DNA of 64,000 nucleotides from Eledone cirrhosa. Lineage: Eukaryota. Shown piece by piece: positions 1-64,000 of this stretch. Below the pieces are notes generated by a model. That model had not been told where the DNA came from. It made no database searches and worked only from the letters and a program-made list of their open reading frames with translations. Location: assembly GCA_964016885.1 (NCBI GenBank), contig CAXHJY010000967.1:1-64000 (forward strand), in the 5' to 3' direction. The position numbers and the translations under genes were made by a program. Position 1 is the stretch's first letter. Each line of letters begins with the position of its first letter.

Positions 1-630
1 TTTTTCTTTTATATTCAATTATAATATACGGCTCGGAAAAATCTCTTTCCTAGAGCTATTTTATTGTAAGAGACTATTTTGAGTTTCTAACTCAATATAT
101 ACCTTTGATATATTCGGCTCCGTTAATTTGTTGAGCTAATTCAAATGTCGAATAAACCAGGCTGCTATTTTTAGTGGCGTAAGTTTGTGAGACGCGCTAA
201 GTGCAGATGCCATGTGCGTTGTTTATATAAGCACACTATTCAGTTTTTTAATATACTTAGAAGTGTCTAGGATACTAATTCTTCACCCACTGATGAGCAT
301 GAATTGGCATTCCTATTCACAATTAATATTGCGAAACAGCATTAGCAAAAGCTGTCTGGGTGATTGGTAGTTACCACAATTCCGGTTTGTACTTATTTTC
401 TTGATTTATTCTTAAATTGAGTCAGGCAAACACTATTGTCTATGGTTAGTATTCTTTTCACCTTAGCGAATCTGGTCCCTTATGATTTGAACGCATATAT
501 GTATATATCTGTGTTCGTTTTTCTTTTATATTCAATTATAATATACGGCTCGGAAAAATCTCTTTCCTAGAGCTATTTTATTGTAAGAGACTATTTTGAG
601 TTTCTAACTCAATATATACCTTTGATATAT
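1..630 (+). repeat. Penelope-like/retrozyme-like terminal repeat unit (517-bp period) carrying a hammerhead ribozyme
   Basis: 1-113 is repeated directly at 518-630; a type I hammerhead lies between the copies; the second copy ends at the (CAT)n tail of an RTE LINE. Confidence 0.6.
283..363 (+). ncRNA. Type I hammerhead ribozyme
   Basis: Stem I TCACCCA(283-289)/TGGGTGA(357-363); core CTGATGA 290-296; stem II GCA..TGC; GAAA 333-336; stem III ACAGC/GCTGT; cleavage triplet GTC 354-356. Confidence 0.88.
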
Positions 631-2494
631 CATCATCATCATCATCAACGTTTAACGTCCGTGTTCCACGCTTGCATGGGTTTGGACGGGGGTAGTCCCA
701 CTTGAGGCAAGAGTGATTGTCTTGCTCGCATAGGACTGTCTGGCAGGTTTTCTACAGTTGGATGCCCTTCCTAACACCAACCACATTTACAGTGTGGGTC
801 TGGGAGGTTTTTACCGTGTTGCCTACACGGCCACATTACAGCGTGGACTGTGTGTTTTTTTGTCGTGACACCTACACGATCTCATTTGTTTCGGCCTCGA
901 TGGCGCGGCACCAACATAACTTTACATAGAACGGGGTGGTGTGGATGGGGTAGGGGTGGGGGTGGTGGGACGGGGTGTATTTTGTTAGGGATGCCTACTG
1001 GCTGGAGTAGGTTTTACTATATATTTAGGTAAGGCGGGTCTTCTCTGTTACTGAGTACCGCCAAAGGTCTCGGTCCAGTGACATTGTCTTGGAGAGGTGT
1101 AAGTGTGTGATGTCGGAGTTTATCAGCTCGTCCCAGGTTTTTCTAGGTCTGCCTATTCCGTGACTACCGTCTATCTTTATTGCCCTGCACTTTGTTATAC
1201 AGCTATCGACTTTCATGCGCATCACGTGTCCATACCAACGTAGCCTTCTCTCGAGTAAACAACATCTGATCCCTCTTATCTCTAATTTTTTCCTTAGTTC
1301 GTTTATGCTTTGCCGTTCACGTATATTACTGTTACACATCCAGCGGAGCATGCAAGCTTCGTTCCTCTCTAGTCTGCGTATATCCTCTGCACACAATGCC
1401 CAGGTCTCACTGCCATGCAGCATTGCTGTTCGTATGCAGGCATCGTACAACCTGCCTTTCATTTTTAGTGAGAACCCTTTAGCAGCCAATAGTGGTATAA
1501 GCTCTCTGAACTTTTTCCAACCAGTTCTGACTCTAGCTACAGTACTTTCAGAGCACCCTCCCCCACTGCTGATTTTATCGCCCAGGTAACGGAAGCTGTC
1601 CACTATTTCTATAGAACCCTCTGCGCAATTGAAAGAGCTAGTAGCTTGTGGGCACTTGCTGCTACTTATTGCACCAGAGCACCGGCCACATGTAAAATCT
1701 ATGTTCTTAGTTAGCTTACCTGTGATCCCACTACATCTTTTATGCACCCATACTTTGCATTTAGGACATAAAATGGAGTTTCTACCTACGCCTTTCCTAC
1801 ACACCGAGCACGACCATTTCCCAGAAGGGACCGCCGCCTTGTTTTCTTTCCTACAAACTAGTACTTTGGTCTTAGCCAGGTTAATTTTAAGTCCTTTTGA
1901 CTCTAGGCCGTGCTTCCATGTTTGGAATTTCTTCTCTAGCTCGGCCATTGATTCCGCTATGAGTGTCAGGTCGTCTGCGTATAGGAGTTCCCATGGGCAG
2001 CCTGTCTTGAACTCCTCTGTTATAGCCTGAAGGGCAATAATAAATAGTAGTGGGCTGAGAACAGAGCCCTGATGGACGCCAACTTTTACGCTAAACTCTT
2101 CACTATATTCGTTGTTAATTCTAACCTTGCTGACTGTTTCTTTATACATGGCTTGTATAGCCCTCACAAGCCATTCGTCAACGCCTAGTTTTCTAAGAGC
2201 CCACCAGATAATGGAGCGGGGGACTCTGTCGAAGGCTTTCTCCAAGTCGACAAAAGCTAAGTAGAGGGGTTTACCTTTAGCTAGGTACTTCTCCTGTAGT
2301 TGTCGTACTATGAAAAGAGCGTCTGTGGTACGTTTGCCTGACACAAACCCGAACTGCATTTCATCTAGGTCAATTCTCTCTCTGATTAGTTGCGCTATTA
2401 CTTTTTCCGTGACCTTCATGACCTGGTCGATTAATTTAATGCCTCTATAGTTACTCCTATCTAGGGCGTCTCCTTTACCCTTATAACAGTTAAC

Positions 2495-2498
<4 letters not shown>
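631..2498 (-). mobile_element. 5'-truncated RTE-clade LINE with (GAT)n tail
   Basis: RT ORF 1025-2419; (CAT)n tail at 631-647; truncated at a (TA)n tract. Confidence 0.9.
1025..2419 (-). CDS. RTE-type reverse transcriptase (partial) with embedded PHD finger
   Basis: QFGF, FVDLEKAFDRVP, GVHQGSVLSPLLF and YADD motifs; CSVC..CPKC..HKRC..CGRC; RRLRWYGHVMR C-terminus. Confidence 0.9.
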   Translation of the reverse strand: MKVTEKVIAQLIRERIDLDEMQFGFVSGKRTTDALFIVRQLQEKYLAKGKPLYLAFVDLEKAFDRVPRSIIWWALRKLGVDEWLVRAIQAMYKETVSKVRINNEYSEEFSVKVGVHQGSVLSPLLFIIALQAITEEFKTGCPWELLYADDLTLIAESMAELEKKFQTWKHGLESKGLKINLAKTKVLVCRKENKAAVPSGKWSCSVCRKGVGRNSILCPKCKVWVHKRCSGITGKLTKNIDFTCGRCSGAISSSKCPQATSSFNCAEGSIEIVDSFRYLGDKISSGGGCSESTVARVRTGWKKFRELIPLLAAKGFSLKMKGRLYDACIRTAMLHGSETWALCAEDIRRLERNEACMLRWMCNSNIRERQSINELRKKLEIRGIRCCLLERRLRWYGHVMRMKVDSCITKCRAIKIDGSHGIGRPRKTWDELINSDITHLHLSKTMSLDRDLWRYSVTEKTRLT

Positions 2499-2540
<42 letters not shown>

Positions 2541-2544
<4 letters not shown>

Positions 2545-2690
2545 AGTTTATCCCAGGTTCAATCGGGGGTTAACACACTAAGTAAGGTATTCAATACATA
2601 GCAGAGTATCAATATTTAATTCTACAGAACTAGAACTGCTTCATTCGTGAGAAATCATCAGGAAGCTGACTGTCCAAGTAATATGGTGGT
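2541..2690 (-). mobile_element. Penelope-like terminal fragment with degenerate hammerhead
   Basis: Minus strand reads GCTTC-CTGATGA...GAAG-CAG..CTG-TA; homologous to 59745-59940; abuts (TA)n. Confidence 0.45.
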
Positions 2691-2899
2691 ATTTATATCT
2701 TTTCTGGTGGTAGGAGAGGGTGGTGATTGGGATGGGTGGAGGTCATTGGTTGATGGTTTTAAAGAAAAGGGAATTCTTGTGAGCCCCGCAAGTTGGAGTG
2801 GCTTTTCCAGCGAGTCTCCCTTGCCGTCCTCCGGGGAAATGCCTTCTCCATTCTGTCCGCCTGGGCTGTGGGGGACCCCATCATGTATCATTCCACTAA

Positions 2900-3324
2900 A
2901 TCAAGTTTAGGCCGACCTTACACAATTGCACCTCTGAAGAGCAATGACACACGACCGTGACCTCTGGCGTCACGCAGTAATACAGAAGACCCAACCCCCC
3001 ACAGGAACAAGCCGAAGCTGAAGCATATAGACAATATGCCCCCACATCCTCCCACTGCAAAGTAGTTGTGGAGGTGCCACGGCAAAAAAGCACCCAGCCC
3101 ACACTGTAAAGTGGATGTGTAGGCGCCATGGAAAAAGCACCCAGCACTCACTGTAAATGAGGTTGGTGTTAGGAAGGGCATCCAGCTGTAGAAATCAAGC
3201 CAGAATCAGTTCCTGTATGAGCAAGACATGGTCAGCTGACTGACACTGCCCACAACAGGACAATCCGTCTAACCCATGCTAGCGTGGAAGAATGGACGTG
3301 AAACAGTGATGATGATGATGATGA
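2900..3324 (+). mobile_element. RTE 3' fragment (ORF end, 3' UTR, (GAT)n tail)
   Basis: Encodes DRDLWRHAVIQKT, similar to the C-terminus of ORF 1025-2419; shared 3' UTR GTTAGGAAGGGCATCCAGC..AACCCATGCTAGCGTGGAA; (GAT)n. Confidence 0.75.
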
Positions 3325-3457
3325 TACACATATACATATATATATATATATATGTATATACAAACACATACATATATATACATACATACACACATATGTA
3401 CAAACATATACATACACATATACATATACAGATACACACACATATATATATATACAT

Positions 3458-3501
<44 letters not shown>

Positions 3502-3552
3502 TCACACACACATGTACATATACACACACATACTCACATGTATATATATATA
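3325..3552. repeat. Compound (TA)n/(CA)n microsatellite
   Basis: Visible low-complexity repeat; source of spurious YI/CV-rich ORFs. Confidence 0.95.
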
Positions 3553-3890
3553 TTGCAAGCAGGGAAAAGCGGACGTAAAATGATGATGATGATGATATTG
3601 AAGTACGTTATGCATGTGGAAAACGCAGATAGGTTAGAAGTACTTACATAACCATAGTGCCGTGAGGTGGGTCGAGATGGGGGTAGGGGTAGGGTGGGAT
3701 GGAGGTGGAGGGGATATTTTGTCGAGTGGGTTTTTCTTCTTAAGTTTTGTCAACCAAATTGTTTTTCAAAAGTGGGTGTGACAGTGTTTATTCATTAGTA
3801 CGTTTTCTTTAAAGGAAAAATATTTGAGTCCCCTGCGAGTGTGTGTGAATTTTTACCTTGCTATACACACATTATATATATATATATATA

Positions 3891-6308
3891 GAGGAACAGT
3901 GGGAATTCCTGAAAGCTAACCTGCTGAAGGCGGCAGATGAAGTCTGTGGCTGGAGCAGGCCTATAGGTAGGAGGAGAGTAACGTGGTGGTGGAACAGTAA
4001 GATGGAGGAGTCAATTAAGGCTAAAAAGCAGGCTTGGAAAGTATGGCGGAATGGAGGAAGTAGAGAAGACTATCAAGTGGCCAGGAGGGAAGCTAGGAGA
4101 CAAGTGTACTTCGCAAGAAGGGAAGCAGAGGAAAGAAAGCATGTTCTACAACGCGAGGACCAAAAACGTGAGGTGTTCAGGATTACTAGGCAATGTGTCA
4201 AGGAAAACCGTGCTATTGTCGGAGAGAAGTGTGTCCTTAATGATGATGGTGTACTTGCCATCACTGACGCTGATAAGAAGGTAGCTTGGAAGTGTCACTA
4301 CGAAAGGCTACTAAATGAGGAGAATAAATGGGTTTCTCCCATTTATTCTTCTCATTGGGGGACAGTCTCCTTTGGAAATAGTTGCTGAAATGCTGAAAGC
4401 ATCTGGAACGGTGGGACACCCTATGGTCACCCGGATAGTAAACCAAGTCATACAGAATGGGGTCGTTCCGAAGGACTGGCGTAGCAGCATCATCATTAAC
4501 TGCTAAATGAGATGCCCTAGATAAAGGTAACTATAGAGGCATTAAATTAATCGACCAGGTCATGAAGGTCAGAGAAAAAGTAATAGCGCAACTAATCAGA
4601 GAGTGAATTGATCTAGATGAAATGCAGTTCAGGTTTGTGTCAGGTAAAAGTACCACAGACGCTCTTTTCATTGTACGACAGCTACAGGAGAAGTAGCTAG
4701 CTAAAAGTAAACCCCTATACTTAGCTTTTGTTGACTTGGAGAAAGCTTTGACAGACTCCCCCGCTCCATTATCTGGTGGGCTCTTAGAAAACTAGGTGTT
4801 GATGAATGGCTTGTGAGAGCTATACAAGCCATGTATAAAGAAACAGTAAGCAAGGTTAGAATTAACAACGAATATAGTGAAGAGTTTAGCGTAAAGGTTG
4901 GTGTTCATCAGGACTCTGTCCTTAGCCCCCTCCTATTTATTATTGCCCTTCAGGCTATAACAGAGGAGTTTAAGACCGGCTGCCCATGGGAACTCCTATA
5001 CGCAGATGATCTAATACTCATAGCTTAATCAATGGCCGAACTAGAGAAGAAATTCCAAACATGGAAGAATGGCCTAGAATCAAAAGGCCTTAAAATTAAC
5101 CTGTCTAAGACTAAAGTTCTAGTTTGTAGGAAGGAAAATAGGGCACCAGTCCCATCTGGGAAATGGCCATGCTCAGTGTGTAGGAAAGGAGTAGGTAGAA
5201 ACTCCATTTTATGTCCCAAATGCAAAGTATGGGTGGATAAAAGTTGTAGTGGGATCACAGGTAAGCTAACTAAGAATATAGATTTTATATGTGGCCGGTG
5301 CTCTGGTGCAATAAGTAGCAGCAAGTGCCCACAGAATACTAGCTCATTCCATTGCACAGATGGTTCTATAGAAATAGTGGACACCTTCTGTTACCTGGGT
5401 GACAAAATCAGCAGTGGTGGAGGGTGCTCCGAAAGTACAGTAGCTAGAGTCAGAACGGGATGGAAAAAGTTCAGAGAGCTTATACCACTATTGGCCGCTA
5501 AAGGGTTCTCACTAAAAATGAAAGGCAGGCTGTATGATGCCTGCATACGAACAGCAATGTTGCATGGCAGTGAGATCTGGGCATTGTGTGCAGAGGATAT
5601 ACGCAGACTGGAGAGGAACGAAGCTTGCATGCTCCGCTGGATGTGTAATAGTAATATACGTGAACGGCAAAGCATAAACAAACTAAGGGAGAAATTAGGA
5701 GTAAGAGGGATCAGATGCTGTTTACTCGAGAGAAGACTACGTTGGTACGGTCACGTGATGCGCATGAAAGACGACAGCTGTATAAAAAATTGCAGGGCAA
5801 TAAAAATAGACGGTAGCCAGAAAAACCTGGGACGACTTGCTAAATTCCGACCTCACACACATACACCTCTCCAAGACAATGTCACTGGACCGAGATCTTT
5901 GGCGCTACACGGTAATACAGAAGACCCGCCTTGCCTAAGTACAAAGCGAAACCTACAGTCAGTAGGCACCTCTAACAAAAATACACCCCGGCCCCACTAC
6001 CTCCACCACCCCTTCCAATGTAATGTTATGTTGGTACCACAGCATCCAGTCCGAAACAAATAAGGGCGTGTAGGTGTCACGACAAAAAAACACAACAGTC
6101 CACGCTGTAATGTGGCCATGTAGGTAACACGGTAAAAACTTTCCAGTCCACACTGTAAACGTGGTTGGTGTTAGGAAGGGCATCCAGCCGTAGAAAACCC
6201 GCTAGAGAGTCTTATACGAGCAAGACAACTAATTTTGCCTCAAGTGAGAAAATTCCGTCCAAACCCATGCTAGCGTGGAAGATGGACGTTAAACGATGAT
6301 GATGATGA
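3891..6308 (+). mobile_element. 5'-truncated, degenerate RTE LINE (same family as 631-2498, opposite orientation)
   Basis: ORF pieces 3858-4388 (TWWWN motif), 4813-5028 (YADD), 5032-6063 (PHD, RRLRWYGHV); stops and frameshifts; (GAT)n tail at ~6295-6308. Confidence 0.9.
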
Positions 6309-6331
6309 ATGTATAATAAACAATACAATAT

Positions 6332-6408
6332 AATTACCTCATTACCAGAGGTTTCCCGAATAAGACGAATATAGAAACGTCCTCATTCGTTCGTCAGACA
6401 AGGCAATT
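6332..6408 (-). ncRNA. Type I hammerhead ribozyme (copies 16300-16376, 26290-26366)
   Basis: Minus strand: AATTGCCTTGT-CTGACGA-stem II-GAAACCTCTGGTA-ATGAGGTAATT. Confidence 0.72.
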
Positions 6409-6621
6409 TAAAACTGAAATATTTGAAAAATCTCCTCAAGAAAGGCAAAAGTTTAACGGGCAAAAAAAATATATAAATAAACGTAATGCAAGAGATATAT
6501 AAAAATAAAATAAGGAAATATAGTAAGGGTATGTGTATAAATGTGTGTATATGCACCTACAAATGTATATATGTGTGTATGTACAAATATCAGTGTTTTT
6601 CAAATATTTCACTATGTTTTA

Positions 6622-6699
6622 AATTGCCTTGTCTGAAGAACGAATGAGGACGTTTCTTGTATTCGTCTTATTCGGGAAACCTCTGGTAATGAGGTAATT
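6622..6699 (+). ncRNA. Type I hammerhead ribozyme (copies 16590-16667, 26580-26657)
   Basis: Stem I 6622-6632/6689-6699 (11 bp including G-U pairs); CTGAAGA 6633-6639; GAAA 6676-6679; short stem III ACC/GGT; GTA 6686-6688. Confidence 0.72.
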
Positions 6700-8207
6700 A
6701 TATTGTATTGTTTATTATACATTAAATTTAGCTCTGTAACTTACATAGAACACTCTTCACTCCTATGACTTTTTCAATTTTCAACGGAAACTTCAATACT
6801 TATATATATATATATATATATATACTCAGAGAGGGTAACGCGGAGTTACTGTAGGTTACTGCGCACTCGATGTTTAGGTTCACGTCTGTATCGTGATGTA
6901 GAGCTAGACAGAGTGTAGTATAATAAAATAAAACACGTTTATTGGTTGGTGACGTGCGCTTCGCCACCGATCAGCTCAAGGTTCGATCTGTGTATAATAA
7001 CAATATAATATAAATTCATTGAACAAAAATGATAAAAGAAAGAAAAAAAGAGGGGTTGCAATTCACCACCAAGTGTGATAATCGGCCGCACCTCACAACT
7101 TAAACAAGTTTTGACTATGAAAATAGTCGAACAAATTTAACATAGACCTATGGATTTGAAATGTACGTAAAGAAAGTTTCCGTATTATAATCTTTCGCTT
7201 TATCACAACATCTTGACTTCAAATGATGACATACATAGAATAGTACAACTATAAGTGGAAGGGAGGGGTCAATGAAGGAAGCACCATTTTAAACTTAGCA
7301 GAAACGTTTTTCGGTATTTTTTTTTACCAATTAGTCTAAGAACATTTGGAGTTTTAAAATGATTTGATCGGAGATCGTATGTTAAGACTGAAGCAAATAT
7401 ATCGTGGAGAATCCATTTTAGCAATTTAAAAAAACCCCACAAAACTTATATTCATTTTTCATTGATACTGTTAAGTGTCACTAACACAGTTCCTTTTGTG
7501 ATTATATAAGTGACTAGTTTGTAAATTAAAAAGTAATAATTAATATTTTAAAAATATGTTGAGCTGTCAAGTGAAAACCTGTTTTATACACGAGAGAGAG
7601 AGATATACTTGCACGGTGTTTATTTACCTTAGTAAATGTTAGTTCCGTTTTCTAAAAGTTGCCTTTCCAGTTATATAGAAATCCTTGGCTACGTTTATTA
7701 GACCACGTTAACAATATTTATTTGAATTTTTAGTGCAGTGTTGGTTAGCTCTGACAGATCAAACCTATGACCATATCTCAGTTTTTTTTTCATATCCATT
7801 TCTGGCAGTCCGAGTGATCACATAGTTAACTCATAGAGTAGGTTTGATTTACAGGTTGTTCCTCTACTTCGTTTAAGAAAAAGAATAAACAAAGAGTTTG
7901 TTAAGTTTTTTAAAATAATCAAGGGAGAAATGCCACGTAAACTATATTTTCCTTTCTGCAAATTATAGCAAGTCCTTCAGCCAAGAATGTCACCATCCCG
8001 TCCTTCGTAGCTCAGAAAAACAAACAACAAAACTATGTGTATGTGCAAGTGACATAACATGTGTGAGTAGTTTACACAGCATAAGTAATTATGAGTGGCC
8101 ACACTTTGCGGGAATCAGATAAAATTAAAAAAAACATTATACGTTTTATTTTTTCGTTAATATTATTTTTTCTTCTCGCACCAAAGTAATATTCGGAAAT
8201 ACGTATA

Positions 8208-8550
8208 CTTCATCATCATCATCATCCTTTTACGTCCGCTTTCCCCTGCTTGTAAGGGTGGGACGGGAACTGATTCTGGCTTGATTTCTACAGCTGGATG
8301 CCCTTCGTAACACCAACCTCATTTACAGTGAGTGCTGGGTGCTTTTTTTGCCGTGGCACCTCCACGACCACTTTGCAGTGGAATGATATGGACCCCAGTC
8401 CCTATCATCTCATTTCTACAGCTGAGTAAACTGGAGCAATGTGAAATAAAGTGTCTTGCTCAAGGAAACAACACATCACCCAGTCTGAGAATTGAACTCA
8501 CAACCTTTCGATTGCAAGGCCAATGCTCTAACCACTAAGCTATGTGCCTC
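8208..8550 (-). mobile_element. RTE-tail short element plus adjacent SINE fragment (repeated in each array unit)
   Basis: (CAT)n tail and RTE 3' UTR motif; GAGCAATGTGAAATAAAGTGTCTTGCTCAAGG also at ~59610-59642. Confidence 0.55.
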
Positions 8551-11500
8551 CATATCCGAATATTTTCCACATTCGCTCCTGTTCGGAAATACATATGCTT
8601 CATATATCCGAATATTTTTCCCCAAACACTCCTATTTCTCATATAGAAAAACATGTATGTGTATAATATTTATGGATGTCTGTGCTGGAAGAAGGTGTTC
8701 ATAATAGAGAATCCATTGCTAAAACAGGAGTCTAGTAAGTATTCTCCATTCGTATTTAGATCGGGGGTCACCGTTCCTTCCAATCACTCATTTCCATGTC
8801 AGGTCGTTAGTGGAAACATGTGCATTGAAGTCTCCCATTGGGATATATGACCCAGTCTTAACTACATCTAACGTGGCAGTAACTTTTTCATAGAAGGGCT
8901 TGTGGTTAGAAAAAGCTATCTCACTTACCGCTTTTCATAGGCGCCGCTAAATTCCACTGCTGGTCTCTCCTCTTCCACGTGCGTCCAACTCCTTAACACC
9001 AGGAGCTGCCAAAACTCGCGTCCACACCGTTGCTGGTCACCACTAGAGAGGGCCATCTGCTGGCCCTTCCGGCCAAGCACCCTTCCGGTTGAGCACTCCC
9101 CCGCTTCCGGCCACCGCACGCCACACCATACCCACACGCCTCCCTGATCTCAAGGATCAATTTCCCCCTCGTCCTTCTCCATATGAAAGTCTGCTGTCCA
9201 GGTTGGTGGTTTACGACTTCTTTGCGATCTCCGCAGTGTTGGGGCAGCACTTTCGGTTTCCTCTTCCTCGGAGTCCGTTGAAACAGTGATTCTACAGACA
9301 TCCAGGACATGACGTGGTACTCCGTCCATGGACACATTGTTCTGGGAATTTACGGCCGTCACCGTTCCCCTTCCCCATTGAGATGTACAACGTGCATCTG
9401 GGGGCTTACCCAGACTTCTTCGCCCACCTGCACGAATGCACTCTCTCTCCCCACTGGCCGTTGTGGTGGCGTGCACGGGAGCCACCACTCGTATCTGAAT
9501 ACTGCTCTGTGTGGCACCGATTCCTCGACCTGTCTCACCCGAGGGGACATGTTGTACCAGAACACTGCCTCCATTGGTGAGATATGGCCCCGCTCCACCA
9601 TTGCCTTGATCGTCCGGTGGTGTCGCTCCACAATTCCATTCCCGCTCGGCCTGTGCGCTGCTCTGAAGAAACGGTCGACCTTCCATCCATCGAGCATCTC
9701 CCTCAGCGCCTCCGAGCGGAACGCTGCGCTGTTGTCCATTAGCAGTTCGTCCACAGGGCCCCGCTCCAAGAACACCTCTCTCAACGTCCGCATGATTTCC
9801 TCGGCCGTTCCAGTCATCATCTCCCTCCATATCGCCATCCGTCCTGGTCCACAGTCGACCATCGAGAGGTACGTTCCCTGTCGGTAGTGCGTTACATCCA
9901 CCGCCAATCGCTTCCAGTCGCGATCCACCGGGAGGCTTCCCGTTTCGTGTACACCCGGGGCGGGATCAATGGACTGACTTCGGACGCAGCCTCTAACCAC
10001 CCTTTGAACACTGTGTCTGTTAACGTCCGAGTCGATTCTCCTGGCTAGGAACAGGCTCCTATCCACTCCCATGTGGTGCATGTCATGCAACCCTTTCAGA
10101 TCCGACTCGGTCAGCCGACACACGGCAGCTATCTCATCTTCTACCTCCTCCGGCGCTTCCATCCAGGCTTTCTTCACCCTAGTTAAGATGTCCGCCCTAT
10201 TTTTCTCTGAGAGCACGAAAACTACGCTCAGCCTCAGGTCGAACTCGGTGGCCAGCTCTCCTAAAGTTCCCAGGCGGCGCTTTATCAGCATCTCCGCCGG
10301 CCCTCTCGTTCGCACTCTCTTTTCACTGGTGAGCACTGATCTCACCCATCCGAGTACAGTAGCCGAGTTGGTGCGTATCTCGATGGTGCGCACCCCCTAC
10401 CGCAGGGCGAGGTTCACCCCTCTCAACACCGCGTCCAGTTCGGCCACATTGATGTGGCTGCAGTCGTCCTTCTTTCTAAGCCAGGCTGCATCCTCGACCT
10501 CAACACCTCTTATCTCCAACGTGACACCCAGCGCTATGCTGCTGACATCACACCATACGGTCCCGCTCTGCGATTTGGGAACGTACCAGCGTCCCCGCAC
10601 TGGGTCGTCGGCCTTCACCCTCCCCACGATCTCCTGCATCATGGCCACCGTCCTCTCTCCCACTCTGTCACTCCAAGTCACTCCTCCCGCTCGTCTCTTG
10701 ACATAGCTGCATGCCGTCCGGAGCCACCCAGCAATAGGGTAGTGACCCACCAACTTTCCACACACCGAGAAAAGCTCCCGCCTACTCATACTTGGGTCCA
10801 GTTCTGGAACTTCATTTCCCCTCTGGAACACCAAAACGCCCGTCCTGTCTCGCCGTAGCCTAAGTCCCAGCGCGGCTCCTCCCTCTAACGCTTCTGACGG
10901 CTTCGCAGCCAGTCCATACTCCTGTAAATGGCTCGTGACCTCCGCCGCCGACACCACAGACTCGTCCACTAGGATGTCGTCAATATAGGAGTTAGTGGCC
11001 CGCTTCATCTTGTCAGCCTTTCCCAGAATGGTCTTGAGGACCGCCGCCATGATCTTCGGTGCGGAGCTCAGCCCGAAACCGAGCCTGGTCAGGCAATATG
11101 TCCGGCCCTTATACCTGACCAGCTGATACTGCCAGAGCTTCTCATCCATATGCAATTGCAAGTATGCCGACTTTAGATCTACGATTGCTGAACTCCCCGT
11201 CATGAGTCTCCACTCACGCAGGGTTTCCCCACAGACATCCGTGACCTCGCCACCCGTGTGGCATGACACGTGCTCGTTCATCTCCCGAAAGTCCAGCACC
11301 AGCCTCACCTAGTTCTTCGTGGGTTGCGCCACCGCCATTAACGGCAATACTCCGCACTTCACCTCCTCTTTCCAGGGAAGCAGTATGCCCTCCTCAATCC
11401 ATCTCTCTACCTCTCGCTCGAACTCGCTCCTAATGTTTCCCTTCAATGTGTGTTGATAGCAGCCCTCTTTGGTCTTCAGTGTTGGTGGTTCTCCCTTCCA

Positions 11501-11920
11501 GTACCACTCAACAACCCATCGCTGCCCATCGAACACGGCCTTGAAGTCTTTGTCCTGCACAATGTAAGCGGGGTATTTCTCCTCGTGGGCCTTCTGGTTC
11601 TCCTGTCGCGCGCATACCGATGCAGCGGCGCCAAACCACACACCGACGTTGTTCACTGTGACACCTCCTAGACGGCCAATTGCGTCCATGCCCATAACCA
11701 CGCCGATCCCCCCCCCCCACCACGCTGTCTACTACGATGGCAGAAAGCCTTATTTTCCTTCTCCGTACCGCTATTTCCATCTCGCTGCGACCTCGGCATT
11801 CAATTTTCCTGCCGTCGACTGCCCTTACGCTGCTCTTCCCTCTCCACCTCTGCGCCACCCCCGCGGTCACCAGTGTCGTCGTACAGCCCGTATCCACGCG
11901 GGCTCGCTGTGGCTTTCCCC

Positions 11921-12709
11921 TCACGAAGACTTCCACCACGGGCAGCGCCTTGACTCGTAAGAGGCAACTACCGGCGCAGTAGTTCCCCTTGGATCGTTTC
12001 CCTGGTCGCAGTTAATAGCGATGTGGCCTGGTCGCTTACACCGGTAGCATATTATTTCCGGCCTTGACTCTCTGCAGTCTCTAGCCATGTGCGGGCTCTG
12101 GCACCGAAAACAGCGACCTCTAAACGTTCGCGGGCGACCGCGCGCCGTGGTTGCCTCCCTTTCACCATTTCGCTGCCAGCTATCTTGAGCCTCTGTAGTT
12201 GCTATCACCGCAACACTCTTTTTGGCATCTTCTGCTTTGATCCGGGCTTGTTCCACCAGTGAACGCATTTCCATTTCTTTGTAACCCGGGACTTGCTGCA
12301 GTTTCATCGCTATGTCGTCTGGAAATCCATTTATGAACGCCAACCGCACCGTGCGTTCGCATTCCACCTGATATCCAGCCAACATAGCCAATCGCCGTAT
12401 TTCCGCTGCGAAAATGTCAACGCGTTCACCGTTCCATCTAATTCTTGCCAGCTTAGCGAAAGTGGCTAACGGTCCCTCTGCGAACGATTCTATCATGCGC
12501 CTCTCAATCATTTGCGCATCTCTTTGGCTGTGTTCGTCCAACTCAAGGAAGAGTACCAACGCGTCCCACTCGAGGTACAGTGCCATGAGGCCAGCCACAT
12601 CTATCTTCTGCAAGCTTGCGACCAGCCGGACTTTTCGCAGCCAAGCGACAACATCACCTTCCCCGGTAAATGCCCTGATAGCTTCGCTTGTTCGTAGTCT
12701 TGTCGCCAT
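11921..12709 (-). CDS. gag: Gag with two CCHC zinc knuckles (A1; copies 21914-22702, 31951-32742)
   Basis: CFRCQSPHMARDC and CYRCKRPGHIAINC. Confidence 0.9.
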   Translation of the reverse strand: MATRLRTSEAIRAFTGEGDVVAWLRKVRLVASLQKIDVAGLMALYLEWDALVLFLELDEHSQRDAQMIERRMIESFAEGPLATFAKLARIRWNGERVDIFAAEIRRLAMLAGYQVECERTVRLAFINGFPDDIAMKLQQVPGYKEMEMRSLVEQARIKAEDAKKSVAVIATTEAQDSWQRNGEREATTARGRPRTFRGRCFRCQSPHMARDCRESRPEIICYRCKRPGHIAINCDQGNDPRGTTAPVVASYESRRCPWWKSS

Positions 12710-12823
12710 CTTCTAATTTGTCTTGCGGTACGTGATAAAAAAAAAACAACAGACTCCTCTCTGTTTTTCCAGTAGCCTTTTTTTTTTTTTTTTAAATTTT
12801 ACAATCAGATCTCAGTTTCCAGT

Positions 12824-12835
12824 GCCGAAATAGCT
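12824..12835 (-). promoter_or_regulatory. Primer-binding site complementary to tRNA-Phe nt 1-12 (copies 22817-22828, 32857-32868)
   Basis: Plus strand GCCGAAATAGCT abuts the 5' LTR and equals the recalled 5' end of metazoan tRNA-Phe(GAA). Confidence 0.75.
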
Positions 12836-13342
12836 TGTGGTTAGAAAAAGCTATCTCACTTACCGCTCTTCCACGTGCGTCCAACTCCTTAACACCGGGA
12901 GCTGCCAAAACTCGCGTCCACACCGTTGCTGATCACCACTAGAGAGGGCCATCTGCTGGCCCTTCCGGTCGAGCATCCTTCCGGCCAAGCACCCTTCCGG
13001 TTGAGCACTCCCCCGCTTCCGGCCACCGCACGCCACACCATACCCACAGGGCTTGCATTCGGACTCCTTGTTTGGTGCATAAACTTGCACCACCCATAGA
13101 AACCTATTTTTCAGCCTGTGTGTATCCCCACACTCTCCTGTTCAGTTATTTCTGGCATCACAGTGGAGTTTCCATCCTCCATCCAGAGCCGTAGAACTTT
13201 GTTGAAGAACCCTTGACTATATCTAGCTGGTAGTATCTAGCCTCCTCCACTAGTTCCTGTTCCTTACCTATAAGGGTTGTGATGTTCCAGGTTCCAATTG
13301 TCAAGTTTTGCTCCCTTCAGGGATACGCAATCTTTGTGCATT

Positions 13343-13556
13343 TGTAGAAGATCACGCCATCTAGCGTCGACTTTGGAGGCAGTCGATTAACTGCCCTTAG
13401 TTCTGACGTCACGTTCTGACGTCAGTAGCTGGAACAACATCTCTTGAACGGTGATACCTTGAAGTGAAGAGACGTGTTTCCAGCTACTGACGCCAGAACG
13501 AAGGGCAGTTAATCGACTGCCTCCAAAGTCGACGCTAGATGGCGTGATCTTCTACA
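13343..13556. mobile_element. Foldback MITE, TGT..ACA ends, 4-bp TSD CATT, Ginger-like (copies 23336-23549, 33376-33589)
   Basis: TGTAGAAGATCACGCC../..GGCGTGATCTTCTACA long terminal inverted repeats; CATT on both sides. Confidence 0.85.
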
Positions 13557-14119
13557 CATTCATCTCATGCCTCCCAGGACAGGACGCAGACCCATCGCCA
13601 GTTTTTGTTGCATGAAATGGAGACTGCAATATATTGTTCGAACAACAACTCTACCTAAGGCCTGAACACCTCCCTTGTTAACACACATGAAGGACGATGC
13701 AGTAGGGTTGTTTTTTGCTCCTCTCACAGTATTACAGTTTTGGTGGTCTTATTCGTGCAAGTCACCAATTTGGTACTTTGTCAAACCCGCGAAAACTAGG
13801 TTTTTTTAGAAGCAGCCTTTACTAGCCTCATCATACTACATCACTGCGTTATGAGAGTTTACTTAGGAGCTGTAGCGAGCTACTTTCCTTTGGCGCATTG
13901 ATAGGCTATTCGTGCATGATTTGGCTAAGTCAGGCCAATCGCGAGCCGCGCACGGATATGTATTTTCAACTTCCGCCTAAACTGAGACTTTCCCGCTACT
14001 TTCAATAAACTCTATCTCTTGAAGCTTTGATCGTGGAAAGGTAAACAACCATTTTTCTTTTGCCGTGAACCATTGGCCAATATGTAACACCACAGCATAA
14101 CCACGGACCTGGTTAACAC

Positions 14120-14407
14120 TGTGGGTATGGTGTGGCGTGCGGGGGGAGGGGGGTGCTCGACCGGAAGGGGTTTTGGAGTGCTCGACCGGAAGGGGTCTTT
14201 TTGACCGGAAGGATGCTCGACCGGAAGGGCCAGGAGAGGGCCTCTCTCTAGTGGTGACCAGCATACGGTGAGGACGCGTTTTGGGCAGCTCCCGGTTTTA
14301 AGCAGTCGGACGCACGTGGAAGAGGAGTACCTGCAGTGGAATTTAGCGGCGCCTGTGAAAAGCGGTAAGTGAGATAGCTTTTTCTAACCACAAGCTATTT
14401 CGGCGAC

Positions 14408-14441
<34 letters not shown>

Positions 14442-16279
14442 AAACACTTGCCGCAAAACAAATCAGAAGATGGCGACAAGACTACGGATGAACGAAGCTA
14501 TCAGGCCATTCACCGGGGAAGGTGATGTTGTCGCTTGGCTGCGGAAGGTTCGGCTGGTCGCGGGCTTGCAGAAGATAGAAGACGTGGCCGGTCTCATTGC
14601 ATTGTACCTCGAGGGCGACGCGTTGGTACTCTTCCTTGAGTTGGACGAGCACAGCCAAAGAGATGTGCAGAAGATTGAGAGGCGTCTGATGGATGCATTC
14701 GCCGAGGGGCCGTTGGCGGCTTTTGCTAAGCTGGCGAGAATCAGGTGGAATGGTGAGCGCGTCGACATTTTCGCAGCGGAAATAAGGCGGTTGGCTATGT
14801 TGGCGGGATACCAGGCAGAATGCGAACGCACGGTGCGGTTGGCATTCATCAATGGATTCCCGGACGACATAGCGGTGAAACTGCAGCAAGTCCCGGGGTA
14901 CAAGGAGATGGAAATGCGTTCACTGGTGGAACAAGCCCGGATCATAGCGGAAGATGCCAAAAAGAGTGTCGCGGCGATAGCGACTACGGAGGCTCAGGAC
15001 ACCTGGCAGCGAAATGGTCAAAGGGAGGCAACCTCGGCACGCGGCCGTTCGCGAGAATTTAAGGGCCGCTGTTTTAGGTGTCAGGGCCCGCATATAGCTA
15101 GAGACTGTAGAGAGTCGAAGCCGGATATAATCTGCTACCGGTGTAAGCGACCAGGCCACATCGCTACTAACTGCGACCAGGGAAACAGTCCAAGGGGAAC
15201 TACTGCGCCGGTAGTTGCCCCTTACGAGTAGCGGCGCTGCCGGTGGTGGAAGTCTTCGTGAGGGGGAAGCCACAGCGAGCCCTCGTGGATACGGGCTGTA
15301 CGACGACACTGGTGACCGCGGGGGTGGCGCAGAGGTGGGGAGGTAAGGGCAGTCGACGGCAGGAAAATTGAATGCCGAGGTCGCAGCGAGATGGAAATAG
15401 CGGTACGGGGAAGGACGATAAGGCTTTCCGCCATCGTGGTAGACAGTGTGGTGGATGGGATCGGCGTGGTTATGGGCATGGACGCGATTGGCCGTCTAGG
15501 GGGCGTCACGGTGAACAATGTCGGTGTGTCGTTTGGAGCCGCTGCATCGGTATGCGCTGTGAGTGCACGTCATGAGAACCAGAAGGCCACGAGGGGCAAT
15601 ACCCCGCTTACACTGTACAGGACAAGGACTTCAAGGCCGTGTTTGATGGGCAGCGATGGGTTGTTGAGTGGTACTGGAAGGGAGAACCACCAACACTGAA
15701 GACCAAAGTGGGCTGCTATCAACACACATTGAAGGGAAACGCTAGGGGCGAGAAGTAGAGAGATGGATCGAAGAGGGCATACTGCTTCCCTGGAAGGAGG
15801 AGGTGAAGTGCGGAGTATTGCCGTTGATGGCGGTGGTGCAACCCACGAAGAGCAAGGTGAGGCCGGTGCTGGACTACCGAGAGCTGAACGAGCACGTGTC
15901 ATGCCACACGGGTGGCGAGGTCACGGATGTCTGTGGGGAAACCCTGCGTGAGTGGAGACGCATGACGGGGGGCTCAGCGATCGTGGATCTAAAGTCAGCT
16001 TACTTGCAGTTGCATATAGATGAGAAGCTCTGGCGGTATCAGCTGGTCAGGTATAAGGGCCGGACATATTGCCTGACCAGGCTCGGTTTCGGGCTGAGCT
16101 CCGCACCGAAGATCATGGTGGCGGTCCTCAAGACCTCTCTGGGGAGGGCCGACAAGATAAAGAGGGCTACTAACTCCTACATTGACGACATCCTAGTGGA
16201 CGAGTCGGTGGTGTCGACGGCGGAGGTCACGAGCCATTTGCGGAGGTATGGACTGACTGCGAAGCCATCAGAAGCATTG
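14120..16279 (+). mobile_element. LTR retrotransposon B, copy 1, truncated within RT at the array junction
   Basis: 5' LTR 14120-14392, PBS 14393-14404, gag 14470-15231, frameshifted protease, RT up to YIDD..KPSEAL. Confidence 0.92.
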
Positions 16280-16766
16280 TATAATAAACAATACAATATA
16301 ATTACCTCATTACCAGAGGTTTCCCGAATAAGACGAATATAGAAACGTCCTCATTCGTTCGTCAGACAAGGCAATTTAAAACTGAAATATTTGAAAAATC
16401 TCCTCAAGAAAGGCAAAAGTTTAACGGGCAAAAAAAATATATAAATAAACGTAATGCAAGAGATATATAAAAATAAAATAAGGAAATATAGTAAGGGTAT
16501 GTGTATAAATGTGTGTATATGCACCTACAAATGTATATATGTGTGTATGTACAAATATCAGTGTTTTTCAAATATTTCACTATGTTTTAAATTGCCTTGT
16601 CTGAAGAACGAATGAGGACGTTTCTTGTATTCGTCTTATTCGGGAAACCTCTGGTAATGAGGTAATTATATTGTATTGTTTATTATACATTAAATTTAGC
16701 TCTGTAACTTACATAGAACACTCTTCACTCCTATGACTTTTTCAATTTTCAACGGAAACTTCAATA

Positions 16767-16813
<47 letters not shown>

Positions 16814-18897
16814 TCAGAGAGGGTAACGCGGAGTTACTGTAGGTTACTGCGCACTCGATGTTTAGGTTCACGTCTGTATCGTGATGTAGAGCTAGACAGA
16901 GTGTAGTATAATAAAATAAAACAAGGACGAGTGGTTACTCCTCCATTACGTTTATTGGTTGGTGACGTGCGCTTCGCCACCGATCAGCTCAAGGTTCGAT
17001 CTGTGTATAATAACAATATAATATAAATTCATTGAACAAAAATGATAAAAGAAAGAAAAAAAGAGGGGTTGCAATTCACCACCAAGTGTGATAATCGGCC
17101 GCACCTCACAACTTAAACAAGTTTTGACTATGAAAATAGTCGAACAAATTTAACATAGACCTATGGATTTGAAATGTACGTAAAGAAAGTTTCCGTATTA
17201 TAATCTTTCGCTTTATCACAACATCTTGACTTCAAATGATGACATACATAGAATAGTACAACTATAAGTGGAAGGGAGGGGTCAATGAAGGAAGCACCAT
17301 TTTAAACTTAGCAGAAACGTTTTTCGGTATTTTTTTTTACCAATTAGTCTAAGAACATTTGGAGTTTTAAAATGATTTGATCGGAGATCGTATGTTAAGA
17401 CTGAAGCAAATATATCGTGGAGAATCCATTTTAGCAATTTAAAAAAACCCCACAAAACTTATATTCATTTTTCATTGATACTGTTAAGTGTCACTAACAC
17501 AGTTCCTTTTGTGATTATATAAGTGACTAGTTTGTAAATTAAAAAGTAATAATTAATATTTTAAAAATATGTTGAGCTGTCAAGTGAAAACCTGTTTTAT
17601 ACACGAGAGAGAGAGATATACTTGCACGGTGTTTATTTACCTTAGTAAATGTTAGTTCCGTTTTCTAAAAGTTGCTTTCCAGTTATATAGAAATCCTTGG
17701 CTACGTTTATTAGACCACGTTAACAATATTTATTTGAATTTTTAGTGCAGTGTTGGTTAGCTCTGACAGATCAAACCTATGACCATATCTCAGTTTTTTT
17801 TTCATATCCATTTCTGGCAGTCCGAGTGATCACATAGTTAACTCATAGAGTAGGTTTGATTTACAGGTTGTTCCTCTACTTCGTTTAAGAAAAAGAATAA
17901 ACAAAGAGTTTGTTAAGTTTTTTAAAATGCCACGTAAACTATATTTTCCTTTCTGCAAATTATAGCAAGTCCTTCAGCCAAGAATGTCACCATCCCGTCC
18001 TTCGTAGCTCAGAAAAACAAACAACAAAACTATGTGTATGTGCAAGTGACATAACATGTGTGAGTAGTTTACACAGCATAAGTAATTATGAGTGGCCACA
18101 CTTTGCGGGAATCAGATAAAATTAAAAAAAACATTATACGTTTTATTTTTTCGTTAATATTATTTTTTCTTCTCGCACCAAAGTAATATTCGGAAATACG
18201 TATACTTCATCATCATCATCATCCTTTTACGTCCGCTTTCCCCTGCTTGTAAGGGTGGGACGGGAACTGATTCTGGCTTGATTTCTACAGCTGGATGCCC
18301 TTCGTAACACCAACCTCATTTACAGTGAGTGCTGGGTGCTTTTTTTGCCGTGGCACCTCCACGACCACTTTGCAGTGGAATGATATGGACCCCAGTCCCT
18401 ATCATCTCATTTCTACAGCTGAGTAAACTGGAGCAATGTGAAATAAAGTGTCTTGCTCAAGGAAACAACACATCACCCAGTCTGAGAATTGAACTCACAA
18501 CCTTTCGATTGCAAGGCCAATGCTCTAACCACTAAGCTATGTGCCTCCATATCCGAATATTTTCCACATTCGCTCCTGTTCGGAAATACATATGCTTCAT
18601 ATATCCGAATATTTTTCCCCAAACACTCCTATTTCTCATATAGAAAAACATGTATGTGTATAATATTTATGGATGTCTGTGCTGGAAGAAGGTGTTCATA
18701 ATAGAGAATCCATTGCTAAAACAGGAGTCTAGTAAGTATTCTCCATTCGTATTTAGATCGGGGGTCACCGTTCCTTCCAATCACTCATTTCCATGTCAGG
18801 TCGTTAGTGGAAACATGTGCATTGAAGTCTCCCATTGGGATATATGACCCAGTCTTAACTACATCTAACGTGGCAGTAACTTTTTCATAGAAGGGCT

Positions 18898-21800
18898 TGT
18901 GGTTAGAAAAAGCTATCTCACTTACCGCTTTTCATAGGCGCCGCTAAATTCCACTGCTGGTCTCTCCTCTTCCACGTGCGTCCAACTCCTTAACACCAGG
19001 AGCTGCCAAAACTCGCGTCTACACCGTTGCTGGTCACCACTAGAGAGGGCCATCTGCTGGCCCTTCCGGCCAAGCACCCTTCCGGTTGAGCACTCCCCCG
19101 CTTCCGGCCACCGCACGCCACACCATACCCACACGCCTCCCTGATCTCAAGGATCAATTTCCCCCTCGTCCTTCTCCATATGAAAGTCTGCTGTCCAGGT
19201 TGGTGGTTTACGACTTCTTTGCGATCTCCGCAGTGTTGGGGCAGCACTTTCGGTTTCCTCTTCCTCGGAGTCCGTTGAAACAGTGATTCTACAGACATCC
19301 AGGACATGACGTGGTACTCCGTCCATGGACACATTGTTCTGGGAATTTACGGCCGTCACCGTTCCCCTTCCCCATTGAGATGTACAACGTGCATCTGGGG
19401 GCTTACCCAGACTTCTTCGCCCACCTGCACGAATGCACTCTCTCTCCCCACTGGCCGTTGTGGTGGCGTGCACGGGTGCCACCACTCGTATCTGAATACT
19501 GCTCTGTGTGGCACCGATTCCTCGACCTGTCTCACCCGAGGGGACATGTTGTACCAGAACACTGCCTCCATTGGTGAGATATGGCCCCGCTCCACCATTG
19601 CCTTGATCGTCCGGTGGTGTCGCTCCACAATTCCATTCCCGCTCGGCCTGTGCGCTGCTCTGAAGAAACGGTCGACCTTCCATCCATCGAGCATCTCCCT
19701 CAGCGCCTCCGAGCGGAACGCTGCGCTGTTGTCCATTAGCAGTTCGTCCACAGGGCCCCGCTCCAAGAACACCTCTCTCAACGTCCGCATGATTTCCTCG
19801 GCCGTTCCAGTCATCATCTCCCTCCATATCGCCATCCGTCCTGGTCCACAGTCGACCATCGAGAGGTACGTTCCCTGTCGGTAGTGCGTTACATCCACCG
19901 CCAATCGCTTCCAGTCGCGATCCACCGGGAGGCTTCCCGTTTCGTGTACACCCGGGGCGGGATCAATGGACTGACTTCGGACGCAGCCTCTAACCACCCT
20001 TTGAACACTGTGTCTGTTAACGTCCGAGTCGATTCTCCTGGCTAGGAACAGGCTCCTATCCACTCCCATGTGGTGCATGTCATGCAACCCTTTCAGATCC
20101 GACTCGGTCAGCCGACACACGGCAGCTATCTCATCTTCTACCTCCTCCGGCGCTTCCATCCAGGCTTTCTTCACCCTAGTTAAGATGTCCGCCCTATTTT
20201 TCTCTGAGAGCACGAAAACTACGCTCAGCCTCAGGTCGAACTCGGTGGCCAGCTCTCCTAAAGTTCCCAGGCGGCGCTTTATCAGCATCTCCGCCGGCCC
20301 TCTCGTTCGCACTCTCTTTTCACTGGTGAGCACTGATCTCACCCATCCGAGTACAGTAGCCGAGTTGGTGCGTATCTCGATGGTGCGCAGTCCCCACCTC
20401 AGGGCGAGGTTCACCCCTCTCAACACTGCGTCCAGTTCGGCCACATTGATGTGGTTGCAGTCGTCCTTCTTCCTAAGCCAGGCTGCATCCTCGACCTCAA
20501 CACCTCTTATCTCCAACGTGACACCCAGCGCTATGCTGCTGACATCACACCATACGGTCCCGCTCTGCGATTTGGGAACGTACCAGCGTCCCCGCACTGG
20601 GTCGTCGGCCTTCACCCTCCCCACGATCTCCTGCATCATGGCCACCGTCCTCTCTCCCACTCTGTCACTCCAAGTCACTCCTCCCGCTCGTCTCTTGACA
20701 TAGCTGCATGCCGTCCGGAGCCACCCAGCAATAGGGTAGTGACCCACCAACTTTCCACACACCGAGAAAAGCTCCCGCCTACTCATACTTGGGTCCAGTT
20801 CTGGAACTTCATTTCCCCTCTGGAATACCAAGACGCCCGTCCTGTCTCGCCGTAGCCTAAGTCCCAGCGCGGCTCCTCCCTCTAACGCTTCTGACGGCTT
20901 CGCAGCCAGTCCATACTCCTGTAAATGGCTCGTGACCTCCGCCGCCGACACCACAGACTCGTCCACTAGGATGTCGTCAATATAGGAGTTAGTGGCCCGC
21001 TTCATCTTGTCGGCCTTTCCCAGAATGGTCTTGAGGACCGCCGCCATGATCTTCGGTGCGGAGCTCAGCCCGAAACCGAGCCTGGTCAGGCAATATGTCC
21101 GGCCCTTATACCTGACCAGCTGATACTGCCAGAGCTTCTCATCTATATGCAATTGCAAGTATGCCGACTTTAGATCTACGATTGCTGAACTCCCCGTCAT
21201 GAGTCTCCACTCACGCAGGGTTTCCCCACAGACATCCGTGACCTCGCCACCCGTGTGGCATGACACGTGCTCGTTCATCTCCCGAAAGTCCAGCACCAGC
21301 CTCACCTAGTTCTTCGTGGGTTGCGCCACCGCCATTAACGGCAATACTCCGCACTTCACCTCCTCTTTCCAGGGAAGCAGTATGCCCTCCTCAATCCATC
21401 TCTCTACCTCTCGCTCGAACTCGCTCCTAATGTTTCCCTTCAATGTGTGTTGATAGCAGCCCTCTTTGGTCTTCAGTGTTGGTGGTTCTCCCTTCCAGTA
21501 CCACTCAACAACCCATCGCTGCCCATCGAACACGGCCTTGAAGTCTTTGTCCTGCACAATGTAAGCGGGGTATTTCTCCTCGTGGGCCTTCTGGTTCTCC
21601 TGTCGCGCGCATACCGATGCAGCGGCGCCAAACCACACACCGACGTTGTTCACTGTGACACCTCCTAGACGGCCAATTGCGTCCATGCCCATAACCACGC
21701 CGATCCTCCCCACCACGCTGTCTACTACGATGGCAGAAAGCCTTATTTTCCTTCTCCGTACCGCTATTTCCATCTCGCTGCGACCTCGGCATTCAATTTT

Positions 21801-23041
21801 CCTGCCGTCGACTGCCCTTACGCTGCTCTTCCCTCTCCACCTCTGCGCCACCCCCGCGGTCACCAGTGTCGTCGTACAGCCCGTATCCACGCGGGCTCGC
21901 TGTGGCTTTCCCCTCACGAAGACTTCCACCACGGGCAGCGCCTTGACTCGTAAGGGGCAACTACCGGCGCAGTAGTTCCCCTTGGATCGTTTCCCTGGTC
22001 GCAGTTAATAGCGATGTGGCCTGGTCGCTTACACCGGTAGCATATTATTTCCGGCCTTGACTCTCTGCAGTCTCTAGCCATGTGCGGGCTCTGGCACCGA
22101 AAACAGCGACCTCTAAACGTTCGCGGGCGACCGCGCGCCGTGGTTGCCTCCCTTTCACCATTTCGCTGCCAGCTATCTTGAGCCTCTGTAGTTGCTATCA
22201 CCGCAACACTCTTTTTGGCATCTTCTGCTTTGATCCGGGCTTGTTCCACCAGTGAACGCATTTCCATTTCTTTGTAACCCGGGACTTGCTGCAGTTTCAT
22301 CGCTATGTCGTCTGGAAATCCATTTATGAACGCCAACCGCACCGTGCGTTCGCATTCCACCTGATATCCAGCCAACATAGCCAATCGCCGTATTTCCGCT
22401 GCGAAAATGTCAACGCGTTCACCGTTCCATCTAATTCTTGCCAGCTTAGCGAAAGTGGCTAACGGTCCCTCTGCGAACGATTCTATCATGCGCCTCTCAA
22501 TCATTTGCGCATCACTTTGGCTGTGTTCGTCCAACTCAAGGAAGAGTACCAACGCGTCCCCCTCGAGGTACAGTGCCATGAGGCCAGCCACATCTATCTT
22601 CTGCAAGCTTGCGACCAGCCGGACTTTTCGCAGCCAAGCGACAACATCACCTTCCCCGGTAAATGCCCTGATAGCTTCGCTTGTTCGTAGTCTTGTCGCC
22701 ATCTTCTAATTTGTCTTGCGGTACGTGATAAAAAAAAAACAACAGACTCCTCTCTGTTTTTCCAGTAGCCTTTTTTTTTTTTTTTTAAATTTTACAATCA
22801 GATCTCAGTTTCCAGTGCCGAAATAGCTTGTGGTTAGAAAAAGCTATCTCACTTACCGCTCTTCCACGTGCGTCCAACTCCTTAACACCGGGAGCTGCCA
22901 AAACTCGCGTCCACACCGTTGCTGATCACCACTAGAGAGGGCCATCTGCTGGCCCTTCCGGTCGAGCATCCTTCCGGCCAAGCACCCTTCCGGTTGAGCA
23001 CTCCCCCGCTTCCGGCCACCGCACGCCACACCATACCCACA
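18898..23041 (-). mobile_element. LTR retrotransposon A, copy 2
   Basis: Same structure and GGGCT TSD as copy 1. Confidence 0.95.
19356..21932 (-). pseudogene. pol: Pol (PR-RT-RNase H-IN) of A2, interrupted by TAG at 21306-21308 (A3: 29393-31969)
   Basis: VDTG protease, DLKSAY/YIDD RT, WCD..AEL..NRAD RNase H, D-D-E integrase; HHCC C-to-S change and 3' frameshift relative to B. Confidence 0.9.
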
Positions 23042-24112
23042 GGGCTTGCATTCGGACTCCTTGTTTGGTGCATAAACTTGCACCACCCATAGAAACCTAT
23101 TTTTCAGCCTGTGTGTATCCCCACACTCTCCTGTTCAGTTATTTCTGGCATCACAGTGGAGTTTCCATCCTCCATCCAGAGCCGTAGAACTTTGTTGAAG
23201 AACCCTTGACTATATCTAGCTGGTAGTATCTAGCCTCCTCCACTAGTTCCTGTTCCTTACCTATAAGGGTTGTGATGTTCCAGGTTCCAATTGTCAAGTT
23301 TTGCTCCCTTCAGGGATACGCAATCTTTGTGCATTTGTAGAAGATCACGCCATCTAGCGTCGACTTTGGAGGCAGTCGATTAACTGCCCTTAGTTCTGAC
23401 GTCACGTTCTGACGTCAGTAGCTGGAACAACATCTCTTGAACGGTGATACCTTGAAGTGAAGAGACGTGTTTCCAGCTACTGACGCCAGAACGAAGGGCA
23501 GTTAATCGACTGCCTCCAAAGTCGACGCTAGATGGCGTGATCTTCTACACATTCATCTCATGCCTCCCAGGACAGGACGCAGACCCATCGCCAGTTTTTG
23601 TTGCATGAAATGGAGACTGCAATATATTGTTCGAACAACCACTCTACCTAAGGCCTGAACACCTCCCTTGTTAACACACATGAAGGACGATGCAGTAGGG
23701 TTGTTTTTTGCTCCTCTCACAGTATTACAGTTTTGGTGGTCTTATTCGTGCAAGTCACCAATTTGGTACTTTGTCAAACCCGCGAAAACTAGGTTTTTTT
23801 AGAAGCAGCCTTTACTAGCCTCATCATACTACATCACTGCGTTATGAGAGTTTACTTAGGAGCTGTAGCGAGCTACTTTCCTTTGGCGCATTGATAGGCT
23901 ATTCGTGCATGATTTGGCTAAGTCAGGCCAATCGTGAGCCGCGCACGGATATGTATTTTCAACTTCCGCCTAAACTGAGACTTTCCCGCTACTTTCAATA
24001 AACTCTATCTCTTGAAGCTTTGATCGTGGAAAGGTAAACAACCATTTTTCTTTTGCCGTGAACCATTGGCCAATATGTAACACCACAGCATAACCACGGA
24101 CCTGGTTAACAC

Positions 24113-26269
24113 TGTGGGTATGGTGTGGCGTGCGGGGGGAGGGGGGTGCTCGACCGGAAGGGGTTTTGGAGTGCTCGACCGGAAGGGGTCTTTTTGACCG
24201 GAAGGATGCTCGACCGGAAGGGCCAGGAGAGGGCCTCTCTCTAGTGGTGACCAGCATACGGTGAGGACGCGTTTTGGGCAGCTCCCGGTTTTAAGCAGTC
24301 GGACGCACGTGGAATAGGAGTACCTGCAGTGGAATTTAGCGGCGCCTGTGAAAAGCGGTAAGTGAGATAGCTTTTTCTAACCACAAGCTATTTCGGCGAC
24401 TGTAAAAAAAAAAAAAAAAAAAAAAAAAAGAAAACACTTGCCGCAAAACAAATCAGAAGATGGCGACAAGACTACGGATGAACGAAGCTATCAGGCCATT
24501 CACCGGGGAAGGTGATGTTGTCGCTTGGCTGCGGAAGGTTCGGCTGGTCGCGGGCTTGCAGAAGATAGAAGACGTGGCCGGTCTCATTGCATTGTACCTC
24601 GAGGGCGACGCGTTGGTACTCTTCCTTGAGTTGGACGAGCACAGCCAAAGAGATGTGCAGAAGATTGAGAGGCGTCTGATGGATGCATTCGCCGAGGGAC
24701 CGTTGGCGGCTTTTGCTAAGCTGGCAAGAATCAGGTGGAATGGTGAGCGCGTTGACATTTTCGCAGCGGAAATAAGGCGGTTGGCTATGTTGGCGGGATA
24801 CCAGGCAGAATGCGAACGCACGGTGCGGTTGGCATTCATCAATGGATTCCCGGACGACATAGCGGTGAAACTGCAGCAAGTCCCGGGGTACAAGGAGATG
24901 GAAATGCGTTCACTGGTGGAACAAGCCCGGATCATAGCGGAAGATGCCAAAAAGAGTGTCGCGGCGATAGCGACTACGGAGGCTCAGGACACCTGGCAGC
25001 GAAATGGTCAAAGGGAGGCAACCTCGGCACGCGGCCGTTCGCGAGAATTTAAGGGCCGCTGTTTTAGGTGTCAGGGCCCGCATATAGCTAGAGACTGTAG
25101 AGAGTCGAAGCCGGATATAATCTGCTACCGGTGTAAGCGACCAGGCCACATCGCTACTAACTGCGACCAGGGAAACGGTCCAAGGGGAACTACTGCGCCG
25201 GTAGTTGCCCCTTACGAGTAGCGGCGCTGCCGGTGGTGGAAGTCTTCGTGAGGGGGAAGCCACAGCGAGCCCTCGTGGATACGGGCTGTACGACGACACT
25301 GGTGACCGCGGGGGTGGCGCAGAGGTGGGGAGGTAAGGGCAGTCGACGGCAGGAAAATTGAATGCCGAGGTCGCAGCGAGATGGAAATAGCGGTACGGGG
25401 AAGGACGATAAGGCTTTCCGCCATCGTGGTAGACAGTGTGGTGGATGGGATCGGCGTGGTTATGGGCATGGACGCGATTGGCCGTCTAGGGGGCGTCACG
25501 GTGAACAATGTCGGTGTGTCGTTTGGAGCCGCTGCATCGGTATGCGCTGTGAGTGCACGTCATGAGAACCAGAAGGCCACGAGGGGCAATACCCCGCTTA
25601 CACTGTACAGGACAAGGACTTCAAGGCCGTGTTTGATGGGCAGCGATGGGTTGTTGAGTGGTACTGGAAGGGAGAACCACCAACACTGAAGACCAAAGTG
25701 GGCTGCTATCAACACACATTGAAGGGAAACGCTAGGGGCGAGAAGTAGAGAGATGGATCGAAGAGGGCATACTGCTTCCCTGGAAGGAGGAGGTGAAGTG
25801 CGGAGTATTGCCGTTGATGGCGGTGGTGCAACCCACGAAGAGCAAGGTGAGGCCGGTGCTGGACTACCGAGAGCTGAACGAGCACGTGTCATGCCACACG
25901 GGTGGCGAGGTCACGGATGTCTGTGGGGAAACCCTGCGTGAGTGGAGACGCATGACGGGGGGCTCAGCGATCGTGGATCTAAAGTCGGCTTACTTGCAGT
26001 TGCATATAGATGAGAAGCTCTGGCGGTATCAGCTGGTCAGGTATAAGGGCCGGACATATTGCCTGACCAGGCTCGGTTTCGGGCTGAGCTCCGCACCGAA
26101 GATCATGGTGGCGGTCCTCAAGACCTCTCTGGGGAGGGCCGACAAGATAAAGAGGGCTACTAACTCCTACATTGACGACATCCTAGTGGACGAGTCGGTG
26201 GTGTCGACGGCGGAGGTCACGAGCCATTTGCGGAGGTATGGACTGACTGCGAAGCCATCAGAAGCATTG
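24113..26269 (+). mobile_element. LTR retrotransposon B, copy 2, truncated within RT
   Basis: As B1; PBS 24386-24397; gag 24460-25221. Confidence 0.92.
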
Positions 26270-26756
26270 TATAATAAACAATACAATATAATTACCTCAT
26301 TACCAGAGGTTTCCCGAATAAGACGAATATAGAAACGTCCTCATTCGTTCGTCAGACAAGGCAATTTAAAACTGAAATATTTGAAAAATCTCCTCAAGAA
26401 AGGCAAAAGTTTAACGGGCAAAAAAAATATATAAATAAACGTAATGCAAGAGATATATAAAAATAAAATAAGGAAATATAGTAAGGGTATGTGTATAAAT
26501 GTGTGTATATGCACCTACAAATGTATATATGTGTGTATGTACAAATATCAGTGTTTTTCAAATATTTCACTATGTTTTAAATTGCCTTGTCTGAAGAACG
26601 AATGAGGACGTTTCTTGTATTCGTCTTATTCGGGAAACCTCTGGTAATGAGGTAATTATATTGTATTGTTTATTATACATTAAATTTAGCTCTGTAACTT
26701 ACATAGAACACTCTTCACTCCTATGACTTTTTCAATTTTCAACGGAAACTTCAATA

Positions 26757-26833
<77 letters not shown>

Positions 26834-28934
26834 TCAGAGAGGGTAACGCGGAGTTACTGTAGGTTACTGCGCACTCGATGTTTAGGTTCACGTCTGTATC
26901 GTGATGTAGAGCTAGACAGAGTGTAGTATAATAAAATAAAACAAGGACGAGTGGTTACTCCTCCATTACGTTTATTGGTTGGTGACGTGCGCTTCGCCAC
27001 CGATCAGCTCAAGGTTCGATCTGTGTATAATAACAATATAATATAAATTCATTGAACAAAAATGATAAAAGAAAGAAAAAAAGAGGGGTTGCAATTCACC
27101 ACCAAGTGTGATAATCGGCCGCACCTCACAACTTAAACAAGTTTTGACTATGAAAATAGTCGAACAAATTTAACATAGACCTATGGATTTGAAATGTACG
27201 TAAAGAAAGTTTCCGTATTATAATCTTTCGCTTTATCACAACATCTTGACTTCAAATGATGACATACATAGAATAGTACAACTATAAGTGGAAGGGAGGG
27301 GTCAATGAAGGAAGCACCATTTTAAACTTAGCAGAAACGTTTTTCGGTATTTTTTTTTACCAATTAGTCTAAGAACATTTGGAGTTTTAAAATGATTTGA
27401 TCGGAGATCGTATGTTAAGACTGAAGCAAATATATCGTGGAGAATCCATTTTAGCAATTTAAAAAAAACCCCACAAAACTTATATTCATTTTTCATTGAT
27501 ACTGTTAAGTGTCACTAACACAGTTCCTTTTGTGATTATATAAGTGACTAGTTTGTAAATTAAAAAGTAATAATTAATATTTTAAAAATATGTTGAGCTG
27601 TCAAGTGAAAACCTGTTTTATACACGAGAGAGAGAGATATACTTGCACGGTGTTTATTTACCTTAGTAAATGTTAGTTCCGTTTTCTAAAAGTTGCCTTT
27701 CCAGTTATATAGAAATCCTTGGCTACGTTTATTAGACCACGTTAACAATATTTATTTGAATTTTTAGTGCAGTGTTGGTTAGCTCTGACAGATCAAACCT
27801 ATGACCATATCTCAGTTTTTTTTTCATATCCATTTCTGGCAGTCCGAGTGATCACATAGTTAACTCATAGAGTAGGTTTGATTTACAGGTTGTTCCTCTA
27901 CTTCGTTTAAGAAAAAGAATAAACAAAGAGTTTGTTAAGTTTTTTAAAATAATCAAGGGAGAAATGCCACGTAAACTATATTTTCCTTTCTGCAAATTAT
28001 AGCAAGTCCTTCAGCCAAGAATGTCACCATCCCGTCCTTCGTAGCTCAGAAAAACAAACAACAAAACTATGTGTATGTGCAAGTGACATAACATGTGTGA
28101 GTAGTTTACACAGCATAAGTAATTATGAGTGGCCACACTTTGCGGGAATCAGATAAAATTAAAAAAAACATTATACGTTTTATTTTTTCGTTAATATTAT
28201 TTTTTCTTCTCGCACCAAAGTAATATTCGGAAATACGTATACTTCATCATCATCATCATCCTTTTACGTCCGCTTTCCCCTGCTTGTAAGGGTGGGACGG
28301 GAACTGATTCTGGCTTGATTTCTACAGCTGGATGCCCTTCGTAACACCAACCTCATTTACAGTGAGTGCTGGGTGCTTTTTTTGCCGTGGCACCTCCACG
28401 ACCACTTTGCAGTGGAATGATATGGACCCCAGTCCCTATCATCTCATTTCTACAGCTGAGTAAACTGGAGCAATGTGAAATAAAGTGTCTTGCTCAAGGA
28501 AACAACACATCACCCAGTCTGAGAATTGAACTCACAACCTTTCGATTGCAAGGCCAATGCTCTAACCACTAAGCTATGTGCCTCCATATCCGAATATTTT
28601 CCACATTCGCTCCTGTTCGGAAATACATATGCTTCATATATCCGAATATTTTTCCCCAAACACTCCTATTTCTCATATAGAAAAACATGTATGTGTATAA
28701 TATTTATGGATGTCTGTGCTGGAAGAAGGTGTTCATAATAGAGAATCCATTGCTAAAACAGGAGTCTAGTAAGTATTCTCCATTCGTATTTAGATCGGGG
28801 GTCACCGTTCCTTCCAATCACTCATTTCCATGTCAGGTCGTTAGTGGAAACATGTGCATTGAAGTCTCCCATTGGGATATATGACCCAGTCTTAACTACA
28901 TCTAACGTGGCAGTAACTTTTTCATAGAAGGGCT

Positions 28935-31900
28935 TGTGGTTAGAAAAAGCTATCTCACTTACCGCTTTTCATAGGCGCCGCTAAATTCCACTGCTGGTCT
29001 CTCCTCTTCCACGTGCGTCCAACTCCTTAACACCAGGAGCTGCCAAAACTCGCGTCTACACCGTTGCTGGTCACCACTAGAGAGGGCCATCTGCTGGCCC
29101 TTCCGGCCAAGCACCCTTCCGGTTGAGCACTCCCCCGCTTCCGGCCACCGCACGCCACACCATACCCACACGCCTCCCTGATCTCAAGGATCAATTTCCC
29201 CCTCGTCCTTCTCCATATGAAAGTCTGCTGTCCAGGTTGGTGGTTTACGACTTCTTTGCGATCTCCGCAGTGTTGGGGCAGCACTTTCGGTTTCCTCTTC
29301 CTCGGAGTCCGTTGAAACAGTGATTCTACAGACATCCAGGACATGACGTGGTACTCCGTCCATGGACACATTGTTCTGGGAATTTACGGCCGTCACCGTT
29401 CCCCTTCCCCATTGAGATGTACAACGTGCATCTGGGGGCTTACCCAGACTTCTTCGCCCACCTGCACGAATGCACTCTCTCTCCCCACTGGCCGTTGTGG
29501 TGGCGTGCACGGGTGCCACCACTCGTATCTGAATACTGCTCTGTGTGGCACCGATTCCTCGACCTGTCTCACCCGAGGGGACATGTTGTACCAGAACACT
29601 GCCTCCATTGGTGAGATATGGCCCCGCTCCACCATTGCCTTGATCGTCCGGTGGTGTCGCTCCACAATTCCATTCCCGCTCGGCCTGTGCGCTGCTCTGA
29701 AGAAACGGTCGACCTTCCATCCATCGAGCATCTCCCTCAGCGCCTCCGAGCGGAACGCTGCGCTGTTGTCCATTAGCAGTTCGTCCACAGGGCCCCGCTC
29801 CAAGAACACCTCTCTCAACGTCCGCATGATTTCCTCGGCCGTTCCAGTCATCATCTCCCTCCATATCGCCATCCGTCCTGGTCCACAGTCGACCATCGAG
29901 AGGTACGTTCCCTGTCGGTAGTGCGTTACATCCACCGCCAATCGCTTCCAGTCGCGATCCACCGGGAGGCTTCCCGTTTCGTGTACACCCGGGGCGGGAT
30001 CAATGGACTGACTTCGGACGCAGCCTCTAACCACCCTTTGAACACTGTGTCTGTTAACGTCCGAGTCGATTCTCCTGGCTAGGAACAGGCTCCTATCCAC
30101 TCCCATGTGGTGCATGTCATGCAACCCTTTCAGATCCGACTCGGTCAGCCGACACACGGCAGCTATCTCATCTTCTACCTCCTCCGGCGCTTCCATCCAG
30201 GCTTTCTTCACCCTAGTTAAGATGTCCGCCCTATTTTTCTCTGAGAGCACGAAAACTACGCTCAGCCTCAGGTCGAACTCGGTGGCCAGCTCTCCTAAAG
30301 TTCCCAGGCGGCGCTTTATCAGCATCTCCGCCGGCCCTCTCGTTCGCACTCTCTTTTCACTGGTGAGCACTGATCTCACCCATCCGAGTACAGTAGCCGA
30401 GTTGGTGCGTATCTCGATGGTGCGCAGTCCCCACCTCAGGGCGAGGTTCACCCCTCTCAACACTGCGTCCAGTTCGGCCACATTGATGTGGTTGCAGTCG
30501 TCCTTCTTCCTAAGCCAGGCTGCATCCTCGACCTCAACACCTCTTATCTCCAACGTGACACCCAGCGCTATGCTGCTGACATCACACCATACGGTCCCGC
30601 TCTGCGATTTGGGAACGTACCAGCGTCCCCGCACTGGGTCGTCGGCCTTCACCCTCCCCACGATCTCCTGCATCATGGCCACCGTCCTCTCTCCCACTCT
30701 GTCACTCCAAGTCACTCCTCCCGCTCGTCTCTTGACATAGCTGCATGCCGTCCGGAGCCACCCAGCAATAGGGTAGTGACCCACCAACTTTCCACACACC
30801 GAGAAAAGCTCCCGCCTACTCATACTTGGGTCCAGTTCTGGAACTTCATTTCCCCTCTGGAATACCAAGACGCCCGTCCTGTCTCGCCGTAGCCTAAGTC
30901 CCAGCGCGGCTCCTCCCTCTAACGCTTCTGACGGCTTCGCAGCCAGTCCATACTCCTGTAAATGGCTCGTGACCTCCGCCGCCGACACCACAGACTCGTC
31001 CACTAGGATGTCGTCAATATAGGAGTTAGTGGCCCGCTTCATCTTGTCGGCCTTTCCCAGAATGGTCTTGAGGACCGCCACCATGATCTTCGGTGCGGAG
31101 CTCAGCCCGAAACCGAGCCTGGTCAGGCAATATGTCCGGCCCTTATACCTGACCAGCTGATACTGCCAGAGCTTCTCATCTATATGCAATTGCAAGTATG
31201 CCGACTTTAGATCTACGATTGCTGAACTCCCCGTCATGAGTCTCCACTCACGCAGGGTTTCCCCACAGACATCCGTGACCTCGCCACCCGTGTGGCATGA
31301 CACGTGCTCGTTCATCTCCCGAAAGTCCAGCACCAGCCTCACCTAGTTCTTCGTGGGTTGCGCCACCGCCATTAACGGCAATACTCCGCACTTCACCTCC
31401 TCTTTCCAGGGAAGCAGTATGCCCTCCTCAATCCATCTCTCTACCTCTCGCTCGAACTCGCTCCTAATGTTTCCCTTCAATGTGTGTTGATAGCAGCCCT
31501 CTTTGGTCTTCAGTGTTGGTGGTTCTCCCTTCCAGTACCACTCAACAACCCATCGCTGCCCATCGAACACGGCCTTGAAGTCTTTGTCCTGCACAATGTA
31601 AGCGGGGTATTTCTCCTCGTGGGCCTTCTGGTTCTCCTGTCGCGCGCATACCGATGCAGCGGCGCCAAACCACACACCGACGTTGTTCACTGTGACGCCC
31701 CCTAGACGGCCAATCGCGTCCATGCCCATAACCACGCCGATCCCCCCCACCACGCTGTCTACTACGATGGCAGAAAGCCTTATTTTCCTTCTCTGTACCG
31801 CTATTTCCATCTCGCTGCGACCTCGGCATTCAATTTTCCTGCCGTCGACTGCCCTTACGCTGCTCTTCCCTCTCCACCTCTGCGCCACCCCCGCGGTCAC

Positions 31901-33081
31901 CAGTGTCGTCGTACAGCCCGTATCCACGCGGGCTCGCTGTGGCTTTCCCCTCACGAAGACTTCCACCACGGGCAGCGCCTTGACTCGTAAGGGGCAACTA
32001 CCGGCGCAGTAGTTCCCCTTGGATCGTTTCCCTGGTCGCAGTTAATAGCGATGTGGCCTGGTCGCTTACACCGGTAGCATATTATTTCCGGCCTTGACTC
32101 TCTGCAGTCTCTAGCCATGTGCGGGCTCTGGCACCGAAAACAGCGACCTCTAAACGTTCGCGGGCGACCGCGCGCCGTGGTTGCCTCCCTTTCACCATTT
32201 CGCTGCCAGCTATCTTGAGCCTCTGTAGTTGCTATCACCGCAACACTCTTTTTGGCATCTTCTGCTTTGATCCGGGCTTGTTCCACCAGTGAACGCATTT
32301 CCATTTCTTTGTAACCCGGGACTTGCTGCAGTTTCACCGCTATGTCGTCTGGAAATCCATTTATGAACGCCAACCGCACCGTGCGTTCGCATTCCACCTG
32401 ATATCCAGCCAACATAGCCAATCGCCGTATTTCCGCTGCGAAAATGTCAACGCGTTCACCGTTCCATCTAATTCTTGCCAGCTTAGCGAAAGTGGCTAAC
32501 GGTCCCTCTGCGAACGATTCTATCATGCGCCTCTCAATCATTTGCGCATCTCTTTGGCTGTGTTCGTCCAACTCAAGGAAGAGTACCAACGCGTCCCCCT
32601 CGAGGTACAGTGCCATGAGGCCAGCCACATCTTCTATCTTCTGCAAGCTTGCGACCAGCCGGACTTTTCGCAGCCAAGCGACAACATCACCTTCCCCGGT
32701 AAATGCCCTGATAGCTTCGCTTGTTCGTAGTCTTGTCGCCATCTTCTAATTTGTCTTGCGGTACGTGATAAAAAAAAAAACAACAGACTCCTCTCTGTTT
32801 TTCCAGTAGCCTTTTTTTTTTTTTTTAAATTTTTCAATCAGATCTCAGTTTCCAGTGCCGAAATAGCTTGTGGTTAGAAAAAGCTATCTCACTTACCGCT
32901 CTTCCACGTGCGTCCAACTCCTTAACACCGGGAGCTGCCAAAACTCGCGTCCACACCGTTGCTGATCACCACTAGAGAGGGCCATCTGCTGGCCCTTCCG
33001 GTCGAGCATCCTTCCGGCCAAGCACCCTTCCGGTTGAGCACTCCCCCGCTTCCGGCCACCGCACGCCACACCATACCCACA
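28935..33081 (-). mobile_element. LTR retrotransposon A, copy 3
   Basis: Same structure and GGGCT TSD as copy 1. Confidence 0.95.
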
Positions 33082-33752
33082 GGGCTTGCATTCGGACTCC
33101 TTGTTTGGTGCATAAACTTGCACCACCCATAGAAACCTATTTTTCAGCCTGTGTGTATCCCCACACTCTCCTGTTCAGTTATTTCTGGCATCACAGTGGA
33201 GTTTCCATCCTCCATCCAGAGCCGTAGAACTTTGTTGAAGAACCCTTGACTATATCTAGCTGGTAGTATCTAGCCTCCTCCACTAGTTCCTGTTCCTTAC
33301 CTATAAGGGTTGTGATGTTCCAGGTTCCAATTGTCAAGTTTTGCTCCCTTCAGGGATACGCTATCTTTGTGCATTTGTAGAAGATCACGCCATCTAGCGT
33401 CGACTTTGGAGGCAGTCGATTAACTGCCCTTAGTTCTGACGTCACGTTCTGACGTCAGTAGCTGGAACAACATCTCTTGAACGGTGATACCTTGAAGTGA
33501 AGAGACGTGTTTCCAGCTACTGACGCCAGAACGAAGGGCAGTTAATCGACTGCCTCCAAAGTCGACGCTAGATGGCGTGATCTTCTACACATTCATCTCA
33601 TGCCTCCCAGGACAGGACGCAGACCCATCGCCAGTTTTTGTTGCATGAAATGGAGACTGCAATATATTGTTCGAACAACCACTCTACCTAAGGCCTGAAC
33701 ACCTCCCTTGTTAACACACATGAAGGACGATGCAGTAGGGTTGTTTTTTGCT

Positions 33753-34152
33753 CCTCTCACAGTATTACAGTTTTGGTGGTCTTATTCGTGCAAGTCACCA
33801 ATTTGGTACTTTGTCAAACCCGCGAAAACTAGGTTTTTTTAGAAGCAGCCTTTACTAGCCTCATCATACTACATCACTGCGTTATGAGAGTTTACTTAGG
33901 AGCTGTAGCGAGCTACTTTCCTTTGGCGCATTGATAGGCTATTCGTGCATGATTTGGCTAAGTCAGGCCAATCGTGAGCCGCGCACGGATATGTATTTTC
34001 AACTTCCGCCTAAACTGAGACTTTCCCGCTACTTTCAATAAACTCTATCTCTTGAAGCTTTGATCGTGGAAAGGTAAACAACCATTTTTCTTTTGCCGTG
34101 AACCATTGGCCAATATGTAACACCACAGCATAACCACGGACCTGGTTAACAC
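33753..34152 (+). repeat. 400-bp direct repeat flanking element B (partner 38365-38764)
   Basis: CCTCTCACAG..GGTTAACAC lies immediately before the 5' LTR and immediately after the 3' LTR. Confidence 0.92.
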
Positions 34153-34425
34153 TGTGGGTATGGTGTGGCGTGCGGGGGGAGGGGGGTGCTCGACCGGAAG
34201 GGGTTTTTGAGTGCTCGACCGGAAGGGGTCTTTTTGACCGGAAGGATGCTCGACCGGAAGGGCCAGGAGAGGGCCTCTCTCTAGTGGTGACCAGCATACG
34301 GTGAGGACGCGTTTTGGGCAGCTCCCGGTTTTAAGCAGTCGGACGCACGTGGAAGAGGAGTACCTGCAGTGGAATTTAGCGGCGCCTGTGAAAAGCGGTA
34401 AGTGAGATAGCTTTTTCTAACCACA

Positions 34426-34437
34426 AGCTATTTCGGC
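34426..34437 (+). promoter_or_regulatory. Primer-binding site AGCTATTTCGGC, complementary to tRNA-Phe nt 1-12
   Basis: Directly follows the terminal CA of the 5' LTR; identical in A and B, which diverge right after it. Confidence 0.75.
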
Positions 34438-34499
34438 GACTGTAAAAAAAAAAAAAAAAAAAAAAAAAAGAAAACACTTGCCGCAAAACAAATCAGAAG

Positions 34500-35261
34500 A
34501 TGGCGACAAGACTACGGATGAACGAAGCTATCAGGCCATTCACCGGGGAAGGTGATGTTGTCGCTTGGCTGCGGAAGGTTCGGCTGGTCGCGGGCTTGCA
34601 GAAGATAGAAGACGTGGCCGGTCTCATTGCATTGTACCTCGAGGGCGACGCGTTGGTACTCTTCCTTGAGTTGGACGAGCACAGCCAAAGAGATGTGCAG
34701 AAGATTGAGAGGCGTCTGATGGATGCATTCGCCGAGGGACCGTTGGCGGCTTTTGCTAAGCTGGCGAGAATCAGGTGGAATGGTGAGCGCGTCGACATTT
34801 TCGCAGCGGAAATAAGGCGGTTGGCTATGTTGGCGGGATACCAGGCAGAATGCGAACGCACGGTGCGGTTGGCATTCATCAATGGATTCCCGGACGACAT
34901 AGCGGTGAAACTGCAGCAAGTCCCGGGGTACAAGGAGATGGAAATGCGTTCACTGGTGGAACAAGCCCGGATCATAGCGGAAGATGCCAAAAAGAGTGTC
35001 GCGGCGATAGCGACTACGGAGGCTCAGGACACCTGGCAGCGAAATGGTCAAAGGGAGGCAACCTCGGCACGCGGCCGTTCGCGAGAATTTAAGGGCCGCT
35101 GTTTTAGGTGTCAGGGCCCGCATATAGCTAGAGACTGTAGAGAGTCGAAGCCGGATATAATCTGCTACCGGTGTAAGCGACCAGGCCACATCGCTACTAA
35201 CTGCGACCAGGGAAACGGTCCAAGGGGAACTACTGCGCCGGTAGTTGCCCCTTACGAGTAG
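34500..35261 (+). CDS. gag: Gag of element B (two CCHC knuckles)
   Basis: CFRCQGPHIARDC and CYRCKRPGHIATNC. Confidence 0.9.
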   Translation: MATRLRMNEAIRPFTGEGDVVAWLRKVRLVAGLQKIEDVAGLIALYLEGDALVLFLELDEHSQRDVQKIERRLMDAFAEGPLAAFAKLARIRWNGERVDIFAAEIRRLAMLAGYQAECERTVRLAFINGFPDDIAVKLQQVPGYKEMEMRSLVEQARIIAEDAKKSVAAIATTEAQDTWQRNGQREATSARGRSREFKGRCFRCQGPHIARDCRESKPDIICYRCKRPGHIATNCDQGNGPRGTTAPVVAPYE

Positions 35262-35267
35262 CGGCGC
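35210..35267 (+). promoter_or_regulatory. -1 ribosomal frameshift signal (G GGA AAC plus H-type pseudoknot)
   Basis: Slippery heptamer 35210-35216; 7-nt spacer; stem GGGGAACTAC/GTAGTTGCCCC; loop GCGCCG pairs with CGGCGC 35262-35267; the -1 frame reads into LVDTGC protease. Confidence 0.85.
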
Positions 35268-35832
35268 TGCCGGTGGTGGAAGTCTTCGTGAGGGGGAAGC
35301 CACAGCGAGCCCTCGTGGATACGGGCTGTACGACGACACTGGTGACCGCGGGGGTGGCGCAGAGGTGGGGAGGTAAGGGCAGTCGACGGCAGGAAAATTG
35401 AATGCCGAGGTCGCAGCGAGATGGAAATAGCGGTACGGGGAAGGACGATAAGGCTTTCCGCCATCGTGGTAGACAGTGTGGTGGATGGGATCGGCGTGGT
35501 TATGGGCATGGACGCGATTGGCCGTCTAGGGGGCGTCACGGTGAACAATGTCGGTGTGTCGTTTGGAGCCGCTGCATCGGTATGCGCTGTGAGTGCACGT
35601 CATGAGAACCAGAAGGCCACGAGGGGCAATACCCCGCTTACACTGTACAGGACAAGGACTTCAAGGCCGTGTTTGATGGGCAGCGATGGGTTGTTGAGTG
35701 GTACTGGAAGGGAGAACCACCAACACTGAAGACCAAAGTGGGCTGCTATCAACACACATTGAAGGGAAACGCTAGGGGCGAGAAGTAGAGAGATGGATCG
35801 AAGAGGGCATACTGCTTCCCTGGAAGGAGGAG

Positions 35833-38064
35833 GTGAAGTGCGGAGTATTGCCGTTGATGGCGGTGGTGCAACCCACGAAGAGCAAGGTGAGGCCGGTGCT
35901 GGACTACCGAGAGCTGAACGAGCACGTGTCATGCCACACGGGTGGCGAGGTCACGGATGTCTGTGGGGAAACCCTGCGTGAGTGGAGACGCATGACGGGG
36001 GGCTCAGCGATCGTGGATCTAAAGTCGGCTTACTTGCAGTTGCATATAGATGAGAAGCTCTGGCGGTATCAGCTGGTCAGGTATAAGGGCCGGACATATT
36101 GCCTGACCAGGCTCGGTTTCGGGCTGAGCTCTGCACCGAAGATCATGGTGGCGGTCCTCAAGACCTCTCTGGGGAGGGCCGACAAGATAAAGAGGGCTAC
36201 TAACTCCTACATTGACGACATCCTAGTGGACGAGTCGGTGGTGTCGACGGCGGAGGTCACGAGCCATTTGAGGAGGTATGGACTGACTGCGAAGCCATCA
36301 GAAGCATTGGAGGGAGGAGCCGCGCTGGGACTTAGGCTACGGCGAGACAAGACGGGCGTTTTGGTGTTCCAGAGGGGAAACGAAGTTCCGGAACTGGGCC
36401 CAAGTATGAATATGCGGGAGCTTTTCTCGGTGTGTGGAAAGCTGGTGGGTCACTACCCGATCGCTGGGTGGCTCCGGACGGCATGCAGCTATATCAAGAG
36501 ACGAGCGGGAGGGGTGACTTGGAGTGACAGAGTGGGAGAGAGAACGGTGGCCATGATGCAGGAGATCGTGGGGAGGGTGAAGGCCGACGACCCAGTGCGG
36601 GGACGCTGGTACGTTCCCAAATCACGGAGCGGGACCGTATGGTGTGATGTCAGCAGCATAGCGCTGGGTCTCACGTTGGAGATAGGAGGTGTTGAGGTCG
36701 AGGATGCAGCCTGGCTTAGAAAGAAGGACGACTGCAGCCACATCAATGTGGCCGAGCTGGACGCGGTGTTGAGAGGGGTGAACCTCGCCCTGCGGTGGGG
36801 GATGCGCACCATCGAGATACGCACCGACTCGGCTACCGTACTCGGATGGGTAAGATCAGTGCTCACCAGTGAGAAGAGAGTGCGAACGAGAGGCGCGGCG
36901 GAGATGCTGAAAAAGCGCTGCCTGGGAACGTTAGGAGAGCTGGCCACCGAGTTCGACCTGAAGCTGAGCGTAGTGTTCGTGCCTTCAGAGAAAAATAGGG
37001 CGGACATCTTAACTAGAGTGAAGAAAGCCTGGATGGAAGCGCCGGAGGAGGTAGAGGATGAGATAGCTGCCGTGTGTCGGTTGACCGAGTTAGACCTGAA
37101 GGGGTTGCATGACATGCACCACATGGGGGTGGATAGGAGCCTGTTCCTAGCCAGGAGAATCGACTCGGACGTTAGCAGACACAGTGTTCGGGGGGTGGTT
37201 AGAGGCTGCGTCCGATGTCAGTCCATTGATCCCGCCCCGGGTGTACACGAAACGGGAAGCCTCCCGGTGGATCGCGACTGGAAGCGATTGGCGGTGGATG
37301 TGACGCACTACCGGCAGGGAACGTACCTCTCGATGGTCGACTGTGGACCGGGTCGAATGGCGATATGGAGGGAGATGAAGACTGGAACGGCCGAGGAAAT
37401 CGTGCGGACGTTGAGAGAGGTGTTCCTGGAGCGGGGCCCTGTGGATGAACTGCTGATGGACAACAGCGCAGCATTCCGCTTGGAGGCACTGAGGGGGATG
37501 CTCGATGGATGGAAGGTGGACCGTTTCTTCAGAGCGGCGCACAGGCCGAGCGGGAATGGAATCGTGGAGCGACACCACCGGACGATCAAGGCAATGGCGG
37601 AGCGGGGCCATATCTCACCAATGGAGGCAGTGTTCTGGTACAATATGTCCCCTCGGGTTGGACAGGTCGAGGAATCGGTGCCACACAGAGCAGTATTCAA
37701 ATACGAGTGGCGGCACCCGTGCACGCCACCACAACGGCCAGTGGGGAGAGAGAGTGTATTCGTGCAGGTGGGCGAAGAAGTCTGGGTTAAGCCCCCAGAT
37801 TCACGGTGCACATCTCAATGGGGAAGGGGAACGGTGACGGCCGTAAATTCAAAGAACAATGTGTCCGTGGACGGGGTACCACGTCATGTCCTGGATGTAA
37901 GAAGAATCACTGTATCGACGGACTCCGAGGAAGAGGAAACCCAAGATGAGGTGGAAACCCAGAGCCCTGCCCCAATACTACGAAGATTGCAACGAAGTCG
38001 TAGACCACCGACCTGGACGGCAGACTTTCATATGCAGAGGGACGAGGGGGAAATTGATCCTTGA
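35833..38064 (+). CDS. pol: Pol RT-RNase H-integrase of B (open; upstream protease region frameshifted)
   Basis: YIDD; WCD/AEL/TDS/NRAD; H..H..CVRC; VDV..MDN..VER. Confidence 0.92.
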   Translation: MKCGVLPLMAVVQPTKSKVRPVLDYRELNEHVSCHTGGEVTDVCGETLREWRRMTGGSAIVDLKSAYLQLHIDEKLWRYQLVRYKGRTYCLTRLGFGLSSAPKIMVAVLKTSLGRADKIKRATNSYIDDILVDESVVSTAEVTSHLRRYGLTAKPSEALEGGAALGLRLRRDKTGVLVFQRGNEVPELGPSMNMRELFSVCGKLVGHYPIAGWLRTACSYIKRRAGGVTWSDRVGERTVAMMQEIVGRVKADDPVRGRWYVPKSRSGTVWCDVSSIALGLTLEIGGVEVEDAAWLRKKDDCSHINVAELDAVLRGVNLALRWGMRTIEIRTDSATVLGWVRSVLTSEKRVRTRGAAEMLKKRCLGTLGELATEFDLKLSVVFVPSEKNRADILTRVKKAWMEAPEEVEDEIAAVCRLTELDLKGLHDMHHMGVDRSLFLARRIDSDVSRHSVRGVVRGCVRCQSIDPAPGVHETGSLPVDRDWKRLAVDVTHYRQGTYLSMVDCGPGRMAIWREMKTGTAEEIVRTLREVFLERGPVDELLMDNSAAFRLEALRGMLDGWKVDRFFRAAHRPSGNGIVERHHRTIKAMAERGHISPMEAVFWYNMSPRVGQVEESVPHRAVFKYEWRHPCTPPQRPVGRESVFVQVGEEVWVKPPDSRCTSQWGRGTVTAVNSKNNVSVDGVPRHVLDVRRITVSTDSEEEETQDEVETQSPAPILRRLQRSRRPPTWTADFHMQRDEGEIDP

Positions 38065-39724
38065 GATCAGGGGGGCGTGTGGGTATGGTGTGGCGTGCGG
38101 TGGCCGGGGGGGGGGGGGGGGGGGGTGCTCGACCGGAAGGGGTTTTTGAGTGCTCGACCGGAAGGGGTCTTTTTGACCGGAAGGATGCTCGACCGGAAGG
38201 GCCAGGAGAGGGCCTCTCTCTAGTGGTGACCAGCATACGGTGAGGACGCGTTTTGGGCAGCTCCCGGTTTTAAGCAGTCGGACGCATGTGGAAGAGGAGT
38301 ACCTGCAGTGGAATTTAGCGGCGCCTGTGAAAAGCGGTAAGTGAGATAGCTTTTTCTAACCACACCTCTCACAGTATTACAGTTTTGGTGGTCTTATTCG
38401 TGCAAGTCACCAATTTGGTACTTTGTCAAACCCGCGAAAACTAGGTTTTTTTAGAAGCAGCCTTTACTCGCCTCATCATACTACATCACTGCGTTATGAG
38501 AGTTTACTTAGGAGCTGTAGCGAGCTACTTTCCTTTGGCGCATTGATAGGCTATTCGTGCATGATTTGGCTAAGTCAGGCCAATCGTGAGCCGCGCACGG
38601 ATATGTATTTTCAACTTCCGCCTAAACTGAGACTTTCCCGCTACTTTCAATAAACTCTATCTCTTGAAGCTTTGATCGTGGAAAGGTAAACAACCATTTT
38701 TCTTTTGCCGTGAACCATTGGCCAATATGTAACACCACAGCATAACCACGGACCTGGTTAACACCTCAGCCAATGGACCGTGTCTCATTAAAATCTTAAT
38801 TAGTTTGTTTCATTTGTTTTGGCATGCCAGCTCAACCTTTGTAAATAAATGATGTAAAAGACGTTGTAAAGTCTTGTGATGCTATTTACCACAGCCATTG
38901 TCTATTAATGTGATATGGAAAGATTCCTTCCAGTGTTATCACAGCAGCAACAGAACCTGAGACTTACAGCCAAACCTCAATTCAACTTACATTTATTGAT
39001 ATAACAAACCATACCTTTCCTGAACAACTAAACTGGTGACTATTAAATGCCTGCTATATTGGTGGCCTCTGTTAATACAAACAAACAAAAAATACAAATA
39101 TAAATCCAAATATATTATCATTTTATAACCTCCTAAAGTGGTGACCTGCCGTACAAAATAAAAATATTGCTAGAGAGCTACAGGTGTCACCCATTTCTCT
39201 ATCTCCCCTAGTAGTTTACCACTGTTGGTGGGGGATTCTTTATCCGCCTGGCAGCTGTCTGCTTATATTGCAACTAACCATCATATCTGGTGGCCATATT
39301 GCTATTGACCACCTGTGACCTGTTCTCTAGCCGAACAGGTCTGTTATGCCCCCCTCCCCCGGTTAAATCTATGCTAAGTGTCTGGCAAAGAGATTGTCGA
39401 GTCCAAGCTAGCTGATGACCAGTGCGGTTTTGCCCGGACGCTGCACAACCGACCAAATATTCACACTGCTGTAGGTCTTCGAGAAATCATGGGAGTATTG
39501 CCAAGAGGTATATTCTGGTTTTGTAGACCTTGAAAAGGCATATGACCACATTCCTCGGGACCTGTTGTGGAAGGTTCTGCAAGAGTATGGGATCGATGGT
39601 CAGCTTCTTGCAGCTCTGATGTTTCTATATGAATACACAAGTATTTGTGTTCGGATAAATGGTACTAAATCGAAACCATTTAATGTGAGAGTCGGATTCC
39701 GCCAAGAGTGTGTACTGTCACCTC

Positions 39725-39891
39725 TCAGGGTCGGACACCATGCTTTGTAGCATAGAGTTACGGCCCTTGCCATTCTGAGTTCAAATCCCGCCGGGGTTAA
39801 CTTTGCCTTTCATCCTTACGGGGTTGATAAAATAAAGTACCAGTAATGCACTGGGTAATTGCTGGCCTTGTGCCAAAACTAGAAACAATTA
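39725..39891 (+). mobile_element. tRNA-derived SINE (copies ~57153-57341, ~58174-58360)
   Basis: B-box-like GAGTTCAAATCC followed by GCCTTTCATCCTTACGGGGTCGATAAAATAAAGTACCAG shared among three copies. Confidence 0.75.
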
Positions 39892-40127
39892 TTTACATGA
39901 ACAGGATTGACATGCGCATCCGTGTTGGAAGTGGTATCATGATTGGCAGGTGTAAAATCAGTCAACTGGAATTTGCTGATGACATGGTGTTACTTAACTC
40001 AACAGAAAATGATCTCTGACTTTCACTTAATAGATTTGATGCTGGGTGCTGCATTACTGGAATAAAAATCAGTGCTGTGAAAACTGCGACACTTGTCCTC
40101 TCAAGGAAGCCTGTGCAGTGTACTCTA

Positions 40128-40161
<34 letters not shown>

Positions 40162-40460
40162 TTCGTTTAGTGTCCATTTTCCACGCTAGCATGGGTTAGA
40201 CGGGAGTTGTCCCACTTGAGGCAAGGTTGGTCGGGTGACCGTGTCTCGCTCATATAGGACTATCTGGCAGGTTTTCTACGGCTGGATGCCCTTCCTAACA
40301 CCAACCACATTTACAGTGTGGAACTGGGAACTTTTTACCGTGTTACCTACACGACCACATTACAGCTTGGACTGTGTATTTTTTTCTCGTGACACCTACA
40401 CGATCTCAATCTCATTATCTCATTTATTTGGAATGGATGTTGAGGTACCAACTTTATAGA
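40128..40460 (-). mobile_element. RTE 3' UTR fragment with (GAT)n tail
   Basis: Similar to 631-930. Confidence 0.8.
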
Positions 40461-41045
40461 GTGTAAATGGAATTGTACTGAAGCAGGTGGAGAAGTTCAA
40501 GTATCGCAAGGCTGAATTAAGTGCAAGAATTGCAGGAGCTGGTGCAGTAATGCGCCAGCTTCAGCATTCAGTAACCAGAAGAAGGGAGGTAGGTGTAAAA
40601 GCCAAACTCGCTATCTTCAATTCGGTATTCGTGCCAACTCTTACCTATAGTCATGGATCTTGGGTAATGACCGAAAAAATATGATTGCTAATACAAGCGA
40701 CCGAAATAGGATTCATCCAAAGGGTCTTTAAAGTAACGTTACTCGTTAGAGTTCATAACACAGAGATCAGATAGTCACTCCAGGTAGAGGCAGTACTTCT
40801 CAGAATTAACAGAACACAGCTCCGATACTCTGGGCATGTGATTAGCTCAGAAAAGAATCACTGGATAGATTTTAAGGACAAAACCAACCGACAGGGGCCC
40901 CAGGCGTACACCTAGAGCAAGATGGTCTCGCTTGGGAATCAAGCCGGGTCAGTTGGAGACGGTTGCTTCTGATAGGACCCGCTGGAAGGAGGGTTTGAGG
41001 ACTCTTCCCCCAACACTCTCTCAGGAATAAGTGGGAGAAAATGAA

Positions 41046-41104
<59 letters not shown>

Positions 41105-41106
<2 letters not shown>

Positions 41107-43930
41107 AGGCTGGATTAAAACCCTTAGAGGCCCTAAGCACTAAAGAATTTTGTTGGCCCAATACATTTGTAGATCAAAACATAAACAATAATATATGGTA
41201 AATTAAAGTTTTATTTATTGAAATTTCAAAATAAAGCAAAACATACAGAAAGAGAGAAAATAATTTTATTTATTAAATAATTTTTTCCTGTTTTTTTTCT
41301 TGCAAAGTCTTTGATCAGATTCTCGTAACCAATCTTGCGTAACACATCTGCTTCTATACACAATAGGGATAAAGCATCCTGTATTGTTGCATGGTTGTTG
41401 TGAAGGAATTTTTAATATATTTCAACTGTGAAAATGAACGCTCTGCTGAGCAGTTAGTAACCAATAATGTTAAAAATATACGAAAGGCTATGTCTACATT
41501 TGGAAATGCACACTCAATATTGTCTTTTACAATAATTTTATAAAGTTTACCATGATTAAATCTTGTTTTTACATTTTCTGTTCTACTCATCTTATTTCGC
41601 ACATATAAATGAAACTGCTGAAGCTCAGCTGAGAAATTACTATTGAAGTCCTCTGGATAAGCATCGATCAACTTTTGACAGTACTGAGAATACCTTTCAA
41701 TATTAGTAGCTGATAAAGTGCCTATATTTGGCACATCACTAAGAAAAGAAAATTTCTCTGCCATTTCTTTGTATATCTCTACTCTTCTTTCCATCTCAGC
41801 TGCAAGTGTGTCAACAATTGTGTAAAATGTGGTGATACGAAACTTATCTCTGGCATCTAAATAAACTTCTGCTGTGTCTCCGTCATTGGGTACTTTTTTT
41901 CTAATACGTTTGCGAGTTGCAGTTGTCCTGTAATCAACATCTGGAAGAATTTCCTTGGCCTCTTTTTCATATCTTTTAAATTCATCTTGTGAGGTGTTCA
42001 GTTGGTCAGCTAATGATGCATAGATATCTGCACATGTCTTTAAGTTCGCATCCTCATTTTGTAGAACTTTGCTTACTCTGTGAAAATTCTGCAAAATCTC
42101 ATTCCAAAAAATCAACATAAAACGAATTCTAGCTCTTGCATCTTATCAACAATATTATTTGCCTCTCTTCTAGCGTCTCCCTTTTGTGATTGATCTTCGG
42201 CTATATATTCTAATGCCTCGGAAATCTCAAGCAACAATTTCAAGATTGTTGGTGTTGCCATAGCATGTGCTTCCTATCTTGCATCAGAGAGGGATTTCAA
42301 GACACATTCATTCTTAATACAATCTTTGAGAATTTTCCAACGGTTAGTGGAAGCGGAAAAAAAATTATGGAGTTACTGTACTGTAGAGAAAAAATTAACA
42401 GCCTCTTGAGAGCAGTCAACAGCACTCTGGCCAACAAGATTTAATGAATGAGCTGCACAGGGCACATATATAGCAAACTTGTTTGTTTCTAAAATTGTTT
42501 GCTGCATCTCCTTATAACGCCCAGACATGTTAGCAGCATTGTCATAAGTCTGACCCCTACATTTAACCCACAAGCTTCACGTAAATGCAGCAGCACCTGG
42601 TTCGCCATATTCTCGCCAGTGTGGTTTTCTATTATGATGAAGGTTAAAAATCGTTCAATAGGCTGTCCATCTTGTAAATACCTAAGTACAACACTCAATT
42701 GATCGCTATGTGATAAATCTGGTGTTGAATCAACGGACAAACTAAAATAACCAGAAGATTTAACTTCGTTAATAATGAACTCACGGAGTTGTTGTGCCAT
42801 TAGTTGAATAATTTCCTTGATAGTGGTTTTTGACATGTAAGAAGGATTTCCTTTTCCAGAATTTCCATATTTAGAAATGTGGCCTGCTAAAAATGGATCA
42901 AACTGGCTTATGAGTTCAAGCAGCCCTAAAAAATTCCCATTTTACAACGATCCAAACTTCTCTTCACTTCCTCGAAAAGGCAAGCCACGTTCAGCTAACG
43001 TACAAATAACAGCTACAACACGCCTCAAAACGTGTTCCCAGTAATTGCACTCTTCATGAATTTGTTTCTCCAAATCTGACTTTAACCCCGCACCTTGCCT
43101 GCGAGTTAAATATGCCTGCAAAGAGTCTCGGTGAATAATGCTTTTCTCATGTTTTTCAATTACAATAGTATTGTACCAATCACTGAACCCTTCTCTTGAA
43201 ACAAAAATTGAATTTTTTTCACGAGCAAACAGTTTACAAACAAAACAATAAACTCATCCTCTTGATGGTGAATAGAGTAACCACTCTCTCTTGTATTTTT
43301 CACCATTGGCTTTTGTCCCAATAAAAAGTTTCTGTGAGCAATACCTTACTGGTTTTCCACTACTAAAATGACGGCAAGACTTTTCAAATGGCCCGTTGTG
43401 GTGTTGACAAATACTGGGTTCACAAGTAATCCAATAAGCTATATCATTAGCAGAGAAATCAAGCCACATTCCTGGATCGTTCGGTAAATTGTAATTTTCT
43501 TCATTTTTTACAGGCAAATTAATTTCACCACCATTGTCACAGTGCTCTAAACTTCTATTTTCAGCAATTATTTGAGCCCTATCATCATTTGCAGTAGAGG
43601 TATCCGAATAAAGAGAATTCACAGGCAAAGTAAGATCAGTTGTGAAACATGTGCTGGATGAACATGCTTGCGACATCTCGATACTTCTAATGTCATCATA
43701 TTTTGATTCTGAAGTAATCAAAGTTGTATTTGCCGTCTGTTGTATTCATGTCTACTTCTGATAACGTATATCGGTTTTGACCTGGAATCTGTAAATCATG
43801 TTGTGGAACTTAGTCAGCTTTGCTGTCTTGCGATCTAATTCCGAAGCATTTTCTTCTTTCTTGTTTGAAGCTTTTGTTTTTGTGCTACATTTAACTGAAT
43901 GCGTTTTATCTTGGTTTTTGGGATCTGTTA
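41105..43930 (-). mobile_element. Degenerate hAT DNA transposon (ZMYM1-like transposase)
   Basis: WLLYS, LPFRG..GNFLGLLEL, DSTPDLSH.DQLS, GQTYDNAANMSG, CAAHSLNL and CSAERSFSQLK motifs; TIR-like CAAGGCTGGATT at 41105; second TIR not found. Confidence 0.85.
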
Positions 43931-43949
43931 ATTAGATTTGAATGGATGA

Positions 43950-44960
43950 GGTGTTTATCACTGCGGAACGGGAAGATGGTCATGCCACCTGGCCTTTTCT
44001 GTCCCCTCGGTCCAGCCCCATCGGCTCGAGCTGGGAGGGGAAGACTGCAGCATCCAAGCTATGCTTTGTGAGAGCAGCATGGCGTGGAAGGCGGACGGCA
44101 CTGTAGCGACAAGACAGCGGATGGAGGCCGAAAGTGTCTACGGTAGATCCGCAGCGACATTTGTGTGGCTCGCAGATCCGGTGGCTGAGCCTCAAGGAAA
44201 CCTTGATTCGCAGACTATCATTATCTAGTTGCGTGCCAGTCGAAAAGGAGGTGAAGGCATTGAGACAGGCACCGCTGTGGAATTGCGAGGCGATGCTGGT
44301 CCAGCTGGGGCGGCCATGTCACAGTGGATGGCATCCCATATGCTCTGGGGGCATTTGACAGGTTGTGTCCGAGCCGGTTCCAAGTTTTGCAGGTGGCCTC
44401 ACTTTCCGCGATCACAGTGGGTTCCGCTGTGTTCCGGGCATCACCTGACACTTCAATAAGGCGAGCCGCCAGCGATGACAAGAACTTCGTTGTCTCGAAC
44501 GCCACAGGCTGGAAAAAATAATTACTGGATAAATCCAGGTATTTCCGAATTTTATTCTGTTCGGCAACGGAAGCAGCGGCGTCCATGATGTGGGAGGGAG
44601 CAAAAGAGTCACTGACTGTGATGGCCCAGATGAGACACCTACCTCTTACCCAGGGACAATGGGTAAGGATGTCTGGTCGCTTCCCAACACTTCTGGATAA
44701 ATCAGTCGGCTCCAGAACTGAGGGGATATTTATCCAAACCAGGTCCCTTTTAACTCGGTGCGGAGGGCGAAACTACCAGCATTCAGACAGCAGGACAAAC
44801 CACGTAGCCTCGTGGAGTCGAGGTACCTACCATAGCAGCATCACAGAGCCTCCCCAGGCGTCTTCTCCCACTCGAAGTGCAATGGAGATGCGGAGCGCGT
44901 CCTGACTGAGAAGGCCACCATTGTTAGCTGCAAGCAGGACATCAGTCCAGTCCCCAAGAA
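43950..44960 (-). mobile_element. CRE-like restriction-endonuclease non-LTR fragments (rearranged)
   Basis: CRCG..D..GLHPLSC..RH zinc knuckle, EPMGLDRGD, GKRPD..W..GRCLIW, AEQNKIRKY..FQPVAFET. Confidence 0.65.
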
Positions 44961-45436
44961 CTTTGCGCTTGTTCATACACGGAACAAAAACCGCTACCTA
45001 ATATTTCAAGGTCCAATTATAACCATCTCCCCACATTGTAAATGGTGGTGTAGAATAGAAGAACGATTAAAGTTGTGAACTAATCATCAGGCGCTTGGAT
45101 GAGTTAGAAGAAACCGTTAAAATATATAGTGTTAAACTCTTCTTTAGGAAAAAAATATTTATATATAACGTAGTATAACAAAGGGAAATAACTCACGATG
45201 TAAAATTGAAATTGCTATGTTAGTGTTCGTGTGTACGTAATATAGTAGATGTGTGGTATTATGAGATATTTATTTAAGTTATGGAGTTGAGTTGTATAGA
45301 ATGTGTACCGTATTATGTAAGTGCGTAGTTGTGGAAAAAGAAAAGATAAGAAAGTATAGAAATCAATATCAAGATGGCTGGAGATCACGTGAATTCATTA
45401 TAGACTTCTAAAAGTTTCGTTCGTAGAGATCAAATT

Positions 45437-45550
45437 GTATGTATGTATGTATGTATGTATGTATGTATGTATGTATGTATGTATGTATGTATGTGTGTAT
45501 GTATGTGTGTATGTATGTATGTGTGTATGTATGTATGTATGTATGTATGT
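45437..45550. repeat. (TATG)n microsatellite (also ~46405-46485, ~49780-49828, ~50808-50858)
   Basis: Visible repeat. Confidence 0.95.
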
Positions 45551-46404
45551 ATCCAAAATCACTGGGAGAGATGACCCCTTAGCCTTTGTCAAGGCAGAAT
45601 TCTAGGAGAAGGAAAACTCTTATATAACACCTGCAACCCTGATGGTATCCAATGATGTTGACTTGTTCTTCTTTTTGGTAAATATCGTCTTGGTTAAGAG
45701 AGTGGGACTGGCTTTGTGCAGTGCCTTTGCTCACTATAAAAGCTTCACGGCACAGGCATTGCTTTATATCTGGAGATCTCTCTGCACTTGTCGTCACATG
45801 GTACCATGGGCCCAACATTATGTGTCAATGATTGTCACAGGTGTAGTGTTTGTACCAGAGTTTTCAAGTCGCTGGCTGGACTAAAAAGTCACACCCGTTC
45901 AGCGCATCGGTAGGGGTTCTCCTACATGGATATAAAGTAGTGGCCGTACTCGAAAACGAGTTGGCAGCCACCATGTATATATGTATATATGTATGTATGT
46001 CGGGAGAGATGACCCCTTAGCCTTTGTCAAGGCAGAATTCTAGGAGAAGGAAAACTCTGGTATAACACCTGCAACTCTGATGGTATCCAATGACTTGTTC
46101 TTCTTTTTGGTAAATATCATCTTGGTTAAGAGAGTGGGACTGGCTTTGTGCAGTGCCTTTGCTCACTATAAAAGCTTCACGGCACAGGCATTGCTTTATA
46201 TCTGGAGATCTCTCTACACTTGTCATCACATGGTACCATGGGCCCAACATTATGTGTCAATAATTGTCACAAGTGTAGTGTTTGTACCAGAGTTTTCAAG
46301 TCGCTGGCTGGACTAAAAAGTCACACCCGTTCAGCGCATCGGTAGGGGTTCTCCTACATGGATATAAAATAGTGGCCGTACTCAAAAACGAGTTGGCAGC
46401 CACC
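45551..46404 (+). mobile_element. Two tandem 5'-truncated copies of a non-autonomous retroelement with a (TATG)n tail
   Basis: 45551-45972 and 46001-46404 match the 3' part of 50860-51450; shared 3' hairpin. Confidence 0.75.
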
Positions 46405-46485
46405 ATGTATGTATGTATGTATGTATGTATGTATGTATGTATGTATGTATGTATGTATGTATGTATGTATGTATGTATGTATGTA

Positions 46486-49400
46486 TTTCTCTTAATTTCG
46501 AGTACATTTTTAACTGGCCACCTTCCTGGTGGCAAGGTTGTAAAAGAAAAGAAATTGTCATCCTTTGAATCCCAAAAATGTTTTGCAAAATTTGAAGGTG
46601 CCAGCTATCGCAGCCATTTGTAGACTATGAATTAGGGAGCTGCGCTCTTTGTCCACAAATCCAAGTTCAGTTATACTTTGGTCCAAGTGGGTTGATATAT
46701 AACCTGTAACTCCGATAATGATGGGTATGAAGCTGAAGGTGTATCTTGGATACTGGATCTGCAAACTCCTTACCAATGGTCCGTAGATATCCTCCTTCTC
46801 TTTTATGGGCAGCTGATCTCTACAATAGAGCACATTTTCAATGTACGGTCTCAAACAACAATATCATACCGGTTGTGCTTTAATTTGGTGGCAGTTTTTA
46901 TTTTCAGGTTCCACCAGTATTCCTTAGTGCCATCTATCTCAACATATTCCTCTCCTCGTTTGTTTTTAATTTTGTTTTCCTAAGTGTGTCCCAGATGGTT
47001 CTAGCTATCACATTGTGTCTAATGGGGAGGTAGTAACGAGACAACATTCTTTCGGAGTTGGCAATGATGTGACTAACATCTTCGATCTTTGTTTTACAAA
47101 GCCTACATTTATTGTCGACTGATGGTCCTCCTCTTTTGTGTAGCAGATATTTGGTAGGGATTTCTTGTTCCGGTATTGCATAGAGATATCCTTCAAGGTA
47201 GGATGTCGTAAACTTGTCAGAACTCCATGCCAGGCTTTTTGAATTATTTATCCCCTCTACGGTCTGTGTTTTTGGTATCAGGTACCCATGCACAAATTTC
47301 TATAAATTGGTCCATTTTTTTCTATCATGTTCAAACATTGAATAGGATCTTCCAATTTCCCTGAGAGAGATTTATATCAGGCTTTATTAAATCTCTCTCT
47401 TCCAAACCAGTGGCTATCCTAATGATATTATTTCCTTCATGCTCATAAACCTGGGCAAGATGATTGCTGACCTTTTTCTTCTGTTGAAGATGTTGCTTCA
47501 GTGTTACTATCTGGGCACAGCCCTCAAATATGCACATTTGAACTCACCAAATTTCATTCTGATGTCTGCAGAAAATTGTGTAATGAGGTCCAATTGTTTT
47601 TTATATAGTTGGTATTTGGCCCATACAACTTCAGGCCACCAACAAAGAAAAGATGGGAGATATTTCTGGACCCACTTCCATGACCACTTTGTTTTGTGAG
47701 CAGGTATGATAGTGGGTTTAGTGAGAGGACGAAGAGCAGCACTGATAAGATGCCTTTCCGGTAGAGTATTGTATCAGTCTTAATTTGCTCCTTCTCACCC
47801 CTAAGGATCAAAGTGGTGTACTAGTTCTTGGTCAGGTGTTCAACTTTGGCTAACTGTAAAGCCTTAATAATACACCCATGAGGTACACTATCAAAAAGCC
47901 TTCTGATAGTCCAACCACACCACAGTCATGCTCCTGCAATTCTTTACTGTTTTTCCTGTATCATTTTATTTGTTAGTAGATGATCTATGCAACCACACAC
48001 CTCCCTCTTCCCACCAGCTTGTTCAGGTGTTATAATGTTGTTGGTGGCACAATGATCCTGTAAGAACAGATTAAGGCATCCAGTGTTTAATTTATACATG
48101 ATGTTCTGGCAGGCTATTGGGCGGTAATTTTTAGCAAGGGTGATCTGGCTATTTTGGGGAATGAGGAGAGTAGTGGCAGTTGATAACACTGGGACCGTTC
48201 TTGTGTGCCTTTGATGGTTTCTCTAAACAGTCGTATGAGATCTTGCCGATAGAAGGTGAAATTCTTCAGCCAGTATCCTTTTATGAGCTCTGGGCCTGGT
48301 AATTTCCTATTCGACATTTTCTGTAGAGCTGTTTCCTGTATTGACCCATCTATGTCAAATTGTTTTGTCTGGACATGTTGGCAGTATTCCTGTTCCAGTT
48401 CTTTTAGCCATTTAGTTTTTTTGCTAAATCCATCATTCGCTTCCCAGTAGCTCTCAACCTGTTCTTTTGTAGGGGTGTCATTTACAGAGATTGAGCTTTT
48501 CCCATTGAAGCTGCGATAAACTGATTTTAAGATCTCTGGCAAATAATCTATTTAGCACTTGCCATTTATTCGCTGTTGACTTATATTTTAGTCTTTCTGC
48601 TGCAGCCCTGAGTTGTTTCAATTGATGTAGTTTGGAGATTAGAGTTTTAAATCGTGTATCTCCAAATCACCTCCCTAGTTTTTTTCTTACGTCTTTTTGA
48701 TGTCGTGTGAAGTTGCTCTTTATGCTGCATTTTATAACTACAGTGATCTGTGAGATACTTCGTCTCAGGGACAAAATTTTGTATTTTAAATTACGCATCC
48801 ACGCTGGTTCAGGCTTTCTGTTTGTATCTTGGTCGCGTCGTTTTAGATGTTTATGATAGGATAGCAATGTGATAGCTGAAACATATAACAAAATATTAAG
48901 CATTTCATATGTCGTTTCTACACCTTTGGACTGTGTGGCCTTCAGATAATTATCAGCTATTTCGCTCACTGCTTCTAATTCCAATTTAGTGGGTTCTTTA
49001 CTGATTTTGGTGTTGTACGGTCTGTTACTCACATTAAGGCTGTGTATCTAAATATATCATCCCATATCACTTATAAGGTGTCCACAAGTTTTTGGTGTTC
49101 TGTTTGTACAGTAGAGTTATGGATTGCAGCTACATTGTTGGTGTGCTGTTTACTGCTAGATTCAGCTGACCATTCTCTCTGTCTTTAAATGGAAGTGGAA
49201 TGATTGTCTTCAATAGTGTCACTCAGTTCCGTTAGATGTATCAATTTACATCTAATGATACTTTTTGCCTGTTTATTTAATTGTTTTGGGGAAAAGCCTA
49301 ATTCTGGGTGTTCCACAAAGTTTTTAGCCTCTGCATAAAATCGAACTTTTGGGGGTCTGATTCTTTGTAAGCTTCATATAAATCTTTGTTGAGATCGTAG

Positions 49401-49777
49401 CTCCATTGTATACAATGGTTGTAGTCGCGATTTGGTCGAAGGAGACTTATACGTTTTGCTATGATGAGTTCGTCTATTCACTAATATTTTGCATTTATTT
49501 TTCAAAATAGACGATGATCTTTAAAAGTTTCGACAAAGTTTTGTCAGAATTAAATAAAAGTTGTTCACAGCTTGGGTAATATTTCCTTTCAGCTAGATTT
49601 TAATTCTACAACTGTATTTTAAACGTTCATATTTAGCTTTTTCTTTTTCTTTATGTTTTTTTAGGTAAATCGTTTTGTATCCTTACTTAGTATATTTCTT
49701 TATGAATGTAATATAATAACGCTATATTTATATTAAAATCTATGTAACGTTTATATGTGAAAATCTATGAATCGTTC

Positions 49778-49778
<1 letters not shown>
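46486..49778 (-). mobile_element. Degenerate near-full-length R4/Dong-like RLE non-LTR retrotransposon bounded by (TATG)n
   Basis: KNYRPIAC, EQAG..IDHLL, LLFVLSLNPLS..SHLFF..LKLY, CRLCK..VSHII..RHN, FIPIIIG motifs. Confidence 0.78.
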
Positions 49779-49808
<30 letters not shown>

Positions 49809-49934
49809 TGTATGTATGTATGTATGTATCAGGGGTGAAGGGTCTGTGCATGCGTTATAGAATCTTGAGTTGGGCTGCACAGCCCCACGGCGATTGGACT
49901 GCATGCCCTGCATTCCAGGTTACTCTTCGCCACT

Positions 49935-50310
49935 GGTATGTATGTTCTTCTGGTTTTATAATTTCACAAGTTTTTACCAACAGAGAGAGAGAGTCAGTTT
50001 CTAACATAGACACAAGACTCTCTCATTGGAATTTACACAACATCAACTAGGTAGATATGTATGCATGTCTGCATGCATTCATGTGTAGGTATGGATGTTA
50101 TTGTATGTGTGCATGTGTATATGCTTTGTATCTGTACATATGTATATGCAGTTATTAGATGCAAAATGTTGGGAATGTTTTACATATTTTTATTGTTTCA
50201 CTAATGGATTGTAGTTGTAATTTCCTTAACTAGTTGTGTTTTTTCTGTTCCTGTGAAGCCCAGCTTCTCAAGATTGGTATTGAAGCAGTTACTAACATAT
50301 TCCAGTGCCC
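49935..50310 (-). mobile_element. 3' fragment of a second R4-like family (longer copy 51480-52030)
   Basis: ORF 51700-52110 IWDREKKACTVVEVSCP..KENIY resembles an RLE C-terminus; ends at (CATA)n. Confidence 0.65.
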
Positions 50311-50859
50311 CAAGTTTACTTGGTGAGGAGGGTGATTTTGGACACCCTGCAGGACAAAAAACAAAACCTGACAAAGGGCGGAAGAACTCATAAGTGTCAA
50401 CGGCCATCCAAAAGTGTGTATACATTTATGTATATGGGTGCATGTGTATGTATATGCGCGGGGACATAGAAATAGTCGGGCTGGACACCCGATCGCACGG
50501 TTAAACCACTGGGAGTGAAGGACCCCCTAGCCTTTGTCAGGGCATTCTTCTAGGAGAAGGTAACTCAGGAAACTGGGATAACACCGATATAAAACCTGCC
50601 GCTCAGTAGTTACCGATGATGTTAATCTTTTCTTCTTTTCGGGTTATAGCTACTGTCGCTCAGAGAATGGGATTGGCTCAGTGCACAGTCTTTCCTCACT
50701 TTAAAAAATATCTTCACACACAGGCATTGCACGATAGAATTAATTAATAATTATTAATAATGGTATATCGGGCAATGGCCATACTCGATAACGAAGGGGC
50801 GGCCATCATGTATGTATGTATGTATGTATGTATGTATGTATGTATGTATGTATGTATGT

Positions 50860-51450
50860 CAGGTCACCAGTTGGTGCTACTGGTAACATGTATCCCAGTA
50901 CAACCTGTCTCATGGTCGGGTCGTTGGCGACTAAACTGGCAAACCCACCAAGGTTTCTTGGTGAGGAGGGTGACTTTGGACATCCTGCAGGACTAAAAAC
51001 AAAACCTGTCAAAGGGCAAAGGAGCTCTTAAGAGTCAATGGCTATCCAAAATCACCAGGAGAGATGACCCCTTAGCCTTTGTCAAGGCAGAATTCTTGGA
51101 GAAGGAAAACTCTGATATAACACCTGCAACCCTGATGGTATCCAATGATGTTGACTTGTTCTTCTTCTTGGTTAAGAGAGTGGGACTGGCTTTGTGCAGT
51201 GCCTTTGCTCACTATAAAAGCTTCACGGCACAGGCATTGCTTTATATCTGGAGATCTCTCTGCACTTGTCGTCACATGGAACCATGGGCCCAGCACTATA
51301 TGTCAATAATTGTCACAAGTGTACTGTTTGTACCAGAGTTTTCAAGTCGCTGGCTGGACTAAAAAGTCACACTCGTTCAGCGCATTGGTAGGGGTTCTCC
51401 GACATGGATATAAAGTAGTGGCCGTACTCGAAAACGAGTTGGCAGCCGCC
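50860..51450 (+). mobile_element. Longest copy (~590 bp) of the (TATG)n-tailed non-autonomous retroelement; diverged relative at ~50310-50807
   Basis: Bounded by (TATG)n; GGAGAAGGAAAACTC motif; 3' hairpin GTGGCCG..CTCG-AAAA-CGAG..CAGCCGC. Confidence 0.72.
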
Positions 51451-52139
51451 ATGTATGTATGTATGTATGATTGTATGTATGTATGTTCTTCTGGTTTTAT
51501 AATTTTACAAATGTTTACTAATAGAGAGTCGGTTTCTAACATAGATACAAGACTCTCTCATTGGAATTTAAACATCAACTAGGTAGATATGTATGCATGT
51601 GTGTGCAGGTATGGATGTTAATGTATGTGTGGATGTGGATGTTTTGAGTTATATGTATGCATGTGCATATGCTTTGTATCTGTACAAGTGTATATGCAGT
51701 TATTCAATGCAGAATTTTTGGAATGTTTTACATATTTTTACTGTTCCATTAATAGATTGTACTTGTAATTTCCTAACTAGTTGTGTTCTTTCTGTTTCTG
51801 TGAAGCCCAGCTTCTCAAGATTTGTATTGAGGCAGTTACTAACATATCTAGGTGCCACAATAGTCACAGGCATAAATCTGCAGGTGTAATCAGGGTGGAG
51901 TATCTGCAGATTTCTCATCAGTTCTGCATAAATATTCTCCTTTACGCTGATCTTTAATATTATATTGGCATCTGTTGGGCAACTAACTTCCACTACTGTG
52001 CATGCCTTCTTTTCCCTGTCCCATATCATGTATGTATGTATTATTATTGTTATTATTATGTTTTTTGTTTTTCGTGCAATGGCCATACTCGATAACGAGG
52101 GGGCAGCCATTATGTATGTATATTTTATTAAGGCTAAAC

Positions 52140-52870
52140 AGTGAGTCTTGTTACTCTGGAGTTTTACTTGTTTTTGTCATGTCGCCAACACGATCACTTT
52201 ACAGTGTGGGCTGGATGTATACTTCGGCATGTCCTCATGGGAGGGCGGGGTGGTGCATGCTATATATATGCTTCAGCTACGGCCTGTGTTCGCGGGAAGT
52301 CACGTCTTCTGTATTAATGAGTAAAGCCAGAGATCTTGATCCTGTGTCATTGTCTCTGAGAAGTGCAATATAGCAAGGTCATCTCCAAGGCTTCCATCGA
52401 TTTTGAGTGCTCTGCACATTTTTATGCAGCTGTCATCCTTCATACGCATAACATGTCCATACCAACATAATCTGCTCTCCTGCACGCTGCACCTGATTCC
52501 TCTGATGCTTAGTCTCTCTCTCAGTTCGCTCGTGCTTTGCCATTCACGTACATTACTATTACACAGCGGTGGTAGTAGCTCCCTGAACTTCTTCCATTCC
52601 GTTCTTACTCTGGCTGCTGTACTTTCAGAACACCCACCTCTGCTGCTAATCTGGTCACCTAGGTAGCAGAAGCTGTTTACTGTTTCTACTGAGCCTTTTC
52701 TCTATTTGGTAGCGCTTGTTTCCTGTGGTCATTTGCTGCTTACTGACCCAGTGCAGCTGCTACATGTAAAGCCTACATTCTTAGCTAGACTTCCTGAGAT
52801 CCCACTACATCTTTTGTGTACCCATAGTTTGCATTTGGGACAGAGAATGGAATTTTTACCTACACCTTAA
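52140..52870 (-). pseudogene. RTE-PHD LINE 3' fragment
   Basis: RLCWYGHVMRMKDDSCIK and PHD remnant homologous to 1025-2419. Confidence 0.75.
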
Positions 52871-53189
52871 TAATGTATATATATCCAATATATCCAATAT
52901 ATCCAGGGAGTGTAACGTGAAGTTACTGTAGGTTCACCCACCGGAGCACTCGATGTTTAGGTTCACGTCAGTGGCGAGATGTAGAGCTAGACAGTGTAAT
53001 ATAATAATATGATAATACAAGGACGATTTGTTAAGCCTTCATTATGTATGTGTGTGTGTAGGTGATAGCTATGGGTGTCATGACAAAAAGCGCCCAGTAC
53101 TCACTGTAAATGAAATTGACGTTATGATGGGCATCCAGCTGTAGAAACCAGTGTCTCAGTTTTTGTGGCACTGATCTTCATTCCAGTCA

Positions 53190-54200
53190 TGCAGCACTCG
53201 GCATCAAACCTGTCGAGTGCACCTGATGTAAACCAGAAGATGCTGTTGTGATTGTGTTTAGGAGATCAGCAAAGTATTCTCTTCCTCTAGCGGAGATGCA
53301 TGTCTCTGAAGAGAGGAGAACCCTGGACACATTCCTGACAGCAGGTGTGGAGGAGGACTTCTTATTAAGAAGTCGGCGGATGGTCTGCCAGAACACTTTA
53401 TTTACTGATCTGAAGTCAGATTCCAGCTTAACTCCAAAGTCCTTTCATGTCTTAACTATCTCTGCTGTGATTCATCATGCCTGCTAGTACTACAAGTGTA
53501 AGAAGGAAGACTTATTTCCAAGCCTAGATTTGTAGGCCTCCTTTGCTCGGATGGCATCTCTGACCTCCTGATTGAACGAAGGGGTTCTCCTGCAATTCGG
53601 CACCAAAACCAGCCTTTTTCACCTACAGTATTTAACAGCTGAAATAGAAACTGCTGAGCTGAACAATCTTCACTCTGTTTTAACATCCTCAGTTTGGATG
53701 CAATAGTAAAACGCAAGCCTGGTCCTGACTTCCCTATCCACCAATGCTTCCCACTTTATCCTGGACCTGCCAGTTTTGTGGGCTTCTTTCACTTTAGGTA
53801 GTTTCAAGTTGCAGATACCTAGATGGTGATCAGTTGGCAGCTCAGCCCCTCGAACATCCACCACAGAATCAAAGAGATCAAAGACAATAACAAAATCAAT
53901 TATTGATCTCTATCCCTAATTCTCCTTATACCATGTATATTTATGGATGTCTCTCTGCTGGAAGAAGGTGTTCATAATAAATAGTCCATTGCTAGAACAG
54001 AAGTCTAATAAGGCCTCTCCATTCATATTTAGTTTGGAGTCACCATTCCTTCCCATGTTAGATAGTCAGCACCAACATGTTCATTGAAGTCTCCCATCAG
54101 GATATGACTCAATCCCAACTACATTTAACACTGTAGTGACTTCCAGGAAGGATCTTTATTTGGACTCTTTGCATAAACTTGCACCACTCACAGAGACCTG
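53190..54200 (-). pseudogene. Old RTE LINE endonuclease/linker remnant
   Basis: MGDFN, DVRGAELPTDHHL and FWQTIRRL fragments. Confidence 0.7.
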
Positions 54201-54428
54201 TTTTGTTAATTCCCAAGTCTTAATTTCTGTAGTTATATTTTAAAATTCTAATTTATAATTGATATATAGTAGTTCTTTAGTATGTTATAGTCATCATAAC
54301 TAATGCCATGCTGAAGTACTTATGTTTTTATTCTATGGCCAATTCCATCTTTTTTTTTCGCTATTGAGCCAATGACTCAGTAGTAAATTTTTAATTCTAC
54401 TGGTACAGACATAAAAAGTAAATTTTAA

Positions 54429-55170
54429 CCCTTTAGCATTTACATTACTATATATATATACTATTGTATTTTCATGGTAAAGGCTTTACCTTACATATCT
54501 CACATAATATTGAATCTATGAGATTTTGATATTATTTATTTTGAGAACAATATCCTAACATAAGTATGAGGGACCAGTTACAGCTGGTTTGAACAGAAAG
54601 AGGCGAGAGAATTCTGGCCGGATATGGCCGGTTTAAATGCTAAAAGGTTAATGAAAGTGTGAATTTTTGTGTTTGTTATTGTGTGGAATACATAATTGTG
54701 CCCTAGTTTATATACCTACTTGGTGGCCATATGATGCAATCAAAAACATCCTTGTACAAAGTTTAGATATAACTAGTTTAGATATTTACTCTATAATTAC
54801 TATTATATTTTTATGGTAAAGGCTTTACCTCACATAATATCGAATCTATGAGATTTTGATGTTATTTAAATTTGAGAACAATACCTTAATGTAGGAATAA
54901 ATGGCCAGTTACAACCAGTTTGAACAGAAAGAGGTGAGAGAATTCTGGCTGGATTAAGTGCTTAAAGGGTTAACCCGTTAGCATTTAAACCGGCTATATC
55001 CGGCCAGAATTCTCTCATCTCTTTCTGTTCAAACCAGCTGCTCATCCGACATTAAGGTATTGTTCTCAAAATAAACAATATCAAAATCTCATAGATTCGA
55101 TATTATGTGAGATAAAGTGTTTACGGTGAAAATACAATAGTATATATAGAGTAATGTAAATGCTAAAGGG
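54429..55170. mobile_element. Cluster of piggyBac-type MITEs (54429-54647, ~54790-54969, 54974-55170)
   Basis: TTAA-CCCTTTAGCATTT..AAATGCTAAAGGG-TTAA termini; last two copies inverted and sharing one TTAA (54970-54973). Confidence 0.78.
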
Positions 55171-56902
55171 TTAAGGAACAAGTCTTGTTTATTTTTAGAG
55201 TTTGTGGCTGATGACACCAAATCTATTGATGCTGTCATCGGGTCAGACAAAAAAAAAATAGCTCTGTTGGAAGAGGGGAAGAGATTTTTGGGAAAAAGCA
55301 GGGATCAAAACACTGACTTAGATTTAATGCTGTAAGTTATTTCATTAATAATACTTAATATTTTTCAATTTAATGAGATGATTGAAATAAAAGCTTTTAT
55401 ATTATCTTTTATCATTTAAAATCTATTTTAACATTCTACATTTTTTAAATACTAGCTTAGATTTACAGAACTGAGAATTTTAACATAAGAAATGTTAGGA
55501 CAAGTTAAATATTTGTGTGTTAAACATTTGATTAAGCATAAAAAATTGTCTTTTTTTTCTGTATTTACAAAAACTGATACAACCTTTTATTGATGTGTAG
55601 TGGTTCAGTTCTGCATAACACAAAAACAAAGACTGGGTGCAAGCATGGCTATGTCATTAGCAAGCTTGATCCTACTGCAGAACTCATTGGGCAAATGTCT
55701 TCTACTATAGCTTCAGCTTGACCAATGCCTCATTAGCAGATTTTGGCGGTGAAAACTATGTAGAAGCCTGTTGTATATATTCTTTTGGTTTCAAGGATTA
55801 GACTGCTGTTATGCTGGAAGACCACTTTCATTTATTTTTTCATATCTTGTACTTATATCAATCTCTTCTTTGTCAAACCACTAAGTTACGAGACATAAAC
55901 ACACACAAACTTAAACATAGATATACACACACATGATGACCTACAGCTTCTGTCTACCAAATTCCACTCACAAGGTATTGGTCAACCCATGGCTATAGAA
56001 GATACTTGGTGCTGCACAGTAGAATTGAACCCAAAACAACTAGATTGTAAAGTGAACTCTTTAACCATATGGCAATGTATATTTTTTTGGTGATATATAT
56101 TGAAGGTTGCAAACATTGTTCATAAAACCCCCAAATCCAATGTTTTATTTTTTTTTTACCAACAGAAATCCAATGAATTAATGGTTGGTCTATTGTTAAC
56201 CTGTAACCAGCCATGCAATAGTTCACCAATTGTAATATATTACTCCAGTATCAATCCCCATTTAGAATGTATGCAAGCAAGATGAAAGTCCCCGGTCCTA
56301 TCAACCAACTCCAATTCCCCCTTACCTACCACCTCTCCAGAGGACAGTTTTCCGATTTTTCCACTGCCTTTGGTTGGACTCCTCCACATCCACTATCTTC
56401 TCCCACCCACTCTTCCCTTCTTTCAAGTGCGCACGCAACTTCTCAAACCCTTTTCCAAACTTTCATGTACCTACCTGTTCTATCCCTATCCGAACACTCC
56501 ATTTCCTGATGAAGGACTTCCGTCCGAAGCACTGAAGTCTCCTCCACTTCCTCCTAAATGTGATCCTAATAAGACTTTGTATTTTTGTAACCCTCTTTGT
56601 TTTGTTTTATTTGTTCAACTATATATATACTCCTGCATACACTAGTGTCAGTTGATTAACTAACACAAAATATACCAAGTAAGTATATATACACACACAC
56701 ACACACTGTGTATGTGGTGCAAAGACCAGGAAGGCCACAAACGAGAAGTATTCGATGGATGACATAATAAAGAATGGGTCTATTGATGGCTGGAATTGCA
56801 GTCAGACCTATACTTTAATATATATATATATTTCCATGCTTGCCTGTTAGACAGGTTGTCACATTCTGGGGCTTGACGAATCACATGACCAAGTCTTGCT
56901 CA

Positions 56903-59263
56903 TCTCCTTATAATATATAACCAGCAATTTCTCTGTCTGTCTGTCCGACAGTGGAAACACGTGCGCGCGTGGTTGCTATCTCTCTCTCTCTTTTAGTCTG
57001 TCTGTTTCTCTCACTCTCACTCTTTGTAACGCACTAACATTCCTCCCCTCTATCGCTGTGACGAATGGGGAAATGGAGGAGGAAAGAGTCACTTCGTCAC
57101 TTCACCTCTGCCTTTCTTTCTCTCCCCTCTCACTCCCTCATTACGTACAGACGGTGGATTGGCAGAATCTGTAGAGAGTCGGACACCATGCTTCATAGCA
57201 TGGAGTTACGTTTCTTTACGGTCTGAGTTCAAATACCGCCGAGGTTAACTTTGCCTTTCATCCTCACGGGGTCGATAAAATAAAGTACCAGTAATGGACT
57301 GGGTAATTGCTGGCCTTCTGCCAAAAGTAGAAACAATTATTAGAAACATTGCTTCATTTTTACATATCTAAGCATTAGTAAAATAACTAATAATTTCAAA
57401 AGTAATTTTTCAATTCCAATTGTTATGAACAGCAAAACATTAATAATAATTTTGTTCTAAGAAATATATATACATTTCTGTGTGTAATATATATATACAC
57501 ACACAGAAATATATATACATTTCTGTGTGTGTAATATATATATATATACACACACAGAAATATATATACATTTCTGTGTGTGTAATATATATATATATAC
57601 ACACACAGAAATATATATACATTTCTGTGTGTGTAATATATATATATATATACACACAGAAATATATATACATTTCTGTGTGTGTAATATATATATACAC
57701 ACACAGAAATATATATACATTTCTGTGTGTAATATATATATATATATATATATACACACAAAGAAATATATGGGCATTTCTGTTTGTCTGTCTGTCCTTC
57801 CCTAAAACTCAAATGTAGGTGCTACAGAAATATTACCTTCCCCTTCCTTTCTCCACTTTGGTACTACCAACAGAAACACTGTCGCTATAGAAACATTACC
57901 TTCCCCTCTCCACTGACTTTGGTCACTGAGGCCGAGGGAATCGCTGGTTGCTATAGAGACACCTTGCACAAGCCAGAAGTAACCAGTTCGAGGCGGTTCT
58001 GACTTGACACCATGCCAAGTCTACTTATAATATATAATGGGCATTTCTCTGTCTGTCCGTCTGTAAAAAATGCCAAGGAAACAAATAGACGCGGTTTCAA
58101 ATTCATTAATCTTTATTTATACGTTTCGCTTTACGAGTGTTTCGGCTCATCATTATATATAAACGTTTCTGTCCGGTGGATTGGCAGTATCGGTAGAGGG
58201 TCGGACGCCATGCTTTCCAGCATAGTTACGTCCCTTTACGATCAGAGTTCAACTCCCGCCGAGGTTGACTTTGCCTTTCATCCTTACGGGGTCGATAAAA
58301 TAAAGTACCAGTAATGCACTGGGTAATTACTGGCCTTGTGCCTAAAGTAGAAACAATTATATATAAACGTTTCTATTTCCATCGTTTTATCGTAAACGTT
58401 TATATATTTCCATCATTTTATCGTAAACGTTTATATATTTCCATCGTTATATCATAACGTTTATATTTCCGTCACTAATCTCTTTTTCTCCTTTTTCGTT
58501 TTAACATATATTTATTTCAAAGATTTCACCGTATAGATAACATATATATTTATACATGCATAAAAGACACACCGAGAGACGGTGAACATGTGGTGCCGAA
58601 AACATTTCTCATCCAAATCTCAACAATATCAGTATATACACTAGATTTGCTAGCAGAAAACTGCCCACCGGGTGGTTTTCTGCTAGTCTATATATCTAAA
58701 ACAGAATGTCTGCCTGACTCCCTAAAACTCGAGAACCACCCAACCGATTGTTTTCAAACTTTACACATGTAATACTTATGGTCGTGTGAGTATTTTGAGC
58801 AAAAATATTTCAAATTTTCATTGCCCTAGAGACCGCATTAGGCGATCTCTCTCTATAATTCTTAGTCTTTCTTTTTAGATAGATACATAGATATAACGTT
58901 GTGCCCTTATAATATCTGTCTGTATGTCTGCATTACGACATTATGACTTCACTATCTGTGTGTGTATAATATTTATATAGTAACGTTTTTCGAAATATTT
59001 ACTGCTGCGTTCACAGATTGATTTTTTTTAGTTTCAGAAGATCCCGTTAAGGGTGAAAGCAGCGATTCTTTGCTTAAACTTTAATCTGTTATTTTAATAT
59101 ATATATAAATATATATATAATTATATGTACAGATATTTTTGCATACACAATGACAAAATATAAACAAAAGTATTTATTTCACGAGGCTCGATAAGGATAA
59201 ATATATATCAAATATATAAGAACCCTAGAGCAAATCCCGAGCAACGCCGGGCCATTCTGCTAG
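56903..59263 (+). mobile_element. Composite non-autonomous Helitron inserted at A|T
   Basis: 5' TC ends at 56903, 58020 and 58687; 3' hairpin plus CTAG at 58683-58686 and 59260-59263; flanks rejoin as GTCTTGCTCA|TAC, as in the RTE 3' UTR near 3215-3230; no TSD. Confidence 0.8.
57459..57770. repeat. ~40-bp minisatellite with palindromic unit
   Basis: ACACAGAAAT-ATATATAC-ATTTCTGTGT repeated about seven times with variable (TA)n. Confidence 0.9.
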
Positions 59264-59786
59264 TACTTACTATTTTTGCCTTGGTTTCTACATCTGGATG
59301 TCCTTCCTAACCCCAATATATAGATATCTGAAATGATCATCTTGTTTCACTACAATTAGCTGTTGAGAATGTAGTGAAATAAGATAATAGTTTGTAAGAA
59401 TAAATCATATTAAATAAATATACATTCTCTACTATATAGTTCTGAATACTCGTTTGAAAGTTCCTTACTCCTGAAACAAGCAAAAACTATATATATATAT
59501 GTAGAAAGGATCGATCGACTTTCGTCAAATCGGACCGAGGAAACAATGTTTTCATCGGTTTTTCCAGTTGCTAATACTATCTATCTACCAGTCGCAACTC
59601 CAGGTAGAAGGAGCAACGTGAAATAAAGTGTCTTGCTCAAGGACATAACGCATCACCCGGTCCAGGAATCAAACTCACAACCTCAAGATTGTGAATCCAA
59701 TTCTCTAATCATTCAGCCACATACCTTCAATTATATATATATATATGAGTCCCGGGTTCAATCAGGGGTAATTACAGTAAGTAAAG

Positions 59787-59940
59787 TACTTAATACATTA
59801 GTAGAGTGTAAACAACAAATTTAATATAGAACTGGCTTCTACAGGACTAGAATAGTTTTATTTGAATGAAACAGTTCTAGTCCTGTAGAAGCCATTTCTA
59901 TATTAAATTTGTTGTTTACACTTTACTAATGTATTAAGTA
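59787..59940. repeat. Hairpin palindrome derived from a Penelope-like terminus
   Basis: TACTTAATACATTAGT../..ACTAATGTATTAAGTA arms; homologous to 2541-2650. Confidence 0.75.
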
Positions 59941-60048
59941 TCTTATATATATATATATATATATAAAAATCAGAATGGATACAGTAAAAACCAGTTAGAC
60001 CATTACTCACCAGAGTACTCGATACTTGGGGTAGTAGAGTATGGTAAT

Positions 60049-60172
60049 ATGAAGGAATCGAGACCCTGGCAGCTGAGCTCCAGTTATTTCAACAGCTAGT
60101 TCTGAACAGCAGAGTTTGAAACTAGCTGTTGAAACAGCAGGAGCTCAGCCATTGGGGCCCCAATTCCTTCAT
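60049..60172. repeat. Imperfect inverted repeat between (TA)n tracts
   Basis: ATGAAGGAAT..GCTGAGCTCC..TTTCAACAGCTAGTT versus AACTAGCTGTTGAAA..GGAGCTCAGC..ATTCCTTCAT. Confidence 0.7.
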
Positions 60173-60207
<35 letters not shown>

Positions 60208-63200
60208 AAAAATTCTTTTTGGCAAGCAAATTAAAAAAAAATGTATGTAGATATGAATGAAGAAAGAAATAATAAAAAAAAATAAAGCAAATGATAGATC
60301 AAGCAGAGATGACAGGGCAATGCTAATAAGTAATTAACAAATTATTTGGTACAAATTGCTAAAATCATTTATTCAGTATTTCCTAGAAGTTTTGAGTGAT
60401 ATAATACATCATACAGGCAGGTAAAGTAGTTTAGCCTGCTCACTAATGTGATGGTTATTCAGAATTGGTATGGATTATTAAAACTTAGATCTAGAGAACA
60501 AGTGGACGAAGAAAGTATGCAGCCCAGCTTACAATCTGCTATGAACACATTTGTGAAGAAAGTACAGGATGGGTGTTGGGGATAGTGGTGGGGGAGAAGA
60601 TTTGGAATGGAGGGGGGGGGTCAATTCAGTAGTGGTAGTGGAGATGGGGAAAGGAGCAGTGGCCACTGGACAATGGTAAAGAATTGATGTTGTTTTAATA
60701 AGAGATTACAACCTCCTGCATCCAGCTTTTTTTTTTGAAATTATTCTTGTCAGTTTTCTTTTTAGTGGCACCACCAAAACTACCATTTATTTCATTTTAT
60801 TTTTGTAATTTTTGTTTGTTTTTTTTTTGTTTTGTTTTTTAAATATCAATTAGTATTTAGTGGCTGGTATCTTGCTCTGCAACACAAAACTTCTCATGCC
60901 ATAACAGTCACATGAAGAAATAATGTACTGCACAGCTTTATATACCCAGCTTTCAAATGATGAACTCTTGCAGATATGACAGATTGCACATCTAGGCAAA
61001 CATACATATCTTAATAAAATTCTTTTTTTTTTTTTTTTGCAATTTTAATTTTCACACTTTCAAGTTTTTATTCATTTTATATTATTTTAGCTTTTTTACA
61101 TTTTCTTAATGTTTTCTTCATATTCACATTGGCGCTATAAAGCTTAATGCATGTTATTAACATGATGTAGACATTCACAGCCACTCTAATCCATACATCC
61201 TTGTAACCAGTTAGTTTAGTTATACATTTGGTTAACAAATAAAAAATAAAAAAATGCCAGCCATCAAACAAAAGCAAGTCTCAACACACAAGAAAGAGAG
61301 AAAGAGAGCAATGGAAACACACACACATACAATGGTTGGTATAAGGTAGCTAGACCTGAAGTTACTGTACTAATGCAGACTATTTAACAATAAGTTTCTC
61401 AACTAGTCCTTTAACTACCCAAACTTAAAACCAAACTGAATTCAGGACAAATGAATTAAAAGTTAGAGTCTAATAACATGTCTTTTCTCAAAAAGATGTA
61501 GAGGAACATACCATAGCAAATTACTGAGCATTTACAGATTCTACAGTAATTAATAAAACGAAAATTGAATTTCAGCATGGTCTGTTTGTAGAATCAAGAT
61601 GCACCAAAGTATTTATTTAATATCAACCATTATTACTAAAGTATAATGTAACAGTGTAACCCCTAAATACAAGGATAATATCCAAATATGAGTTAAATCC
61701 TTGAGCAACTATAGCTAGGTATCCTGTCATACAACAAAATATGATGGACTAAAGCAAGAAGTCCAATTGCAATGCCCAGTTTATGTTACTTGTCATAATC
61801 TATGTATAGTTAAATGTTAACTACAAATTTAAAACAAAAATGTTCTCCTTGATACAATTGTAAAAGAAAAAAATACTTTCAATTTATTCAATAATGAAGT
61901 AGTAGTAGTAGTAGTTGTAGCAGCGACATTGGCGTCGCCAGCAAATTAACAAATATAAATTCTTCTATATACATCTAGCAATTATAAACATTGAACATGA
62001 TTACTTAACATTGTGGAATATGTGGTGAGGATTGTTTTAGGAAAGCTAGTATAATGGAAATTAGAAATATAAGAGTGAAAACAAGTAAAACAGTTCAACT
62101 TTTACCTTTATTTTATATTACAGGGTTTCTATTTCCTTTCATTGAAAAAGAGATCCTAACCCTGAAATATCGGATAAAAATGTAAACTGTTGCTTTGTTT
62201 TGTTTGTCTTACTTTACTCTAGTTTTTGCTCCTGTATTTCTAATTGGTATTGGACTGGTGTTCCCAAAACAGACAACTTTCAAATTTCTTTATATTATGT
62301 GTCAACTTCTAAATTTGACAAACTTTCTCTCATTGAAACTCTCTCTCTCACACACACACACACACACAAAACACCCATATGCACACTCAAAATACATAAC
62401 CAATAAAAGCTGTGAAGCTTCCCAACAATTGGTCTCTCAGTCTGCCTACAAGAAAATCAGTAACAAAGATACTGATGTTATATATACAAATGATAATGAG
62501 TGTATGACAATGATTACATAATAACAATCTTCACAGTCCTTCAAATGTTAAAGGGAATCTATGAATATAGAATGGAGGCAGTGTATAAACAATTTCTATG
62601 GTTAGAGAGCATATTTAATGAGTTAGCACTACAACATTTGACATCAGAACAAAATTATTTATGCAGTATATATATATATATATATATATATATACCCATG
62701 GTAAAAAATAAAATCCTATTTTACTGGCTGGTGAGTTAAAAAAGTTTGTCAACACCAAAATTGGTCAGTGACTTATTAGGCCAAAGTAAAATCATTCAAA
62801 ACTGATTTCTCACTTAGGCTCAAGACCACAATTCTACAGTTGAGAGGAATGAGATACTGTGATAGTGATATTTATGTCTCTATCTAGAAATGGCATTAGC
62901 AGTATAAATGAAGAACACTGAAAGCCTCCCTGGGAGCTTATTTCCTATCCTATGATACTCATTTACTGGTTCCAGTAACTGGGCTGTAGCCATGTTGGAT
63001 ATCTTTACACTGATATGATACAACACTTCCAAAGAATGAATTAAAATGACCAATGAAACTATGATGAAAATATAATTCATACATGTTGATATCCAATTAT
63101 TACCAATATTATTATTATATAAATATAAGAAATCATTATGATTATTATCATTAGTATTGACATTATTAGCACTGTTACATTACTAAAGCTGAAGTTTATA

Positions 63201-64000
63201 GATTTGTGTGTGCTACATTTCTAGATAAACACCTGGTTATTAACTCTAGTTCTTTCATTATGTATAATTAGGCCTGATAGAGTAGAAGCAGGCTTTTCCA
63301 AATAGAATATGAAGACATTGCAATCAAGGGGTGTCAAATAAACAATTAAAACTTTCCTTTAAAATAGAAACCAAGGAAACTTGTAATGGTTTAAATCAGC
63401 AATAGTCTTGCTCAAAATGTCAGAAATTGATTCATGGTACATAAACTTATTTTATGAATTTCATCCAATTTTCAGACTTATTTAACAACTCAAGAATGGA
63501 AATTGAACCAAACATGATGTCCAATATTAAAATTAAAAACTGAAACCAATATATTAAAAGTTATAGAGACTTATTTAACAAAACCAAAATTGGAATTCTT
63601 TAATACAAGATTGTATGTACTTGATTGCTTTCTATTAGTCAATCTATGAACAAATATGTCTATCTTCACACACTCAATTAACAGTGTCACTCTAAATTGA
63701 AGGATATAATTATAAATTGATTTAAATAATAGTATGGCCTAGTAAAAAGTTACAACAGTGATTTCATTAGTTGATGTTTAAACAATGTAGTATATAAAAC
63801 ATTAATAACTGCTAAATATAGATAAGAAATTAATCTATTACTATAATCAATTTAATACAACTTTAATATAGAAAGTAAAAAAAAAAAAAAAAAAATAAAT
63901 ACACCTTATTCTTATCCTTAAAAAGTTAAGGTTCAACATGTGAGAATATTTTGTGTGTTTAAAGCAGAAATAAAAAAATGGGTAACACTTTACCACTTAA

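Follow-up and report, generated by a model that had tools for sequence, protein, structure and literature searches.

A candidate primer-binding site complementary to the 5' end of host tRNA-Phe in a widespread lineage of LTR retrotransposons

Passages of a broad survey distinguish three primer types for LTR elements: a whole tRNA, a half tRNA cut in the anticodon stem, and a self-primer (PMC6317226). The ICTV profiles (PMC8515867 is one of them) name the tRNA 3' end or a short tRNA segment as primer, and passages on Candida elements describe internal stretches of tRNA-Arg or iMet (PMC4139406). The geometry closest to the one described here is that of the Tf1/sushi group (S. pombe Tf1, Tj1, Tcn1 and plant TAR), in which a short site abutting the LTR (11 nt in Tf1) pairs with the very first nucleotides of an RNA. 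A 3'-OH then has to be generated by cutting that RNA where the duplex ends, and in Tf1 this is done by RNase H, as passages of PMC7175516, PMC4600332 and PMC6317226 describe; the cut falls between bases 11 and 12 of the 5'-terminal RNA paired to the primer-binding site (PBS) (PMC7175516).

Here we describe two LTR retrotransposons, A and B, from a window of 64,000 nt (the whole stretch of Eledone cirrhosa DNA that was analysed), together with their relatives in the host genome and elsewhere. Their PBS shares with the Tf1/sushi group its position against the LTR and its short length (12 nt). The two cases differ in that the partner here would be a host tRNA acting in trans and not the element's own transcript, in that 39 junctions hold no full self-complement, and in that a chromodomain was not reported by Pfam in the window frames and 14 homologues. 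Compared with the hemivirus-type elements (copia, Ty5, Osser and Bianca, and those of Candida), the common features are a putative primer that is a tRNA fragment without CCA, and a dispensable TGG (PMC8515867 and passages of PMC6317226 and PMC4139406); cleavage in our case would follow from the geometry. Whereas their fragment is an internal stretch ending in the anticodon stem, of tRNA-iMet or Ile in Pseudoviridae, the one proposed here is nt 1-12 of tRNA-Phe. Hemivirus-type priming was found only in Ty1/copia in passages of the plant survey, and the elements described here have their integrase after RT-RNase H, not before RT.

The sequence-only reading knew of no description of such a priming mode. 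In the full-text literature (a scope that leaves aside Repbase Reports and most subscription journals) we found no account of a tRNA nt 1-12 site, no such 12-mer used as a PBS and no mention of DUF7047. The term 'PBS' does not occur in the portions of the mollusc and annelid surveys that were covered (PMC6238403, PMC8556966). We consider it rather unlikely, but a real prospect, that the site has been described somewhere before. PBS finders that are restricted to tRNA 3' ends, as in passages of PMC6317226 and PMC13524379, would score this lineage as PBS-less, which may be why it has gone unnoticed. If the proposed priming is true, it would add a fourth primer type for LTR elements, linking two of the others by using the geometry of Tf1 on a tRNA that acts in trans. 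It would also suggest a route between tRNA priming and self-priming, supply a defined in vitro substrate for how retroelement RNase H cuts RNA-RNA duplexes, point to a source or use of very short 5' tRNA fragments, and imply that silencing through 3' tRNA fragments does not reach these elements.

Two elements in a threefold tandem repeat

The 12-mer is present without mismatch at all six coordinates, and on the strands, given by the sequence-only reading (Table 1), where 0.28 occurrences were expected with one mismatch allowed. Each copy stands directly 3' of ..AACCACA with zero spacer, and TGG is absent. The six 5' LTR/PBS sites are thus in place, but they are not independent. Window positions 6310-36309 form a threefold tandem repeat with a 10-kb unit and 99% identity, so that the six sites represent two independent elements, A on the minus strand and B on the plus strand. 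Every unit holds a whole element A, and B is cut off inside RT in units 1 and 2. The repeat could be either a recent duplication or an assembly artefact of a small contig. The statement that A and B share exactly these 12 nt proved too strong: their LTRs are about 90% alike and the final 30 LTR letters are identical, leaving a sharp boundary on the downstream side only. The window by itself is therefore weak evidence, and the strong evidence comes from outside it.

Table 1 Coordinates of the two elements and of their putative primer-binding sites in the window
Feature	Position	Strand	Remark
5' LTR of element B (unit 3), TGTGG..CCACA, 273 nt	34153..34425	+	94% match to 38078-38364
PBS of B (unit 3), exact complement of host tRNA-Phe nt 1-12, zero spacer	34426..34437	+	putative primer site, sequence match
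U5 stretch pairing with PBS letters 1-10 (two G-U pairs); PBS-closing hairpin in part of the host's lineage	34403..34412	+	predicted fold
U5 arm of predicted U5-leader stem; also reads as splice-donor consensus	34395..34403	+	predicted fold
Leader arm of predicted U5-leader stem	34476..34484	+	predicted fold
gag of B with CCHC zinc knuckle	34500..35261	+	
Protease region and RT start of B, frame-broken in the unit-3 copy	35262..35775	+	DTG motif visible; protease family matches on the A copy
Open frame of B: RT, DUF7047, RNase H, DDE integrase	35776..38064	+	
Polypurine tract of B	38069..38077	+	
3' LTR of B	38078..38364	+	
Whole element B (unit 3)	34153-38364	+	
5' LTR of element A (unit 3), 213 nt	32869..33081	-	
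PBS of A (unit 3), 12-mer identical to that of B	32857..32868	-	
Whole element A (unit 3)	28935..33081	-	5-bp target-site duplication; 3' LTR 29170-28935
PBS of A, tandem unit 1	12824..12835	-	
PBS of A, tandem unit 2	22817..22828	-	
PBS of B, tandem unit 1	14393..14404	+	element cut off near 16278
PBS of B, tandem unit 2	24386..24397	+	element cut off near 26268

In place of a 5-bp duplication, element B has on either side one copy of a 400-bp direct repeat (33753-34152 and 38365-38764, 99.75% identical), and its two LTRs differ by an indel. The 400-bp repeat could have arisen by recombination between two insertions 400 bp apart. Elsewhere in the window, positions 1025-2569, 5029-6063 and 41354-42142 contain two related copies of a non-LTR-type RT that carries a PHD finger, and part of a hAT transposase.

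The site in the host genome and in other hosts

Host tRNA-Phe genes called by ARAGORN (L021, L137, L138 and L139) begin exactly GCCGAAATAGCT, in agreement with the start of tRNA-Phe(GAA) given in the sequence-only reading. There are 212 tRNA-Phe-type genes in the host, and among the 100 listed, 99 start with the exact complement of the 12-mer. At the LTR side, tRNA nt 13 is a C that lies opposite the last A of the LTR, so the pairing stops at nt 12. At the other side, position -1 is A in 12/12 host tRNA-Phe genes read, and a T at PBS position 13, which would pair with it, is present in only 5 of 40 junctions; the match thus ends at the mature 5' end of the tRNA. Most of the host tRNA-Phe genes are located in a big tandem array of tRNA-Phe and tRNA-Asn with a unit of about 1.26 kb (G000:C4, near 117.37-117.58 Mb; L139-L147).

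The host genome (G000, 3.0 Gb) contains 853 matches to the PBS complement, compared with 24 for controls, and 527 LTR-end junctions (CA followed by the 12-mer), compared with 1 for the control. The first 30 of the 853 matches comprise 25 LTR-end junctions, one tRNA-Phe(GAA) gene whose start coincides with that of the match, and 4 chance-like occurrences. A sample blind to the motif was drawn from 150 host copies found through their RNase H; it comprised 40 copies, namely the 20 that follow those of the window itself and the final 20. The LTR end is in place in 32 of these, the retrieved stretch of the other 8 being without one, and it is followed by the exact site in 28/32 and by a site with one substitution in 4/32. 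Host families with very different LTRs (L010, L015, L025 and L029) also retain the 12-mer. LTR-PBS-LTR junctions number 0 in the host genome. Contigs from four public runs of one study, compared with the LTR of A, showed 16 variable LTR places and 0 in the PBS, but also 0 in the adjacent end of U5, which makes the comparison uninformative.

A metagenome scan yielded 75 loci of the lineage, with best segments 31-59% identical. The start of gag is present in 36 of them; one has no upstream DNA, and the PBS directly follows the LTR end in the other 35/35. Three further junctions lie near contig ends, which gives 38 of the 75 loci. Sorted by letters 7-9 of the site, these 38 junctions read TTT (13), CGC (11), CAC (5), CCC (4) or CCG (1), and 4 are imperfect (L095 with two changes, L108 and L109 each one letter short, and L111 with one change); the junction of L153 is without the CA. 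Contaminant contigs in prokaryote assemblies carry the site in five of six cases (three TTT from one tandem unit, one CAC and one CCG). Junctions were called by their likeness to the site in the window, and the gag-anchored count indicates that none was missed. Across 40 non-redundant junctions, conservation of 95-100% holds for the preceding ACA and for ten of the twelve columns of the PBS. Columns 7-8 are variable, and beyond column 12 conservation is lost, the top letter of the free column 13 reaching 50%.

Read as RNA, the complements of the five perfect variants all take the form G-C-C-x-x-x-A followed by UAGCU. At nt 8-12, UAGCU is tRNA-wide. The letters that change correspond to positions 4-6 of the acceptor stem and those for nt 8-12 stay untouched, which is the pattern that tRNA structure predicts for a site paired with a tRNA 5' end. 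Comparison of RT homologues across species, which had been suggested as a check, thus shows a 12-mer that is kept, with changes confined to acceptor-stem positions.

In a tree of Pol from 39 elements (without L157, which is too short, and without near-identical duplicates), at least 11 changes of variant are needed, and sister elements joined with good support carry different ones (L094 versus L103; L089 versus L071 and L105; L093 versus L066, L072 and L090). Pairs of elements from the same assembly share a variant in 15 of 18 cases against 5.1 expected (p 5e-5), unrelated lineages included; the pairs are few, some are sister elements, and one joins two assemblies of one numbered series (14/17 without it). 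One assembly in this comparison carries two variants. That the site follows the host tRNA, as these sequences would suggest, is proven for one host only. In G000, variant junctions are at chance level (4, compared with 8 for the control, and 3 of the 4 are not at LTRs), and none of 3 matches to a variant 12-mer is the start of a tRNA gene. No tRNA-Phe was found in 30 of 84 matches plus 4 more regions in the three prokaryote assemblies with contaminating element contigs. Searches of published texts for the variant 12-mers returned three irrelevant matches only, and the supplement of PMC13524379 contains the common Phe end only.

Several individual loci deserve separate mention. The variant sites at L122:690-701 and L153:372-383 are candidates for a primer switch: their complement presumably opens tRNA-Lys(UUU) in some animals and tRNA-Phe in enteric bacteria, and a tRNA start matching it was absent from G000. 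tRNA-His was considered as partner of the CAC variant and rejected: its acceptor stem fits, but we take its nt 9-12 not to match. Candidate sites in L134, L135, L086 and L067 were rejected or set aside, having no gag behind them or lying at a contig end. The site at L095:1149-1160, two changes away from the CGC variant, has a direct near-copy about 70 nt upstream within the LTR. A eukaryotic 25-kb contig in a bacterial assembly (G002:C16; L155, L156, L158 and L204) consists of a tandem 8.15-kb unit with the element, and also holds two PBS junctions and two tRNA-Ser(TGA) genes; G001 and G003 contain element contigs too. L092:1845-1930 is a tRNA-like stretch with a T-loop-like motif in the leader directly 3' of the PBS, called neither by ARAGORN nor by Rfam.

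A proposed primer from the first 12 nt of tRNA-Phe

The feature is real, lineage-wide and sharply bounded, and on the sequence comparisons above the explanation that suits it best is a primer made of the 12 5'-terminal nt of a host tRNA. The proposal of a 5' tRNA-Phe fragment of about 12 nt agrees with the position of the site, with the match in the host and with conservation that ends at tRNA nt 1. The 5' end of a host tRNA is very probably the primer. In the scheme that we favour, nt 1-12 of the tRNA would pair with the 12 letters after the CA of the LTR, a pairing potential seen in the sequence, with nt 12 opposite the first letter and nt 13 unpaired. The Gag nucleocapsid would help the element RNA to invade the acceptor and D stems, and the RT-RNase H of the element would then cut the tRNA at or next to the 12/13 bond, by analogy with Tf1, leaving a 3'-OH at the LTR edge from which RT would extend the primer through U5. 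Plus-strand synthesis may subsequently copy the short primer to its 5' end, thereby rewriting the PBS from the host tRNA. Taken together, and with the cut made by the RNase H of the element itself, these steps are in our view on balance probable.

Rewriting would explain a site that follows the host and also its repeated changes, which selection alone could explain too. Passages of PMC7472051 describe copying of the primer into the PBS for retroviruses and its absence in Ty1 and Ty3, so this step is not general. With nt 1-12 paired and a 3'-OH needed at the LTR edge, the tRNA must either be cut at about the 12/13 bond or be extended from a 2'-OH. PBS letters 1-2 are paired with the tRNA even if the primer stops short of them, and the true primer end could therefore be anywhere from nt 10 to nt 12; five polypurine-tract junctions, in which a 2-nt overhang at the ends is neither indicated nor excluded, allow a primer end at nt 10, 11 or 12.

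Cutting in trans by the element is favoured by three observations taken together: the RNase H precedent of Tf1, the four acidic catalytic residues of RNase H, which are invariant in 41/41 homologues, and the in vitro cleavage of double-stranded RNA that passages of PMC9719913 describe for an archaeal RNase HI whose fold type fits best. Among lone RNases H, the modelled domain fits archaeal-type RNase HI best (Z 17.2, 14.7 and 14.6), a likeness that on this model shows fold, not activity. The alternative with the best standing, which we consider unlikely, keeps the same primer and has a host nuclease make the 12-nt fragment, which would be packaged ready-made. All of the sequence evidence for cutting by the element fits this as well, and in copia-type elements the primer is a tRNA cleaved within its anticodon stem (passages of PMC6317226). 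The energetics bear on the point as well: invasion of the whole tRNA is only marginally favourable (a duplex of -18.7 kcal/mol set against about 10 for opening the tRNA and 6 for opening element B, calculated for unmodified RNA and ignoring the tertiary fold), and a free 12-mer would pair at -18.7 to -23.5 kcal/mol with no unfolding of the tRNA needed. However, the cut would lie inside the D stem and the length is constant in all sampled hosts, which suits a ruler set by the element better than host nucleases. Described 5' tRNA fragments are, moreover, mostly 14 nt or longer.

The other way of starting at the LTR edge would leave the tRNA whole, with RT starting from the 2'-OH of nt 12 or of a neighbour to give a branched RNA-DNA, as in retrons, where priming is 2'-5'. 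Such branching requires no nuclease and predicts an identical sequence pattern. To our knowledge no LTR-type RT primes from a 2'-OH, and our RT model fits LTR-type enzymes (Z 21-22 for MMLV, CaMV, Ty3 and foamy virus) and retron RTs poorly (Z about 8). We judge it improbable, and give the same low weight to a site that does not serve priming at all and instead captures tRNA-Phe or its fragments, with a use in packaging, dimerisation or regulation, or binds the 3' end of another conserved small RNA, priming then being achieved by other means. The primer site is known here from sequence comparison alone, and about 90 of the 853 host matches are left once the 527 junctions, the 212 tRNA genes and about 24 chance matches are accounted for, both of which would be compatible with such a role. 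Against it, no other primer site is seen: TGG stands at the junction in 0/40 cases, and A and B have no other complement to tRNA-Phe of at least 9 letters, CCA end included. A pairing that ends precisely at the LTR boundary is, furthermore, needed by a primer only.

Self-priming from within the LTR was considered on the basis of its stretch GAGATAGCT. Up to 700 nt upstream of 39 junctions, no full self-complement of the PBS is present (some contigs may lack the whole LTR), the best case reaching 9/12 Watson-Crick pairs. Runs of 10-11 pairs with G-U allowed occur in 5/39 junctions, and 34/39 are without a run of 10. Four of the five belong to the host's lineage (A, B, L163 and L160), where the complement lies in U5, 12-14 nt from the LTR end. 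A run of 10 is missing from host families L159 and L162, which keep the 12-mer nonetheless. In part of the host's lineage the U5 stretch forms a predicted hairpin that closes the PBS, which is the lowest-energy fold in three of four window-like cases, and an alternative U5-leader fold that leaves the site open costs 3-9 kcal/mol in host families. A U5-leader stem has a role in Tf1, and one is predicted here too. The hairpin stretch lies too close to the LTR end, and some families lack it while keeping the site, so that it does not read as a primer; the predicted fold may instead act as a switch for primer loading. Tf1-type self-priming from 34403-34412 with an incidental tRNA match is thus most improbable, since the imperfect stretch is found in part of the host's lineage only and leaves no room for R and U5, no element carries a full self-complement, and the 12/12 match to a host tRNA would have no reason. 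The U5 of several host families (window 34395-34403; L159, L160 and L164) keeps a GTAAGT resembling a splice donor some 25 nt upstream of the LTR end, which is paired with the leader in predicted folds.

Proteins and relatives of the elements

The gene order begins with gag, whose product has a CCHC knuckle, and continues through protease, RT, DUF7047, RNase H and DDE integrase (Pfam; window frames and 14 homologues). As in Metaviridae, the LTRs are bounded by TG..CA, target-site duplications are present (5 bp, exact in four of six host copies and with one mismatch in the other two), and a polypurine tract precedes the 3' LTR. These features, the PR-RT-RH-IN order included, are shared with Ty3/Gypsy. 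The elements differ from that group in having no PBS for a tRNA 3' end, in an RT with only a weak RVT_1 match, in an RNase H that matches RVT_3 and RNase_H, the Ty3-type RT_RNaseH family not being reported by Pfam in the same frames and homologues, and in an integrase whose nearest solved relatives by sequence are retroviral. The model of RT-RNase H (pLDDT 91.7) gives near-tied scores for MMLV (Z 22.3), CaMV (21.9), Ty3 (21.4) and foamy virus (21.2). A Foldseek search with the whole Pol model returned nearly exclusively entries for HIV-1 RT, with low TM-scores.

Numerous homologues share 55-70% identity (593 of 8000 candidates scored), among them named ones from Argonauta, Oratosquilla, Petrolisthes and Aplysia. 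Trichuris suis has more distant ones, as does Sycon ciliatum within a sister group. No relatives of the element were found in the viral collection, where five tRNA-like matches are Thr and Val tRNAs and uninformative. Judged by these sequences, this is a deep and widespread lineage of LTR retrotransposons of the type gag-PR-RT-RNase H-IN, with DUF7047 as a marker, that we do not assign to a named clade. Saci-2/lennie was considered and set apart by description only, passages of PMC12471100 giving 4-bp duplications and Leu, Gly and Lys primers there. Passages on the Trichoplax Tag clade (PMC2871265) and on the elements in PMC2774666 make no mention of primer sites.

A broader picture, which we offer tentatively and with some doubt, would be that of an old lineage reaching from sponges to molluscs, crustaceans and nematodes, whose RT-RNase H clips the first 12 nt off tRNA-Phe and whose PBS is re-templated each round. 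Such a lineage would be retuned to new hosts, some of its branches may have switched to another tRNA, and its RT and RNase H may be distant enough for it to rank beside Ty3/Gypsy as a separate group. The members of the sister group (P0219, P0222, P0229 and P0236) have DUF7047 and a longer integrase.
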